DNA of 64,000 nucleotides from a virus (IMGVR_UViG_3300047557_002951:32001-96000), one strand, 5' to 3'; positions 1 through 64,000 are shown, counted from the stretch's first letter. The notes: generated by a model not told the origin, from the letters alone. Numbers and translations: made by a program.

Positions 1-1
1 C

Positions 2-403
2 TGCGTTCTGTGGAGATACTGATACTTCTCTTAAACTATCTCCAACAATTGATACTTGACTTGGAATTGTGAGAGGGTTATTTTCTAGATAAGATCCAGC
101 ACTAACTTTAATAATTGTTCCTGTTGTTGCTGATGTGAGTGCTGCTCCGATTGTTCTTTTTGCGTCTCCAAGTTTTTTTCCTGTGTTGGAGTCGCTTCCG
201 TCTTGTGTAACATAAAGAATATTAGTAACTGTTGCTCCAGCACCAAGTCTTACAACATCGGTACCAATTCCTGCTCTTTCTCTGCGGGCAAATAATTCGG
301 CATCATAAGTATTTAAAGCTAGTTCCCCCAAAGGTAGTTGTTCTGCCGTTGGTCTTTTACCGGGAACCGAAGATCTTTTTATCCTGATATTTGGATCAGC
401 CAT
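2..403 (-). CDS. Tail fibre/structural protein, 5' part (runs off window)
   Basis: Manual translation from ATG at 403: MADPNIRIKRSSVPGKRPTAEQLPLGELALN...LYVTQDGSDSNTGKKLGDAKRTIGAAL...GSYLENNPL. Mtd_N-like start, then the same beta-helix cap motif as ORF 20908..24282. Late promoter upstream. Confidence 0.8.
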   Translation of the reverse strand, partial: MADPNIRIKRSSVPGKRPTAEQLPLGELALNTYDAELFARRERAGIGTDVVRLGAGATVTNILYVTQDGSDSNTGKKLGDAKRTIGAALTSATTGTIIKVSAGSYLENNPLTIPSQVSIVGDSLREVSVSPQNA

Positions 404-453
404 TCAACCTCATGGTGGTATTTACCGCACAACTCTTATGTAAGAGTTTTTAT

Positions 454-461
454 TATTTATG
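454..461 (-). promoter_or_regulatory. T4-like late promoter (CATAAATA)
   Basis: NATAAATA about 50 nt upstream of the ATG at 403, followed by a short leader hairpin (431-448). Confidence 0.6.
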
Positions 462-645
462 AAAAATCATCTTCTGTTTTTACTATTCTTTTTGATTTTC
501 TTAACTTCTCTATTTCAACAGTAAGTGCATTGACTTGCTTTTGCAATGCACTTACTTGAGTTTCTAATACAATATTAGAGTTAAATAGTTCAAATGCTTT
601 TTGTTGGTATTTTGAAAGGATTTCTTTTAAATCTTCTTCGGACAT
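457..645 (-). CDS. Small coiled-coil protein (possible fibre chaperone)
   Basis: 62 aa with a heptad pattern; own late promoter at 672-678. Confidence 0.6.
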   Translation of the reverse strand: MSEEDLKEILSKYQQKAFELFNSNIVLETQVSALQKQVNALTVEIEKLRKSKRIVKTEDDFS

Positions 646-678
646 AAAAATAGAGGAAGATAAACTTCCTCTATTTAG
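646..678 (-). terminator. Intrinsic terminator overlapping a late promoter (CTAAATA)
   Basis: 12-bp stem AAATAGAGGAAG/CTTCCTCTATTT (648-659/665-676) plus T-run; CTAAATA at 672-678 overlaps the 5' arm. Confidence 0.7.
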
Positions 679-693
679 AATATAGTTTGATTA

Positions 694-3342
694 TTAAAAA
701 GTTCCAGCGTCAACAGTGATATTCTCAAGGAATCTTTCAGTTCCAGTGCAAGAAATAACCTGGGAAGTTCCAGCACAGTCAGTTACCCAAAGTTGTCCAA
801 TTTCAATGGGAGCAAAGTTTGCCACAGTGAATGATGGTAGATTTGTTTGAGAGTCTGATCCATCAGATCCAGGATCAACATCAGTTGTAAATTGGAATCT
901 CTTAGTTGCCCCACTTGCCTCCCAGACAAGACCTGCTTTCTTAGCACCACTATCTCCATAGTTAAATAGAACTGCAAGATCCCAAGTTGTAGTAGTTGGT
1001 TGAGTTCCTGAGGTAATTCTACCAAGTTCAATTGTACGATCTTCAATTGCTAAAGTAGTTGTATCAATTTGAGTCGTACTTCCCTGAACATAGAGATTAC
1101 CTTGAACCGTTAAGTCATCTGCAAATGTGGCATCATTACCAGTAAGAGTAAGTACAGTTGAGCCAGTATTTTGCGATTGGATAATATTCGTTTTAATTGT
1201 TGGAGCACTTAGCGAAGTTCCAACAATTACGGCATCAGGAAGTCCAACTGTAATTGTCTGACCAGAAGCTGATGTATTGACTTCATTTGCAGTACCAGCA
1301 ATTGTGAATGTCTGAGATGTGTTGACTGAACCAGTCCCGGTATCTCCAGCAATACTTAGTGTTAAGTCAACATTTCCAATCTGCGATCCAACATAATTAA
1401 TAATAGCAGATGAAGTTGGTACAGAAGATGTTGAAGTTCCTGTAGATACTGAACTAGAGAATTGAGTAATTCCTACGCCAGTTCCAACCTTAAATGTATT
1501 TGTATTTGGATTGTAAACTAATTCGGAATCAACACCCAATGCTTTTGAGTTTCCAGAACCATCGGAAAAAACAAGATTATAATTCTGATTAGATGCTACA
1601 CCAGCAACATCAACATTCTGTGCTCTGGTTGCAGTTGTTGCAGTACCTGTTAATGTACCTTGAACTTCTACATTACCCGTAAAGAGTGCGTTTTGAGTCG
1701 TAAAGGTATTTGTACCTGGATTATAGTAAATACCATCATCAGTATAAACAGTTTCTGCAGAAGCAGTTCCATTATGTGAATTAACAAAAGTAATATAATG
1801 AGTTGATGCTGCATCTGCTGCAGTTACAGTATCAACAGTAGTTGCTCTAGTTGCAGTAGAAATAGTACCAGTAAGTGAACCAGTAATATTAGTTGCATTT
1901 AAATTAGTAAAGTTTGCACTCGTAGCATTAATAGTATCATCAGTCATTGTGATACTAGAACCAACGGCAAGACGAACACCGTCAGCCATTGTTGTGGTTC
2001 CAATCGCAACACCATAGTTAAAAGCAAATGCATCTGTTGCAAATCCAAGAGTTCCACTTCGGAACCACATCATTTGCTTATAGGTATCTGGAAGTGTATT
2101 GATACCAGATGCTTGGAATGATACTAATGGAGTTCCTTCTTCAGATGCAATCGCAACACCTGCGTGATTTGCGGTTGTATCACTTGGAGTTACTGAAGTG
2201 GTATATCCAAGAACAATATCTTTGTTCTCAATAAAAACATCTTCACCACGAAGAGTAATTGTTGTCCCACCAATGAAGACATTTCCCGATACATCAATAT
2301 CACCTAAAACATCAAGTCTGCCTGGAATTTCAACAACTCCAATCGCAGAATTGAGAGTTAATTTTCCAGTTGAAGTAGTAACGGTGTTTGCATCGCCAAT
2401 ACCTATATTGATATTATTTGCATCAACTCCACTTTCAAAGGTTCCAATTCCAGAGAAGTGTGCATTTCTCCAATTTAAAGTTGAAATACCAACATCATAA
2501 GTGGCATCAATTGTTGGAATTACATTGGAGTTAATCGAACCATCAATATTAATAACATCTCCACCATTACCAAGATTAATCTGTCCACCATAAAAGGTTG
2601 CAGTTCCAATGAAGTATGATTGTCCACCAACAGAAAGTCCAGCACCAATGGTTACATTCTTTTCGACACCTAAACCGCCGTCAATTTGAACAGCACCTGT
2701 ATTTACATTACCTAAAGTATTGTCTGTTGTATTTGAAAATGTAGTGATACCTGAGAAATCCGCACCACCACCACCACTAAATGATACGGTTCCAGTTACA
2801 TTTAAATCTCCACCTACATTTAAATCTGAACCAAAATATGAAGTGCCAGAAACTCCTAATCCACCTGCGATTGTTACTGCGCCAGTTGTGGAACTTGTAG
2901 AAACTGTGGTTGTAGTAAATGCAACATTATTGGTAAAGGTTCCAATTCCAATAACAATTTCTTCAACACCTAAAGTGTTAACTTGGTCTACCCAAGATAG
3001 TTGTCCATCTCCATTTGTTGATAATACTTTTCCACTATAACCAATCGCGGTTGCTGGGAGTGTATAGGTAAATGTTGCACCAAGACTTACTGGTGCTCTT
3101 AAATTAATTGATTGTGATCCGTTATCTGAAACAAGTTTTAATTTAAGTGATTTGACGCCATTTTCTTCTCTTTCCCAATAACGATGGGAACCGAAGAATT
3201 TGTTGCTTACTACTGAGGTATCAATACCAATAAAAAAGTCAAAGTTGTTTAATGAAATCGCTGGTTCACCTGGACGGAGAGCAGGAACTGTTCCTGCTAT
3301 CCCTGCATTACCTCTCTTAAACTGAAGTACTGGTGCAGGCAT
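694..3342 (-). CDS. Tail fibre-like virion structural protein
   Basis: 882 aa, G/T/S-rich. N-terminal LQFKRG...LRPGEP (Mtd_N-like), repeated GAVxIxGGLGV motifs, C-terminal VDAGTF. Confidence 0.75.
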   Translation of the reverse strand: MPAPVLQFKRGNAGIAGTVPALRPGEPAISLNNFDFFIGIDTSVVSNKFFGSHRYWEREENGVKSLKLKLVSDNGSQSINLRAPVSLGATFTYTLPATAIGYSGKVLSTNGDGQLSWVDQVNTLGVEEIVIGIGTFTNNVAFTTTTVSTSSTTGAVTIAGGLGVSGTSYFGSDLNVGGDLNVTGTVSFSGGGGADFSGITTFSNTTDNTLGNVNTGAVQIDGGLGVEKNVTIGAGLSVGGQSYFIGTATFYGGQINLGNGGDVINIDGSINSNVIPTIDATYDVGISTLNWRNAHFSGIGTFESGVDANNINIGIGDANTVTTSTGKLTLNSAIGVVEIPGRLDVLGDIDVSGNVFIGGTTITLRGEDVFIENKDIVLGYTTSVTPSDTTANHAGVAIASEEGTPLVSFQASGINTLPDTYKQMMWFRSGTLGFATDAFAFNYGVAIGTTTMADGVRLAVGSSITMTDDTINATSANFTNLNATNITGSLTGTISTATRATTVDTVTAADAASTHYITFVNSHNGTASAETVYTDDGIYYNPGTNTFTTQNALFTGNVEVQGTLTGTATTATRAQNVDVAGVASNQNYNLVFSDGSGNSKALGVDSELVYNPNTNTFKVGTGVGITQFSSSVSTGTSTSSVPTSSAIINYVGSQIGNVDLTLSIAGDTGTGSVNTSQTFTIAGTANEVNTSASGQTITVGLPDAVIVGTSLSAPTIKTNIIQSQNTGSTVLTLTGNDATFADDLTVQGNLYVQGSTTQIDTTTLAIEDRTIELGRITSGTQPTTTTWDLAVLFNYGDSGAKKAGLVWEASGATKRFQFTTDVDPGSDGSDSQTNLPSFTVANFAPIEIGQLWVTDCAGTSQVISCTGTERFLENITVDAGTF

Positions 3343-3367
3343 TTCTATTACTTTATTTACTTTTAGT

Positions 3368-3374
3368 TATTTAG
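3368..3374 (-). promoter_or_regulatory. Late promoter (CTAAATA)
   Basis: Intergenic, about 25 nt upstream of ATG 3342. Confidence 0.55.
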
Positions 3375-3379
3375 TTTAA

Positions 3380-3685
3380 TTAAAATGTGCCCGCATCAAG
3401 ATCAATACGATCATCAAGATCAATATCCAATTGATTTTGGAAGTCTGCAGGGAGACCTGGTTGAATAGGTTCATTTGTTGCTGCAGAAAGAACATCATCA
3501 GGATTAACCAACTTATACTTGTTCAAGTTAACATCATACATCAAAACATACTTATCTTTTTTGTTAGTTGTATCAACAGAAACATCGATAAGATCTTCTA
3601 GTCTTGCTGGCACTTGAAGTCCTCCTTGCAAACTAATAATTTTATAATGTTGCTTTTGTTGAAGTCGAATGTTAAAGTCTGTCAT
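3380..3685 (-). CDS. Small virion/fibre connector protein
   Basis: 101 aa; RLEDLIDV motif, ends LDAGTF; start overlaps the upstream stop. Confidence 0.6.
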   Translation of the reverse strand: MTDFNIRLQQKQHYKIISLQGGLQVPARLEDLIDVSVDTTNKKDKYVLMYDVNLNKYKLVNPDDVLSAATNEPIQPGLPADFQNQLDIDLDDRIDLDAGTF

Positions 3686-4044
3686 CTTGATGCTGTATCA
3701 GAAACTATGATGGAACCTTCAACTGCTTTTTTAGTAAGATAAGTAATCCCTATTCCATTTGGACTTTGGGTAGGTCCAGTAATAAGAATATCAAAATAAT
3801 TTCTACCAGAATCTAAAAGTTCTGTAGTTGTTTTGGCCATAGAGATTACAATCTCACCAGTAGCCCCTAAGATATCAACTTTAAATTCTTTATAATTTGG
3901 GGAAGAAGGATACTTTCTTATTCTTGACTTAGCACTATAGTACGCACTAAAAGAATAATTACTGGAATCAGACTGTAGAACTTTAAATTTGGCATCAAAA
4001 TCAGTTCCTTTTTCAAGAGTTAAATTGACTACAGCAACTGCCAT
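3682..4044 (-). CDS. Small Ig-like structural protein (BppU-like adaptor)
   Basis: 120 aa; NLTLEKGTDF...GRNYFDILI...EGSIIVS pattern typical of cyanophage virion adaptors. Confidence 0.55.
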   Translation of the reverse strand: MAVAVVNLTLEKGTDFDAKFKVLQSDSSNYSFSAYYSAKSRIRKYPSSPNYKEFKVDILGATGEIVISMAKTTTELLDSGRNYFDILITGPTQSPNGIGITYLTKKAVEGSIIVSDTASR

Positions 4045-4064
4045 TGATTTTAAGTGGTTTTAAT

Positions 4065-4072
4065 TATTTATA
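4065..4072 (-). promoter_or_regulatory. Late promoter (TATAAATA)
   Basis: Perfect T4 late consensus 21 nt upstream of ATG 4044. Confidence 0.75.
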
Positions 4073-4075
4073 TTT

Positions 4076-4432
4076 CTAATACAACTTAATTTCCTTATAA
4101 TCAGAATCACATCTCTCATTGATCTCTCTTTTTATTTCTGCTCTGTAGTCATTTAATTTATAAACACTTCTAGCAAGTTCAATAAACTCATTATCAAATC
4201 TTTGCTCATTTTCAAATTTTCTAATTTTATCTTCTATTTTCCAAAGTTGCTCATTTACTTTCTTAAGATTAATCTCGCAGTCTAAAGTATATTGAGTTAG
4301 AGTGCTTTTGATTAAATTGAGTTCTTCCAATTCTTTCAAAACATATTCACTATCAGTAAACATAGATTTGATTTCAAGAATTGTAATCTTATCAATTAAT
4401 TCTCCAACTGATATTGGTATAGTTATTTTCAT
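4076..4432 (-). CDS. DUF6165-like protein
   Basis: ISVGELIDKITILEIK...LWKIEDKIR...FIELARSVY..ND.R..IK..IN motif; this family is usually linked to TPR/GT9 genes. Confidence 0.7.
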   Translation of the reverse strand: MKITIPISVGELIDKITILEIKSMFTDSEYVLKELEELNLIKSTLTQYTLDCEINLKKVNEQLWKIEDKIRKFENEQRFDNEFIELARSVYKLNDYRAEIKREINERCDSDYKEIKLY

Positions 4433-5961
4433 AGATTAAATTGCGTTTTAATAGTTTTAATTAACTGTGAGTTTTTAGAAACCACTCCAAGACCATAGCA
4501 GTGAGTAAAAGTTACTTTGGGAAGATTAATTTCTTCAAAAAATCTCTTTACTCCATATTCATTGCCGTTATGAGTTTCTACGCAAGTATCATGGAGTAAA
4601 ATTACTCCATCATTATTTAAAAACTTACTCCAGGTTTCAAAATCTTTCTTCACATCTTCATAGTGGTGACTACCATCAATATGAAGAATATCAATCTTCT
4701 TATCCCAAGTTTGAGCAACCTCATTAAAATCACCTTTAATGAAAGTTAGATTATCCTGAAGATGAAGTTTCTCTCGTTTCATCATAACAAAATCATATTT
4801 TAATCCCAAATCTTCTGTTCCTATAAAATCATCTCCGACAAAGTTATCAATTCCATAAACATGTCCTACCCTAGGAAGAGCAAATGAGAATGATGAATAT
4901 CCATGATCAACACCAAGGTCAACTACAACTTCAGGTTTCATATAAGATACTAACCATTCCGCAAACTGACGATGCCCAGACCAAGCAGTTGCTGGAGTAT
5001 CATCAAGATTGGTCAGGAATAATTTATCAATCGCAGCAGTTCTTTCTTTTGAACTTATAGTTTCCGGAGAAAATCCAGAGGCAAATACGATAATATTTGG
5101 GTTCTGCGTAAGTTTGCCGATATTAAGTAGATGAGTAAATGCTTTACCCATAGCATTACCCCCAATATTCATGGACTCACTTAGAGCATGGAAAGCATAG
5201 TTCGATGCTCTTTGAATATCTTTAGTATTAATAAGAACAATACTGCACATAATGAACACATCAACTCTGGTAGGGTCAAAGTATGCCTTAGAAAGATTTA
5301 GATATTCTTGACCAAGTTCAAGTGCCTTATTGAAGTTTTTGACTTCAAAATAGTGCTTGAAAATAAACCAAAGATAATAAGTATTTGACTTATCCTTTTC
5401 AAACTCCCTTTCACAAATAGAAAGATATAAAAATTGTTTGTCTATAGTATTATGAATATTCTTAATAATCTTAATTGTAGTATCGACTGCAGATTCATTC
5501 AAATGTTCTTCAGTTGGAATAAAGACTAGACTTTCATGAACAGCATTTGTCCAAGTATAGTTTTTTGTTCTATGAAAACGAGTGTGAGCAGTTTGACCTA
5601 AAGTTGGTTCTTCATCTCCAACCTTATCATATCGTTCGTGTCTAAATGCTGTGAACTCCCCAGCAATCACATCAAGACCTTCTGGAAAGAACTCATCTAA
5701 GTCTTCATTAAAATCTAAAGAAAATGCCCAATCAGTTTTTATGTAAGATAGTGCCTGATTTCTTGCGACTGAAAAATCAAACTCTTCTCTTGTTTGTGGA
5801 TGTTCGTAAACTTCAATACCAGCATCACGAAGTAGTTGAATAGTATTATCTGTGCTTCCAGTATCTACTACAATAGTATGTGAAAACTTCTTTGAGTTGT
5901 TAATGAACTTCTCAATATTCTTCTCTTCGTTCTTTGCGATTGCATATAGTGTAATGTTCAT
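4429..5961 (-). CDS. GT2 glycosyltransferase-TPR-class I SAM methyltransferase fusion
   Basis: N-terminal IAKNEE...VDTGSTD...DFSVARN (GT2); helical middle; C-terminal VDLGVDHGYS...IDILHIDGSHHYE...GVILLHD (Methyltransf_24). Confidence 0.8.
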   Translation of the reverse strand: MNITLYAIAKNEEKNIEKFINNSKKFSHTIVVDTGSTDNTIQLLRDAGIEVYEHPQTREEFDFSVARNQALSYIKTDWAFSLDFNEDLDEFFPEGLDVIAGEFTAFRHERYDKVGDEEPTLGQTAHTRFHRTKNYTWTNAVHESLVFIPTEEHLNESAVDTTIKIIKNIHNTIDKQFLYLSICEREFEKDKSNTYYLWFIFKHYFEVKNFNKALELGQEYLNLSKAYFDPTRVDVFIMCSIVLINTKDIQRASNYAFHALSESMNIGGNAMGKAFTHLLNIGKLTQNPNIIVFASGFSPETISSKERTAAIDKLFLTNLDDTPATAWSGHRQFAEWLVSYMKPEVVVDLGVDHGYSSFSFALPRVGHVYGIDNFVGDDFIGTEDLGLKYDFVMMKREKLHLQDNLTFIKGDFNEVAQTWDKKIDILHIDGSHHYEDVKKDFETWSKFLNNDGVILLHDTCVETHNGNEYGVKRFFEEINLPKVTFTHCYGLGVVSKNSQLIKTIKTQFNL

Positions 5962-5965
5962 GATG

Positions 5966-6652
5966 TTACTTGTTTGGTGCTATAAAGGTTTTATTGGGAC
6001 CCCAATTATTAGTCTTGTTAATATAAGTTTGATAGAAGTCATAAGAACCTCTGATAAAATTCAAAGAAGAAACTGATAATGCTATAATAACCAATTTTTG
6101 AATCACTTCAATTTGTTTTTGAATTTGATTGTCCAGTTTGATTCTATCTAAGATACTTCTTTGATGAAGTTTTGGAAGTTCAACTTCAGTTTCAGGTTTT
6201 CTTGTATAAGTCCAAGTGCTTGTTTCAAAGTCATATTCAGCAAGATTGGCGTGGTCATAATTTCTCATAATTGGAGAGCAAATATAAGGAATGTCCTTAT
6301 CAATATGTCCAATACTCAAATCAATCAAAATAGGAATTTCAGTCTCAGTTACACAAACTACATGAGTGGATAACATTTTATCCTTGGTATAATTATTTTG
6401 ATTAAAACCAGGATATCCCATCAAAAATAGTCCTGGAGGGTCTTTCAAAGTCACCATAAGACTACACTCAACGATTTGAGATTTAATACCCTGTTTGTGT
6501 AAGAGCTTGTGAATAATATCACTCATACTCACACAATAACCTGAACCTGCTTCAAGCATTCCAGAATTTTTCAAGTTGTCTATGAGACCCTTAATAGTCT
6601 TAAAGTATTCAGTTTCAGTTGCTGGATGATTTTTCATAAGTATGTGCTCCAA
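5966..6652 (-). CDS. Putative transglutaminase-like (Cys-His-Asp) enzyme
   Basis: GYCVSMSDIIHKLLHKQGI, THVVC and LIDLS resemble the transglutaminase-core triad spacing; short hydrophobic segment near the C-terminus. Confidence 0.45.
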   Translation of the reverse strand: MEHILMKNHPATETEYFKTIKGLIDNLKNSGMLEAGSGYCVSMSDIIHKLLHKQGIKSQIVECSLMVTLKDPPGLFLMGYPGFNQNNYTKDKMLSTHVVCVTETEIPILIDLSIGHIDKDIPYICSPIMRNYDHANLAEYDFETSTWTYTRKPETEVELPKLHQRSILDRIKLDNQIQKQIEVIQKLVIIALSVSSLNFIRGSYDFYQTYINKTNNWGPNKTFIAPNK

Positions 6653-6666
6653 TCAATGCGAGAGAA

Positions 6667-7263
6667 TTACAAATCTTGCTGGTAGAAATCTATAGTTTTT
6701 TCCCAAGCAACATCATATTTTTTATCTAGAGATTGAACTTGGGTATAACCAAGTTGTTTAAATAAGTTTTTAATTTCTTCTTCGTGAGAACCTAAATGAA
6801 GTTTCTCATATTCTATTTTTTTGATATTGTATTTAGACCAATCCGTAGTTAGTAGTATTTCAGCATCAATCCCTTCAATATCAAGAAGTAACCAATCTAA
6901 TGATATAATATTATGTTTATCAAATAATTGTTCAATAGTTATACAAGGAATATCAAAACTTCGTAATCCTTCTGGTGAATAATACACTAATATGTGTTCT
7001 TTAACTAGTGATGCAACATGATACATTGGACCATCATTTTCATGATAATATAGTTTTACCATATCATTAGAATATGATGGAACTTTTATCGCAATATTTT
7101 CTATGGTTGCATTCTTATAACAAGAGTAGCAGTTTATTAGATTTCCAATATGAAGAGGATTTGCTTCTACAAATAAACCAAAATCTAGTTCTTTATAGTT
7201 GTCTTTAAGATATTTTGATAGATGGTCGTCACCTTTGTTAGCCCCTATCTGCACCACTTTCAT
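6667..7263 (-). CDS. FkbM-family methyltransferase
   Basis: VVQIGANKG, FVEANP, LLLDIEGID motifs; start moved to ATG 7263 (ATGA overlap with upstream stop). Confidence 0.8.
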   Translation of the reverse strand: MKVVQIGANKGDDHLSKYLKDNYKELDFGLFVEANPLHIGNLINCYSCYKNATIENIAIKVPSYSNDMVKLYYHENDGPMYHVASLVKEHILVYYSPEGLRSFDIPCITIEQLFDKHNIISLDWLLLDIEGIDAEILLTTDWSKYNIKKIEYEKLHLGSHEEEIKNLFKQLGYTQVQSLDKKYDVAWEKTIDFYQQDL

Positions 7264-7955
7264 AAAAATTCTTTCCAATCAATACAAGGTGATAATAAAT
7301 CTGCATGAGAATGTGTAGAATAACCAGGAATAGAAGATATGAGAACTCTTCCTTTTTGAGATAATTCTAAAAACTTTTGGTGGTCTGCTGAGGGTTCCAC
7401 ACCTGTAGAATATTTAGTGTGAGTATAAAAATCCTCTATGAGAGTTGAATACTTAACTGCAAAAGTATTTGTGGTAGAAGGTGTCGCCATCCAGTGAGAA
7501 GAATGTGTATGTAAGACCTTGGTTCTAAACTCACTATAAAACTCCATGTACTTATCTGCATGGTCATAAAGAGTTACATAATCGACACCAAGTTCAAAAC
7601 CTTCCATCAAAATCTTATCCCAGTTTGGTTTGTGAACATAATCATCTTCCAAAAAATAAATGATGTCTTCTGCTGAATGATTTTGAGTTTGAATATACTT
7701 TAGAGTTTCAATAAAACTCTTTGCTTCTCCACCACAATTAATAGTATGAACATTATTTTCTTGTACTAGAAAAGTATCTTCTATCTTTCCATAATGTTCA
7801 TCATAGATGATTGTATAATTTGTTGTTTCTGGATTAAGTGTATTCTTAAAGTTATGAAATACCTTTTCTTTATCCCACCAAGAAGGTCTTTGTTTTCCTG
7901 GAGACTCTTGAATTTTTGAGTAATAGCAGTGTCTTAAATATACATTAATTTTCAT
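7260..7955 (-). CDS. Putative GT-A fold glycosyltransferase
   Basis: IYFLEDDYVH DxD-like motif; IPGYSTH C-terminal motif; similar to the neighbouring gene. Confidence 0.6.
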   Translation of the reverse strand: MKINVYLRHCYYSKIQESPGKQRPSWWDKEKVFHNFKNTLNPETTNYTIIYDEHYGKIEDTFLVQENNVHTINCGGEAKSFIETLKYIQTQNHSAEDIIYFLEDDYVHKPNWDKILMEGFELGVDYVTLYDHADKYMEFYSEFRTKVLHTHSSHWMATPSTTNTFAVKYSTLIEDFYTHTKYSTGVEPSADHQKFLELSQKGRVLISSIPGYSTHSHADLLSPCIDWKEFL

Positions 7956-8745
7956 TTAATTTCTCCAAGTCGTATTCATTCCACCAGGACTTCCAATCAA
8001 TGAAGAAGTCCTTGTCCCATTCTGTTTGCATATGAAGTGCTAATGAAGGAATGGGAGTGAAGCAATAATATCCTCTTTCATAATAAATCTTACAAATACT
8101 CTCCATTTCCATCGTTGAAGATATTTCACTGGTTCCCATCTTATAAAATAAATCCCAGTTTTGTTTAATGATACTACTATGAGTCATTAAAGTTACTGCT
8201 GGGTGAATGTTGGTTCTCCAGTAACGGTCTTTTCCAACAACAAGATTGCAAAGAACAGCAGTATTTTCTGGTAAATGATACTCTGCTGGTTTATTGAATG
8301 GAAAAATACTTGCTGGTTTTCCTAGATTACAACTAAACTGATTAATAGCATCTATCATTAACTCAACAGAGTTTTGTTGATGAAGAAAGTCATCCTGAAT
8401 AAAATAGACCCAATCCTTTCCACAATCTCTGCCGTGCTCATAGCAACGAAGAATTGAAGGCATTATTCCATAAGTCCCAATATGAGTTAGATTAACTTTG
8501 AACTTTGCTGTAGCAATAAGTGCCTGAAGAATATCTAAGAACTCTTGGTCTGAGTGGTCATCAAAGATTTGGAGTTCTATTTCATAATCAGGATACTGTT
8601 CCTGTGCATAGTTAAGACTATCAATCACAGAAAAAATACATCTTGATGATACTTCTATCTTTGGAGCATTACAATACCTTGTGTGACTATCATCTCGATT
8701 TCCTTTTGAGTGAGACTGAAGAACAACTAATAAATGAGTTTTCAT
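7945..8745 (-). CDS. Putative GT2-like glycosyltransferase
   Basis: IFDDHSD, VYFIQDDFLH and PIPSLALH motifs. Confidence 0.65.
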   Translation of the reverse strand: MKTHLLVVLQSHSKGNRDDSHTRYCNAPKIEVSSRCIFSVIDSLNYAQEQYPDYEIELQIFDDHSDQEFLDILQALIATAKFKVNLTHIGTYGIMPSILRCYEHGRDCGKDWVYFIQDDFLHQQNSVELMIDAINQFSCNLGKPASIFPFNKPAEYHLPENTAVLCNLVVGKDRYWRTNIHPAVTLMTHSSIIKQNWDLFYKMGTSEISSTMEMESICKIYYERGYYCFTPIPSLALHMQTEWDKDFFIDWKSWWNEYDLEKLNEN

Positions 8746-9524
8746 AAGTCAAACTTTGAATAAAGTTTTACATTCTCTTCTCCTATTACATCAATAGGAT
8801 TTTGTGAGATTTTGGATAGATTTGGACGAATATCGTGAAGACCTTTTAATCCCCAAGCTTCATCTTTTTGTTCTCCACAAGCATTATCAATATTATTAAA
8901 GGTATTTGTATGAGAAGGAACTTCTAAAAACTCATAGATTTTATTCAACTCTGCTTCTGGATTTTCTACAAGACTATTATATTCTACCAGATGAACCCAG
9001 TCTGAATATTTTGTGAGACCATAAACCATACTCTCATAAGATGGAGCAACATAATATCTCCAAATATATTCAGCACGATTATTATTTGTGATTGGAAGAT
9101 TGTCTTGTCTTAAATGATTATCAATAAAATTATTTTCGTGCTTTGTTCTTTCTATGAGTGAAATATAAGATGTAAGAACTTCTGGAATAGAACGATATGT
9201 AGCAACAATCTTTGGTTTATTAGAAAGAAACATTTGAACAGTATCAAGGTTCTTACCCCAAAATCTGTGCTTGTCTAGGATTGTTGACTTTGGAATATGA
9301 TTATAAAAGTTAGCAAGAACTGCCTTATAAACATTATAAGATATTGCTTTGCGGTCAAAGGTAAACTGCTGGTCTACTTTGTTGAATGATTGCTCAATAT
9401 CAGTCACCACATCACCTAATGGAGATGTTGGAGATACATAAATGTCTGGATGTTGATTGAGAAGTGAACCCAATAATGTAGAACCACTTCTTGGAAGTCC
9501 TCCAAGAAAATATAATGTCTTCAT
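8742..9524 (-). CDS. PAPS-dependent sulfotransferase
   Basis: 5'-PSB loop GGLPRSGSTLL, 3'-PB motif YRSIPEVLTS, VEYNSLVENP...IYEFL. Confidence 0.85.
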   Translation of the reverse strand: MKTLYFLGGLPRSGSTLLGSLLNQHPDIYVSPTSPLGDVVTDIEQSFNKVDQQFTFDRKAISYNVYKAVLANFYNHIPKSTILDKHRFWGKNLDTVQMFLSNKPKIVATYRSIPEVLTSYISLIERTKHENNFIDNHLRQDNLPITNNNRAEYIWRYYVAPSYESMVYGLTKYSDWVHLVEYNSLVENPEAELNKIYEFLEVPSHTNTFNNIDNACGEQKDEAWGLKGLHDIRPNLSKISQNPIDVIGEENVKLYSKFDL

Positions 9525-9544
9525 AATGTTTTGATTGTTATGAG

Positions 9545-9551
9545 TATTTAG
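9545..9551 (-). promoter_or_regulatory. Late promoter (CTAAATA)
   Basis: Overlaps the RCC1-A stop, about 20 nt upstream of the sulfotransferase ATG. Confidence 0.55.
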
Positions 9552-10732
9552 ATTACTGGGTCAATGTAGGTGAGTGCTGCTGTATAAAAAGTTCTACCAC
9601 TTACTTGCTTCCAGTTGGTTCCACCAGCAAATGTAGTGACTGGAGTTGATACATTGGTTATTTGTGCATTTCCAAGTTGTCCATTATTATTACGACCCCA
9701 AGTCCATAAAGTTCCATTGGTCTTGATTGCAGATGTATGTTCACTTCCACTATTACTATTCACTTGTTTCCAATCGGTTCCTCCAGCAAATGTTGTAACT
9801 GGAGTGGATACATCAGTTGTTGATGCATTTCCAAGTCTTCCAAAATATCCATAACCCCAAGTCCATAGAGTTCCATCGGTTTTAATTGCTACTGTATGAC
9901 CATATCCACTATGCACCTGTTTCCAGTTCGTTCCGCCGGAAAAGGTGGTGATTGGAGTGGATATACTAAATGTTGTTACTACTGCATTTCCAATTCGTCC
10001 ATTAGCACTATTACCCCAAGTCCATAGAGTTCCATCAGTTTTGATTGCTGATGTATGTGAATTTTGAGAACTTACTTGTTTCCAGTTATTTCCTCCAGCA
10101 AATGTAGTAACTGGAGTAGATCTATTGTTTACTTGCGCGTTTCCAAGTTGTCCAAGATTCCCTCGACCCCAAGTCCATAGAGTTCCATCAGTTTTGATTG
10201 CTGATGTATAAGCATATCCACAACTTACTTGTTTCCAGTTGGTTCCTCCAGCAAATGTAGTGACCGGAGTTGATACATTGGTTATTGTTGCATTTCCAAG
10301 TTGTCCAAAATTCCCTCTACCCCAAGTCCATAGAGTTCCATCAGTTTTGATTGCTGATGTATATTGACCTCCACTACTCACTTGCTTCCAGTTGGTTCCT
10401 CCAGCAAATGTAGTGACCGGAGTGGATATACTACCTGTTGTTACTGCATTTCCAAGTCGTCCATAACCTCCATTACCCCAAATCCATAAGGTTCCATCAG
10501 TTTTGATTGCTGCTGTATGATTATCTCCACTACTCACTTGTTTCCAGTTGGTTCCTCCAGTAGAGGTAGTGACTGGAGTGGACCTATTGGTTGTTTGTGC
10601 GTTTCCAAGTCTTCCATAAGTTCCACCACCCCAAGTCCATAAGTTCCCATCACTGAACATATCAGCAGGTACAAAGATATCATCAAAACTATAATCAAGT
10701 CCGTTTTCTCTAAAGTTATAGAATGTAGGCAT
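9548..10732 (-). CDS. RCC1/BLIP-II-like beta-propeller protein A (7 repeats)
   Basis: 7 copies of WTWGxGxxGxLGNA...[32 protein letters not shown]. Confidence 0.9.
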   Translation of the reverse strand: MPTFYNFRENGLDYSFDDIFVPADMFSDGNLWTWGGGTYGRLGNAQTTNRSTPVTTSTGGTNWKQVSSGDNHTAAIKTDGTLWIWGNGGYGRLGNAVTTGSISTPVTTFAGGTNWKQVSSGGQYTSAIKTDGTLWTWGRGNFGQLGNATITNVSTPVTTFAGGTNWKQVSCGYAYTSAIKTDGTLWTWGRGNLGQLGNAQVNNRSTPVTTFAGGNNWKQVSSQNSHTSAIKTDGTLWTWGNSANGRIGNAVVTTFSISTPITTFSGGTNWKQVHSGYGHTVAIKTDGTLWTWGYGYFGRLGNASTTDVSTPVTTFAGGTDWKQVNSNSGSEHTSAIKTNGTLWTWGRNNNGQLGNAQITNVSTPVTTFAGGTNWKQVSGRTFYTAALTYIDPVI

Positions 10733-10753
10733 TTGGAGTTCTTGGAAAAGACT

Positions 10754-11107
10754 TTATTCTACGAAAATCACAGGAGTGTTCATACTTTCACTCCACTTTT
10801 GAAGATATTGTTTAACTTCACTTTTTACTTCTTTATTATTTATTGCTAGTGCTTTTAGATATTGACCATTCTCATTAGTTTCCACAGAGACTAATACATT
10901 ACACTTATCAGGTCTCATTTCTTCTGGAAGTAAATGTTGAGACCAAGCACACTGATAATCTCTACAAACTTCTGGTCGTGCTTTATGAACTCCGCAACCA
11001 TTACACTCTAAAAACTTACAAGATTTTCCTGCTCCAAACTTCCATCCAAAAGCATCACCAATCAACCAAGAACAGCAAGCAGTGCATTCTCCACACTCAC
11101 GAAACAT
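10754..11107 (-). CDS. YkgJ-like Cys-cluster (CxxCxxCC) protein
   Basis: MFRECGECTACC...CKFL...CGVHKARPEVCRDYQC; start moved to ATG 11107. Confidence 0.7.
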   Translation of the reverse strand: MFRECGECTACCSWLIGDAFGWKFGAGKSCKFLECNGCGVHKARPEVCRDYQCAWSQHLLPEEMRPDKCNVLVSVETNENGQYLKALAINNKEVKSEVKQYLQKWSESMNTPVIFVE

Positions 11108-11753
11108 AATCTTCCTCCCTATAATAATGGGTATAAGAATCAAAAATACCCGGTTGATGAATAGATTTTGGATTGGAGTTTGGATTACTTCCTATCCATA
11201 GTTCTCTATCTATACGATAATCACTATAAAGAAATTTATGGTCTAATGTTTGTATGTGTTTTGAAGTTGCCCACCAAAAGTTTCCAGTAAAATTATATGT
11301 ACCTTCTACTGGTTTTGTTGTTGTTCCGTCACTCCATAAAGTTTCTCCAACTGGATTTAAATTTGCACCAACACAATCATAATCATTCAAGTATTCTACA
11401 CACTCTTTCCACTTATCAATCACAAAGTGTTCCATCATTAATCTCCAAGCATTAGCAGTCAAAGTTCCTTTACTTGCTCCCTTCATATGAAAATATAAAA
11501 TCTTATAATCGGGATTTTCATATGCAAAATCTTTAAGAGCAATTAGAGTTTCTGTTTCTTCTTTCCAATTTTTATTGTATAAAACTTTTGCCTTTGACGG
11601 AACATAAAACATTTCTTCATTTCCATTTACACCAATATGAAAATGATTTACTTCATTTAAAAGACCCGATACAAATAATCTATTAATTTGTTGTTGGTAA
11701 ATGAAAGCAGAAATATTATTTTGAAATGTATGATAAAAGACTGCGATTTTCAT
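11097..11753 (-). CDS. Putative glycosyltransferase-like protein
   Basis: ILYFHMKG, YDCVG and GNFWWA motifs, as recalled from proteins in phage/giant-virus glycan clusters. Confidence 0.45.
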   Translation of the reverse strand: MKIAVFYHTFQNNISAFIYQQQINRLFVSGLLNEVNHFHIGVNGNEEMFYVPSKAKVLYNKNWKEETETLIALKDFAYENPDYKILYFHMKGASKGTLTANAWRLMMEHFVIDKWKECVEYLNDYDCVGANLNPVGETLWSDGTTTKPVEGTYNFTGNFWWATSKHIQTLDHKFLYSDYRIDRELWIGSNPNSNPKSIHQPGIFDSYTHYYREEDYVS

Positions 11754-12529
11754 ATATTATATTGGACTCCTTCCATTCCTTTAATTACATTCAACCCAAG
11801 ATTTGGAATGCTAATGATATTCTTTTTATTTAAGAAACGATAAAGAGAATGTTCGACATCAGTTCCAGCAGTAAATTGAATCATTTTTTCCATATAAACA
11901 AATGCTCTTTCAAGTGCTTCAACTGCTTCATTAAATAACATTCTATCAAAAGACCACAAACCAGTAATCATCATACCCTTTGCTCCATAAAGATAGGCAT
12001 AGACATTCTCAAGTTCCTTATCATTAAAGTTTTCTGCTTCTTGTGGAAGATACTCATAACTTTTAATCACATACTTGTTCTCAAGAAACTTACTTTGATA
12101 ATCTTGAATATTAAAATCGTCATTAAGTAAATATCTTCCAGTAAGTTTGAATACTCTTTGACTATCACTAAAAAGATTATGTTTTTTGATTACATAAAGA
12201 CTATTCAATAATCCTCTGGTTTCCAATAAGGATTTTCCATAAGTAATCAGTTCAGGTCTTTTTTCAAGATTTTCATAGATTTGCTGAAGAACTAGTTCAT
12301 TATAAAACTCCAAAAACAAATCTGCTTTTTCTTTGAATATCTCTTTTTGCTTTTCATCAATAGGTTTTGATGAGCACTCAAATAAAACTACATATGAGTC
12401 TGGAACTTTTTTACGAATACATTCAATTGTTTCTAAAGTCTGTTCAAATCTTTGTTGCTCATCATATGCACTAAACTTATCTTCTTGAAAGTGTTTGAGT
12501 GCTGAACCTACTAAAAATAAAAACTTCAT
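11750..12529 (-). CDS. Putative glycan-modifying protein
   Basis: RFEQTLETIECIRKKVP, FKLTGRY and DVEH motifs; context among glycosyltransferases. Confidence 0.4.
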   Translation of the reverse strand: MKFLFLVGSALKHFQEDKFSAYDEQQRFEQTLETIECIRKKVPDSYVVLFECSSKPIDEKQKEIFKEKADLFLEFYNELVLQQIYENLEKRPELITYGKSLLETRGLLNSLYVIKKHNLFSDSQRVFKLTGRYLLNDDFNIQDYQSKFLENKYVIKSYEYLPQEAENFNDKELENVYAYLYGAKGMMITGLWSFDRMLFNEAVEALERAFVYMEKMIQFTAGTDVEHSLYRFLNKKNIISIPNLGLNVIKGMEGVQYNI

Positions 12530-12984
12530 AAGTAATCTGTGTTAAAACTAATAATAATCCGTTCTTCAGTTTCTTCTTCAGTATAATGAACTAAATCACT
12601 TGAAAAGATAGTCAAAAGACCTGGATATGGTTGTACTTGTGTGTCTGGAAATATCAAAGGAGTGCTACCAGAAATATAAAATGCTCCACTTATAATACTT
12701 TCTTCGTGCTTATGTGCCTTGAGTTTATTTCCTGCTTGTGAGATATTGAACCAACTGTTGATAAACTTGAGTGGTGGAATCTCATACTTATTACAATATA
12801 ATCTAACATATTGCTTAAGAATATTTCGCAATCCAGTCAATTCTGGATACATTAGAACAGGCATTCCGTGATTGTAAGTAGAAACACCTTTAGTTACAAG
12901 ACCATGAGAACTGGTTTCTATTTCAAGAAGTTTGGTCTTAATGATATTTAGATTGAGAAAAGAAAGGTTATACTCCTCTATCAT
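12526..12984 (-). CDS. Putative 2OG-Fe(II) oxygenase (TIGR02466-like)
   Basis: SWFN...HKH...SGAFY...PGLLTIFSSDLVH...RIIISFN. Confidence 0.75.
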   Translation of the reverse strand: MIEEYNLSFLNLNIIKTKLLEIETSSHGLVTKGVSTYNHGMPVLMYPELTGLRNILKQYVRLYCNKYEIPPLKFINSWFNISQAGNKLKAHKHEESIISGAFYISGSTPLIFPDTQVQPYPGLLTIFSSDLVHYTEEETEERIIISFNTDYL

Positions 12985-14308
12985 TGAGAAACTCTCCCAG
13001 TTGTTTCAAAGGTTCGTCCCAGTTTCTTGGTTTCTTTTGCTTGAAGAGATGAACATTGTCTCCATACCACCAAGACTTTCCTGTAGAACTTGTCCATACA
13101 TAATATTCCATAATCGGTACAAACACGCAGACTTCTTTGCCTTGTGCTGCTGCGATATGAGCAATAGAAGTGCAAGAAGTAATCACCAAGTCCATTTGAG
13201 ATACAAGTGAAAATGTATCTGTAAAATCACGATTTGGAATATCAAAAGTCTTTACATTATATCCTTCTGGTGGTTGTTGGTCTGGTAGTTGTAGAGAATA
13301 TAAAGATGCTTTTGTCTTTGAGAGAATATCAAAGAGTGGTTCTGGTTGAATAGAACGGAAATGTGCTTGCTCAAATCCAGAACCAGAATTCCAGAATGCT
13401 CCAATCTTATACTTTTTGTCTTCCTTTAGGTATGAATATTGTTCTTCTTTTTCTGGTAGTGGGTTTAGATAAGGAGTTTGACCTAAATCTTCTACTTTGA
13501 GATTGAGATAATAAGGTAGAGCAAGAGCATAAACCCAACAAGCATCCTCTGGAAACTCTGGTTCATCGTAAATACAAACAGAATGAAACCCATTATAGTT
13601 GAAGAGTTTCACCAGTTCTTTTCTTGTAGAAGTCCAAATTGGGTTCATACCAAGTTCTTTGAGGTGCTTCATAAAACGAATATGAATAACCTCATCACCA
13701 GCACCACACTGACTATCAATTAAAATCGTTCTTTCTGGTTCTGGTGTTCCATCCCACTTTGGAAATGGTGGAAGTTGTCGGTTCTTATATGCCTCTACTT
13801 CTCCTGCCTTAAGAAAGTGTTGAAGTCCTGTATGAATATCATCTTTCCTAAAGTAATGACCTGATAAGTTGTGATATGCCTTTCTTTCTATTTCTTCTGG
13901 TAATGGTTTTTTGATGAGGTCAAATAAAAGTTTTTCTGATTTTTCTTTTTGGTTAAGAGCAGAATATGAAAATGTTTCCTCTAAAAGAAGTTCAGTATCT
14001 TGAGGATTTTGCGATTTGATTTTTGAGATTTGAGTGATTGCTTTTTCTGGATAGTTGTTTTGATTATATGCGTTGATTAGATTTTTTGTGGTTGTATATT
14101 TTTCTTCTTTTGATTTAGCAAGTTTGAGTGCCTTCTCACCATAAGTAATCGCATTTGAGAAATCTTTAATCTCAAAGAAAATCTTTGCTACATCATCATA
14201 TTGCTGAAAAGTTTCTGCTCTCTTTCCAAATGCTTGAAGAACTTGTGTCGTCAGTTCTTTTTCATCAAAGGAATATAGAGTCTTTGTGACCAACTCAAGA
14301 GGGTTCAT
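12968..14308 (-). CDS. TPR-repeat protein with GT9-like glycosyltransferase domain
   Basis: N-terminal TPR helices; GAGDEVIHIRF and DFTDT..LVSQMDLVITSCTSIAHIAAAQG...SWWY motifs. Confidence 0.8.
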   Translation of the reverse strand: MNPLELVTKTLYSFDEKELTTQVLQAFGKRAETFQQYDDVAKIFFEIKDFSNAITYGEKALKLAKSKEEKYTTTKNLINAYNQNNYPEKAITQISKIKSQNPQDTELLLEETFSYSALNQKEKSEKLLFDLIKKPLPEEIERKAYHNLSGHYFRKDDIHTGLQHFLKAGEVEAYKNRQLPPFPKWDGTPEPERTILIDSQCGAGDEVIHIRFMKHLKELGMNPIWTSTRKELVKLFNYNGFHSVCIYDEPEFPEDACWVYALALPYYLNLKVEDLGQTPYLNPLPEKEEQYSYLKEDKKYKIGAFWNSGSGFEQAHFRSIQPEPLFDILSKTKASLYSLQLPDQQPPEGYNVKTFDIPNRDFTDTFSLVSQMDLVITSCTSIAHIAAAQGKEVCVFVPIMEYYVWTSSTGKSWWYGDNVHLFKQKKPRNWDEPLKQLGEFLNDRGV

Positions 14309-14330
14309 AAAGAATATTATGTGTTTTCAG

Positions 14331-14338
14331 TATTTATT
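14331..14338 (-). promoter_or_regulatory. Late promoter (AATAAATA)
   Basis: At the RCC1-B stop, about 22 nt upstream of ATG 14308. Confidence 0.6.
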
Positions 14339-15581
14339 AGAAACTTGCGAAGTCTACTGATTTGATTGCTACTGTGTGATTACCTCCAATAGCACTTACT
14401 TGTTTCCAGTTGGTTCCGCCGGCAAAGGTGGTGACTGGAGTGGATTTACTGTTTGTTTCTGCATTTCCAAGTTGTCCACTAGATCCACCACCCCAAGTCC
14501 AAAGAGTTCCATCAGTTTTGATTGCAGATGTATTACGATATCCAGCACCCACTTGTTTCCAGTTGGTTCCTCCAGCGAATGTGGTGACTGGAGTGCTTAT
14601 ATTACCTGTTATTACTGCATTTCCAAGTTGTCCATTAGCACCAAAACCCCAAGTCCATAAAGTTCCATCGGTCTTGATTGCAGATGTATATTCACCTCCA
14701 CTACTCACTTGTTTCCAGTTAGTTCCACCAGCAAATGTTGTTACTGGAGTGGATATACTACCTGTTGTTACTGCGTTTCCAAGTCGTCCATTAGCACTAT
14801 TACCCCAAGACCAAAGAGTTCCATCGGTTTTGATTGCTGACATATGTTGACTTCCACAACTCACTTGTTTCCAGTTGGTTCCTCCAGCAAATGTAGTAAC
14901 TGGAGTTGATACATTGGTTGTTACTGCGTTTCCAAGTCTTCCAAAAGATCCAACACCCCAGGTCCATAAAGTTCCATCGGTCTTGATTGCTGCTGTATGA
15001 TTACCTCCACTACTCACTTGTTTCCAGTTATTTCCTCCAGCAAATGTGGTGACTGGAGTTGATATATTACCTGTTGTTACTGCGTTTCCAAGTTTTCCAC
15101 CAGATCCACTACCCCAAGTCCATAGGGTTCCGTCAGTTTTGATTGCTGCTATAAAATCACCTCCAATAGACGGTGGTGGACCAGCACTGACTTGTTTCCA
15201 GTTAGTTCCTCCAGCGAATGTTGTAACTGGAGTGGACCTATTGGTTGTTTGTGCGTTTCCAAGTCTCCCATAAGTTCCAAAACCCCAAGTCCATAAAGTT
15301 CCATCAGTTTTGATTGCTGCATTAAAACCATTTCCACCACTCACTTGTTTCCAATTGGTTCCTCCAGCAAAAGTAGTGATTGGAGTGGACCTATTACCTG
15401 TTGTTGTTCCATTTCCAAGAATTGAAACATTTCCAAGACCCCAAATCCACAACTCAGGAGGAATACCAATCTGCTGACCAATCTCAGGATAAACACTAAT
15501 TAAATAATCTTTAGTGACCAGTTTATTCCCTAAATCAACACCATTACTATCTTTAAAGTTAGTAGTTGGTTCTATGCTCAT
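14337..15581 (-). CDS. RCC1/BLIP-II-like beta-propeller protein B (7 repeats)
   Basis: 7 copies of the same ~52-aa unit; one loop insertion (PPPSIGGD). Confidence 0.9.
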   Translation of the reverse strand: MSIEPTTNFKDSNGVDLGNKLVTKDYLISVYPEIGQQIGIPPELWIWGLGNVSILGNGTTTGNRSTPITTFAGGTNWKQVSGGNGFNAAIKTDGTLWTWGFGTYGRLGNAQTTNRSTPVTTFAGGTNWKQVSAGPPPSIGGDFIAAIKTDGTLWTWGSGSGGKLGNAVTTGNISTPVTTFAGGNNWKQVSSGGNHTAAIKTDGTLWTWGVGSFGRLGNAVTTNVSTPVTTFAGGTNWKQVSCGSQHMSAIKTDGTLWSWGNSANGRLGNAVTTGSISTPVTTFAGGTNWKQVSSGGEYTSAIKTDGTLWTWGFGANGQLGNAVITGNISTPVTTFAGGTNWKQVGAGYRNTSAIKTDGTLWTWGGGSSGQLGNAETNSKSTPVTTFAGGTNWKQVSAIGGNHTVAIKSVDFASF

Positions 15582-15582
15582 T

Positions 15583-16242
15583 TTATCCCTCTACTGGTTC
15601 TGGTTGTTCTTTAATCACAACAGCATAAACAGCATCAATTTCCACACAAGCATCAATTTCTTGAAGTTTTGCTAACTCCCAGTCAAATGCTGCCTGAACA
15701 ACGGCATCAATCTCACTTATAATCGTTTGAAGTTCTTCTGTAGTAATCTCCAACCAAGTATTCTGGAACTTAAAGTTATGAGGTCCTGGAGATGCTGCTA
15801 ACTTGCTTGCTAAAAGAAGTCTCTCTTCTCTTGAAGTTGATACTTCTACTTCCGTATTATTGACTATGAGAGTGATGATAGTATTTTCTTTTTCTCTTCT
15901 TGCTGGAGCAACCTCTTGCTTTCTAATATTTTTAACTTCTTCTAAGGTCTTATCTGTGATTGGATAAGTGAATACAACCTTTACTGGAACCTCATTTTCT
16001 TTTACAATTTCCCAAGTGAAGTTTCCAACATTATGATACTTTGGGTCGTGTTCTGGTATTACTCTTTCAGTTGGAACAAGATGAGTAAGACCATCACTAA
16101 AATGAATAGGAAGTGAAGAAAAACTTTGTGATGATATTCTTTCTTCTACTTCAAGTTCTTCTAACTCTTCATTGATATAACGAACATTCAATCCAAAAGG
16201 ACCAAGTTCTAATGAGTTATTATGAATAAGTGCGATTTCCAT
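15583..16242 (-). CDS. DUF4376-like tail fibre assembly/chaperone protein
   Basis: Start MEIALIHNN at 16242, after the late promoter at 16256-16263; C-terminal helical VQAAFDWE..KLQEIDA pattern. Confidence 0.55.
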   Translation of the reverse strand: MEIALIHNNSLELGPFGLNVRYINEELEELEVEERISSQSFSSLPIHFSDGLTHLVPTERVIPEHDPKYHNVGNFTWEIVKENEVPVKVVFTYPITDKTLEEVKNIRKQEVAPARREKENTIITLIVNNTEVEVSTSREERLLLASKLAASPGPHNFKFQNTWLEITTEELQTIISEIDAVVQAAFDWELAKLQEIDACVEIDAVYAVVIKEQPEPVEG

Positions 16243-16255
16243 TGGTCTTTTTAGG

Positions 16256-16263
16256 TATTTATG
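16256..16263 (-). promoter_or_regulatory. Late promoter (CATAAATA)
   Basis: Directly after the RCC1-C stop. Confidence 0.6.
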
Positions 16264-16264
16264 T

Positions 16265-17149
16265 TTATGAGAATGGGTATTCTGCTGAGATTCCTGCTTG
16301 GACTGCTGCTGTATGAGAAGATATACTAGCACTAACTTGTTTCCAGTTGGTTCCACCAGCAAATGTGGTGATTGGAGTGGATCTATTACCTACTATTACT
16401 GCATTTCCAAGTCTTCCATAAGACCCAAGACCCCAAGTCCATAAGGTTCCATCAGTTTTGATTGCTGCTGTATGAAAATATCCACTACTTACTTGTTTCC
16501 AGTTGGTTCCTCCAGCAAATGTAGTGACTGGAGTTGATACATTGGTTGTTACTGCGTTTCCAAGTTGTCCAGTATTTCCACGACCCCAAGTCCATAGAGT
16601 TCCATCGGTTTTAATTGCTACTGTATATTGGTATCCACTACTCACTTGTTTCCAGTTGGTTCCTCCAGCAAATGTGGTGACTGGAGTGGATCTACTGGTT
16701 ATTGCTGCATTTCCAAGTTGTCCATTAGTTCCACCACCCCAAGTCCATAAGGTTCCATCAGTCTTGATTGCTGCTGTATGATTACCTCCAACACTTACTT
16801 GTTTCCAGTTGTTCCCTCCAGCAAATGTGGTGACTGGAGTGGATATAGTACCTGTTGTTACTCCATTTCCAAGTTGTCCACTAGTTCCAATTCCCCAAGT
16901 CCATAAAGTTCCATCAGTTTTGATTGCTGCTGTGCAATTACTAGCACCACTAACTTGTTTCCAGTTGGTTCCTCCAGCAAATGTGGTGACTGGAGTGGAT
17001 ATATTGGTTATTGCTGCATTTCCAAGTTGTCCACTAGGTCCAGAACCCCAAGTCCATAAAGTATCTCCAACATATTGGTCAATCAACCAATAATCAGTTA
17101 CAAAATAGTTTTCTAAGTCACCTTCTGGCGAGAAAAACTGATTAGGCAT
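16265..17149 (-). CDS. RCC1/BLIP-II-like beta-propeller protein C (5 repeats)
   Basis: 5 copies of the same unit; start overlaps the end of the collagen fibre gene. Confidence 0.9.
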
Positions 17150-19655
17150 CTAACTTATTTTCCAGATTTTCAATTCTAATTTGCTGTTCTTTAATTGCTT
17201 CAATCAAAAGGCCAACCATATTAGAGTAATTTACTGACTTAATGCCATTACTATTTGTTTCGACAAGTTCTGGGAGTATATTTTCTACTTCTTGCGCAAT
17301 CAAACCAAGTGAAGGTTTGTTATTATTTACCCAATTGAATGTAACTCCTTGGAGTTTTTTTATAGTTTGAATTGGGGATTCAATTGGTTTTATGTTAGTT
17401 TTATGTGTTGCGTCTGATAATGAATTAAAGATATTAGCGAATAGAGTTCCAGTTAGTGGGTTAAATTGTAAGTTAGTTGATGAAACATTTACACTAGTTA
17501 CGGTTCCGCTAATCGCATCATCAAATATGGGATATCTGATTGCATCACTTGTCGTATCATCAGTGATAGTAAATCCACCATTATTTGCACCTTGGACACC
17601 TTGTGCTCCCTGGACACCTTGTGTACCTGTTGCTCCTTGTGCACCTTGTGTACCTGTTGCTCCTTGTGCACCTGTTGCTCCCTGGACACCTTGTGTACCT
17701 GTTGCTCCTTGTGCTCCTTGTGCACCTTGTGTACCTGTTGCTCCTTGTGCTCCTTGTGCACCTTGTGTACCTGTTGCTCCTTGTGCTCCTTGTGCACCTT
17801 GTGTACCTGTTGCTCCTTGTGCACCTGTTGCTCCCTGGACACCTTGTGTACCTGTTGCTCCTTGTGCTCCTTGTGCACCTTGTGTACCTGTTGCTCCTTG
17901 TGCTCCTTGTGCACCTTGTGTACCTGTTGCTCCTTGTGCTCCTTGTGCACCTTGTGTACCTGTTGCTCCTTGTGCACCTGTTGCTCCCTGGACACCTTGT
18001 GTACCTGTTGCTCCTTGTGCTCCCTGGACACCTTGTGTACCTGTTGCTCCTTGTGCACCTGTTGCTCCCTGGACACCTTGTGTACCTGTTGCTCCTTGTG
18101 CTCCCTGGACACCTTGAGCACCTTGAACTCCTTGTGCGCCTTGAACTCCTTGAGCACCTTGGACACCTTGAAGAGCTTGAGGTCCTTCTGGACCTTGAGC
18201 ACCTTGGACACCTTGAGCACCTTGGGCACCCTGACGGCCCTGAGCGCCTGTTGCGCCTTGAACTCCTTGTGCTCCTTGTGCTCCTTGAACACCTTGTGCT
18301 CCTTGTGGACCTTCAATTCCCTGTGGACCTGTAGCACCTTGAACACCTTGTGCTCCTTGTGGCCCTTGGACTCCTTGAAGAGCTTGAGGTCCTGTAGCAC
18401 CTTGAACTCCTTGAGCTCCTTGAGCTCCTTGAGCTCCTTGACGACCTTGTGCGCCTTGAGCCCCCACAGCACCCTGGACTCCCTGGGCACCTTGAACTCC
18501 TTGAGCACCTGTTGCTCCTTGAATACCTTGAGCACCCTGTACTCCCTGAGCTCCTTGAACACCTTGAGCACCTTGAGCACCTTGTGCGCCTTGAGTCCCC
18601 ACAGCACCCTGGACTCCCTGGGCACCTTGTGCACCTTGTGCACCTTGGGCACCTTGAACTCCTTGTGCTCCCTGCTCTCCTTGAGGACCAACAATAGTTC
18701 CAACATCATTCCAATTAGATCCAGTATATATCCACAAATTTCCAGTATCTGCCGCAATTACACCGTCTCCAATTGATGGAGGATACCAAGAAAAAAGAGT
18801 ATCATCTGAAGTTAATGTAGTATTTGGACTTGAAGTAGTAACCGATGGGACAGAACCAACTATTGTTACTGAAGTTCCATTTTGTCCTTGTGCTCCTTGA
18901 GCACCTTGAGCACCTTGAACTCCTTGGGCACCTTGAACTCCTTGGGCACCTTGAACTCCTTGGGCACCTTGGGCACCTTGGGCACCTTGGGCACCTTGGG
19001 CACCTACAGAACCTTGAACTCCTTGGGCACCTTGAACTCCTTGAGAACCCTGGACACCTTGAGAACCCTGGACACCTTGAGGTCCAGTACCACCCTGGAC
19101 ACCTTGAGGTCCAGTAGCACCCTGGATACCTTGGGATCCTTGAATACCTTCAACTCCTTGTGAACCTATGGCACCTTGAACACCTTGTAGACCTGTGGCA
19201 CCTTGAATTCCTTGAAATCCTTGGATACCTTGAAATCCTTGAGCACCAACAGCACCCTGGACTCCTTGTGCTCCTTGTGGACCTTGAATTCCTTGTGGGC
19301 CTGTGGAACCTTGAACTCCTTGAGCACCTTGAAATCCCTGAAGACCTTGACTGCCTAGCGGTTCACCCCAATATGCTGAATTTATACCATTTGATATTAA
19401 AACTTGTCCAGCAGACCCAGAACCGCTTTCTGTATATAAAGCCCCACTGAATCTGATATCACCAAGAACATCTAACTCTGATGTAGTTAAGATTCCGCTA
19501 ATCGATACATTCCCAAGAATATCTAATTTTTCTTTTGGCTGGGTAGATCCAATCCCAACATTAAACCCTGCGTCAGAATTTATAATTATATTTTGTGTAG
19601 AGTCATCAACTTGAATAAAATTTGCAAATTGAGATAGTTCTCTATTTATAGACAT
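17142..19655 (-). CDS. Collagen-like tail fibre with C-terminal S74-type intramolecular chaperone
   Basis: NVGIGST motif; about 53 + 123 Gly-X-Y triplets (mostly G-X-Q); C-terminal [10 protein letters not shown]...[13 protein letters not shown]...[16 protein letters not shown]. Confidence 0.9.
17590..18115 (-). repeat. Near-perfect 9-nt-periodic tandem repeat (27/36-nt units) encoding [12 protein letters not shown]
   Basis: Repeated ccttgtgtacctgttgctccttgtgc(t/a) units with identical codon usage. Confidence 0.9.
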
Positions 19656-19677
19656 CTTTACATTGCTTTTATATTTT

Positions 19678-19684
19678 TATTTAG
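19678..19684 (-). promoter_or_regulatory. Late promoter (CTAAATA)
   Basis: About 22 nt upstream of the collagen fibre ATG. Confidence 0.6.
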
Positions 19685-20551
19685 TTATACTGCAGTAGTG
19701 CTTAGATTTCCGGAGTCATCAACGATTAATCTGTATGCAGTTCCATTTGGAGAAGTTAAAATAACTCCATGTGATGTATTTAATCCTACAGATACATCAC
19801 CACCAATAATAGTCAATTTTGATGTTGCATTTGTTGTTCCTATTCCAACATTAGATGTTGTGTGAATTCCCGAATTATTTGAACTCCAATATGAATAATA
19901 ATTTATTGTGGATCCCTCACTAGATCCGGATCCAGTGCTAACTGTAGCATATGATAAAATATCAATAACTTCTCCACCAAAACAAGAATTATTTAATATA
20001 ATGCTTGTTCCATTTGATGCAACATAATCCGACTCAGTTAGTCTGATGCCATTTATATAAACATCCACAAATCCAACATTATAAGATGTAGTAAATTCAG
20101 TTTGTCCAACTGTTGCTACTGTTGATATACCAGTTCTTAATGTTGGAAGTTGAAGACTTATGTCAATGGAACTTGATCCAGCTCCAACCCAAGAAGATGG
20201 ATTTGTCAGAACAAACTCATTGCTGACAAAATTAATATCAGTGACTTGGTTTACACCACCAACAATTACTCCCGCATCACGAACTGTAATAGATCCAGGT
20301 ATAAAAACTCCATTAGAAATGATATCGGTTTGTTTTGCCCAATATCTATTTCCAGACCCAGTATTATCGGAGACTAAAAAATAAAGATCTGAAATATTTC
20401 CAATATATGGGTTTATCCCAACAGAAGAAACCCCAATAATAGGATCTCCTAAATCTGGTTCTGCTTGCTCCAGTCCTAAAAATTGATAACGATCGCTATT
20501 AATTCCTGATTGTGGAGTTTTTTTAACTCTACCTGAGACTATTTTTGCCAT
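19685..20551 (-). CDS. Virion structural/fibre protein
   Basis: SGRVKK...RYQFLGLEQAEPDLGDP start; GQTEF...VDVYINGIRL...DY.A.NG domain; NVGIGTT motif. Confidence 0.65.
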   Translation of the reverse strand: MAKIVSGRVKKTPQSGINSDRYQFLGLEQAEPDLGDPIIGVSSVGINPYIGNISDLYFLVSDNTGSGNRYWAKQTDIISNGVFIPGSITVRDAGVIVGGVNQVTDINFVSNEFVLTNPSSWVGAGSSSIDISLQLPTLRTGISTVATVGQTEFTTSYNVGFVDVYINGIRLTESDYVASNGTSIILNNSCFGGEVIDILSYATVSTGSGSSEGSTINYYSYWSSNNSGIHTTSNVGIGTTNATSKLTIIGGDVSVGLNTSHGVILTSPNGTAYRLIVDDSGNLSTTAV

Positions 20552-20555
20552 TTAC

Positions 20556-20906
20556 TTATTGTTTTGCAGTTTCGAGGATACTTAATACAATATTTAATTT
20601 ACTATCTTCTGTTGCTTGAACTTTGATTACATCATTAGTCTCAAGTGCCAATCTCCCATCTGGAACTAAATTTACACTATCATTAGGTGGGACATAAGCA
20701 CCATTTGCAAATTTATAATCTTCCGGATTTTCACTTAAACGAGAATGCCAAGCAGTAACTTGTACAGTGCTGTCAGATGTTAAATTTGTAACATGAGCTA
20801 GAATGACAATAGCTGCTACACCAACAGGACAAGTATAAATTCCAACTTGACTTGATGTTATGTCTTTGCGAATTGTTTTAAATCTGTTAAGTGCTACTGC
20901 TGCCAT
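20556..20906 (-). CDS. Small conserved virion protein
   Basis: ALNRFKT...IYTCPVG...GRLALETND...SILET pattern. Confidence 0.6.
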   Translation of the reverse strand: MAAVALNRFKTIRKDITSSQVGIYTCPVGVAAIVILAHVTNLTSDSTVQVTAWHSRLSENPEDYKFANGAYVPPNDSVNLVPDGRLALETNDVIKVQATEDSKLNIVLSILETAKQ

Positions 20907-20907
20907 T

Positions 20908-23900
20908 TTAATTACCTAATGCGATGATGAGTGGTGTTATTGTGTTTGTTATGCTTTGATCAAATGATCTTCCAGTCAATGTTCCAGTTAATTGATTTAC
21001 TACTAGACCATCACCAATTCTAAAATTACCTGCTTGATCTGTGCTGGTGTAAACGACCTCTCCTCCATTTAATTTCACAACTTCATTTTCTGGTATTACA
21101 ACTCCACCAAGAGCAGGTTTTGCAGTATTAATATTATTTCCAGATCCAACCCACTCAAAAGAATGAGAAGATGTAATCTGAAGACTCAATCGATTTAAAT
21201 AAACAGTGGTTCCAGCACTTACTGTATTATTTAGATTTGTATTGAGAGTAACTGTTGAAATTCCTGCAAAAGGTAAAGTTGCAGATTCAATTGTGTAATA
21301 TATTGGATATAAATTCAATGATGCCGTTGCAGTTACTCCAGTACCTATAGGTCCTGCAATTGCAATTTGTGGGTTATCGATAAATCTATATTGATTGCCA
21401 GTACTAATAATATCAATAGAAGTTACAGACCCATTTTCAATATTTGCAATTGCTTCAGCGCGAATACCATTTGGGCCAGTTGGTTCATCGATTACTACTA
21501 ATGGAGATTGAGTATAACCAGATCCACCATTAGTTACCTCTATACTTTGTACAGTATAATAAATTTCTCCAAAATGAACAGTTTGCCCATCATAAGGTCT
21601 TAGATTTCCGATGCCAGAAACCTCAACAATTGCTTGCTCCAATTCTGCATCAGTGTTTGCAATTCCAGTATAACGATAAATTGACTTAGTATTATAATCA
21701 CCAACACCATCACTAACTAAACCTTTTGTACCGAAGGAAGAGTTGGAGTTTGTAATATCACATTGACCACCAGAACCAGTAAAGATTGCAATATCGTCAC
21801 AGATCGTAAAGATAGAAACTAACTGAGAGTAAGCACCATTAGTGATTGAAACACCAATACCACCTTGATTGTATTGAGTGTAAGAGTCAACACTCATTGT
21901 ACCAGTTACACCAATATCATCTTTATCTCCTGGTTCTGCATCAAATCCATCAACCTTCATTCCAATTGATTTTGGAATGAAGTTGGTGCAGTTTCTAATG
22001 TATGGACCTTGTGTAATAGGTCCAACACCAGGAGAATATGGTGGGAATACAACACCACCAGAAACATAAGTATGTGGAATTGTAGAAACTCCAGTATTGA
22101 CTACAAAAGTAGTTCCTGTTCCAATAACCTGAAGAACTTTAAAATCATATCCAAGATTTCCTGTTGGATAAAGTGTTGTTGTACCTGCTCCACTTGTACA
22201 AGAGAATTTTAGATCGTGGAGTTTTACAAACTGACCAACCTTTACAGTAGCACCAGGAGCAGTGATAGTTGTAATGCCTGTTACATTATCATAAGAAGCA
22301 GTTGTAACTCCAATTGCACGGTTAACAACAAAACCACCACCAATATAATTATGTGCAATTGTTGAAATTCCAGTATTGATTACAAACGAACCGTCGCTAT
22401 TAACGGATGTTACATCAAACTCATAACCATAAGCACCTGATGGATATTTTTGAGTTCCAATAGAACCACCAGAAGTACAATTGAATAAAAGATCTCTTAC
22501 TTCAACAATATCTCCAGCTTTGACTGAGAGTGTTGGGGCAAGAATTGTTGTTGTCCCTGAAGTGTGATCATAAACAGCACTTGTAACACCAATTATAGAA
22601 TCAGTTCCAAGACCTGCATTTGCGGGGAATGAAGTATTAATTCCAGCACCAAGAACTGTAAGACCATTATCAAGGATGGATGTTACAACACCTACGCAAG
22701 AATAGATTGCAGAAACAACATTTGCACAAGATCCAATATCTTCATTAGATCCAGTGGCATCATCTGCCTGCATTGCTAGATCTTTAACCTGACTATAGGT
22801 TGACTGATAGTTTCCAGTCCAAGAAACATTATTGATGCAAGATCTTGCGATTCCTGCAGCATAGTTCAGTGCATCAATCGTTGCTGTTTTAACACTATAT
22901 CCATTTGGATCAGTGCCAGTAATGTGTAATAATGCGCCAGAATCACTATAGTAAGACTTACCTGCACCAACACACTTGAGATTTCCACCTCTTGTAATGT
23001 CGTGGATGATTGCCTTCAGTACATCTTTAATATCATCGCTACAATTTACAGGTGCTGTTGGAGTTCCTGATCCATCAACAACAACAAATGCAGGACTCTT
23101 ATAGTCGGTACTAGTTAAGTATCCAACTGTCTCTGCTGCGATAAAGTCAAGATTATAACGAATCATTCTTGCCGCATCAAAGAAGCGATCTGTTGCAACA
23201 CCAGCAAGTGGTTGTAGTGAAACAATCGCAGCACCATCACTCATATCAGGACCAATGAAACTCAAGTCCGTGATATGACAACTATTGTTTACATAGAATA
23301 AGTCTCTATTTGTATATTTTGGAGTAACTACACAGTTACGAAGTTCTGTACCTTCAACCGCAACTCTCTTGGAAAGATAGATTGGATTTTCCTCAATATA
23401 AACACCAGGGAATACCTTAATTGTATCACCAGGAAAAGCAATGGCGGCAGCTGCTTTAATTGTTCTTTTAGAATCATTTTCAGTTAAACCACTATTTGTA
23501 TCATTGCCATTTTGTGTTACAAAAATTGTCTTACCAATCGGGAAATAAGAATCAATGTTGACAACACCTTTACCTGGATTTTCTGTTGTGGTTAATCGAA
23601 CTCCAATCCCTGCGGTAATTTGGGTTACAATTCCAGATAATACTTCCCCATTCCCCAAATATGTAAGAGCATTAACGGTATTAGTAGTGACAGTTTCTGC
23701 TACTGACACATTTGTAGCGGTAACAAATCCTAAAGTGCTGATTCCAGAAACATTCAATTGAGTTACTGATGCAATTCCACCAACAACATTGATTGCTGTG
23801 GTTGAAGTGCCAACAGTGATTTCAGTGCTATTATTCCACGCTGGGGATGATCCTGGACCTCCTGATAATAAAACTTGACCCAATTCTCCGGAAAACTTGT

Positions 23901-24282
23901 ATCTTTGAAAACTAAAAGTTACTGTTGTAAGTCCAGAGTTGGTATGATTTGGAACAATTCCAAGAGAACTTGCACCAATACTAACAATTCTTGTATTATT
24001 TTGTATGAATGTTCCTGTTACATAATCACCAACTAAAAGTCCAGAAGTATTAATTCCAGAAATAAAGTCTAGAGATGTTGCTGAAGCGATACCAGTAGTA
24101 GATCCAATACTGGTATTGGAAGTTGGGACATAAATTCCACCACTTATTGATAAGTCACCATTAACGGATAAAATATAGTCCGGAGTAGTTGTGCCGATAC
24201 CAACTTTCTGACCTTCGGTGAAGATCAAATTGTCTGCTACTTCCAGACCATTCTTTACGACAAACGACTTGTTGACACTCAT
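20908..24282 (-). CDS. Large tail fibre/structural protein with beta-helix (pectin-lyase-like) region
   Basis: 1124 aa; NKSFVVKNGL start, FVTQNGNDTNSG...KRTIKAA cap, internal domain duplication, PYIRNCTNF...SMSVDSYTQYNQGG. Confidence 0.75.
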   Translation of the reverse strand: MSVNKSFVVKNGLEVADNLIFTEGQKVGIGTTTPDYILSVNGDLSISGGIYVPTSNTSIGSTTGIASATSLDFISGINTSGLLVGDYVTGTFIQNNTRIVSIGASSLGIVPNHTNSGLTTVTFSFQRYKFSGELGQVLLSGGPGSSPAWNNSTEITVGTSTTAINVVGGIASVTQLNVSGISTLGFVTATNVSVAETVTTNTVNALTYLGNGEVLSGIVTQITAGIGVRLTTTENPGKGVVNIDSYFPIGKTIFVTQNGNDTNSGLTENDSKRTIKAAAAIAFPGDTIKVFPGVYIEENPIYLSKRVAVEGTELRNCVVTPKYTNRDLFYVNNSCHITDLSFIGPDMSDGAAIVSLQPLAGVATDRFFDAARMIRYNLDFIAAETVGYLTSTDYKSPAFVVVDGSGTPTAPVNCSDDIKDVLKAIIHDITRGGNLKCVGAGKSYYSDSGALLHITGTDPNGYSVKTATIDALNYAAGIARSCINNVSWTGNYQSTYSQVKDLAMQADDATGSNEDIGSCANVVSAIYSCVGVVTSILDNGLTVLGAGINTSFPANAGLGTDSIIGVTSAVYDHTSGTTTILAPTLSVKAGDIVEVRDLLFNCTSGGSIGTQKYPSGAYGYEFDVTSVNSDGSFVINTGISTIAHNYIGGGFVVNRAIGVTTASYDNVTGITTITAPGATVKVGQFVKLHDLKFSCTSGAGTTTLYPTGNLGYDFKVLQVIGTGTTFVVNTGVSTIPHTYVSGGVVFPPYSPGVGPITQGPYIRNCTNFIPKSIGMKVDGFDAEPGDKDDIGVTGTMSVDSYTQYNQGGIGVSITNGAYSQLVSIFTICDDIAIFTGSGGQCDITNSNSSFGTKGLVSDGVGDYNTKSIYRYTGIANTDAELEQAIVEVSGIGNLRPYDGQTVHFGEIYYTVQSIEVTNGGSGYTQSPLVVIDEPTGPNGIRAEAIANIENGSVTSIDIISTGNQYRFIDNPQIAIAGPIGTGVTATASLNLYPIYYTIESATLPFAGISTVTLNTNLNNTVSAGTTVYLNRLSLQITSSHSFEWVGSGNNINTAKPALGGVVIPENEVVKLNGGEVVYTSTDQAGNFRIGDGLVVNQLTGTLTGRSFDQSITNTITPLIIALGN

Positions 24283-24320
24283 TTGTTCTCCCTAGAGGTT
24301 CACTATCCCCTCTTTTTATT

Positions 24321-24328
24321 TATTTATA
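24321..24328 (-). promoter_or_regulatory. Late promoter (TATAAATA)
   Basis: Perfect consensus; GGGAG SD before ATG 24282. Confidence 0.75.
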
Positions 24329-24330
24329 AT

Positions 24331-25299
24331 TTAATATACTGTGGTTGTGTGTACAATTGAATTTGTTCCAGGATACACATAAATTGATCCGGCACCATTT
24401 CCAGAAAAAGATGCACTTCTAACTGTTATACTAGAACAGTCGAAGGCATATGCTCCATATGCTCCGGTATCACGAATATGTGCTCCATCACCCAATCTTA
24501 TGCAACCATTGTTAAATGCAAGTAAACCATGCTCATTGATGTTTGTTATAATATCTCTATCGGAATCAATGTTTGCGCTATAGCTAGAAAAACTACCTCC
24601 AGTGGATGCTTGTATTCCTCTACCACAATCTGAAACAATAATACTGTAAGCACTAATTAAACTACTATCTGCGAGTATTCCAGTACTATTTCCAGATGGA
24701 CCATTAAATCCATGAAATGCACAGTTTTCAAGTCTAGCAGATCCTGCCAAACCTCTACTGTCTACAGTAGGACTTGCCACCTGATTTCCCGGAGAACCAT
24801 TCCAAGTTCCAAAAAATACAATATTAGAAAATCCACCTACACCACCAGTTGCTCCGCCTAAAGCAGATTTCATGTAAAATCCATTATATGAAAAATGAAA
24901 TCTTGTGGGGTAGTGATTTGCTAGTGTTGTGTAATTTTGTGCTTTTGTTTGTGATGCCAGTGTAGTAGAAGTTGGTCTAGTTCCTACTCTACTTGCACCT
25001 ACTATTTTAATTTGTCCACCTTGTGGAGGATTTAAAATAAGATATTGATTAATATCACTAGATCCTCTAAAGTAATAGTCTCCAGCAGGAACATTTAGTT
25101 CTATAATCACATTTGGATCATATACTCTATTAACTACATCACTATATACTCTTTTAAACAAATCCCCATTTGCTTCATAATCAGTAGTTGATATTGTACC
25201 ATAACTTGATAAATTAAATGTTACGGTGCTCGCAAAAGTATCATCCGCAATTCTTTCTCTGCTAATATTATTCCTAAAAGAAGAAGTATATTGTGGCAT
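24331..25299 (-). CDS. Putative receptor-binding/depolymerase protein (right-handed beta-helix)
   Basis: LNVPAGDY followed by repeated GIxAxxGG/GAYAFD beta-helix rungs. Confidence 0.5.
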   Translation of the reverse strand: MPQYTSSFRNNISRERIADDTFASTVTFNLSSYGTISTTDYEANGDLFKRVYSDVVNRVYDPNVIIELNVPAGDYYFRGSSDINQYLILNPPQGGQIKIVGASRVGTRPTSTTLASQTKAQNYTTLANHYPTRFHFSYNGFYMKSALGGATGGVGGFSNIVFFGTWNGSPGNQVASPTVDSRGLAGSARLENCAFHGFNGPSGNSTGILADSSLISAYSIIVSDCGRGIQASTGGSFSSYSANIDSDRDIITNINEHGLLAFNNGCIRLGDGAHIRDTGAYGAYAFDCSSITVRSASFSGNGAGSIYVYPGTNSIVHTTTVY

Positions 25300-25314
25300 T
25301 TTAGGTCTCCTGGA

Positions 25315-25797
25315 TTAGTTTACGATGCGCCAATCATAAGTAGAACCACACCACATCAAAGTAATTGCTTGGCTATCAACATCCATAATAAGTGTATCTC
25401 CAGCAGCTCCACCTTGAATTCTATCTACATTATTTGGATCTATTATTATATTATTTTTAAACGCATTTCCAGTATTAGTCTCGCCAGTTCCTATATCAAC
25501 AATACGAACCCAATCTCCAAGTTGCACTGAAGAACCAATAGGAAGAACTACTGTTCTTACATTGGAAGTATTTAATAATAAAACTTTATTCATATCATTT
25601 GCAGTCAAAGTAACATCTGTTGATATTACGGTATCATTATATACAGAAAATCTAGTCCTTCCAGTAATTACACCTTCACATTCAATAGAAGGAACATTAA
25701 TAATAGGACTATTATTTAAATTGAGATTATCACCAGAAGGTAGTTCTTTGAACCTATTGTCTGTAGAATCAAATATTAATGGATATCTATCAGCCAT
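25315..25797 (-). CDS. Short fibre adaptor protein
   Basis: MADRYPLI start; VVLP...GDWVRIVD...LIMDVD..AITLMW...WRI domain typical of T4-like fibre adaptors. Confidence 0.55.
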   Translation of the reverse strand: MADRYPLIFDSTDNRFKELPSGDNLNLNNSPIINVPSIECEGVITGRTRFSVYNDTVISTDVTLTANDMNKVLLLNTSNVRTVVLPIGSSVQLGDWVRIVDIGTGETNTGNAFKNNIIIDPNNVDRIQGGAAGDTLIMDVDSQAITLMWCGSTYDWRIVN

Positions 25798-25813
25798 TTT
25801 TAGAGTTTTCTTT

Positions 25814-25821
25814 TATTTATG
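25814..25821 (-). promoter_or_regulatory. Late promoter (CATAAATA)
   Basis: Intergenic, upstream of ATG 25797. Confidence 0.6.
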
Positions 25822-25822
25822 T

Positions 25823-28381
25823 TTAGAAGTCCGGAACACCTGGAGGTAGTATCCACCAGTTTGCGCTAAAATTATTAATACTTGTTGGCGAGAAGAATGA
25901 ATTTGAAGATTGCCCATAGTACCCAAATCCATATGCACTTGTTGGGGACCAAGAAAGAACAGAATAATCTACACCAAGTCCTATGCCATCAGAAATATTA
26001 TTTTCATCCCAAGCCAAAGCTAAGAGTTGATATGAATAATTTATATTTTGCCACGCAGTTAAACTATTTTTAAGAGTAATATTATTTGCATTCAGCATTT
26101 TGTAAATATTATAATCCGTTGCATTAACAATCCTACTTGTGCTGTTATCAAGAGTTGCGGTTAGTCTATAATTTTGAATTCCACTTGCTGCGAGACTTAA
26201 GAAATTCTGCCATCTTGCATCATCAATGCAATTGTTAGTTCCGGGAAGAACTTTTCCAGGTACCTTAGATAGAGTTCTTGGATCCCTATTATCAGTATTT
26301 GATAATATGAGGATTCTCCCAGCACTATCAACATAAAAATCTCCACTTATTAGTGGATTATATGGTTCCATGATAGGAGTTACATTTAAAGTATTAAAAC
26401 TTGTTGTGTATTTTACTAGTCCTTTATAAAGTCTCAAGTCTTGAATATAAAAATCATCTGGGGTAAGTCTTTGGAAATTTGGTATTGCAAAATTATAACC
26501 ACTGGAGGTCAAATCCATAGCTCTAGTGCCACTCGCCCAATTGATTCCATTGACCCAAATTCTAAAAGTACTTCCAGTTCTTGTCAGTGCGATATGATTC
26601 CAAGTATTATTTGATAAAACTTGTGATGAAGTTTCGCATATTGTCTGAACAACTCCATTTGCATCAGGATATCCAAGTAAAAGACCACGCCTAAATTGTG
26701 AGATATTAGGCCAATTATCACCTTTTACAAATAGTTGGAAAAAGTAATCGTTTGCATTTCTACTATCAATATATGAAGGATAGAATACTGACATTCCAAC
26801 CTCGCCCCCAAAATTAAGTCCACTAAACCACATCCACATTTCTACAGTAAAATCATCAAATCCAAGAACTTGAGTTTGATTGGTATTAATTCTGAGTTGA
26901 GTTACTTCAAAAGTTCTAGTAGTTGTTCCTTTTGCTAATTTATAAGATCCAATATTGCCATAAGATCTACTTCTTTCTATTGATATTGCTGGACTAGTTC
27001 TCCCCGGAATAGTTCCAATAACCGTTGATGCACGAAGTCCTCCATTTAAAGAATTTTTAATTCTCACCTCAGGACTCATATCCTGTACTTGATTTATAGT
27101 GTTGAATGGAATTGAGTATATTAGTTGACCTGCATTTGGATCATTGTTTGCTGATATAGTTCTAGTTTTAACCTTCCAATTTGCTAAAGTATCTTCTAAT
27201 TTTACCGTTATAGTTTTTTCTTCAAGCCAATTTGAAGTGGTATTCAATTTTAGTTGAAGAGTATCTCCATTTCTTATTGTAGTAGATGTTACAAACGCAC
27301 CTCCATTAACTGACAATAATCCATCAATAGAAGTTATAGAAATATTAAAATCAATATTGTTAGAAAGACCTCCAATTGTTAAAACTTCGCTTAAAATTTC
27401 TGCATTCAATTCAGAACTTGGTAGATCTGTAAATGATAAATTGGATGGAACATTGTCTACAGTTCTAACATTCCAAGAAGTAGTACTTTGGATATCAGGT
27501 GACACATCAAGAGATATTCTTATTACTACAGTTTTTTGCGTGAAACTTAAATTAGATGAAGTCACTTTTAATCTTAAAATATCTCCATTTTTTACTATTG
27601 TAGAATTTACAAATTCTCCATAATTTACGCTAAGTAATCCTTCATTTGAAGTTATTTCTGCGGTGTAACTAAACGCATCAGTAAGTCCCTGTACTGTATA
27701 TGTGTCACTTATTACTTCAGTAGAAAATCTTACATCAGTCACATCAGTGAAGAGCAAATTCTCCGCTTTTCCACCTTTTTTAGTTTTTACTATCCAAGTA
27801 AAATCTTTTTTGCCTATTGTAATTGTTGTAGAATATGTTTTATCATAATATTCAAGTCCAACTTCAGATCCCTGAAAAGTTCTATTGTCAAATTGAGAAG
27901 ATCCCTGCGGATTAAAAGTTATATCACCATCACGCGATCCAACTGTAATATTACTACTTAATGAAATGTTATATGAAGTGGGAGATCTATCAACTACAGT
28001 TAAATTAGTTTCTAAAATATTAGGAGGAACACCGAATATACGAAGACCTACAGTATTTCCATTTCTTACATAAGAAGGTAATGTGCTGTAATCGAGTTCT
28101 GGAAATGTTGTATCAAATGTAGTGGCAGTTTGATCTAATGTAATTTTGTCATTATCGAATGTCTTAAAAAAACTCACATTACCAACAAAGTATTCGCCAT
28201 CACCTGTGATTGAAATTGGAACTTTGTAGTTTATATCTTCAACAAATTTTAATAGAGTTGTGTAAGTTTGACCTGGTTCCGCATCAATCAAATCTCCAAA
28301 ATTTATATCAAATGGATAATTATCATAAGTACCTCTAAAAGAGTACTCAGATGCGTTACCAATTGCTCCTAGTAATGGCAT
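25823..28381 (-). CDS. Virion protein with Ig-like repeats and a LamG/ConA-like lectin domain
   Basis: Repeated FTD...SEV.TI.GL...LSVNGG...IRNGD.L.L units; DFTVEMW...NTWNHIALTR.GS..RIWVNG...IQDLRLYKG. Confidence 0.75.
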   Translation of the reverse strand: MPLLGAIGNASEYSFRGTYDNYPFDINFGDLIDAEPGQTYTTLLKFVEDINYKVPISITGDGEYFVGNVSFFKTFDNDKITLDQTATTFDTTFPELDYSTLPSYVRNGNTVGLRIFGVPPNILETNLTVVDRSPTSYNISLSSNITVGSRDGDITFNPQGSSQFDNRTFQGSEVGLEYYDKTYSTTITIGKKDFTWIVKTKKGGKAENLLFTDVTDVRFSTEVISDTYTVQGLTDAFSYTAEITSNEGLLSVNYGEFVNSTIVKNGDILRLKVTSSNLSFTQKTVVIRISLDVSPDIQSTTSWNVRTVDNVPSNLSFTDLPSSELNAEILSEVLTIGGLSNNIDFNISITSIDGLLSVNGGAFVTSTTIRNGDTLQLKLNTTSNWLEEKTITVKLEDTLANWKVKTRTISANNDPNAGQLIYSIPFNTINQVQDMSPEVRIKNSLNGGLRASTVIGTIPGRTSPAISIERSRSYGNIGSYKLAKGTTTRTFEVTQLRINTNQTQVLGFDDFTVEMWMWFSGLNFGGEVGMSVFYPSYIDSRNANDYFFQLFVKGDNWPNISQFRRGLLLGYPDANGVVQTICETSSQVLSNNTWNHIALTRTGSTFRIWVNGINWASGTRAMDLTSSGYNFAIPNFQRLTPDDFYIQDLRLYKGLVKYTTSFNTLNVTPIMEPYNPLISGDFYVDSAGRILILSNTDNRDPRTLSKVPGKVLPGTNNCIDDARWQNFLSLAASGIQNYRLTATLDNSTSRIVNATDYNIYKMLNANNITLKNSLTAWQNINYSYQLLALAWDENNISDGIGLGVDYSVLSWSPTSAYGFGYYGQSSNSFFSPTSINNFSANWWILPPGVPDF

Positions 28382-28387
28382 TTTACT

Positions 28388-31300
28388 TTATTGCTGTGTA
28401 TACTGAGACAATGATCTTAGAACTGTAAATCTATCATTAATAGTTCCTGCATTTGATTTTTTCACAATGACATAAGTATACATATCAATTCCACTTGAGT
28501 TTCCTTCAGTAATTGCAAGATCTCCATATTCAAATATATTTACTGGCGAACTGTCAATTTGAACAGTTGTATTGTAGAATGCAGTTCCACCTTGTGTTGT
28601 CATAACTGCAACAGTTAGTGTTTCGCCCACATTCATGAATGAATCAAGAGATTCTACATTACTGGATCTAAAATTAATAGTCCAATTTCCTGTTGCAGAA
28701 GAAGTGTAATAATAAACATTATTATCACTCAAGTCTATATTTACTGTAGAGACAGTACCCAAAACAGTGGTAGAATCTACTGTAATTCTTTCAATAATTT
28801 CACCAACATTAAGAATTCCTTTAATATTAGTAGATCCAGTAACTTCTAGTTTGAAGTCTGCACTTGCCTGAGTTGTTCCAATACCAACATTGACTGAAGT
28901 ATGAATACCTGTTGGTGAAGTTTTCCACACAGGATCCAAACCGCTCAGTCCAGATCCATCGCCAAAGTATGTTCCATAATGAGTGCCAGTCCAAACCCCA
29001 ACATAGTGTCCATCATTATTCTGAATCGGTCCAAACTTTCTCCATTGATTATTTGAAGTGTAAACCCAACCAAGATAACCACCATCGTCTGGACTTGAAT
29101 AATATTCAACATCCCCATTATTACCGAAATCAGTTGGTGTAGAAATTCCTACAGTATACTTTCTAGAAATTACTGCATCACCTTGAAGATATAAAGAGTT
29201 TGCTTCAACGCCACGAGATGAATTAGAAGTGATCTTATCATTAAAGATTACTGGACCATTGAATTCGGAAACATTATTGCCGCCCTTACCACCTTCAACT
29301 TTAATTGATCTAGTTACACTTACATTTTCGGTATTGACAATATTGATTGCAGCTGCAGTTCCAGTTTCAACAAAAATCTCTTCACCCCGAATAGATGGAA
29401 CTGGAGCATCAAATACATCCTCTTGGCCTGTTGCAGAACTTACTCTCTTATTGCCAATATAGAAATCTCCATCATTATTCATTCCAGTGTAGACATTTAT
29501 ACCACCATCAGATTTAAATGATTGTGATAGTAGTTCTTCTTGCTCGGTGATTTGTCTGTCTTGACGATCAGGGAATGCATTAGAATAGTTACCTGGACCG
29601 AATCCAACATATTCAAAAGTATGTCCAGATGCACGAAGAATAGAGTGTCTACGGAATTCAACAGGATATGCATGTACTTTTCTTACTACGGATCCAGATG
29701 TATGAGCAGAACTACGAGTTCCTAGCAATCCTCTGAAGACAGAAACTGGATTGCCATTAACAGTTTCACGAATTCTCATAATTTCATCATCAATTTGAAT
29801 ATAATCACCGATCTTAAGACCAGTCGAATCAATTGATGAAATTGAGATCGTAGTACCAGTAGTCGTAATGCCAGCAGTTATTGTAGAACTAACTCCACCA
29901 TACTGCTCTACCAATCTTTGTTCCTCTCTTCCTGTATTCTCTCCCTCCTTAGAAGTATATCCATAAGGATGAACAATAATAGTTCCTGTTGTTGCGGGAG
30001 AGGAATTTGAAATCCCAATATTTAGATTGATTGAAGTAATTGAATTAACTTTCGATACCAAGAAATTTCCATTATATAAGGAACTATTTGCTCCTGATAC
30101 TTTTACTTTATCTTGGGCGGAAAAACCGTGAGCAGAACCAAAAGTTACTGTTGCAATTCCAGAGATATTATTGTAAGTGAATGATGTTGCAGTAACAGAT
30201 TTACCAGTTAAATATGCATTAGAATTTGATGTTATGGTTGCGCCAACTCCACTTGTCGATGGAGATGTAATTGAACCTGCGGAAGCAACTTGGATAGATC
30301 TAGTGCTAGAAATACCAGTTATTCTATACAAATCATTATATTGTTTGTAATTGTCACCCGAAATGCCAGTTAGTTCAATAACTTCATTAGTATGATTATA
30401 AATTGAGGTAACAGTCACTGTAGCAACAGTATGTCCAGATGTTGTCGCAACTCCCACAACTGATAATACATTGCCAACTTGGTATGCGCTACCACCATCC
30501 ATTACCTCAATATTGGTAATTTGACCTGATGAGTTAATCTTAATAACTGCAGATGCACCTCGACCAGAACCACCGATTAACTGCGCATTATATAAAGTTT
30601 CTATTGCACCAGTTGTTCCATATGCAGATCCTGCATTGGTAATAGAAAGGTCAGTAATTGGATTCAATCCGTGATCTATATTAGTGTGGAAAGTATGTGC
30701 AGTTCCAGCAGAATTACTAACAATATTAGTTAAACCAAATCCAACTTTGTTTTCAAATAAGAAGTTTTCAAGAGTCTCTTTAGTGATACTCTTTTGGGGG
30801 TCATTTATAACAACTTGACCTATTGGATCAGGAAGCGCATATGATTGAGATGCCTCTGGATCAGAAATTACATTATCTCTATCAAGTTGTGGATAAAGAT
30901 ATTGAACTGGTTGCGATAGTCTTAAGTGATCAAACGGTGCTATTGTTGGATTATTTGAGGAATTAATTACTGAAACATGATAAATTCCATCTTGTTGATT
31001 TTGAAGATACTCCTGAACTTGTTCTGTTCTGTATACAACATAAGTTCCAGGAAGTTTCTTTCGATTGAAATAAGGAAGTGAAGTATTTCTAACAGAAGTA
31101 TTATCCAAGAAAGTTCCTGGATTATTTGTTAAAGAATATGAAAACTCTCTTCTACTTGGAATTGAAGTTACTACATAAGTTCCATTGTAACCAGAGGTAG
31201 AAAGTCCAGAGACATTGTTTGAGCTTAGGATATTTACAATTTCAACTTGTGAACCAACAGAAAGATTATGTGGAAGCTCAGTTTGAATTGTAGCAACAGA

Positions 31301-33847
31301 ACCTACCCAAGAAGCATTAGAAATAAATCTCGTCTTCTTAAGTTCTGTTGAGTTTGAAAGTGTTTTTGTTGTATTATCTGGGCTATATTGATAATTGATT
31401 TCAGTATCATCTAATGGTAGAGATGTAGAATCTTGAATGATAAATCCATCAAGAGGTGGTCTTGCCTTAATTGTAGTATCTCTTGGAATAACATATCTAA
31501 ACTTGTATAAAGTATCTTCATAATTTCTATTATCTGGAGTTCGAGTAATATAAGTTCTAGAACTTACTCTAATTCCAGATGCCAGAATAGCATTATAAAT
31601 CCCATTACCTTGATTAACCTTCAAATACCACTGACCATTAGCAGAGTCATATTGAATTGGATGGCCAATATCACCAGGAGACTTGTCCGAAACTCTACTT
31701 ACAACTTTAAGATTTGAAGTTTTTGCTGTGAGAATGTTAATCGCATAAGAAGAAAGACTACCATTCTCCGCATCATTTAATGAAGATGCAAGGCGAACTT
31801 GAGTGCTTCCAATTCCTGTTGCAGTAGCATTAGTAATTACATAATAAACTGAATTGTGATCGAGACCATCAGGAATTTCTCCAGTATCACTAATAATTCT
31901 TACAGTCTCACCATTAATAAAATTGTGAGGTGCAGTAAGAGTAATTGTATTTGCCGATATATTATTAGTTACTCCATTTGCAAGTTTTGCGACATCATAT
32001 TCTTTTTGGTAAGTAATCCCATCAGATCCATCCATTACGATGGTCGCAGAATATGTTGTAGATATTCCAGAACTTGAAAGGATTAAGTTAAGTTGATCGT
32101 TTTGTTTTGCACCAATTCTATAACCATCGATAACACCAATTGGTCTAGAATTTTCATTAGTTTGATTATAAAGATAAAGTCTAGAACTATTTCCGACACT
32201 TACAGTTTTAGCAACATCAATTGAATCAAATTCAATTGTTATATTAGATGAAGTAATCTCTTTTGGTGGTACGATGTGACTAATATAACCTAGATCATCA
32301 CGAATGAATTTATCGTCTCTAAATCCTTTTGATAAGAGAGACTTTGCGCCAAAGTTTGAGTTAGAATTAGTGATGGACATATCACCACCACTATCTGCTT
32401 CAAAGTGTTGTGAATATCCAATCGCAAAGATAGATACGCATTGAATAAATGCATTATTACTTGCTTTAATATGATATGACTCATATGATGGTTTATATCT
32501 AGCAAGAGAATCAGAGTAGATATTTGCTACATTTGTGGTATCAATGTATTTTCCAGTTGTTGGATCATACTTTACAAAAGCATTGTTGTCCTTTTGGAGA
32601 GAGATGCCCGTGAACTGAGCAACAACCATACTCTTAAATCCAGTCACAGAATTACCATCTGCGTGCATTCCACAGAGTCCGTAAACAGATCGCAATGAAC
32701 AGTTGAAGATATATGGTGATGCTGATGTAACAGTATCTACTACAATGTTAAGTGTTCCTTGTCCAAAAACAGAATCAATGCCAGTTGGTGGTGGATTTGA
32801 TGTTGCATATTTGATTTCAGTATCGCTTACAACTTCCTTAACTACATACTGACCATTAAAGGTGCTAATGCCAACACTATTGATACGAATTGGAGTATCA
32901 ACATCAAGCCCAGTAACCTCTTGCGCTAATGTTACGGTAATTTCTGTTCTATCTCCACCACCTACTCCATCTCCAGCACGGATACTTGAGATTCCAACTT
33001 CTTCGCCACGAGATCCAACAATACGATACTCATCAATTTTTGATTCAATGTCAACTACTGAGGGATAATCTGGTGATATTGATCTACCGCTTGAATTGCC
33101 ATAAGCAAGACCAATCTTTTCATAGTAAATGTCTAGATCAGTTCTATCTGTAGAATAAGTGTTAAATGCATCGTCAATTTCTACTGCATTTGCGCCATCT
33201 GCATATTCAAATGCAGTGAGTTTATTATGTGAAAAATTTGGAACAAATGTATTGTTTGTATAGTCTTTATAACAAACTCCATTTGGATTTGCGTCAAAAA
33301 TTGACATCTGCCAAAGATAGCAAGCACCTGTCAATCTTAAAATTGCAGATCTTCCAATATTATCATTCTCTGGGTCAGGAACATACTTTGGACGAATCTT
33401 TGTCTTACGAAGATCATATCCCACAACAGAAGTTCCTCTTGGAACTATTACACCACCGTGAACAGAATTAAACTTATAAAGAGCATTATTATCTGCATTT
33501 ATATCAAAGTTTGTCTGTAAGTCAAACTCATAAAAATCACTTGAAGTTGTTCCATCTCTCTTGAGGAAAGTAGAACCTGTGATCGGGATCCAGCCCGGTC
33601 TATTATCAATTAAGTGTTCACCTGGATATAGAAGAATTGTTGTGTTGCCAAACTTGTCATTATTTGGACCAGGAAGATATGAGAATCTTGCAGCTTCGAT
33701 CAGCGCACGCTGTAGAGTCTTAAATGGTCTTGCAGCACTAGTTCCATCATTTTCGATGGAATCGGTGGAGTCTAGTGCGTTGGGATCGACATATATGATA
33801 TTTCCTCTGACGCTACGAAGAAAATTTGATAATCTGGATAGCCCCAT
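28388..33847 (-). CDS. Giant cyanomyophage virion structural protein (1819 aa)
   Basis: MGLSRLSNFL...IYVDPNALDSTDSIEN...RPFKTLQRALIEAARFSY start, typical of cyanophage structural giants. Confidence 0.8.
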   Translation of the reverse strand: MGLSRLSNFLRSVRGNIIYVDPNALDSTDSIENDGTSAARPFKTLQRALIEAARFSYLPGPNNDKFGNTTILLYPGEHLIDNRPGWIPITGSTFLKRDGTTSSDFYEFDLQTNFDINADNNALYKFNSVHGGVIVPRGTSVVGYDLRKTKIRPKYVPDPENDNIGRSAILRLTGACYLWQMSIFDANPNGVCYKDYTNNTFVPNFSHNKLTAFEYADGANAVEIDDAFNTYSTDRTDLDIYYEKIGLAYGNSSGRSISPDYPSVVDIESKIDEYRIVGSRGEEVGISSIRAGDGVGGGDRTEITVTLAQEVTGLDVDTPIRINSVGISTFNGQYVVKEVVSDTEIKYATSNPPPTGIDSVFGQGTLNIVVDTVTSASPYIFNCSLRSVYGLCGMHADGNSVTGFKSMVVAQFTGISLQKDNNAFVKYDPTTGKYIDTTNVANIYSDSLARYKPSYESYHIKASNNAFIQCVSIFAIGYSQHFEADSGGDMSITNSNSNFGAKSLLSKGFRDDKFIRDDLGYISHIVPPKEITSSNITIEFDSIDVAKTVSVGNSSRLYLYNQTNENSRPIGVIDGYRIGAKQNDQLNLILSSSGISTTYSATIVMDGSDGITYQKEYDVAKLANGVTNNISANTITLTAPHNFINGETVRIISDTGEIPDGLDHNSVYYVITNATATGIGSTQVRLASSLNDAENGSLSSYAINILTAKTSNLKVVSRVSDKSPGDIGHPIQYDSANGQWYLKVNQGNGIYNAILASGIRVSSRTYITRTPDNRNYEDTLYKFRYVIPRDTTIKARPPLDGFIIQDSTSLPLDDTEINYQYSPDNTTKTLSNSTELKKTRFISNASWVGSVATIQTELPHNLSVGSQVEIVNILSSNNVSGLSTSGYNGTYVVTSIPSRREFSYSLTNNPGTFLDNTSVRNTSLPYFNRKKLPGTYVVYRTEQVQEYLQNQQDGIYHVSVINSSNNPTIAPFDHLRLSQPVQYLYPQLDRDNVISDPEASQSYALPDPIGQVVINDPQKSITKETLENFLFENKVGFGLTNIVSNSAGTAHTFHTNIDHGLNPITDLSITNAGSAYGTTGAIETLYNAQLIGGSGRGASAVIKINSSGQITNIEVMDGGSAYQVGNVLSVVGVATTSGHTVATVTVTSIYNHTNEVIELTGISGDNYKQYNDLYRITGISSTRSIQVASAGSITSPSTSGVGATITSNSNAYLTGKSVTATSFTYNNISGIATVTFGSAHGFSAQDKVKVSGANSSLYNGNFLVSKVNSITSINLNIGISNSSPATTGTIIVHPYGYTSKEGENTGREEQRLVEQYGGVSSTITAGITTTGTTISISSIDSTGLKIGDYIQIDDEIMRIRETVNGNPVSVFRGLLGTRSSAHTSGSVVRKVHAYPVEFRRHSILRASGHTFEYVGFGPGNYSNAFPDRQDRQITEQEELLSQSFKSDGGINVYTGMNNDGDFYIGNKRVSSATGQEDVFDAPVPSIRGEEIFVETGTAAAINIVNTENVSVTRSIKVEGGKGGNNVSEFNGPVIFNDKITSNSSRGVEANSLYLQGDAVISRKYTVGISTPTDFGNNGDVEYYSSPDDGGYLGWVYTSNNQWRKFGPIQNNDGHYVGVWTGTHYGTYFGDGSGLSGLDPVWKTSPTGIHTSVNVGIGTTQASADFKLEVTGSTNIKGILNVGEIIERITVDSTTVLGTVSTVNIDLSDNNVYYYTSSATGNWTINFRSSNVESLDSFMNVGETLTVAVMTTQGGTAFYNTTVQIDSSPVNIFEYGDLAITEGNSSGIDMYTYVIVKKSNAGTINDRFTVLRSLSQYTQQ

Positions 33848-33892
33848 CTTATTATCGCTAAAGTTCTTTATTACCTATTTAGCGATAATAAG
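33848..33892 (-). promoter_or_regulatory. 15-bp hairpin abutting the start codon, with an embedded late promoter
   Basis: CTTATTATCGCTAAA (33848-33862) / TTTAGCGATAATAAG (33878-33892); CTAAATA at 33876-33882. Confidence 0.75.
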
Positions 33893-33976
33893 TCCTCAAT
33901 CATAAGAACAAAACATAGAAATTAAAACAAATAAAAATAAAAGAATTAAACAAATTTCTAATGAGTTGATCATAAG

Positions 33977-34016
33977 AAAAAAAGCTCTAGGACTATCTAT
34001 AGTCTCGTAGAGCTTT
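33977..34016 (-). terminator. Intrinsic terminator of the early mini-operon
   Basis: AAAGCTCTA...TAGAGCTTT stem plus T7 just after ORF 34022..34207. Confidence 0.75.
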
Positions 34017-34021
34017 AATGT

Positions 34022-34207
34022 TTACTTTTGTTTTGATTTCGCCATAGATTGAACTATATTTTCTATGTCTGACATTGCATCATGTAAATTAGGTTGTTGT
34101 CCAGATTCTTGTTTTACAACTGGTCGAGAACTATCTGTTACAGTGTATCTCCATTGTCCCATTTCTGGACACAACCATAAATTAATTTTCATTTTTGAAG
34201 TGCTCAA
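34022..34207 (-). CDS. Small early hypothetical protein
   Basis: MKINLW...GQWRYTV...QESG; the real start may be the second Met. Confidence 0.55.
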   Translation of the reverse strand: MSTSKMKINLWLCPEMGQWRYTVTDSSRPVVKQESGQQPNLHDAMSDIENIVQSMAKSKQK

Positions 34208-34340
34208 GCTCTATCCAATTCCGAAGAGTTTGAAATGCACTAATGGAAGCATCTGTGCAATTATCATCTTTGAGTTTTTGAATATAATATTCAAATGCTT
34301 CAATTGCCATTTCTCGGTCTTTTTGTGAAATTAATGACAT
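34182..34340 (-). CDS. Small early hypothetical protein
   Basis: Likely start MSLISQKDREMAIEA, directly after the upstream stop. Confidence 0.55.
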   Translation of the reverse strand: MSLISQKDREMAIEAFEYYIQKLKDDNCTDASISAFQTLRNWIELEHFKNEN

Positions 34341-34341
34341 A

Positions 34342-34611
34342 TTAATCGATAGGTAACATTTCTGGATTTGATAGTTCCAATTCAAACATAAGAGGATGAC
34401 ACTCCTCCAAAATTAAATATTGTGAAGAACGGTGTAAATCTTCTGGTTCGTATCGCCTTTCATTATCAGCTAATTTTATGAGTTCCAAATCTTTTATGGA
34501 GTCATCTTCTAGTTCATCAAAAGTAAATGGAACTTGATTGATGAAATACATAAGAACGATTTGTGTCCCTTTATTGTACCAGACATAAGATGCATCAATT
34601 CTGTATTCCAT
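34342..34611 (-). CDS. Conserved cyanophage hypothetical protein
   Basis: IVLMYFINQVPFTFDEL...YLILEECHPLMFE; AGGAG SD. Confidence 0.65.
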   Translation of the reverse strand: MEYRIDASYVWYNKGTQIVLMYFINQVPFTFDELEDDSIKDLELIKLADNERRYEPEDLHRSSQYLILEECHPLMFELELSNPEMLPID

Positions 34612-34638
34612 CAGATGTCTCCTATTACTTGATATTAT

Positions 34639-34845
34639 TTAGAAATTATTATTTACTGGATGATATTTCAAATATTCAAAAAAAGTTAGTTTCATTTCTT
34701 TGGTTGACATTCCACAATGTTTAGCTGCAATTGGGAGATTCCATTTTGCATGAAATAAATTTTCGTTCGCTTCGTTTACATTTTCTGGTGTCGTTTTCGC
34801 CCTCTCTTCTTTCAGTAATTTGTAGTTAATTTGATATGGGTTCAT
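34639..34845 (-). CDS. Small hypothetical protein (possible HTH)
   Basis: KTTPENVNEAN..LF.AKWNLP.AA.HCGMS..EMKLTF.EY. Confidence 0.6.
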   Translation of the reverse strand: MNPYQINYKLLKEERAKTTPENVNEANENLFHAKWNLPIAAKHCGMSTKEMKLTFFEYLKYHPVNNNF

Positions 34846-34902
34846 TTTTAAAAAATATAAGACAAGAAAATTTAATGGGATTATTTTTATTAAAAATGAA
34901 AT

Positions 34903-35085
34903 TTAAAGTGGATTTGTATATGAGAGTGTTTCTTCATCCACAGTAGCACGAACAAAGTCTAACACATTCATAAATTCTTCTACAGTATCACAGGTCACTT
35001 GTTTCTCCGATCCCTCACTGGAGTACAGATACACTGTACGCTTGATAGGATCCACCACGCAGCTTGAAAGGTACTCGTCTTGCAT
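34903..35085 (-). CDS. Small early hypothetical protein
   Basis: CVVDP..R..YLYS.EG....V.CDTVEEFMNVL; first gene after the sigma70 promoter. Confidence 0.65.
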   Translation of the reverse strand: MQDEYLSSCVVDPIKRTVYLYSSEGSEKQVTCDTVEEFMNVLDFVRATVDEETLSYTNPL

Positions 35086-35110
35086 TTTATTGATTTTTGA
35101 TTACCTAGGT

Positions 35111-35139
35111 ATCATAGCACGGTGCGGTGCTGGTGTCAA
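35111..35139 (-). promoter_or_regulatory. Early (sigma70-type) promoter
   Basis: TTGACA-17 nt-TATGAT with an extended -10 TG. Confidence 0.85.
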
Positions 35140-35160
35140 GCAAATTTCTGCTTTCAAACA

Positions 35161-36156
35161 TCAAACCAAATATTTAACAATAACAATTCCACTCCCACCA
35201 TTATTTACATCTGTTGGTAATCCATATGTACTTCCTCCTCCACCTCCACCAGTATTTGTAACGCCAGGTTGAATTAAAGAAAGATTAGTTGAAACAGGAT
35301 TTATTCCTTGCAAACAAGAATTACCTCCTCCACCTACTCCACCAAGTCCTTGAGAAGACCATCCCATTCCACCTCCACCTCCTCCAAAATATCGTCTATT
35401 GGAATCTGGTCCTGATGTTCCGACAGATGATGGATAGTATAAAAGACCTTTTCCAGATCCTCCAGCACCTCCAGAAGAACTACTTGGAGCTGATGAACCA
35501 TTTGACCCAGAACCACCACCACCACCTGCAGAAAACCGAGAGTCGAATGTAAATGAACCAGAACCTCCAGAATAACCTTGTGGAGGAGATACTGATGGAA
35601 CATTTCCCAAACCACCTCCTGATGCTTGTCTAAAGGCAGCGCCGCCTCCGCCGCCGCTTCCTCCACTACTACCACTAGTAGAAGTTCTTGCTGTTGAATC
35701 TGATTTATTAAGTGATCCACCGCCGCCACCACCAGCAGCAGTTACAAAAGAACCAAAAGATGATGATTGTCCATTTGTTCCTTGTCCAGGATTTGATAGT
35801 CCACCAGCTCCTCCATTTCCAACTACAATTGGAATTCTAACCTTTCCTTCTGGACACAATACTGGTGTTTGATAGACCGTTTCTATGACACCGCCGCCAC
35901 CGCCGCCGCCACCACAATCTCTACCGCCGCCACCACCACCACCAACAACTAATGTGGTAATAGTTTGAGGAAAATTCGATCCCAAAAAATTAATATTAAA
36001 AGTGCCTGAAGAAGTAAAAATGTGAACCTTCCAACTTAATCCCAAATTATCAGTAAAATTTCCTACAGATTGTCCTCCGGTTGCAGAAAATCTGGAAGAA
36101 CTAGAAATACCAAAACGATTTGTTATTGAAGTAAGAGAATTAAAAATAGGTGACAT
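35161..36156 (-). CDS. Glycine-rich putative adhesin/tail tip protein
   Basis: HIFTSSGTF...LVVGGGGGGG...GGGGGG runs...GGSGIVIVKY. Confidence 0.7.
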   Translation of the reverse strand: MSPIFNSLTSITNRFGISSSSRFSATGGQSVGNFTDNLGLSWKVHIFTSSGTFNINFLGSNFPQTITTLVVGGGGGGGRDCGGGGGGGGVIETVYQTPVLCPEGKVRIPIVVGNGGAGGLSNPGQGTNGQSSSFGSFVTAAGGGGGGSLNKSDSTARTSTSGSSGGSGGGGGAAFRQASGGGLGNVPSVSPPQGYSGGSGSFTFDSRFSAGGGGGSGSNGSSAPSSSSGGAGGSGKGLLYYPSSVGTSGPDSNRRYFGGGGGGMGWSSQGLGGVGGGGNSCLQGINPVSTNLSLIQPGVTNTGGGGGGSTYGLPTDVNNGGSGIVIVKYLV

Positions 36157-36159
36157 AAA

Positions 36160-36771
36160 TTAATACCTTTGGTAGCCACCACTTACATTTGACAGTATTT
36201 TATAGTTAGTTGTTGTTGCTGCAGAACCAACAGTGTTAATTGCAGTGAAATTAAAGAAGTCATATCCAGAAGTATTACCTGTTGCAACAATTCCAAAAAG
36301 ATATGCGATATGTGTTTGAACTCCAACTGCAGCATTAGCACCAAATGCAACACCATTTAATGTAACACTTGTACATGCATATGCTGTCGTTCCTTGATTT
36401 ACAATTACCGAGAACGAAAGTATACGATTATCAAAAGAACTATCTGTTGGAATATTTACAACATTTAATTTAATGGGTCCAGTTGGATTTGAACAAATTG
36501 CTACATTTCCTCCACCACTATCATATGAGAGTGTTATATCATTTCCATCAAATATTGTTACTTTATCCGATGCAGAAGATAGTCTTAGATCGGTAACAGA
36601 AGTAATTCCAGAAACTAAACCATTAAAAATAGATACTCCACTGGTATTAATTGTTTCAATAGAACTATAAAGTTCCTGAAAATTACTATTAATCTTTACC
36701 GCGCCTGTTAATAGATCGTCGCCGGTTCCATCATTTGGTACTGATCCAGTAGATATTCCTTGATATGCCAT
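36160..36771 (-). CDS. Baseplate/fibre connector with a gp9/gp10-like N-terminus
   Basis: GISTGSVPNDGTGDDL..GAVKINSNFQELY motif. Confidence 0.7.
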   Translation of the reverse strand: MAYQGISTGSVPNDGTGDDLLTGAVKINSNFQELYSSIETINTSGVSIFNGLVSGITSVTDLRLSSASDKVTIFDGNDITLSYDSGGGNVAICSNPTGPIKLNVVNIPTDSSFDNRILSFSVIVNQGTTAYACTSVTLNGVAFGANAAVGVQTHIAYLFGIVATGNTSGYDFFNFTAINTVGSAATTTNYKILSNVSGGYQRY

Positions 36772-36788
36772 TTCTTAATACTTTTTAG

Positions 36789-37043
36789 TTATTTAGTTTC
36801 AGCAAGAATAAGATAGTAGCACTCAATGGGAAAGTTACTATAAGACTGCAGACGAACTTCTTTAATATCAACAGTTTTAACAACAATATCTTGGGATGCA
36901 CCACAAGCAGTTAGAGAAATTGTAATGGTCTTTGGATTTACAGTTTCTTCCCATTCCTCTGGTAGTTTAATAACAGTGTCATTAAATACTTTTCCTCTTG
37001 CAATCACAAGATTTTCTGTATCAGTATAAAGTGTATTTTTCAT
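36789..37043 (-). CDS. Small virion protein, paralogous to the C-terminal domain of 38450..39376
   Basis: RGK....VIKLPEEW...V.PKTITISLT aligns with RGK...TIELPEYW..LVDSETITVNLT. Confidence 0.6.
   Translation of the reverse strand: MKNTLYTDTENLVIARGKVFNDTVIKLPEEWEETVNPKTITISLTACGASQDIVVKTVDIKEVRLQSYSNFPIECYYLILAETK
36790..36796 (-). promoter_or_regulatory. Late promoter (CTAAATA)
   Basis: About 19 nt upstream of ATG 36771. Confidence 0.5.
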
Positions 37044-37047
37044 AAGA

Positions 37048-38463
37048 TCACAAGCAAGTTGTAGTTCCGTCTATACTTTGTTCGGTTTCTTCTATATATG
37101 CTTCAAGTTTCTCATATTCATCAACTCGATCACTTTCTCCACCAATTGATTGACGAAGACCCCATATTTTTAATGAATATTCCGATCTTTCTTTTCTTAA
37201 TGCATTTGCTGCATCAACTTTTGATTGTATACAATTAGATCCAGAAGAAAGCTTTGCTTCAGCAACATCTCTTGCCGAAATAGAAGATGTTAATGTATTT
37301 TCAATTGCAGTGCATCCACCTGGAGGACTAATTGCAGAATAAAGACCAGTCAATACTGGTGTTGTTATAGTTGTCCCTTCTGATTGAGGAATTCCTAAGA
37401 CAGAAGGTGCAACAGTAAATCCAACAATATTATAAATTCTACCAGCACCAACTTTTGGTTCTTTAATTTTTTCTCCTTTCTTTTCAATTCCTTCCAACTC
37501 AGGTTTCCAACTTTGTGTTGCAGGAGGTTTTGCGCTGTTATCATATTCAATGAATGTGCCAATACCAATTGTACTCGAATTCATAATTCCAATTGTCTGT
37601 GGAGAAAATGGATTCCTAGTAAATTTAACTTGATATTTAAATCTGGTTTTTCTTTGATCAAATGTGTCAGGATCAGTTACAACAGTAAATTCTGTATAGG
37701 ACCCATCACTTTCTGGCAAAGAAGAAAATCCAACTGTAAAATTTTCTAATATAATTGTATTTGTATCAAAAGAAGTAGTTGCGATACCAACAACTTCCTC
37801 CATTACAATTGTAGATATTCCGGTAACTGTTGTAGTGCCAAATCCAACTATTTTATTACTGGTCCCAGGAAAAACACCATTTTTTGATGATGTAATTAAA
37901 TTCCCAATGTCAAAAGTAGATATAAGTTCTTCCGATGATTGTGACATAACTGCAAGTATAGTTGATGCTGTTCCAACTACACCAATAAAACTTCCAATAG
38001 TAGTGTCGCCAATATCTTTCATATATGGTTCATCATAATATTTAATTGCATGTAAATTATCACCTTGAATTCCAGGAATTTCAATTACACCATCTGCATA
38101 TGTTGTAATTCCACCAGAAGAATCCAAAAAAGCAACAGAAGATCCATATCCAGTAATGGATAACTTAGTGACAACCAAAGAATAATCTCCAGTGCTTGTA
38201 TTAAATCCAACAACTCTCCAAAATAAATCAGTTCTACAATTACTGTCAATACGATCTTGATATGCAGACTGAACTCCAACTAAAGTATTATTGACAATTG
38301 TTATATCACCAAGTAAATCTGAGTCTATTGATTTAACAGCATTATCATAATCCTCTTTAAGAGCATCGGTAAGTAATATTTCTTCCTTATAGTATTCAAT
38401 ATTACTTAATTTTCGTTCTTTCTTTTGAGCAATATCTTTTTTAACTTTGTCAGTTAGTGCCAC
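37048..38463 (-). CDS. Virion (baseplate-associated) protein
   Basis: 471 aa with coiled-coil ends, RIDSNCRTDLFW motif; lies within the hub operon. Confidence 0.55.
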   Translation of the reverse strand: MALTDKVKKDIAQKKERKLSNIEYYKEEILLTDALKEDYDNAVKSIDSDLLGDITIVNNTLVGVQSAYQDRIDSNCRTDLFWRVVGFNTSTGDYSLVVTKLSITGYGSSVAFLDSSGGITTYADGVIEIPGIQGDNLHAIKYYDEPYMKDIGDTTIGSFIGVVGTASTILAVMSQSSEELISTFDIGNLITSSKNGVFPGTSNKIVGFGTTTVTGISTIVMEEVVGIATTSFDTNTIILENFTVGFSSLPESDGSYTEFTVVTDPDTFDQRKTRFKYQVKFTRNPFSPQTIGIMNSSTIGIGTFIEYDNSAKPPATQSWKPELEGIEKKGEKIKEPKVGAGRIYNIVGFTVAPSVLGIPQSEGTTITTPVLTGLYSAISPPGGCTAIENTLTSSISARDVAEAKLSSGSNCIQSKVDAANALRKERSEYSLKIWGLRQSIGGESDRVDEYEKLEAYIEETEQSIDGTTTCL

Positions 38464-39376
38464 TTTGTTTACCTCTCATTTCAGTTCCTTCATATTCAAC
38501 TTCCAAGTCTGGAACATCTTTTCTTTTCCCATAAACAACATAACTACAATTTATTGAACCACCCGAATTGTTCTGAATAATCACTTTAGTTCCCCACTCA
38601 ATTGCTTTTACAAATAATTCTTGGTAACAACCATGTGGAGTTAGATTAACTGTAATTGTCTCTGAATCAACAAGACCTCTCCAGTATTCTGGGAGTTCTA
38701 TCGTCGTACTATCTATAAGTTTTCCTCTATAGTAAACACCAATTTCAGGACCTTCTAAACAAGTATGTACTAACCGGTGGTTTGGTTTTGTTGGGTGTGG
38801 TATATCAAACTGCTTAAACGGAGCAGCAACATTTGCGAATGTGCCAAGTTCAGCTTTACATATATCAGTTTTAAGTAGTCCATTTACAGTCACTATTCCA
38901 TTAAAAACTTTAGCATCTGACCTTGCTTCTGCACCAATTGCTGCTTTTGCTGCAGTAATTACTTCTGCCCCAGTTAAAGTCTTTGATCCAGTCCAGGTTA
39001 ATATCCCATATCCATTAGTACTTGGGGAAGAAATAACAATAGATGTTTGATTTGAAATACTAATTACCAAAGAGTTTATGTTTATTCCAACTGGACCAGC
39101 AATGTCCCCCAACATCACATCAATAGGAGTTGGCGGTAAAGTTTTGGAAGAGACCTTAAAGATAGATGGTGGTGGTGGCGTAAGTGCATCAACATTAACA
39201 CAGCGAGCAACCATCAAGTTTGCTTCTGCAGTAGGATATGTTAAAGGATTACCAACAATCATTGGTCCTTCAATGTATGCAGATCCTCTAATTTCAGTTG
39301 GACCTATACCAAGTCCAACAGGATCTCCACATCCAACAAATAATCTTTTTTCTACATATAAGTCTGGCGTTTTCAA
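38450..39376 (-). CDS. Baseplate spike-associated protein
   Basis: KQFDIPHPTK..HRLVH.CLEGPEIGVYYRG domain. Confidence 0.55.
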   Translation of the reverse strand: MKTPDLYVEKRLFVGCGDPVGLGIGPTEIRGSAYIEGPMIVGNPLTYPTAEANLMVARCVNVDALTPPPPSIFKVSSKTLPPTPIDVMLGDIAGPVGININSLVISISNQTSIVISSPSTNGYGILTWTGSKTLTGAEVITAAKAAIGAEARSDAKVFNGIVTVNGLLKTDICKAELGTFANVAAPFKQFDIPHPTKPNHRLVHTCLEGPEIGVYYRGKLIDSTTIELPEYWRGLVDSETITVNLTPHGCYQELFVKAIEWGTKVIIQNNSGGSINCSYVVYGKRKDVPDLEVEYEGTEMRGKQSGTN

Positions 39377-39380
39377 ATTA

Positions 39381-40043
39381 TCATCCTCCCAATTTACTTC
39401 TCAAAATTTGTAATGTTTCATTTAATGTATTAGATGAACAAGGTTTTGTTGCTCTTTTGGGAACTCCTGCCAATGCAGTTGATGCGCCATCCGCAAAATC
39501 TATAAGACCCCCATAGCAATTTAATATTGTTTGGCCTAATATGTTTACAGTGTCTTCTGAAACAATTTTTACCGCTGTACTTCCTTTTACATTAACATAA
39601 GGTGCTTCTATATTGACCTTTTCGTTTGCCGAAAGAGTAATAGATCCAGTGCTTCCATTATATCCAGTTGCAATTAGTTCAATATCTCTTGCCCAGATTT
39701 TTACCTTTGCATTGGGTGCGCCAAGCCATAAATCACCATCTACAGATTCAAAAAATATTCCACAGTTTTCAGGTTGAGCATTTGGTAAAGGAATACCAGA
39801 CACTGATTTTCCACTATTTACAGTATCACCTGCCTTGACATGAAAGGTTCCAGTAGAACGACAAACCGTTCCATTTTTTCTATGAGGTGCTCCAGTTGAA
39901 CACATTTCAATATAATGATTTGACTCATATCCACTTCTTACAATAAAAGAATCAAGTTCATTGTTCTCAGTAATATGTCCAAATTTTATTTCTCCATCTT
40001 TATTACCATATCTTATGGTATCGTAATTTTGTGGTTTAGACAT
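39381..40043 (-). CDS. gp5 C-terminal-like (spike beta-helix) protein
   Basis: YGNKDGEIKFGHI start, short beta-strand repeats; follows the gp5-like gene. Confidence 0.5.
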   Translation of the reverse strand: MSKPQNYDTIRYGNKDGEIKFGHITENNELDSFIVRSGYESNHYIEMCSTGAPHRKNGTVCRSTGTFHVKAGDTVNSGKSVSGIPLPNAQPENCGIFFESVDGDLWLGAPNAKVKIWARDIELIATGYNGSTGSITLSANEKVNIEAPYVNVKGSTAVKIVSEDTVNILGQTILNCYGGLIDFADGASTALAGVPKRATKPCSSNTLNETLQILRSKLGG

Positions 40044-42451
40044 TATTGAGGAACTCTAAAGAAATTTACATCAGGTGCTTTGCCAACACAATCAACAACA
40101 GAAATAATTTGATCCTGTATTCCAGGTTCTTTGAATTGATCTGCAGATACTCTATCTATACAGAATCTTGGAGTGAGTTTTGCATTGAATCCTGTTTCAC
40201 TTTCAATGTAAATATTTGGAACTTCTTTAAATCCTTCTCCAACAGATGTAATTCTAACTCTTTCTAGAGTTCCAAATGCACCAAAGGTAGGAACTGCCAC
40301 CGCACCATTTGAAGGTTCTATTACGATCTTATCTGTTTCTGTATAATTAAATCCAGAGTTTGCAATCTCAAGACCACAGAGATAAAGAATAACTGGATAC
40401 TTACCATCATCAAATCCAGGATAATCTCCTCTAACAAAGTCACTTGGTGCTTGTGTTGGTGCAGTTATCGTTCCTTGTGTATTTACTATTTGATATTTTC
40501 CTCCTATAATAGTCTCATTTCCTAGTTCTTCTGTTGTTCCATTAGGAAGTCTAACAGAATCTCCAGGAAATATTTCTATATTTTCCCCAGGAACATAAGG
40601 TCTGTCATATGTTCCATCTTCTCGTTGTACTGTTGTTTGGCCCTTTTCTGCCCAGACTCTTCCATCTCCACCAAGATCTCCATTAGGCGCTGACAAATAT
40701 CCACTCCCATTATCATCCATAATTACCCCAACAACTCCAATAGTAGTTTCTCCTTCAGTTGGTGTTGGTGTAGGTGTAGGAGTTTGTGTTGGTGTAAGAG
40801 TTTGTGTTGATTCTACATTTAATGTAGGCAATACACCTGATGTCAATGGATCATTAACTCTTCCAAGAACTGCTCTACCAACGGCACCTTTACCCTTACC
40901 ACAGGGATCGACAAATCTAACAAAAGGTGCTGAGGTATAACTTGAACCAGGAAGTGTTATATCAACTCCCATAATTTCTCCAGCAGCACTTATAATTGCA
41001 TTTCCTGCAGCACCAGATCCACCTCCACCAAAAAATTCAACTGTAGGAGGTCCACAAAAAATCGCACCAACATTACAAGGATTATTAAAGACATCTGAAA
41101 AATCCAAATCAAAATCAAAATTATCCGGATTTACCGATTGTGTGACATTAGAAGCAAAAGTTTTTACTTTATTGAACAGAGAATTTATATCTAAATTTAA
41201 TCCTTGTCCTGGGCCATCATAGATACTCCATTCTTTGATTTTAGAACAGTTTGGTGGATCATCACAAGATAAGAATGTAAGAATATCTTTAACTATTTGT
41301 AGAACATCTCCAACCAGATCAGCGGCACCCAAAATTGCATTTACTGGTGCCATAATTGCATCAAGTGCAGAACTAATCAGTCCGGTAAGTTTTCCGATAA
41401 GTCCTGCAAGAATATTTTCAGCAGCACATAAAGGAACATTTATAAAACGATCAACAGCACTCAATAAAAACTTAGTCAACATTGAAATCAGTTGACTAAT
41501 AATTTTTCTTATAAGACAATTAAACAAATTTTTTGATTTTTCAAGTGCCTCTTTTCCTTTTTGTCTTTGATATGGAAAAAGAAAATAGTATAGTTCCTTT
41601 GCAGCTCCCTCTATGTTTTGATCTATTCTTTCCTTTATTTTATTAATAAAATTTTTAAACCAACCAGATATACGCTGTGCAGCATTTTGAACCTTATATT
41701 GAATATATTCTTGCAGTCCAAACTTTTGACCATTCTCGCTGATTAATTCGTTTGTAAGTTTATATCTCCAATCATTGATTTCTTTTTTAACTCTCTCAAT
41801 ATCTTGGATTAAATTTTTTATTGTAAGAGCAACTCCAGTTAATTCTATTGGTTCGCAAGTTGATGTTGTTGGTATAGGTGTTAATCTCTCTTGGTCTCTG
41901 GATTGTGCATCGTCTTCAATATTTGTTTGTTTATCCGCTACCGCAGATTCAATGGTTGGTGATGTTTTCCCATCAGCAGATTTTGGAACACCAGTAGGAT
42001 CTACTGGAACAGAATATAGTGGAGTTGTTGATAATCCTCTTAGTGGATCAAATCCATTCTTTTGTTTTGCATTCAAATAAGTTTGACTATTATTACCAAT
42101 ACACCCAATAATAAGAGGTTCATTACCTTCACTGTCTTTGTAAACTCCAAAAACAACAGAACCTTGTCTTAGATTTGATGTTTGATAACTTGCACCATGT
42201 CCTGTTCCAGCAGTGACTGGATACATAACCTCACATAACTCAAGTTTATCATCAGGTAACTTGTTTTTATTTTGAGTATGTTTACCAACAATTCTAACCT
42301 TATATCTTGCTCCCCAACCAGGAAGTTGATCAATTGAAGACCACTTCTCAGCTAATTGATTTCCTTTCCAAGATACATCATCTACAATAATTCCCGTCCA
42401 CCACCTAACATCATCTCCAATTTTTTGAGTGTCGAAAAGATTATTTGTCAT
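40043..42451 (-). CDS. Baseplate hub protein, gp5-like N-terminal OB fold
   Basis: WWTGIIVD...RYKVRIVGKH...LPD..L...V..PVTAG...G.VVFG...PLIIG. Confidence 0.7.
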   Translation of the reverse strand: MTNNLFDTQKIGDDVRWWTGIIVDDVSWKGNQLAEKWSSIDQLPGWGARYKVRIVGKHTQNKNKLPDDKLELCEVMYPVTAGTGHGASYQTSNLRQGSVVFGVYKDSEGNEPLIIGCIGNNSQTYLNAKQKNGFDPLRGLSTTPLYSVPVDPTGVPKSADGKTSPTIESAVADKQTNIEDDAQSRDQERLTPIPTTSTCEPIELTGVALTIKNLIQDIERVKKEINDWRYKLTNELISENGQKFGLQEYIQYKVQNAAQRISGWFKNFINKIKERIDQNIEGAAKELYYFLFPYQRQKGKEALEKSKNLFNCLIRKIISQLISMLTKFLLSAVDRFINVPLCAAENILAGLIGKLTGLISSALDAIMAPVNAILGAADLVGDVLQIVKDILTFLSCDDPPNCSKIKEWSIYDGPGQGLNLDINSLFNKVKTFASNVTQSVNPDNFDFDLDFSDVFNNPCNVGAIFCGPPTVEFFGGGGSGAAGNAIISAAGEIMGVDITLPGSSYTSAPFVRFVDPCGKGKGAVGRAVLGRVNDPLTSGVLPTLNVESTQTLTPTQTPTPTPTPTEGETTIGVVGVIMDDNGSGYLSAPNGDLGGDGRVWAEKGQTTVQREDGTYDRPYVPGENIEIFPGDSVRLPNGTTEELGNETIIGGKYQIVNTQGTITAPTQAPSDFVRGDYPGFDDGKYPVILYLCGLEIANSGFNYTETDKIVIEPSNGAVAVPTFGAFGTLERVRITSVGEGFKEVPNIYIESETGFNAKLTPRFCIDRVSADQFKEPGIQDQIISVVDCVGKAPDVNFFRVPQ

Positions 42452-43758
42452 CTTTTAAATGGTTTCCTACCATAAGAATCTCTCACTAAAGTGAGTTGTG
42501 TATATGTACCATCACGAGGATCCAATTGTTGGGTGAGATTTGCAATCATATAAATTCCACTATTCTTACCACTTACTACTTGAGTTCTATCGGAACTTAA
42601 TTCTGGAAAATCACAATAAATCAAATCACCAGCACGATGAGAGTAGTCTCCTGCTATTACAATATTTAACACAATTGTGAAAAGTTGATTATAGCGACTT
42701 GCCGCCTGAGCGGCAATAAATTCTACATTATAATCTTTCTTTTTGGATTTTTCTTTATCAATTGGCTGTTTAATTCCATAAGGTTGCATCTTACTGATGA
42801 TTCTTGTTGGCTTTCCAATAATATCATCTGGTAAAGATGGGAGGTTAAATCCAGCAAGATTCACTCCTTTTGCTCCTTCACTTTGGGCTAAAAATTCTTT
42901 TTCTGTGTACGCAGTATCAAAATAATTATAAGTTTTCACCTGAGATCCCCAAGCACCAATTGCCATTTTTTGTTGGACATCAATGTTAATCACTGGAGTT
43001 GCTTGTAAGATTTTGCCATCATATCCAACAGGTAATTCTGTAGTATTGTTGTAAATGTATTTTTTATATTCATTTCTTTCGTCGAGTAGCTTTTCGATCG
43101 ATCTAAATTGAAATCCATCATAAGTTTCAAAGAAGAAAAATCCTGCAGATGTTTCAGTTCCACCCTCTGGTATGCATCTTTTACCTAAAGAAGTGCATTT
43201 ATAAAATGGTTTCTCAATATGGGCATTAAAAGGATATTCATTTTCAGTGACTTCAATGTTAAGATCTTTAGGAGTCTTTAAGAAATCTTTAAGTATTCTA
43301 TAAACAGAGTCTGATATTTTTCCTTCAAATGATTCGTCAACTCTAGTTTCTGCAAGTTCATTTTTAAAAAATTCGTTGGTAACTAGATCAATCACAAAAA
43401 CCATATTCTGCGTGTGCTCTATTTTATTTCTGATTCTTCCTATGCGAAATACTTTCTCGTCTGAAAATCTTAGTTGATTTCCATATCCATCTTCAATATG
43501 AAGTTCAACCTTTTCTCCACCAGATAAATCGAGTCCCTCAATTAAACCAACATATTTTCCATCGCCCTCAATTGAATATCCAGTATCGGCAATGGTTGCG
43601 GTTGCTTTGATTTGATTTTCAAGAATACTTTCGTAATAATATAAGTTTACGAAAAGACCTTCCTTCTGCGTGATATCCGCAAACTTTCCATTACGATTCG
43701 AATGGATCCTGAATTTTGTAACATTAAAGTTCGTTACTGCCTGATTATATAATCCCAT
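42448..43758 (-). CDS. Baseplate hub/tail protein (gp27-like)
   Basis: YYYESIL...FFFFETYDGFQFRSIE.L...IVIAGD...AGDLI...SGIYMI..L...T.LTLVRDS. Confidence 0.65.
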   Translation of the reverse strand: MGLYNQAVTNFNVTKFRIHSNRNGKFADITQKEGLFVNLYYYESILENQIKATATIADTGYSIEGDGKYVGLIEGLDLSGGEKVELHIEDGYGNQLRFSDEKVFRIGRIRNKIEHTQNMVFVIDLVTNEFFKNELAETRVDESFEGKISDSVYRILKDFLKTPKDLNIEVTENEYPFNAHIEKPFYKCTSLGKRCIPEGGTETSAGFFFFETYDGFQFRSIEKLLDERNEYKKYIYNNTTELPVGYDGKILQATPVINIDVQQKMAIGAWGSQVKTYNYFDTAYTEKEFLAQSEGAKGVNLAGFNLPSLPDDIIGKPTRIISKMQPYGIKQPIDKEKSKKKDYNVEFIAAQAASRYNQLFTIVLNIVIAGDYSHRAGDLIYCDFPELSSDRTQVVSGKNSGIYMIANLTQQLDPRDGTYTQLTLVRDSYGRKPFKR

Positions 43759-46700
43759 TATGCGTTGGCTAATGTTGCTTGAGTTTGATTAACTGATTGT
43801 GTGCTTGCTATATTATTTACTATACCACCACCAGTTGGAACTGGAGTTAGTTGCGGTGTGGAAATTAGTTGCCTAGCTATTATAGTTTCTTTGATTCCCC
43901 CATAAATAATTTCTTGGTTTAATCCAGAAGCACTGTTTGGTAAGGTTGATGGTGCTAGTGATGCCTTTTCATATTGTCCAGTTTTCGGATTTAATTTTAA
44001 TCCAGAATGTCTTTTAAGATCCAAAGATGGTCTAGTTAGATTAGTTCTAACCTGAGCAGGTGGTGGCGATGATGGACGAGTATCTGGTTTCGGAGTTGGG
44101 GTTGGCCGATTACTAAGATTACTTCCAGTTTTTGCGGAATTAATAATTTCTCTTGATAATCCTTGCCATCTTGAATATTTTACATTTTTATTAGGTTCAT
44201 AAAAATCTATACTAGCATGTTGACCTGTTATATTTCCAATTCCAGGTTCCCCAGGTTTTCCCATCCTACCTAAAACTTGGCCAGTATTTACTTGTTGTCC
44301 TGGGGCTACTGATATTCCACCATCAGGGAAGTGAGAATATAAAACATCTACTTTTTTCCCATTTACTGGATCAATAGATTCAACTACTACAACATTTCCA
44401 TATCCAGATCCATATAGTTTCCCCACTTCTTTCACTTTTCCTGGGAGAATTGCAATATTATTATTTCCTTTCCAAGTAACATCAAATCCAGGTTCTCCGG
44501 ATTCATCAACAACTCCTTTTATATAATCAGCTTTTGGTATTCTTCCGTGAGATAATGTTACTCTATATTTCTCTAGTGATTGTTGATATCTACTCAAGTA
44601 ACCTGAAGTATGGACATTTGGTTGACTGCCACCTGGCAATGATGGATAAACTCCTTTTAATTTGTTTGCTAAGATCATTGGATCTTTTCTTGCATCTTGT
44701 ATTAACTGCGCTTCACCTCCAGGATAAATTCCGGCTATATAAGCTCTCGCAATTTTTGTTTGATTTTCTTCATTAAATTTATCTCTTTCATAATTGAGTC
44801 CAGCAGCTTCAGCTCTTTGTTTTAATACATTAACTCCATTGTATACGGGCAATTGCTGAAACTTCCCTAATGCGCCACTTCCAGCAATTGCTCTTTGATT
44901 CATTCCAACTTCTCTCGCTTGAGCAATGGTCATATTTCTAAGACCAGTAACTACCTTACCAGGATTGACAGAATCCCACCCACCTTCAGCTCCGGCAATG
45001 GCTTCTAATGCAGCTTTTACTTCTGGCGGCGCATCTCCGGGTAACATTCCTCCACCAGCTCCGCCCCCACCACCATCAGGTGCCCCACCACCAGGGGCCA
45101 TATAATCTTCTTTGGTAAATTGCTGACGAATTGATTGTAGTGTTTGATTGACCTGACTATTAACCATAGCCTCAAGAGCTTTACCAATACTTTCACCAAT
45201 CTTCATCCCAATATTTTCATTGGTTGACAGTGTTCTTGGTACCATACCACCAGCAGCAAGTCCAACTATTTGATTTTGAATACCTGCAATTGTTCCATTC
45301 GTTTCTGCATCGATTGCATTCTGAATCAAATGTCCGAATCCAGTTCCAATTCTTTTGAATGTAGTTGGATCTGGTCTTTGTCCCATTGTCGAATCTATAG
45401 CAGCACCCATAATGCCACCGATCAACGGAACTCGTTCTTTATAATTTTTGGAAGCATTTTCTAATGTCCCAAGTGGATTCTTTTGTCTAGGATTCGTAGG
45501 AGATGTGAATAATTTTTTGATCTCTTCTCTTCCACCGACATCTTTTCCTGGTATTGTTTTTTGTGGTTTAATTTTTGTTGGTTTGGGTCTTGTTCGCTTA
45601 ATGGTTCTTTTGATTGGAGCAGAAACTCTTTTTCCACCTCTGGTAGCTTGGCCACCTTGAGCTTTTGCCTTAAGTTTATCGCCACCAACCAAAGAATCAT
45701 AAAGTGCTCCACCAACAATATCACCAAGAATACCACCAAGAATAGTTCCAGCAAATGGAACTGGAACAAATGTTCCTAGAGCAGAACCAATTGTAGCACC
45801 AACTGCCTTTGCTGCTGCTCTTCCTGGTTTCTCTTTGAATATAACTGTACTGATAATAAAATCAACAAGACCACCAATAATTGGAACTTTTCCAAGTGCC
45901 TTACCAGCAAGTCTTCCGGCAAATCTACTAGGAGCTTTTCCGGTTAATCCAGTAAAACTTCTTTTTCCAAACTTTTTAATATAAGCATCTTGTCCATATT
46001 GATTCAGATATCTTGCCTGTGCTCTTTTACTGACTCTCTGTCCAGTTTGTTTGTCAACTCCTAGTCTTTCTTTTTTTCCGCCCCCACCACTAAAATCTGC
46101 ACTACCAGCAGCAGTCATTCCAGCAATAATAGCTAGATTTGCAAAGGTATTAAATTGTTTGTCGAATTCTTGTAATCTCTTTTCGGTATCATCTCCACTG
46201 ATACCTACAATAATTTCCTTAACTTTATCGTATGCCTTGTATCCAAATCCAACAAAATCCACAAAACCATTTAAAATATTTCCAGTAATATTCTCAAAGG
46301 TTGTAAATGCTGGACCTAAATTTTTAAGTAATCCCAATACTTGTGGAATGTGCTTTCCAAATTTTGTAAATGCAGCACCAAGTACAGTGTAGAAAAGGAA
46401 CTGTTTGATTCTATCCAAAAATCCCATCTTGGGAAATTCTGTTGGTTTAAAATCTGGAATCAGTTTGTTTTTCTTTTCTTCTGATTTCAGTTCTTTCTCT
46501 TGAAATTTTTGTTGCTCTTGTTCTTTTCTTTGTCTTTCTTCTGATTTTTTTAATAATGAATTATTACCTTTAACAAGCTTTAGAATCAATAGAAGATTTC
46601 TTCTAATCTCTATGACTTCTGACAATAAAGTTTTCTTTGGTTGGGTTTCATTTTCTTCTGGTTTGACATCGGAAGGATTAATATTTGGTGTTGATCCAGA

Positions 46701-46796
46701 AGAAACACCAGAAGAAACAGAAACTCTCTGAGAAGATAAGCCTCTATTTTCGGTTCTATTTTGTGGTATAAATTTATTTGTGTCTATTTTTGCCAT
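43758..46796 (-). CDS. Tail-associated (tape-measure-like) protein with lysozyme-like and M23-like domains
   Basis: Coiled coils, G/A-rich hydrophobic helices; ALEAIAGAEG...ALGKFQ...NQ; GYGNVVVV...LYSH...V.PGQ.V..GQ.LG.MG. Confidence 0.65.
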   Translation of the reverse strand: MAKIDTNKFIPQNRTENRGLSSQRVSVSSGVSSGSTPNINPSDVKPEENETQPKKTLLSEVIEIRRNLLLILKLVKGNNSLLKKSEERQRKEQEQQKFQEKELKSEEKKNKLIPDFKPTEFPKMGFLDRIKQFLFYTVLGAAFTKFGKHIPQVLGLLKNLGPAFTTFENITGNILNGFVDFVGFGYKAYDKVKEIIVGISGDDTEKRLQEFDKQFNTFANLAIIAGMTAAGSADFSGGGGKKERLGVDKQTGQRVSKRAQARYLNQYGQDAYIKKFGKRSFTGLTGKAPSRFAGRLAGKALGKVPIIGGLVDFIISTVIFKEKPGRAAAKAVGATIGSALGTFVPVPFAGTILGGILGDIVGGALYDSLVGGDKLKAKAQGGQATRGGKRVSAPIKRTIKRTRPKPTKIKPQKTIPGKDVGGREEIKKLFTSPTNPRQKNPLGTLENASKNYKERVPLIGGIMGAAIDSTMGQRPDPTTFKRIGTGFGHLIQNAIDAETNGTIAGIQNQIVGLAAGGMVPRTLSTNENIGMKIGESIGKALEAMVNSQVNQTLQSIRQQFTKEDYMAPGGGAPDGGGGGAGGGMLPGDAPPEVKAALEAIAGAEGGWDSVNPGKVVTGLRNMTIAQAREVGMNQRAIAGSGALGKFQQLPVYNGVNVLKQRAEAAGLNYERDKFNEENQTKIARAYIAGIYPGGEAQLIQDARKDPMILANKLKGVYPSLPGGSQPNVHTSGYLSRYQQSLEKYRVTLSHGRIPKADYIKGVVDESGEPGFDVTWKGNNNIAILPGKVKEVGKLYGSGYGNVVVVESIDPVNGKKVDVLYSHFPDGGISVAPGQQVNTGQVLGRMGKPGEPGIGNITGQHASIDFYEPNKNVKYSRWQGLSREIINSAKTGSNLSNRPTPTPKPDTRPSSPPPAQVRTNLTRPSLDLKRHSGLKLNPKTGQYEKASLAPSTLPNSASGLNQEIIYGGIKETIIARQLISTPQLTPVPTGGGIVNNIASTQSVNQTQATLANA

Positions 46797-49276
46797 CAGC
46801 CTAGACCATAGATAGAAGCATTAATTGAAGCTTGAGTAGAGTCTGGTGGTACAAATTGTGGAATTTTTGTGCCGCCAGAAGAAGCAACTTGTTGATTTGC
46901 TTGTTGTGTAATTGGCGGTAAATCAACAAATGATATTTTTTGATTTGCTGTTGGGGGTCCTGGTAGTTGCATTTTTGCTTGTGGTGCAAGTTGTAAACTT
47001 TCTTTATAAACTTGTTGTAGTAATTCAGGTTTTTTTACTGGTTGATTGTAGTAACTCTTACCTTCTAAGTTTGGTAATGAACTCCATTCTCCCGCAACTG
47101 AATTTAAAATTCCTCGACTAAGACCTTGTGTTTTCAGTTGAGATAAAGTAACTCCTCTTCTTTTTGCTAATTCCCAGGCAGCACGGTCCTGAGTTTCTGG
47201 TGTCATTTTATCGGATGGCTTTAATACATTCATCACCATTAACTGTTTTAAAGTATTAGGCATAAATTGGTATGCACCAGATGCTCTAGATCTACCACTT
47301 GGCCAAGGTGCTCTTCCTCCACCAAGTCTTTTTGGTAGCATATCAGACATCTGCATATTAATTAATTCTTTCACTGTCATTTGACGAATTGGAACTTCCG
47401 CCCCACCATAAATGGTATCATAAGAATTTTTAGATTTTATAGTTCCTTCCGCAACTTTAAGTGATCTCAAGAATGCCTGAACTTCTCTAGATTTATACTC
47501 ATAATTTGGTGCTGGGCCATGCCATGATGGCTTAATAGTTGTTTGTGGAGTTGGATTTTTGGAACCAAATAATCTTCCAATACCTCGCATCATTCCACCG
47601 ATCATACCACCACCTTGTGCCATCTGAACATTATTGACGAATTTGGGAATGTTGGTTCCTCCCCCCATCTTATTCATCGCCAGAAGCCTATCTGCGCCCC
47701 AGTAGTCCACTGCTTTCTTGCTGAACACCACTTCACCTGGCTGTAGCACTGTTGCCTGTGTATCGGCTCCAGCTCCGGTTACAGTGAGTCCTGTACTATC
47801 ATCCACAAAGCCACCTTCAAATGGCTGCAGATAAGTTTGCTGCCCGCCTCCCGTAAATGCCCTAGCAAGTGGAATTAATCCTCCACCTTTAAATGCTGGA
47901 ATACCTCTAGAAGATGTAGTGTCAAGCATACTCTTCTGTGGACTTGGTGATTTTCCGTAATTTGGATCTGCACTTTGCAATTCTTGATCTTGCTTTTGTG
48001 TTCTAGATTGCATATACATCCCAACACCAGCCGCAGCACCAGCAGCACCAATTGCTATCGCTGTTTTAGGATACTTTGCAATTAATTTCATTAATCCAGG
48101 AATAGCAAACTTTGATAGTCTTAATGTAAGTTTTGCTACCATTCCAATAAATGCACGAACAAATTTACCAAATGGAGTGGTAAATAAGACGATGGCACCC
48201 ATCAATGCTGGCCACCAATCCTTCAAGAACTTTTTGAGGGTCTCAACTCGTTCTTTATTCTGTGGATTATTCAGCCATTTCACAAAGTTTACAAATGCCT
48301 TTCCAAGTAAAGTAAAGACAATAAATCTTATGATCTTGTCGAGAATCCCCTGAACTGGAGCAAGAAGACCAGCAGCAGCAGATGCAACTTTACCAATTCC
48401 AGTTTCTAGTGACTCTTCTCTCTTTTGTCTTCTTAAGACTTCAGCTTGTTTTCTTTCGGAATCTTCTCGTTTTTTATCTAACTTACTTCTTTCCGTTAGT
48501 ATTTCGAGTATTTTTGATACTGATCTGTTGATTGATACTACATGCTTTAGTAAATCGTCGGATTTTTGTTGCTCTGGTTTTGGTTGTTCAGTTACAAGGC
48601 TTTCTGGCTGTACTCTTGCTCTTGGTGCTGATGTTACTGCCCTGACATTTGTAGCATTAATTTTTCCAGATTTTTTTAGTTTAAATTTTCCTACTTTATC
48701 TTTTACGCGATACAATTCTTTTTGTAAGATTTTAAGATGTTTTTTCGGTATCTTTTTTCCATTTGACCAAGATCCTTCTAACAGGCTTTGTGAAATCAGA
48801 TCCCTATAATCTTCGTAGTCTCCTTCGGAGACATCATCCATTCCAATAAGTTTTAGTAAGTCTGGATCAATTTCCTCATCTACTAAATCGCCGCCACGAG
48901 TGCCTTCGTATATTGGTTCACTAGTGGGCGTTGTTGGCTCTTCTCTTTTATTTTTAATAGAATCTTCTAGGCTAGGAATATCTGGTTCATTCTTAAGATA
49001 TTGCTCGACCAGCCATTCTTGATACTTTTTATTTTCTTCTTCGAATTTTTTTGATTTTTCTTCTTCAAACAGTGGGAATCCACGAGAATCTTTTTTTATG
49101 TTTCTGATAATTGTATCAGCTTCTTTATCACTTAATCTGACTTCAGAATAATATGATTTACCGTCAGGTTGCTTTTTGCCAGTAAGTTTCGCCTTCAGTA
49201 TAATCCAGGTTTTTTCGCTAACCTGATTAAATGTGAACCATTTTACTGGTAATCCTGACGGTATGCCAATTTGCAT
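46796..49276 (-). CDS. Tail-associated (tape-measure-like) protein with a lambda-lysozyme-like muramidase domain
   Basis: Coiled coil; GAGADT...LQPGEVV; AFLRSLKVAEGT...YDTIYGG...ASGAYQFMPNT...PETQDRAA...EWSSLP. Confidence 0.7.
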   Translation of the reverse strand: MQIGIPSGLPVKWFTFNQVSEKTWIILKAKLTGKKQPDGKSYYSEVRLSDKEADTIIRNIKKDSRGFPLFEEEKSKKFEEENKKYQEWLVEQYLKNEPDIPSLEDSIKNKREEPTTPTSEPIYEGTRGGDLVDEEIDPDLLKLIGMDDVSEGDYEDYRDLISQSLLEGSWSNGKKIPKKHLKILQKELYRVKDKVGKFKLKKSGKINATNVRAVTSAPRARVQPESLVTEQPKPEQQKSDDLLKHVVSINRSVSKILEILTERSKLDKKREDSERKQAEVLRRQKREESLETGIGKVASAAAGLLAPVQGILDKIIRFIVFTLLGKAFVNFVKWLNNPQNKERVETLKKFLKDWWPALMGAIVLFTTPFGKFVRAFIGMVAKLTLRLSKFAIPGLMKLIAKYPKTAIAIGAAGAAAGVGMYMQSRTQKQDQELQSADPNYGKSPSPQKSMLDTTSSRGIPAFKGGGLIPLARAFTGGGQQTYLQPFEGGFVDDSTGLTVTGAGADTQATVLQPGEVVFSKKAVDYWGADRLLAMNKMGGGTNIPKFVNNVQMAQGGGMIGGMMRGIGRLFGSKNPTPQTTIKPSWHGPAPNYEYKSREVQAFLRSLKVAEGTIKSKNSYDTIYGGAEVPIRQMTVKELINMQMSDMLPKRLGGGRAPWPSGRSRASGAYQFMPNTLKQLMVMNVLKPSDKMTPETQDRAAWELAKRRGVTLSQLKTQGLSRGILNSVAGEWSSLPNLEGKSYYNQPVKKPELLQQVYKESLQLAPQAKMQLPGPPTANQKISFVDLPPITQQANQQVASSGGTKIPQFVPPDSTQASINASIYGLG

Positions 49277-49277
49277 T

Positions 49278-49436
49278 TTATTGTTGCTGTTTTAGTTTTT
49301 CTTCTTCTAAATGATTCTTCAATAAAGTTACATAAACATCTCTCTCCCAAGGGATCCACGCTTCAATCTCAGTCAAAGAATATTTATGATATTGCATCAA
49401 GGAGAAATTGAGCTGATAATAATTCTCCAGATCCAT
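49278..49436 (-). CDS. gp51: Baseplate hub assembly protein gp51-like (short form)
   Basis: Not in the ORF track; manual translation MDLENYYQLNFSLMQYHKYSLTEIEAWIPWERDVYVTLLKNHLEEEKLKQQQ. Confidence 0.85.
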   Translation of the reverse strand: MDLENYYQLNFSLMQYHKYSLTEIEAWIPWERDVYVTLLKNHLEEEKLKQQQ

Positions 49437-49447
49437 ATGAGAAAGAC

Positions 49448-50167
49448 TTATACGAAAAAAGATGTTAATCCCTCAATTGTTACTTCACTTTCGACCTTTG
49501 TTTTTGGATTTTTGATTTTAATTGTATGAGATAGTTTTGGCATGGTTTCAAAAAATTTCTCAATTAATTTAAACTGAGAAGAATTCATTTGATCTAGGAA
49601 TTCTTGTAATTCTTTTTTTGTCACATCAGAAGTTGACCATACTTCATCTTCGGTATAAATTTTATCAATACAAGACCCAATTAAATCAAATGCCTGCTCC
49701 ATATCATCAGCAGAATTGAGATCAAAATTATTTTTAATAAATTGATCCAATGATGGATATTTCATCTCCAGATATATCTTATCATCAAGTTTAATTTTTT
49801 TATCGTGCCCATCAAATTTCTGGACTTCGATTTCATCAATGTTGATTTTTACTGGAACTGTAGTTTCTTCGTCATCTGGACAAATCACATTAACTTCAAT
49901 GTCTTCTCCAACTGATTTTCCACGAATGTTAAGGAATAGATATTCGATATCAAATGTCGGAAGAGTTTCTACTTTGATTCCTCTTGTTTCGATGCAATTC
50001 TTTAGTACAGTTTTGATTGCTTCGGTGATTTGTCTTGAATCTTCGCTTTCTAGTGCCAAGACAAGTAGCTTTTCTTCTCGGACTAAAAATGGTCTATATT
50101 TTATTTCTTTTCCAGTTGATGGTAAAGTTAGATGATAAGTTGGCGCAGAAATCTTTGGTAATGGCAT
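49448..50167 (-). CDS. gp26: Baseplate hub subunit/chaperone gp26
   Basis: MPLPKI.APTY.L.LPSTGK.IKYRPFLVREEK...FDIEYLFLNIRGKSVGE. Confidence 0.9.
   Translation of the reverse strand: MPLPKISAPTYHLTLPSTGKEIKYRPFLVREEKLLVLALESEDSRQITEAIKTVLKNCIETRGIKVETLPTFDIEYLFLNIRGKSVGEDIEVNVICPDDEETTVPVKINIDEIEVQKFDGHDKKIKLDDKIYLEMKYPSLDQFIKNNFDLNSADDMEQAFDLIGSCIDKIYTEDEVWSTSDVTKKELQEFLDQMNSSQFKLIEKFFETMPKLSHTIKIKNPKTKVESEVTIEGLTSFFV
49454..49460 (-). other. Candidate -1 ribosomal slippery heptamer U UUU UUC
   Basis: TCT TTT TTC GTA TAA at the end of gp26; the -1 frame is open (RISLSH) into the gp51 ATG. Confidence 0.6.
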
Positions 50168-50195
50168 AATGTTCTTATGATCGAGTCATTGTGAT

Positions 50196-50203
50196 TATTT
50201 ATT
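50196..50203 (-). promoter_or_regulatory. Late promoter (AATAAATA)
   Basis: About 28 nt upstream of the gp26 ATG. Confidence 0.6.
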
Positions 50204-51048
50204 TAACTGGTTGGAGCCGGAGGAGCCTCAGGCCTGCCAGTGTTTGGATTAACTGGAACGCCATTAATTGTTGGCGGAAACGGAGCTTCTGGAATTCCAT
50301 TAGGTGTAGTTGGCTCCTCTGGATCATTTACAAATTGCGCATAATCTTTAGACAATACATAACGACTATAAGTAAATGAAACAGTACATTTCAATAGTTG
50401 TGAGGTATCATAAGATACAGGCATTGTCGTAATACTGATCGGATATGCATTGATAAATTGATAAGTTAGTGGTCTTCCCTTGTCAGGTTCTTTTTTTTGT
50501 GCTGGCTCAGACGAATCATAATCTCGTTCAAATTTTGTGATGAATAAATTATCTGTCTTATAATCGTCTGGGAAGTTGACTCTATAATTATAATTTCTGC
50601 TTACCTGTGGTGGTTGGTTTCGATTTGTTGCGGTTAATAAATTTTCTCCGACAACATAAGAAATCCAATTTTCAAAAAAGTCAATCACAAAATAATTACT
50701 ATCGACAATAAAAGTAAAGTCTGCGCGATCATCATATGATCTACGATATGCATGTCTTTCTGTGACTCCAGTGTAATCATTATTAATTTCATGCGTCATC
50801 ACAGATGATCCAGGCAATGATGCATCCGAACAAGAAAGTCTAATTAATTCTTGCGTATTTCCTTGATATTGCCCGCCTTTAAATCCAGCGTCAAATCTTT
50901 CCCGAAGAAATTGTTGAACCTTACTGCCACCATTAGCTAGATTGCCTGGCGGTAAAAACTCACAAATAAAATTTGATGTCAAAGCAGGTTGCAATAACTT
51001 GCTCTTAATTGCAGACATCTTGTATGGTTTTATTCCTGGGCCTGCCAT
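50203..51048 (-). CDS. Tail tube-fold protein (gp19/gp54-like tube initiator)
   Basis: LSCSDASLPGSS...GVTERHAYRR.YD...FTFIVD...FFENW...YQFINAYP.SI..MPVSYD...LKCTVSFTY. Confidence 0.8.
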   Translation of the reverse strand: MAGPGIKPYKMSAIKSKLLQPALTSNFICEFLPPGNLANGGSKVQQFLRERFDAGFKGGQYQGNTQELIRLSCSDASLPGSSVMTHEINNDYTGVTERHAYRRSYDDRADFTFIVDSNYFVIDFFENWISYVVGENLLTATNRNQPPQVSRNYNYRVNFPDDYKTDNLFITKFERDYDSSEPAQKKEPDKGRPLTYQFINAYPISITTMPVSYDTSQLLKCTVSFTYSRYVLSKDYAQFVNDPEEPTTPNGIPEAPFPPTINGVPVNPNTGRPEAPPAPTS

Positions 51049-51049
51049 T

Positions 51050-51080
51050 GATAAATAACTTTACTGCATATAATATTTAG
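51050..51080. promoter_or_regulatory. Overlapping late promoters for the two divergent genes
   Basis: GATAAATA (+, 51050-51057) for gp4 and CTAAATA (-, 51074-51080) for the tube gene. Confidence 0.65.
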
Positions 51081-51086
51081 GAATAG

Positions 51087-51533
51087 ATGGGGAATAAAAA
51101 TTTCATTCAGGGATATTTTCACCCACAAAATCCGAAGAAATATATTGGGAACACAGAGAATATTGTTTATAGAAGTTCCTGGGAACTACGATTTATGAAT
51201 TGGTGTGATTTGAACGAAAGTGTCATCGCTTATGGATCTGAAGAGTTTTTTATTCCTTATCGCTCTCCAATGGATAATAAAATTCACAGATATTTTCCTG
51301 ACTATATCATAAAAATCAAACAGCAGTCTGGAGAATTAAAGACTTATGTGATTGAAGTTAAGCCAAAAAAGCAAACTGCCCCACCAAAACAACCAAAAAG
51401 AAAAACCAAAAATTGGTTGTATGAAATGAAGACTTATAGTGTGAATCAAGCAAAGTGGGCAGCCGCAGATGAATGGTGCAGAGGTAGAGGAATGGAATTC
51501 AAGGTGATTACAGAAAAAGAACTTGGGTTATAA
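51087..51533 (+). CDS. gp4: Head completion nuclease gp4
   Basis: PQNPKKYIG...IVYRSSWE..FM.WCD...SEE..IPY...HRYFPD...IEVKPKKQT...NQAKW.AA. Confidence 0.92.
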   Translation: MGNKNFIQGYFHPQNPKKYIGNTENIVYRSSWELRFMNWCDLNESVIAYGSEEFFIPYRSPMDNKIHRYFPDYIIKIKQQSGELKTYVIEVKPKKQTAPPKQPKRKTKNWLYEMKTYSVNQAKWAAADEWCRGRGMEFKVITEKELGL

Positions 51534-51535
51534 AA

Positions 51536-52144
51536 ATGTTTAAACCATTAGACAATCAGGCTCGTAGGCTCTGGAAAGTATTTGGAACAATCAGAACTTG
51601 GTTTTCAACTCTGACAAAATCATCAGAACGAAAACTAAAAAGAGAAGAAGAAGAAATAAAATTTGAGGAACAAAAACTTCAAAGAGAAGCTCCTAGATCT
51701 TATGTTCAAGATCAACTCAGAGATAGGAAAAGAAGATTACAACAGCAGCAAGATGAGTTCTACAGCTTTAAAAATTTAATTGATAGTTTACCAAAAAATC
51801 AATCACCAAATTTTTATTTCAATGCCCTAATTGGCATTTTGTCTAGACTTGGTAGAACAGAAGAAACGATGGAAACTGGTAAAATCTATACCTTCAAGTA
51901 TATCGCAAAAACAAAAGGACAATGGTATGATGTTCACCCAGTGAGCTTAATCGTGAAGGAAGGTAGACAATATTGGAAAGGAGTTAATTATCATTGGGAA
52001 CGGCACCCAGAATATATTCAGAGTCCAATAAGAACTTATGCGTATGAAGGAATGCAGTCGATGTTTTATTATATTAAACCTCAGGAACTAGAATATGTTT
52101 TACGAATTCCTTCATTTTTTCCAGTGTTCATTTCTGGAAGATAA
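51536..52144 (+). CDS. DNA end protector gp2-like protein
   Basis: GKIYTFKYIAKT...YDVHP...GVNYHW motif; follows gp4. Confidence 0.6.
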   Translation: MFKPLDNQARRLWKVFGTIRTWFSTLTKSSERKLKREEEEIKFEEQKLQREAPRSYVQDQLRDRKRRLQQQQDEFYSFKNLIDSLPKNQSPNFYFNALIGILSRLGRTEETMETGKIYTFKYIAKTKGQWYDVHPVSLIVKEGRQYWKGVNYHWERHPEYIQSPIRTYAYEGMQSMFYYIKPQELEYVLRIPSFFPVFISGR

Positions 52145-52147
52145 ATA
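52140..52147 (+). promoter_or_regulatory. Late promoter (GATAAATA)
   Basis: At the gp2-like stop, upstream of gp48. Confidence 0.6.
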
Positions 52148-52220
52148 GATAAAAAACGATAATGTCTCATACTCTACAAAAAATTGAGATGGTTGTGTCC
52201 CTTATGTGGGGGTGGTTCTG

Positions 52221-53672
52221 ATGGCTGACAAAGTAAAATATATCTACGGTGAGCAATTTGCACAAAAATTACCAGGAAGTAATCAAAATTTTTATTTTAG
52301 AACAGTAACATCATATGAAGTAGATGGTAATGGAAAACCCATAGAAGGATCGGCACAAACTAATTTATATTATGCACCTAAACCTGCAGCAAGAACTTCT
52401 GACGGAAAAACATGGACTCCAGGAACTGCCGACTCCGCAGATAATTTTGATCAAGGCGGATGGGTTACTGCTGGAAAAACTCTTGATAATGGAAAATCTT
52501 ATGCGTTTTTGTTTTATACGCAACAAGATGCAGATCTTGGGAGAATTCCTCCAGGAAAAAAAGTCGGAGATGAAATTTTAGGAGCAACTACGCAACTGTC
52601 TTTAACTACAAGTGGTGGTAGGTTTTATGAGGCAGTACAAAACAACCTCATCAATCTTGCAGTAAATACTCAACCAGGACTTGCAAAAGTAGTTTCAGCA
52701 AAACAAGCAAATGTAGCAGCAGTTGCGCAAACCCAAACTCCAATAGACGCACCTTCTGTTCCGCTAGAAATTCCAGAAATAGAATCAGATAGCACAGAAA
52801 CAAATTACGAAGATCTAGTATACCCAACAAAGTTGAGAGATAATGGTCAAGATTTTATTCAATTCATTTCATATACTTATGGTGGCAGATCATTTTCACC
52901 TGGAGCTACTGGAGATTTATCTCTAGGAATCGGGGACAGAAAATTGAAAAAAACTAAAGGGTCAGTAACTTTACCAATTCAACCATCTATTATCGATACG
53001 AATAGTGTAGAATGGGGGAGCGAAAATTTGAATCCTGTGACGGCATTTGCTGCATCTCTTTCTTTTGGCACAATGAGCAATCCATCACAGGCATTCAATG
53101 AAGCTATAGAAACAGCCGATAGAGTATTGAGAGAAAATGCAAATATAAGCCCAGCCGCAAGATTATATTTTGCCGGAAAGGCAGTTGGCATAAATGGTTT
53201 ATTATCTAGAATTGGTGGAGGAATATTAAATCCAAATATGGAATTGTTGTTTCAAGGTCCACAATTAAGACCATTCACATTTACCTTCAAATTATCACCC
53301 AGAAACAGTAAAGAAGCAACTGAAGTAAAAAAAATCATAAGATACTTCAAGCAAAATATGTCAGTAAAAACAACTGCAGACAACATATTTTTGAAAGCAC
53401 CAAATGTATTCCAAATAAAATACATAGATGGAGAAACAAGAAAAGATCACACCTCACTCAATAGAATTAAGATGTGTGCATTACAAATTTGTAATGTAGA
53501 CTATACTCCAGATGGATCTTATATGACATTTAAAGACCCAGATAGTGGAAATCCCATGACATCTTATAGTTTAACATTGCAGTTCCAAGAACTAGAACCA
53601 GTAACAGAAAAGGATTACAAAGGAAAAGATATTGGTGGTCCAAATATACGAAATACAAACATAGGTTACTAA
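52221..53672 (+). CDS. gp48: Baseplate tail-tube cap gp48
   Basis: LVYP...ILNPNMELLFQGPQLRPFTFTFKLSPRN..EA..V..II..FK...YTPDGSY...LQFQELEP; ATG at 52221 preferred over GTG 52206. Confidence 0.85.
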   Translation: MADKVKYIYGEQFAQKLPGSNQNFYFRTVTSYEVDGNGKPIEGSAQTNLYYAPKPAARTSDGKTWTPGTADSADNFDQGGWVTAGKTLDNGKSYAFLFYTQQDADLGRIPPGKKVGDEILGATTQLSLTTSGGRFYEAVQNNLINLAVNTQPGLAKVVSAKQANVAAVAQTQTPIDAPSVPLEIPEIESDSTETNYEDLVYPTKLRDNGQDFIQFISYTYGGRSFSPGATGDLSLGIGDRKLKKTKGSVTLPIQPSIIDTNSVEWGSENLNPVTAFAASLSFGTMSNPSQAFNEAIETADRVLRENANISPAARLYFAGKAVGINGLLSRIGGGILNPNMELLFQGPQLRPFTFTFKLSPRNSKEATEVKKIIRYFKQNMSVKTTADNIFLKAPNVFQIKYIDGETRKDHTSLNRIKMCALQICNVDYTPDGSYMTFKDPDSGNPMTSYSLTLQFQELEPVTEKDYKGKDIGGPNIRNTNIGY

Positions 53673-53674
53673 AA

Positions 53675-54700
53675 ATGCCCTCATACTTCAGACAAGTTCC
53701 AGATTTCGAATATGTCAGCAGAGATCCTAATCAAAGGCAAATCTCAGAGTATGCGACTGTAAAAAATCTATTCCGTCGTGGTAAACTTCGTGAGGATATT
53801 TTTGGAAATCTATCATACTTCACCAAGTATAAAATCATTGGAGACGAAAGACCAGACAATGTTGCATACAAAATTTACAATGATGAAACTCTTGATTGGG
53901 TGATTCTATTATCTAATAATATACTCAACATTCAAACCGAATGGCCATTGCCACAATCTATATTTGATAAGGTACTACTCGAAAAGTATGATTCTTATGA
54001 TAAACTTTATAATGGAATACATCACTATGAAACAAAAGAAATCAGAGATAGCACTGGAAATCTGATTCTACCAAAAGGTATTAAAATGCCAAATCAATGG
54101 AAATCTGAAAATGGTTTTGTTGAAGGATATAGAGGCGTTGGTATTATATCAAGATTAATTTACCAAGGAGATGTTGAAGTAGTCATTGACCAAAACATAT
54201 TAGATCTGAAGCAGAATCTAATCATCACAATTCAAAATGCAGTTGATGATGCAATTAATGGATCTTTTGTAATCAAATCACTAGAAAGACGAGATACAAA
54301 TGGAGATGGAATTGACGATCAAGTGAGATTTAAGATTGACATTACAGAAACACCACCAACATCAGGAAATGGAATTGAGTTGCAAGTTACTGGAAGAGAA
54401 TCTATTGAATTTACTTCAAGTACACCATTACAACAATCAAATAATTATTTCTATGAATATTATGACAACAATTTACAAACTCAAATTCTCGTGACATCAG
54501 CTTCCATTTTAACTGAGATCACAAATTATGAATATGAAAGTCAGTTAGAAGATGACAAAAGAAATATTTTTGTTCTTAAGCCACAGTACTTGAATGTTGT
54601 GTTTAATGATATGGAAGAAATAATGAAATACAAAAAAGGTTCCACTCAATATGTGAGCAGAACCTTAAAGAGAGGAGATAATATCAGAATTTATTCTTAA
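53675..54700 (+). CDS. gp53: Baseplate wedge gp53
   Basis: YFRQVPDFEY...KNLFRR...Y.I.GDERPDNVA...DWVILLSNNI...EWPL...IHHYET...TNYEYE...KRNI.VLKP. Confidence 0.9.
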   Translation: MPSYFRQVPDFEYVSRDPNQRQISEYATVKNLFRRGKLREDIFGNLSYFTKYKIIGDERPDNVAYKIYNDETLDWVILLSNNILNIQTEWPLPQSIFDKVLLEKYDSYDKLYNGIHHYETKEIRDSTGNLILPKGIKMPNQWKSENGFVEGYRGVGIISRLIYQGDVEVVIDQNILDLKQNLIITIQNAVDDAINGSFVIKSLERRDTNGDGIDDQVRFKIDITETPPTSGNGIELQVTGRESIEFTSSTPLQQSNNYFYEYYDNNLQTQILVTSASILTEITNYEYESQLEDDKRNIFVLKPQYLNVVFNDMEEIMKYKKGSTQYVSRTLKRGDNIRIYS

Positions 54701-55350
54701 TCGCCTAAAACATAATCTAAGTGGGACTTTAGAACATCATAAGACTTAAATTGATCTGGTGCTTTCATTGAAGATAGTGAGTGTGCATTATTCATGATTT
54801 CTTCGGCATTAGCTTCTAATGGCTCAACTGGGCCAAAGTTTGATCGATCATACTGATGAGAACCATCTTTATCTTCAATATAGTAATTGAAATTACATCC
54901 TTCTTGTAGATCAAAAATATTTGTTTCAATATCTTTTTCGATGTCTGGATACATCAAATCTAAAATTTTTCTAAAGACAGTTCTACCATATTTCAGAATG
55001 AATACCTTACCATTATTATCTGAATTTGTAGAATCATCAATGACATAAATGTTGCTATAATAAGCAATCTTCATTTTTTGTTTTTTGACCGTATCTTTTG
55101 CTGCTTTCGCATTAGTGGCAAGAAGTTTTTGATTATACTCTGAAACTGGATCTGATTTCTTGATGTTTATTAAAGAGTTTTCTTCATATAAAATTCCGGT
55201 TGGGCCAAGAAACGAATAATAAAAAAGACTGATCCAGGGAAACTCATCTCCTTCAATTGTAGGTAGAAAGCGAATCGTAGCACGAAACTTTCCATCACTG
55301 TCCAATACTGGACTATAAAACTTTTCTTTTTTGATGCTTTTAAGTTTCAT
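54697..55350 (-). CDS. Second, truncated gp32-like ssDNA-binding protein
   Basis: ATIRFLP...ENSL...DPVSEYN...KKQK.K..YYSNIYV..D...NNGKVFILKYG...FDL.EGCNF...YD.S.F; no acidic tail. Confidence 0.8.
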   Translation of the reverse strand: MKLKSIKKEKFYSPVLDSDGKFRATIRFLPTIEGDEFPWISLFYYSFLGPTGILYEENSLINIKKSDPVSEYNQKLLATNAKAAKDTVKKQKMKIAYYSNIYVIDDSTNSDNNGKVFILKYGRTVFRKILDLMYPDIEKDIETNIFDLQEGCNFNYYIEDKDGSHQYDRSNFGPVEPLEANAEEIMNNAHSLSSMKAPDQFKSYDVLKSHLDYVLGD

Positions 55351-55359
55351 GAGAATAAG

Positions 55360-55384
55360 AAAATGGGGAGCCAAAAGACTCCCC
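55360..55384 (-). terminator. Intrinsic terminator after gp32
   Basis: GGGGAGTC-TTTT-GGCTCCCC-ATTTT. Confidence 0.75.
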
Positions 55385-55391
55385 GAAAGAA

Positions 55392-56312
55392 TTACTGAGC
55401 TAGCTTACTAAAGTATGCCATGGCATCGTCTTCATCTTCATCAGTTTCTACAGCAGCAGAAGACTTACTACGAGAATAAGACTCTTCGAGTTCCTTCATA
55501 ATATCGCTTTCTACTGATTGCACCAGAGATTCAAGTTGTGCTTCTTGTTCTTGTGCCTCTAGTGAGGCTGGCTTAGAACCAAGAACATAGTTAAGGCGCT
55601 TTTCAAGTTCTTCTGGTGTTTTGATCTTATCTCGTGAAATAAGCTCTTGTAGAGAATGTTCACTCTTCCACAGTGCTTCTAGTTCCTCATCATCTCCACC
55701 TAGAAGTGCAGATGGAGATTCAAATACACTATCATCATAATTTGGATAACCAGCAACTTGCTTTACACGAAGTCGGAAGTTTGCACCAGCCCACAGATCA
55801 AAGGGATCAATGACTGGATCATCTTCAAATTCTGGTTTCATCGATGCTTTGATCTTATCAAATACCTTAGCACCAAATCGGAAGATTTTAACCTGACCTT
55901 CTAGAGAAGGATCTGCGGGATTACTCACAATGTAAACATTTGCATAATAGCTGAGTTTACGCTTACGAGCACGAGCAACTTCTTTGTCAGAATCTAAACC
56001 AGAGTTCCACAATTCTCCATTTGAGCGACATACACAGCACTCTTCCCCAAGTGTAGTTGGACAATTTTCGATGAACCAACGACCATTGACCTGAAAGCCA
56101 TGATTATAAAGTTTTACGAAAGGTAGATCCTCATTTGGAGGAGCTGGAAGAAATCGAATCACAGCACGGCCATTGCCTGCTTTATCGGTTTCTAGTTTAA
56201 AGAGATTAGGATTATCATTGGAATTATTTCCCCCCATCTTTTCTGCTTCCTTGATTAGCTTTTCAGTTAGGCTACCAAGAGAAGATTGTTTCTTGAGATC
56301 TTTGAAATTCAT
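55392..56312 (-). CDS. gp32: Single-stranded DNA-binding protein gp32
   Basis: DKAGNGRAVIRFLPAP, HGFQ...ENC...CCVC, RKRKLSYYANVY, acidic tail DEDEDDAMAYFSKLA. Confidence 0.95.
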   Translation of the reverse strand: MNFKDLKKQSSLGSLTEKLIKEAEKMGGNNSNDNPNLFKLETDKAGNGRAVIRFLPAPPNEDLPFVKLYNHGFQVNGRWFIENCPTTLGEECCVCRSNGELWNSGLDSDKEVARARKRKLSYYANVYIVSNPADPSLEGQVKIFRFGAKVFDKIKASMKPEFEDDPVIDPFDLWAGANFRLRVKQVAGYPNYDDSVFESPSALLGGDDEELEALWKSEHSLQELISRDKIKTPEELEKRLNYVLGSKPASLEAQEQEAQLESLVQSVESDIMKELEESYSRSKSSAAVETDEDEDDAMAYFSKLAQ

Positions 56313-56371
56313 GTTACGATTGATACGATTGATAGTTTAGGCGGCTTTAGGGTTCCCAAGCCCAGGAGAGT

Positions 56372-56400
56372 ATTATAGCACAGGCTCAGTCGTCTTGCAA
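56372..56400 (-). promoter_or_regulatory. Sigma70-type promoter for gp32
   Basis: TTGCAA-17 nt-TATAAT with an extended TG. Confidence 0.8.
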
Positions 56401-56718
56401 CTGCTGTTTTGAGTCTCGTATGAGATTGGTCATATTCTGAAAAACATCACCAATCTTCATATGTGGGGCTAACCCAAGCAACTGCATTGATTCATCCAAT
56501 CGAGTTTTCATCTCAATTGCCTTGGAATCATCGGATAAACTTAGTCTTGCATAAAGAACTCTTTGTTTATCTAATAATTGCTCTAACATTTCTATATGCT
56601 CTAGCTTCTCTTCTTTTGACATATTTTCAAAAGAAAGCATAGTAGAAGATATTCTTTCCTGAAGAAATCCGATTTCTTTCAATTCGTTCTGGACAATATC
56701 AGAATCAAAAAATGTCAC
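56386..56718 (-). CDS. DUF1825-like protein
   Basis: FFDSDIVQ.E...LL.KQRVLYARLSLSDD..A..MK. Confidence 0.75.
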   Translation of the reverse strand: MTFFDSDIVQNELKEIGFLQERISSTMLSFENMSKEEKLEHIEMLEQLLDKQRVLYARLSLSDDSKAIEMKTRLDESMQLLGLAPHMKIGDVFQNMTNLIRDSKQQLQDD

Positions 56719-57314
56719 AGCAAAACTTTTCTTATGATGTTCTTGTATTTATCTAGATCAAGCTTTAAAAATGGAGAATAATTTTTGATCTTCTTTGAAA
56801 CAATTTCCCAAATAGGATCAATAAGTTTCTCATCAAATTTTCCACTGAAGTGAATAATCTGATCTAATACTACTAAAGTTTCCAATGTTAGTTTACCGGA
56901 AAGATACTCTTTCAGTAATTTTGGGTGCTTCCCGCCATCAATCTTTAAATAATCTAGAAAGTTATTCCCAGCAAATACATCTCTTAGATCAGTTTCAAAA
57001 ACATAAGTTAAAGACTGTCGTTTCTTTTTCCATTCTAAGTATTGTTCATTTCCATTCTTTATGATATCACCAATCCACAAGGAAGATGGATCAGTTGCAG
57101 CAATAAAATTGGAAACAAAGAAGTCTACGACTTCATCATCCTTTTTTTGTCTTGATAGCTTTTCAAAAAAGAGTCTGTCTTTTCTCTTATGAAATGCATC
57201 AATAGAAGCCTTGATTTTTCCATTATATTTGTGGAAATCATAATTGTCACTGGAAAAGTGGCGCTTTAGAGCAAGATAAGTTTTAAAGGTTTCATGTGGT
57301 GTCACTTTACTCAT
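56715..57314 (-). CDS. gp59: Helicase loader gp59
   Basis: YLALKRHF...YDFHKYNGK...F.KRKDR.FFEKLSR...FFVSNF. Confidence 0.9.
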   Translation of the reverse strand: MSKVTPHETFKTYLALKRHFSSDNYDFHKYNGKIKASIDAFHKRKDRLFFEKLSRQKKDDEVVDFFVSNFIAATDPSSLWIGDIIKNGNEQYLEWKKKRQSLTYVFETDLRDVFAGNNFLDYLKIDGGKHPKLLKEYLSGKLTLETLVVLDQIIHFSGKFDEKLIDPIWEIVSKKIKNYSPFLKLDLDKYKNIIRKVLL

Positions 57315-57574
57315 ATGGGGAGTTTTGCTTTAGAACTTTGCTTCAGAAAATTCAATTCGATTGCATCACATCTCAGTTTTTCTTTGAGTGGTTTAGTGAT
57401 TAACTTTGAGATGGATTCTACATCAAGACCATTAGATTCACAATAGTGGACAATGGCACTAATATAATTGTGCTCTGGCTCATTTTGTACCAAACTTTCA
57501 ATTTCTTGTGCGAATTTATCTTGACATAAGAACTTCTTTTGAAATTCTTTTTTGAGTTCATCGGAGTGATTCAT
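57311..57574 (-). CDS. gp33: Late transcription coactivator gp33
   Basis: FAQEIE.LV...NYI.AIVHYCE.N..DVESI.KLI.KPLKEKL..DA..LNFLK. Confidence 0.9.
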   Translation of the reverse strand: MNHSDELKKEFQKKFLCQDKFAQEIESLVQNEPEHNYISAIVHYCESNGLDVESISKLITKPLKEKLRCDAIELNFLKQSSKAKLPI

Positions 57575-58286
57575 ATTCTTTTAGTTTATCCTGAGTGAAT
57601 TTTTTTACATATTTTACGAGAAGGCGAATGTATTTTTCAACATCGGTTTCAATATAAGTCACCACTTCACCATTTTCACATGCCATAATAATAACTAACT
57701 GTTCAACTTCTCTGCCAGTTAATTCTTTAAGCATAAACGCATAAGCTGCAGCCTGAACAAAATAATTTTCGATCCATTCTCGTGGTTTTGGTTTTTCTGA
57801 TGACTTATAGTCAATAACACTTAGTCTACTTTCGTAATCAGCAATTGTATCAACTGTTCCAGCAATTTTGAAGTAATCACTATAAAGAGAACGCTCAATT
57901 GCAATGATATTATCAATTTTGTCTAATTCAGTTTTTGCAACATCAAAGAGAAACTTAGGAAGAGGAGTAGATTCTGGAAGCTCTTCATTGAGTAAGTAAT
58001 TTTCAATGAGTGAGTGCATTGCTGTTCCACGATTTGTGGATGCTTTCGTAATGCGGTTTGCTTCTTCTTCTCCTACTCTCTTCCTCCAACTAATAAACTT
58101 TTCTTTATTATAATGTGATGTAACAGAAGTGACTGAAACGAATTTTTTTAGTTCTGTTTCTCCTGGAATTTTATAATAACGAACTCCATCAATTGTTTCT
58201 CGTTCAAGATTTGGCAGATTGATTTCAATATGATTGAACTTTTTAGCTTTTTTTATGCTTTGTAATTTTAATCCAAAGGTTCCCAT
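57558..58286 (-). CDS. PD-(D/E)XK (Cas4/RecB-like) exonuclease
   Basis: SVTSV...WRKRVGEEEANRI...RGT.MH...E..LYS....AGTVD.IA...VIDYKSS...YFVQ..AYA; start codon uncertain. Confidence 0.85.
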   Translation of the reverse strand: MGTFGLKLQSIKKAKKFNHIEINLPNLERETIDGVRYYKIPGETELKKFVSVTSVTSHYNKEKFISWRKRVGEEEANRITKASTNRGTAMHSLIENYLLNEELPESTPLPKFLFDVAKTELDKIDNIIAIERSLYSDYFKIAGTVDTIADYESRLSVIDYKSSEKPKPREWIENYFVQAAAYAFMLKELTGREVEQLVIIMACENGEVVTYIETDVEKYIRLLVKYVKKFTQDKLKEYESLR

Positions 58287-58941
58287 TTTTAATTTTAGTT
58301 ACATGTCCTTGTCTGATTCCAAACATTTTACCAATTTCCTTTTGTGTAAGTTCCCCCTCCCAAGCAAGTCTGTATATTTCTAAAATTTGTTCTTCTGTCA
58401 GCTTGCTTCTTGGGTGAGTTGCACCTGGAAATCTTTGTTTGAGTTTTTCTATAGTTTCCGGCGAAAATTTTGTTCCTAGTCTTTTTTGTCTGATTTTTTC
58501 TTTAGTTTCTTCTGTATGGGTTCTCCCATAAAAATGGGCATTTTCACCACTAAAATTTTCACTCAAATATCTTTTATATTCTTCTGGTTGACTTCTCCCA
58601 TACATTCCATTTTTTTCTCCTTTTACTCTATCACTTAATATTTTGGATCCTTTTAGTAATTTATTTGGGTTATTAATACTAGAAAACCCAGTTGGATTTT
58701 CGTTGAAATTCATACATTTTGGATCGTTTATGTGCTGGGAAATGTATTCTTTCTCTTTTTCTAGCAGTTCATCAAATGTTTCACAAAATACTATTATGTC
58801 TCTCTTTAGTGTAGATTTATCTTTAATAGATCTAACCCATTTCCCACTGCCAAAATAACCATCGTCAATCCTTAAAGTGCTATGTCTACCATAATAATAA
58901 AGTCCGGATTGTGAGTAGGTTTTGTATATAAAATGATACAT
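58243..58941 (-). mobile_element. Free-standing GIY-YIG(seg)-like homing endonuclease with NUMOD3 and a C-terminal HTH
   Basis: FIYKT...YYYGRH...DGYFGSG; GEKNGMYG and FYGRTHTEETKEKI (NUMOD3); SKLTEEQI...TQKEIG.MFGI HTH. Confidence 0.8.
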
Positions 58942-58989
58942 AAAACTAGCGAAAGAGTATATTATATATACTCCTTTACTAGTCTCTAA

Positions 58990-59751
58990 TTACAAACCCA
59001 ACGACTTTTTAGCGATTACAAACTCCCGGACCAAAGGAGAACGAATAATATCATCGACACCAAACTCAATTTTTTCAAACGAAGGCATTACATCAACAAT
59101 TCTAAGAAAATCAACGATTCCATTTTTCTCACTTAGTTTAACTAAATCACTTTGTTCGGCATCGCCAGCAAACATAATCTTTGTGTCCATACCACACCTA
59201 GAAATTACAGAGAAGCATTCATGTCCAGAGCAGTTTTGTGCCTCGTCAACGATAATGATACAGTTATCAAGGGTTACACCACGAATGAATGATGTACACC
59301 AGAAGCTTATGGTTTCTTGAGATTTTAGATTCCCATAAAGCATTTCGAAATCATCGTCCGATGGCAATTGGAACATGTATTTTACCATGTTCTTATATGG
59401 AATTTCGAAAAGTGATTTCTTGTCCTCTTCTTTGCCAGGGAGGAACCCGATCTCACGAGTCTGAACAAGAGACCTTACGATGTAAATTTTTTCATAAGGA
59501 CTCCTCTCATTTAAGACTTCTTTCAGTGCTTTATAGAGAAGGATAAAAGTTTTTCCACTACCAGGAACCCCATGAGCGAATATATTTTTACCTTCATCAT
59601 AATAATCAAATAATTTCCTTTGATTATCTGTTAATGGCTGAATGTCTAAAAGTAGATCCGAATTGATCGGTTTCTTTCTTTTCATTTGCTTCGCGGTCAT
59701 ACCAACTCCGATTGGTTGATAATCATCTGATGTTCTTTTCCTTCTTGCCAT
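58990..59751 (-). CDS. phoH: PhoH-like ATPase
   Basis: GVPGSGKT, RSLV.TREIGFLPG, SFIRGVTLDN.IIIVDEAQN, GD..QSDL, DIIRS.LV. Confidence 0.95.
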   Translation of the reverse strand: MARRKRTSDDYQPIGVGMTAKQMKRKKPINSDLLLDIQPLTDNQRKLFDYYDEGKNIFAHGVPGSGKTFILLYKALKEVLNERSPYEKIYIVRSLVQTREIGFLPGKEEDKKSLFEIPYKNMVKYMFQLPSDDDFEMLYGNLKSQETISFWCTSFIRGVTLDNCIIIVDEAQNCSGHECFSVISRCGMDTKIMFAGDAEQSDLVKLSEKNGIVDFLRIVDVMPSFEKIEFGVDDIIRSPLVREFVIAKKSLGL

Positions 59752-59754
59752 GTA

Positions 59755-60000
59755 TCAATATTGCATTTTTGACTTACTTCCGCCGGATTTATCGGCTTTC
59801 TTTAAAATTTCACCCCAACCTGGATGCTTATTAGTCAGGCGATTTTTCCAATCGCCCACTTCACCAGGACTCGCACATCCTTCACTCCAATCACGCTGCC
59901 ACTGAGGGTTTTCTTCATACCATTGCTGAATGTCATGGACACTCATTTGGATAATTTTTTTTTCTCCAGTCTCTTTATTAATAATTGGATATATTGCCAA
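59755..60000 (-). CDS. Conserved cyanophage small protein upstream of phoH
   Basis: TTG start after a GGAG SD: (M)AIYPIINKETGE...NPQW.RDWS.G...HPGW.E.L; late promoter at 60025-60032. Confidence 0.65.
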   Translation of the reverse strand: MAIYPIINKETGEKKIIQMSVHDIQQWYEENPQWQRDWSEGCASPGEVGDWKNRLTNKHPGWGEILKKADKSGGSKSKMQY

Positions 60001-60027
60001 AATCAAATCTCCATACATTTCTTATAT

Positions 60028-60186
60028 TTATTCGATGCAAATCGATGGTGCATCATCACACTCGGAGCAATCCACACATTCGTCCATATCTGGATTTTTA
60101 TTTAAAAAATCTTGGAATTGTTCCTCTGTCAATAATATTTTAAATATGTGACCAGTAAGATGATCTTTTACACACCAGGATTTCAT
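60028..60186 (-). CDS. Small Cys-rich hypothetical protein
   Basis: Not in the ORF track; MKSWCVKDHLTGHIFKILLTEEQFQDFLNKNPDMDECVDCSECDDAPSICIE fills the gap after thyX. Confidence 0.6.
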   Translation of the reverse strand: MKSWCVKDHLTGHIFKILLTEEQFQDFLNKNPDMDECVDCSECDDAPSICIE

Positions 60187-60191
60187 AGTTT

Positions 60192-60944
60192 TTATGGTGA
60201 TAGTTTTGCTCTATGTAGACGCTTCTCCTCATAATATTTCCAGACATTAGGTGCCCATCGCTCAAGTAATGGAGCGAATTGCTCGCAGAGGGCTTGAATT
60301 TCAAGTTGAGCATCCATTTTTGCCCTCAGATCCATAAGATGCAAAACAGATCGAAGATTGAAAGAGACTACAAAATTTTGACGGATTGCTTGTGCAAGAT
60401 AATCACGAATATGTTCCTCACACATTCCTTTTTCATATTTCACTGCATACCGTTTACAACCCTCTACAATCCAATTCAGTTCATCCTGATAATCTTCCAA
60501 AGTCCAATCATATTTTTTACCATATCGATTGGTATAAAATCCAGGAGGGCGAACATAAAACACATCTTCTGGTTTTAGTTCACCGTTAGCAACTTTAATA
60601 ACTCGTTTGCCAGTATATCGCTGAGATTGAACATCAAAAGTCACCCCCACTCGATGTGTTCTTGCTTGCATTGCGACATTGTGGACATATCCAGAAACTG
60701 AAAAAGTAATCGCTGGATGTTCTAGTGGTCCCCAATGTCCTTTGTCATTCCCAAGAAGTCGATCAACTACCCACACACCACATTCACTTGGAGTTGGAAT
60801 TTTTTGATTGTGAATAGAAGTCTCAGAATAATCACATTTTCCAGCTTGATAAATTACTTGTTCTGGAAGAGGATAGCATTGAAGCATCACTACCTCAAGA
60901 TTTTTATCAAGTTCAAGTAAGTCTTTTGCTTTAACTGGTTTCAT
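60192..60944 (-). CDS. thyX: Flavin-dependent thymidylate synthase
   Basis: GHWGPLEH, QARTHRVGVTFDVQSQRY (RHRx7S-like), NLRS..H..DLR...AQ.EI. Confidence 0.92.
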   Translation of the reverse strand: MKPVKAKDLLELDKNLEVVMLQCYPLPEQVIYQAGKCDYSETSIHNQKIPTPSECGVWVVDRLLGNDKGHWGPLEHPAITFSVSGYVHNVAMQARTHRVGVTFDVQSQRYTGKRVIKVANGELKPEDVFYVRPPGFYTNRYGKKYDWTLEDYQDELNWIVEGCKRYAVKYEKGMCEEHIRDYLAQAIRQNFVVSFNLRSVLHLMDLRAKMDAQLEIQALCEQFAPLLERWAPNVWKYYEEKRLHRAKLSP

Positions 60945-61129
60945 ACATCAATCTCCCATGTTTCCTTTTCTTTTTTACGAAGTTTTTTAAGTTCTTTCAT
61001 CATTTCTTTAATTTCCTGATATGCCACCTCAGGAGACATTTTATCCCCAACTTCAAGACCCACAATATATTGCACTTTATCACCAAAGCGTGCTAGTGCT
61101 CTTTCAAATTCAGTTAAAGTTTCGTACAT
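60941..61129 (-). CDS. Small hypothetical protein
   Basis: FERALARFGDKV..I.GLE.G.K.SPE.AYQEIK. Confidence 0.6.
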   Translation of the reverse strand: MYETLTEFERALARFGDKVQYIVGLEVGDKMSPEVAYQEIKEMMKELKKLRKKEKETWEIDV

Positions 61130-61302
61130 TATTCCTCATGATAATCTGGTTCATAAGTATCTATCAGATCCACAGAAGGAGAAATCAGATCCTCAAGCTT
61201 TACAATGTTGCTCTGTTTTTCTTCTTCTTCCATTTCTAGCTTAAGAAATTCAATCAAAAGCTCCATGTTTTTGATAATCAAATTTATTTTCTGTTTATTC
61301 AT
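61129..61302 (-). CDS. Small hypothetical protein (57 aa)
   Basis: Manual translation MNKQKINLIIKNMELLIEFLKLE...DYHEE; first gene after the promoter at 61326-61354. Confidence 0.6.
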   Translation of the reverse strand: MNKQKINLIIKNMELLIEFLKLEMEEEEKQSNIVKLEDLISPSVDLIDTYEPDYHEE

Positions 61303-61325
61303 GTAGCCATATCGGGTACATAATC

Positions 61326-61354
61326 ATTATACAGAAAAAAAGGTGGGCTGTCAA
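61326..61354 (-). promoter_or_regulatory. Consensus sigma70 early promoter
   Basis: TTGACA-17 nt-TATAAT. Confidence 0.9.
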
Positions 61355-61363
61355 CCCACCTTT
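61334..61363 (-). terminator. Intrinsic terminator closing the riboswitch operon
   Basis: AAAGGTGGG-TTGACAG-CCCACCTTT plus T-run. Confidence 0.85.
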
Positions 61364-61368
61364 GAATA

Positions 61369-61470
61369 TTATGCAATCTGAGGCTTTTTGGCCATATTCA
61401 GTTGCGCAGCTAGAAGAAGCTTTTCTTTTTTTGCTTTCTTCTTAAGATAACGAACAAAATAAGAATTCAT
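61369..61470 (-). CDS. 33-aa basic peptide
   Basis: MNSYFVRYLKKKAKKEKLLLAAQLNMAKKPQIA; AAGGAGG SD within the upstream ORF. Confidence 0.65.
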   Translation of the reverse strand: MNSYFVRYLKKKAKKEKLLLAAQLNMAKKPQIA

Positions 61471-61471
61471 C

Positions 61472-61606
61472 TCACTTTTCCTCCTTTACGAATTTGATTC
61501 CGCGATAGGTTTCATTATATTGTTGTGGTTGTTGTTGGGCTTGTTGTTGAGCCTGACGACGAACTTCGGTGTCATACTCAACACCCCTGTAAACTACTTT
61601 AGACAT
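61472..61606 (-). CDS. DUF4278-like peptide (44 aa, Gln-rich)
   Basis: MSKVVYRGVEYDTEVRRQAQQQAQQQPQQYNETYRGIKFVKEEK; twin YRG motifs; AAGGAG SD. Confidence 0.85.
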   Translation of the reverse strand: MSKVVYRGVEYDTEVRRQAQQQAQQQPQQYNETYRGIKFVKEEK

Positions 61607-61636
61607 TTGCGTTGCTCCTTTACTGCATGTAAATTT

Positions 61637-61686
61637 GCGTTGCTTCTCCCTAAGGATACTTCCGCTGGTGTTTTCCAGTCAACGAT
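61637..61686 (-). ncRNA. Glutamine riboswitch (glnA RNA motif, class I)
   Basis: AUCGUUG-A-CUGG AAAACA CCAG-CGGAAGUA-UCC UUAG GGA-GAAG-CAACGC: P1, P2, E-loop and P3 three-way junction upstream of a DUF4278-like ORF. Confidence 0.85.
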
Positions 61687-61692
61687 AGAAGT

Positions 61693-61721
61693 ATTATACC
61701 TTCTATCCATATGTATGTCAA
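61693..61721 (-). promoter_or_regulatory. Consensus sigma70 promoter driving the riboswitch
   Basis: TTGACA-17 nt-TATAAT; predicted start at about 61686, the first nt of the aptamer. Confidence 0.9.
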
Positions 61722-61725
61722 GAGT

Positions 61726-61739
61726 GTATCCGTTGCTAC
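61726..61739. promoter_or_regulatory. Putative NtcA-binding site
   Basis: GTA-TCCGTTGC-TAC (GTA-N8-TAC), 4 bp upstream of the -35. Confidence 0.55.
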
Positions 61740-61785
61740 TATTTTGTATCGTGACTATACAAAATTATATTAAGATTTGTTAACA

Positions 61786-62112
61786 TTATCTCTGAACAAA
61801 TTCAAGTTTATAACGCTCTGGATTTAACTGTTGAATAATTATATCACAACCAATTTTTGGATTACTATCGCCACATGTAAAAACATCGACTGCTGCATTT
61901 CCATCCTCAGGCCAAGTGTGGATGGAAAAATGACTTTCAGAAAGCAAACATAATACGGTAACTCCTTGCGGATCAAATTTCTTAAAAATAGTTTGACACA
62001 CAGTTGCTCCACTAGCAATAGCAGAATTTTCCAATAAATCAATAAGAAAATGCACATCATTAAGATGTGCATAAGAACAACCATAAAGATTCAACAGATA
62101 ATGCTTGCCCAT
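61786..62112 (-). CDS. speD: S-adenosylmethionine decarboxylase proenzyme (class 1b)
   Basis: GKHYLLNLYGC...FDPQGVT..CLLSESHFSIHTWPE.G.AAVDVFTCG. Confidence 0.9.
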   Translation of the reverse strand: MGKHYLLNLYGCSYAHLNDVHFLIDLLENSAIASGATVCQTIFKKFDPQGVTVLCLLSESHFSIHTWPEDGNAAVDVFTCGDSNPKIGCDIIIQQLNPERYKLEFVQR

Positions 62113-62297
62113 CAGTCCACTGGATCCTCTTCATATTCTTTAATGAGACCAGAAACTAAAGTTTCTGTACCATCCATATTCTTAATTTCATACAATGGAG
62201 ATTTCATATATTTTTTGATTTTCTTATATTTTTTAATTAGGTCTTGAACTTCATCTTTATAGATGACGACATTAGGGTTATTAAATCCTGTACTCAT
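62112..62297 (-). CDS. Small hypothetical protein
   Basis: IKKYKKIKKYMKS.LY.IK.MDG.E. Confidence 0.55.
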   Translation of the reverse strand: MSTGFNNPNVVIYKDEVQDLIKKYKKIKKYMKSPLYEIKNMDGTETLVSGLIKEYEEDPVD

Positions 62298-62602
62298 TTC
62301 TTTTTCTTTTTCTCAGTTGTTTTTTCGCCCCAAAGTCTTGGATTGGTTCTACCATATCCAAAATCAATTTTTTTAATTGCGTTGGATCCAAGCTTATCGT
62401 AATAAAGATCAAAAATATCTACTCGCTTTCTACCACGGCACACATCAACATAACTACCATTGTCTAGTTGATAATAAACAAGATATGCATCATTTGGAAC
62501 AGAAGTATCTTTAATTTGATCTGGGGTAGCATTAGAGTAAATTAGTTCACATCCATAGACTGAATTAATTCGTTCCTTTTCTTCTTTCGACCATTCTACC
62601 AT
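62294..62602 (-). CDS. Conserved cyanophage hypothetical protein
   Basis: YGCE...P.DAYLV.Y...DIFD.YYD...I..I..GYG..NP.LWG; start moved to MVEW. Confidence 0.6.
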   Translation of the reverse strand: MVEWSKEEKERINSVYGCELIYSNATPDQIKDTSVPNDAYLVYYQLDNGSYVDVCRGRKRVDIFDLYYDKLGSNAIKKIDFGYGRTNPRLWGEKTTEKKKKK

Positions 62603-62625
62603 CTTTTTATCTTTGATTAATGATT

Positions 62626-63192
62626 TCAAGACCGACCTCCCCATTGAATGTCAGGATATGCATCCTTAATGAGTTGGTGAGTTATCTTATATTTAGTTTG
62701 TAACTGTTTGTCTTTCGTGAGAATAAGAATCTCTGCTTCTTTTGGATGCAATCCCTCCAAAAGATTAATAAACATAGTTTCAATACGAAGTTTTGATATG
62801 GATGAATTTCCACCTCGAATAAAATTATAAAAAATTCTAGCTTCTTGCCTCAGCGAAGTCCGCTGTGTTGCCATATGAGAATCTAGTTTACTTGGATTTT
62901 CCAGTTGCTTTTCAATGCTAGTGGAAAGATTATCGTTCCCAGAAGATTGATCTTGAACACTGGAATATGGAACTGGACCTTCCGGTAGAGCGGAAAATAC
63001 ACTTTCATCAAAATTCCAAATTAAAATAGAAACAAGAGCATCATTACGATACTCTTGTAAGACTTCAATTTTTTTCTGATTTGTCCTTTGTTTTGAAACT
63101 AATTCAAGAATCTCATGTTGAAACGGATTTGATTGTAGTTTGATCGATTCAGTCGTCGTCTTCGCTACTGTCTTCTTCTTCGTCGTAGTCAT
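62626..63192 (-). CDS. Conserved T4-like hypothetical protein (DUF6433-like)
   Basis: LIWNFDES..S.LPEG.VPY...YNF..GGN...R.E.MFI.LLEGLHP.EAEIL.L.KDK. Confidence 0.7.
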   Translation of the reverse strand: MTTTKKKTVAKTTTESIKLQSNPFQHEILELVSKQRTNQKKIEVLQEYRNDALVSILIWNFDESVFSALPEGPVPYSSVQDQSSGNDNLSTSIEKQLENPSKLDSHMATQRTSLRQEARIFYNFIRGGNSSISKLRIETMFINLLEGLHPKEAEILILTKDKQLQTKYKITHQLIKDAYPDIQWGGRS

Positions 63193-63385
63193 TTAAATCT
63201 CCTTCAAATCTAAAAGCAAGTATTTCATCTGGAATAACATTTCCATTCTGATCAAAAAATTCTGGGTGCATATATGGTACTTTATTATTCTCGATATGTT
63301 GACTTACCACCCAAACAATAAGCCCACCAACAAGGAAGAACAAAATTGAAACAAGAATGCTTAATGTGATTGCTACTGCGATCAT
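63149..63385 (-). CDS. Small membrane protein
   Basis: N-terminal TM helix; HPEFFD.NGN.IPDEI.A.RFE. Confidence 0.65.
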   Translation of the reverse strand: MIAVAITLSILVSILFFLVGGLIVWVVSQHIENNKVPYMHPEFFDQNGNVIPDEILAFRFEGDLNDYDEEEDSSEDDD

Positions 63386-63534
63386 TGTTTTGTCTCCTGG
63401 GAATTTCGTTTTCTTAGCTGTATGCCTATCCGAAAATGAAATTCCCAGTTGAGGAGAGAAACCATTTTCGCATAAGCAAAATTAAAAAAGTTTGGTTCCT
63501 CCTTCTTCTTAATATTGCGGAGCATAAGCTCCAT
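63382..63534 (-). CDS. Small hypothetical protein
   Basis: GAGGT SD before MELMLRN at 63534; ATAAATA at 63540-63546. Confidence 0.5.
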   Translation of the reverse strand: MELMLRNIKKKEEPNFFNFAYAKMVSLLNWEFHFRIGIQLRKRNSQETKQ

Positions 63535-63538
63535 ACCT

Positions 63539-63892
63539 CTATTTATTTGTAATTTTCTTCCTTCTGCCTGGTCTCTTGTCATAAAGATATTTTTCGGTAT
63601 CGGTCAAAATTGAGTCCAGGTAGTTTCGAATTTTACGAGCAAAAGGTTTTGATAAGTATCCATATGCTTCTCTTAATTGCTTATGAATTTCGTCCTGTCC
63701 TCCTTCCAAATATGTATCTAAATCTTCCACCAAGAGTTTTAAATTGATTGCAGTGGAACTTTCAAGAAATTGTTTAGCTTCTGCTCTTTTAGCTTCTTTC
63801 CCTCTGAGGTACTGATAGAAATTCATGACAAATTTTTGCTCGGAGAAAGCATAGTCAATTGCTTTTTCTACATCAAAACAATACTCTTCCAT
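63539..63892 (-). CDS. Conserved hypothetical protein
   Basis: VEKAIDYAF...FYQYL...YLEGG.D..HKQLREAYG.L.KP.ARKIRNYL. Confidence 0.65.
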   Translation of the reverse strand: MEEYCFDVEKAIDYAFSEQKFVMNFYQYLRGKEAKRAEAKQFLESSTAINLKLLVEDLDTYLEGGQDEIHKQLREAYGYLSKPFARKIRNYLDSILTDTEKYLYDKRPGRRKKITNK

Positions 63893-64000
63893 CTAGACAA
63901 TTCCGTTTTCCTTTAGGTATTTTACTGTGTCTGTGCATCCACCTAGATGCAAATCATTCATAATAACCTGAGGAAAAGTAGAGCCATTACCAAATTCAGC
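63893..64000 (-). CDS. nrdC: Glutaredoxin (NrdC-like), 3' part
   Basis: Manual translation ...AEFGNGSTFPQVIMNDLHLGGCTDTVKYLKENGIV* (TFPQV cis-Pro and GG motifs). Confidence 0.8.
   Translation of the reverse strand, partial: AEFGNGSTFPQVIMNDLHLGGCTDTVKYLKENGIV

Follow-up and report, generated by a model that had tools for sequence, protein, structure and literature searches.

Three paralogous RCC1 propeller genes with a homogenised scaffold and diversified loops in the tail-fibre module of a freshwater cyanophage, and their probable role in host binding

What are three phage genes that together repeat one short protein unit nineteen times, and how have three loops within that unit come to differ so much while the remainder stays the same? 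We addressed this question in a 64-kb stretch of viral DNA (hereafter the window), the source of which is a freshwater T4-like cyanophage. The products of the three genes, A, B and C (Table 1), match the Pfam families RCC1 and RCC1-like (PF00415 and PF25390) with E-values of 1e-45 to 1e-77, well past the curated cut-offs, and the matched stretches number seven in A, seven in B and five in C, in agreement with the 19 units counted in the initial annotation. These blades are 51-57 aa long, and any two of them share on average 72% of their amino acids (55-90%) and 79% of their nucleotides (68-90%). The blade framework, including the motifs LW.WG, G.LGNA and AIKTDGT, is invariant, and variation together with indels is concentrated in three loops in all 19 blades, as had been described. 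The further claim that the framework is constant down to its codons holds in part: the synonymous difference of the framework among the 19 blades amounts to pS = 0.32, but codons that are rare in the genome (GTC, ATC, AAC, ACC and TCC) recur at specific positions in most blades, so codon bias does not explain why the blades are alike. All three proteins match phrog_4219, and a profile search found no domain other than RCC1 in them and no NOD/STAND architecture. Neither guanine-nucleotide exchange nor binding of chromatin or DNA is a feature of the RCC1 family as a whole, and none of our observations on the three genes points to such an activity.

Table 1. Positions of the propeller genes, their blades, neighbouring genes and shared segments in the window
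Feature	Position	Strand	Description
RCC1 propeller gene A	9548-10732	minus	394 aa, 7 blades; conserved ends: N-terminal 30 aa (MPTFYNF..YSFDD.FVPAD), C-tail ALTYIDPVI
Blades of gene A	A1 10490-10642; A2 10334-10489; A3 10181-10333; A4 10028-10180; A5 9869-10027; A6 9710-9868; A7 9554-9709	minus	
Five genes between A and B	10754-14308	minus	TPR protein, 2OG-Fe(II) oxygenase, three hypothetical proteins
RCC1 propeller gene B	14337-15581	minus	414 aa, 7 blades; conserved ends: N-terminal 43 aa, C-tail AIKSVDFASF
Blades of gene B	B1 15297-15452; B2 15126-15296; B3 14970-15125; B4 14817-14969; B5 14661-14816; B6 14505-14660; B7 14349-14504	minus	
DUF4376 protein	15583-16242	minus	between C and B; weak tail-fibre PHROG matches
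RCC1 propeller gene C	16265-17149	minus	294 aa, only 5 blades; N- and C-tails intact
Blades of gene C	C1 16907-17059; C2 16751-16906; C3 16598-16750; C4 16445-16597; C5 16289-16444	minus	
Collagen-like fibre protein	17142-19655	minus	837 aa; C-terminal Peptidase_S74 intramolecular chaperone domain
41 identical nt, A1 and B2	10572-10612 (A1) = 15226-15266 (B2)	minus	RLGNAQTTNRSTPV; loop 2 QTTNR and flanks
39 identical nt, B4 and C4	14899-14937 (B4) = 16527-16565 (C4)	minus	loop 2 VTTNV and flanks
Mosaic blade B5	14661-14816	minus	loop 1 (NSAN) like A5; loops 2-3 (VTTGSI, SGGEY) like A2

The three genes are flanked on both sides by fibre and baseplate genes. The collagen-like fibre gene lies directly upstream of C, and its end overlaps the start of C by 8 nt, suggesting translational coupling. 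The window has only three copies of the late-promoter motif TATAAATA, which is below the random expectation, and none of them immediately precedes A, B or C. In 28 related loci of freshwater cyanomyoviruses the same trio adjoins genes for tail fibres, and we recognised the orthologs there by their conserved N- and C-tails; the DUF4376 gene keeps its position in relatives, and the five genes between A and B, which served as our divergence controls, are syntenic in the cultured isolate S-SRM01, one of the 28. Most of these relatives were assembled from metagenomes, and such assemblies may collapse or misjoin repeats; S-SRM01, whose RCC1 genes are not discussed in the paper describing it, has the same pattern as the metagenomic relatives. 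Compared with relatives whose flanking genes mostly show 83-96% identity, the propeller genes reach 58-75%. At E <= 1e-20, public protein data contain at least 7962 relatives. Blade number is seven in most three-gene orthologs and 13-35 in fused forms, and the C orthologs that could be scored mostly have seven blades, versus five here. Logan contigs of four sequencing runs break inside the repeats and thus bear neither on this five-blade count nor on loop variants in the population; the higher summed depth over C in these contigs reflects cross-mapping and was not taken as evidence. Likewise, a single-sequence AF2 model of C (pLDDT 32, pTM 0.22) has no bearing on whether a five-blade ring closes.

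When blades were compared by framework third positions, the nearest neighbour came from the blade's own genome in 46% of cases (6% by chance), and was the positional ortholog in 4.8% (4.4% by chance). By this measure the blades lack positional orthology and evolve in concert, both within and between the three genes. Lineage-specific synonymous codons are common to most blades of A, B and C, namely, CTT, CTA or TTG at column 12, GTG or GTT at column 36, and AGT or TCT at column 37, and the clade as a whole conserves the framework DNA along with its rare codons. Identical loop alleles occur within one genome at 5-6 times the permutation expectation (p <= 5e-4). This sharing involves a single loop in 76 cases, two loops in three and all three loops in one, and identity around the shared loops is raised only in the adjacent framework (for loop 2, 0.89 vs 0.76, p = 4e-15). 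Clean deletions of one or two blades separate otherwise identical genome pairs, and genes with 5, 6 or 7 blades are all seen, indicating that repeat number is polymorphic, although the metagenomic cases may include assembly collapse. Concerted evolution, single-loop patches with raised flank identity and clean whole-blade deletions together show that blades do recombine, within and between the three genes, over the framework, which had been proposed as a recombination handle. Since the layout of three genes with mostly seven blades is conserved throughout the clade, the amplification itself is old, and the homogenisation is ongoing.

In the window itself, the 41-nt identity between A1 and B2, the sharing of a loop by B4 and C4 (39 nt) and the mosaic blade B5, all quoted in the initial annotation, proved exact. 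The informative sites of B5 read qqqqqq and then mostly P, with a nominal p of ~7e-4; at one related locus (L007) the A2/B5 pair likewise has a common loop 3 and nearly a common loop 2, but with alleles of that locus's own. Within the window alone, PHI, one of the recombination tests suggested earlier, reached nominal significance only (20 nt, p = 0.004; 40 nt, p = 0.41), and a three-sequence test yielded mosaic triplets with p <= 3e-4, which fails correction for the 2891 triplets; in both tests neighbouring sites inside one loop are not independent. Two versions of a GENECONV-style run test, with shuffled polymorphic sites, were unreliable, and we based nothing on either: the first was driven by shared gap columns, and the second by clustering of slow sites and by columns in which variation is limited to the three terminal blades.

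The 385 blades analysed carry 291, 271 and 314 distinct alleles of the three loops, respectively. As these are mostly singletons, substitution and indel are the chief origin of new variants, which recombination then spreads and recombines. The earlier suggestion of combinatorial loop reassortment therefore stands insofar as single loops do move, but most of the diversity does not come from reassorting a limited pool of alleles. In 172 disjoint blade pairs the loops have a pN/pS of 1.29 (p = 2.5e-7), which rises to 3.1 in the 15 closest pairs, as against 0.22-0.29 in the framework; these ratios were obtained by pairwise counting on recombining repeats and not from a codon model. The hypervariable codons retain their third base: column 8 encodes 16 amino acids, and 88% of its codons are NNT, compared with 55% expected (z = 14); at other hypervariable positions the codons are of the form NNA, and there it is the A that is kept. 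These patterns fit diversifying selection acting on three loops of each blade.

Where would these loops lie on the protein? An AF2 model of A has TM scores of 0.70-0.77 to UVR8, HERC2 and RCC1, with a pLDDT of only 61.6 and a poorly modelled loop 2. In an alignment with Arabidopsis UVR8, loop columns 8, 19 and 40-41 fall on D96, D107 and W233/R234, the last pair belonging to a GWRHT motif that is found again at W285/R286. Residues D96, D107 and R286 of UVR8 form salt bridges across the dimer interface, and R234 is another salt-bridge residue of that interface (PMC5091643). In addition, the alternating beta-meander topology brings the C-D and A-B connections to the same side of the ring. Given the moderate confidence of the model and the poor loop 2, the assignment of the loops to one face rests on this topology and on the UVR8 alignment. 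The three variable loops thus map to one predicted face of the propeller, matching the residues of the UVR8 dimer interface, in line with what had been anticipated for a face under diversification, and their pN/pS exceeds 1.

A homogenised scaffold, a single face that appears to be under selection and a position among fibre genes point to a binding module engaged in an arms race. The explanation that we consider reasonably probable is that A, B and C are paralogous RCC1 propellers belonging to the tail-fibre/baseplate module, shaped by gene conversion and loop selection, with host binding as their most likely role. Each protein begins with a short, gene-specific N-terminal segment, conserved between phages and a putative docking element; the blades that follow have a scaffold that hardly changes. 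Gene conversion in short tracts, together with unequal recombination, both over the framework DNA, would keep the scaffold uniform across all 19-21 blades of a genome, and would also alter blade number and carry individual loops from blade to blade and from gene to gene. Diversifying selection on the three loops of one face would fix new substitutions and indels at a higher rate than silent changes, and the outcome would be a constant scaffold with a variable binding face, serving as a virion-borne adhesin or host-surface binding module that works with the fibres.

Diversifying selection on a binding face fits any arms race, and the propellers might instead be intracellular binders, for anti-defence or host takeover, whose variable face tracks host proteins and which are not virion parts. 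BLIP-II, a structural relative, binds beta-lactamases, and the late-promoter motif is absent directly upstream of the three genes. However, in every relative examined these genes are embedded among fibre and baseplate genes, to which they appear to be coupled, and mass spectrometry has detected phage RCC1 proteins in virions, namely, members of phrog_4219 in the case of W70 and an RCC1-like protein in that of GAP32, so that we regard an intracellular role as rather unlikely. The same location, together with the hypervariable, apparently selected loops on one face, would not be expected of a DNA-packing protein. The view that A, B and C condense DNA or belong to the inner capsid has in its favour only what the family is called (regulator of chromosome condensation) and conjecture by the authors of the phAPEC6 and W70 studies, and is very improbable. 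There is also little reason to favour an origin without adaptive diversification, in which the blades were recently amplified and unconstrained loops drift. Loop pN (0.38-0.46) is little above the silent divergence of the flanking genes (pS 0.26-0.58), as drift would have it, but loop pN/pS exceeds 1 and peaks in the least diverged blade pairs, the third bases of hypervariable codons are kept far beyond what codon usage predicts, and the clade-wide layout speaks for an old amplification with continuing homogenisation.

The tempo of change bears on the remaining possibilities. Genome pairs that are 98-100% identical show no loop change in ~370 blade codons. The antibody- or VLR-like system envisaged in the initial annotation, that is, dedicated high-frequency shuffling of loops from a cassette pool within the phage population, akin to antigenic variation, would draw support from the transfer of single loops from one blade or gene to another and from the clade-wide conservation of framework DNA with its rare codons. 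Runs that hold the phage also contain blade-like contigs with loops absent from the window, but these may stem from co-occurring strains. Since near-identical genomes lack loop differences, most loop alleles are unique, and neither a dedicated recombinase nor a silent store of cassettes nor a mutator came to light, we did not retain such a programmed system and think it has a poor chance of being correct. It also seems unlikely to us that the repeat architecture is a selected evolvability device, in which framework DNA, rare codons included, would be kept for exchange of loops and blades by the phage's own recombination, independently of reverse transcription, so that populations, perhaps even single lysates, would hold many variants of the binding face that differ by swapped loops or blade number; this would amount to a diversity generator for host recognition driven by recombination. 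The NNT form of several hypervariable codons is what adenine mutagenesis of AAT codons by a diversity-generating retroelement would produce. But other such codons are NNA with their A retained, no template repeat was found, and the search for a reverse transcriptase (RVT_1) came back empty for the record of the window, which lacks a quarter of the genome, for three relatives with 100% completeness and for S-SRM01; this effectively refutes a retroelement, and upholds the earlier view of an RT-independent process. We propose that the binding face is renewed over evolutionary time and not per infection.

Among known systems, the closest parallel to the three propellers is the WD40 repeats of the fungal HNWD/het-e genes, a likeness of process and not a family membership. 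The HNWD genes (het-d, het-e and het-r) of Podospora anserina encode NLR-like proteins with repeats of 'high internal conservation' (Paoletti, Saupe and Clave 2007, PMC1805685; Dyrka et al. 2014, PMC4986451). In both cases beta-propeller repeats evolve in concert within and between paralogs and vary in number, positive selection acts at a few interaction-surface positions per repeat, and mutation supply, reshuffling and selection work together. The HNWD proteins differ in being fungal and of the WD40 type, with a NOD/STAND domain and RIP, whereas A, B and C are phage RCC1 proteins with neither; four point positions vary in the former, and three whole loops with indels in the latter. The threshold for high internal conservation is 85% internal identity (Dyrka et al. 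2014, PMC4986451), and the mean identities of our blades, 72% for amino acids and 79% for nucleotides, fall below it, with the best pairs at 90%. While the HNWD role is non-self recognition, that presumed for A, B and C is attack through host binding. Solved RCC1-like domains (UVR8, the HERC1/HERC2 RLDs, RPGR, human RCC1 and BLIP-II) have the seven-bladed fold that is predicted for the phage propellers (TM 0.70-0.77, phmmer E-values down to 3e-54), but within each of them the blades are strongly diverged and give no sign of homogenisation, and they serve unrelated functions, as photoreceptor, GEF or ligase adaptor. The TAL effectors of Xanthomonas also consist of near-identical tandem repeats with a short hypervariable specificity element, and gain new specificities by repeat recombination; however, they form a DNA-binding helical solenoid with two variable residues per repeat, unlike A, B and C in fold and family. 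Targets of diversity-generating retroelements, such as Mtd of Bordetella phage BPP-1 and the tentaclins (PMC10743442), similarly combine a constant scaffold with a hypervariable surface on a tail-associated protein, but depend on a reverse transcriptase and a template repeat and show an adenine-specific pattern; A, B and C do without these and change on an evolutionary time scale. In large E. coli myoviruses, the RCC1-like proteins gp237-239 of W70 (phrog_4219) and gp1 of GAP32 were detected in virions by mass spectrometry, and phAPEC6 encodes 11 RCC1-like proteins, virion presence having been shown for W70 and GAP32 only. The RCC1-like genes of these three phages come in several tandem copies with products of ~40 kDa, and A, B and C share phrog_4219 with W70, but are distant from other phage RCC1 genes (24-35% identity by tblastn). 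The papers on these phages suggested DNA condensation and reported neither concerted evolution nor hypervariable loops.

The literature on phage RCC1-like proteins has thus guessed a function in DNA condensation from the family name. If the reading of A, B and C as host-binding propellers is true, abundant freshwater cyanophages would gain a second, propeller-based layer of host recognition, and the mode of diversification known from fungal HNWD genes would have a phage counterpart. The three genes would also represent a natural family of binders in which a constant scaffold carries variable loops, and, as S-SRM01 is in culture, the idea is directly testable.

The three propeller genes A, B and C all matched the Pfam RCC1 repeat and RCC1-like domain models (E-values 1e-45 to 1e-77), and anchoring on the W.WG motif divided them into blade units of 51-57 aa (A1-A7, B1-B7 and C1-C5). 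The blade framework, which can be written in 32 protein letters, is near-invariant, while substitutions and indels cluster in three loops, WG-xGxx-G (loop 1), NA-xxT..xx-STP (loop 2) and VS-x..Gxx-H/Y (loop 3); on average, two blades share 72% of their amino acids and 79% of their nucleotides. The identities reported in the initial annotation were exact, both the 41 nucleotides shared by A and B and the 39 shared by B and C, as was the mosaic structure of B5, which has loop 1 as in A5 and loops 2 and 3 as in A2. Antisense frames are open across several blades, probably as a by-product of the repeat codon content.

Coordinates of the propeller genes, their neighbours and related forms (labels beginning with L denote related IMG/VR loci; all other positions are those of the window)
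Feature	Position	Strand	Description
Gene A	9548-10732	minus	394 aa, 7 units
Gene B	14337-15581	minus	414 aa, 7 units
Gene C	16265-17149	minus	294 aa, 5 units
Collagen-like fibre protein	17142-19655		837 aa, Peptidase_S74 chaperone domain
Hypothetical gene	11097-11753		218 aa
Identical stretch, A and B	10572-10612 = 15226-15266
Identical stretch, B and C	14899-14937 = 16527-16565
Open antisense frames	14410-14850, 9615-9854, 16503-16781, 16809-17093	plus	up to 146 aa
Giant fused form	L018:1-5658		at least 1886 aa, 35 blades
Giant fused form	L017:211-3720		1170 aa, 21 blades
Giant fused form	L010:4027-6402		792 aa, 14 blades
Giant fused form	L037:2172-5648		1159 aa, 20 blades
C orthologue, extended	L009:813-2573		587 aa
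C orthologue, extended	L055:3743-5806		688 aa

A scan of IMG/VR yielded 69 related loci, and in 28 of them all three genes could be told apart by N-terminal segments and C-terminal tails that are conserved and specific to each gene. Identity of the propeller genes to those of relatives is 58-75%, compared with mostly 83-96% protein identity for the neighbouring genes, and no positional orthology of blades was seen between the window phage and these relatives: positional orthologues resemble each other no more than blades paired at random, whether framework silent sites or loops are compared. When 270 blades were compared by framework third positions, the nearest neighbour lay in the same genome for 46% (6.3% by chance), about half of these belonging to another of the three genes, and was the positional orthologue for 4.8% (4.4% by chance). 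Whole lineages use a synonymous codon peculiar to them in most blades of A, B and C, for instance at alignment columns 12 (CTT, CTA or TTG), 36 (GTG or GTT) and 37 (AGT or TCT). Codon bias does not explain this likeness, since codons rare in the genome (GTC 0.10, ATC 0.17, AAC 0.16, ACC 0.11 and TCC 0.06) recur at set places of the framework in most blades, nor does assembly error, since the same pattern is present in the cultured isolate S-SRM01. Framework silent sites also diverge somewhat less than those of the flanking genes, even when distant relatives are compared (pS 0.42-0.52 versus mostly 0.5-0.65). The rare codons (GTC in STPV, ATC in AIK, AAC in TNW and ACC in GGTN) persist even where the flanking genes of distant relatives have almost reached saturation at silent sites; candidate causes of their retention are selection on DNA or translation rate, biased conversion, and exchange between phages.

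Sharing of identical loop alleles within a genome exceeds by 5-6 times what random assignment of alleles to genomes would give (23, 52 and 10 pairs for loops 1, 2 and 3, versus 3.6, 8.8 and 2.1 expected; p <= 5e-4 each), and it often involves different genes. Of the blade pairs that share loops, 76 share a single one, 3 share two and 1 shares all three. Pairs sharing one loop are 97-99% identical in nucleotides within it, and the adjacent framework is raised in identity around loop 2 (0.89 vs 0.76, p = 4e-15), loop 3 (0.88 vs 0.80, p = 0.03) and loop 1 (0.82 vs 0.78, p = 0.08), with little or no rise in the distant framework. Single-loop identity with only locally raised flanks is what short-tract gene conversion leaves behind. 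The likeness of A2 and B5 is seen again in the related locus L007 with different, genome-specific alleles, and therefore exchange between these blades continued in both lineages.

The initial annotation had proposed combinatorial reassortment of loops as the basis of diversity. Single loops do move between blades and genes, but among the 385 blades loop 1 has 291 distinct alleles, loop 2 has 271 and loop 3 has 314, most of them seen once, and only four alleles recur among the 57 loops of the window; therefore, reassortment of a limited set of cassettes is not the main generator. By pairwise counting, the loops have a pN/pS of 1.29 over 172 disjoint nearest-neighbour blade pairs (p = 2.5e-7), 1.64 in intermediate-distance pairs and 3.1 in the 15 closest pairs, versus 0.22-0.29 in the framework. 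Hypervariable codons hold a position-specific third base (NNT or NNA) well beyond the expectation from their amino acids and the codon usage of the genome (z up to 17), which fits amino-acid changes that become fixed quickly against a background shared until recently. No loop changes were found between genome pairs 98-100% identical, thus giving no sign of per-generation hypermutation. The earlier suggestion that diversification is independent of reverse transcriptase held up, as no such gene was found in this record (159.6 kb, an estimated 75% complete), in three 100%-complete relatives or in S-SRM01.

Blade number varies as well. Seven is the count in most three-gene orthologues, with 5 or 6 blades in C of the window, B of L014, A of L050 and C of S-SRM01; among C orthologues, mostly of 7 blades, S-SRM01 has 6 and the window 5. 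In two pairs of genes that are otherwise identical, the repeats differ only in that exactly one or two blades are cleanly missing, in frame and with a framework junction; the cause is unequal recombination or the collapse of identical sequence during assembly. The 5-blade C of the window, which keeps both its N- and C-terminal tails intact, has likewise either truly lost two blades or been collapsed during assembly. Contigs in runs X1 and X2, which hold this phage exactly, contain blade-like pieces over window positions 9400-17300, e.g. between 10058 and 16952, with the window's framework and loop letters absent from the window; these come either from missing blades or from co-occurring strains. 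Some relatives have fused propeller proteins of about 13 to 35 blades, and the four in the table would be two to five propellers chained in one protein. Two C orthologues have a long C-terminal extension after the propeller, consisting of a proline-rich linker followed by another domain.

The closest described process is the diversification of the fungal HNWD (het-d/het-e) WD40 repeats. As in that family, the phage genes evolve in concert within and between paralogues, vary in repeat number and are positively selected at surface positions. However, they are not HNWD members, having RCC1 rather than WD40 repeats, no NOD domain, blades below the 85% internal identity threshold of HNWD-type repeats, and variation that takes in whole loops, indels included.

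An alignment of 14 sequences gave an AlphaFold2 model of A (pLDDT 61.6, pTM 0.71) that resembles the seven-bladed RCC1-like domains of UVR8, HERC1/2, RPGR and RCC1 (TM 0.70-0.77). Strands A to D of a blade are predicted to be WKQVS, HTAAIK, LWTWG and STPVT, in that order, and therefore loops 1 and 2 belong to the connection between strands C and D, and loop 3 to the hairpin between strands A and B. Both connections share one face in an antiparallel meander, which would place the three loops together and the invariant FAGGTN and KTDGT turns on the opposite face. A phmmer alignment to UVR8 pairs column 8 with D96, column 19 with D107 and columns 40-41 with W233/R234, the W-R of a GWRHT motif that occurs again one blade on as W285/R286. 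In the UVR8 dimer, D96 and D107 of one monomer are joined by salt bridges to R286 of the other, and R234 also takes part in a salt bridge at this interface (PMC5091643). The variable loops thus correspond to a known protein-binding face of the RCC1-like fold, and their location on one face is supported independently by topology and by this alignment.

In S-SRM01, a freshwater Synechococcus myovirus (Kyanoviridae) and the nearest isolate, the same three genes, encoding gp335, gp337 and gp344, lie in the same order between the long-tail-fibre gene and a sulfotransferase/glycosyltransferase block; its publication makes no mention of them. The first 8 nt of C in the window overlap the end of the collagen-like fibre gene, a DUF4376 protein with weak tail-fibre matches lies between C and B, and further fibre and baseplate-wedge genes sit upstream. 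The collagen-like protein has hundreds of Gly-X-Gln triplets, is nearly devoid of proline and carries its self-cleaving S74 domain at the C-terminus. Within the conserved block between A and B, the 218-aa hypothetical gene is just 47-58% identical to its counterparts in close relatives, compared with 83-96% for most neighbours, and matches that of L069, a distant locus otherwise, at 83%; it looks horizontally swapped. A, B and C also match phrog_4219, the PHROG family to which RCC1 proteins of E. coli phage W70 are annotated; these, the products of three tandem genes (about 40 kDa), have been found in W70 virions, as has an RCC1-like protein in those of GAP32. Authors describing phage RCC1 proteins have speculated on DNA condensation while stating their function to be unknown. 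We favour a host-surface binding role for the propellers on the virion, with an intracellular binder as a less likely alternative, because of their position among fibre genes, their apparent coupling to a fibre gene and their selected variable face.
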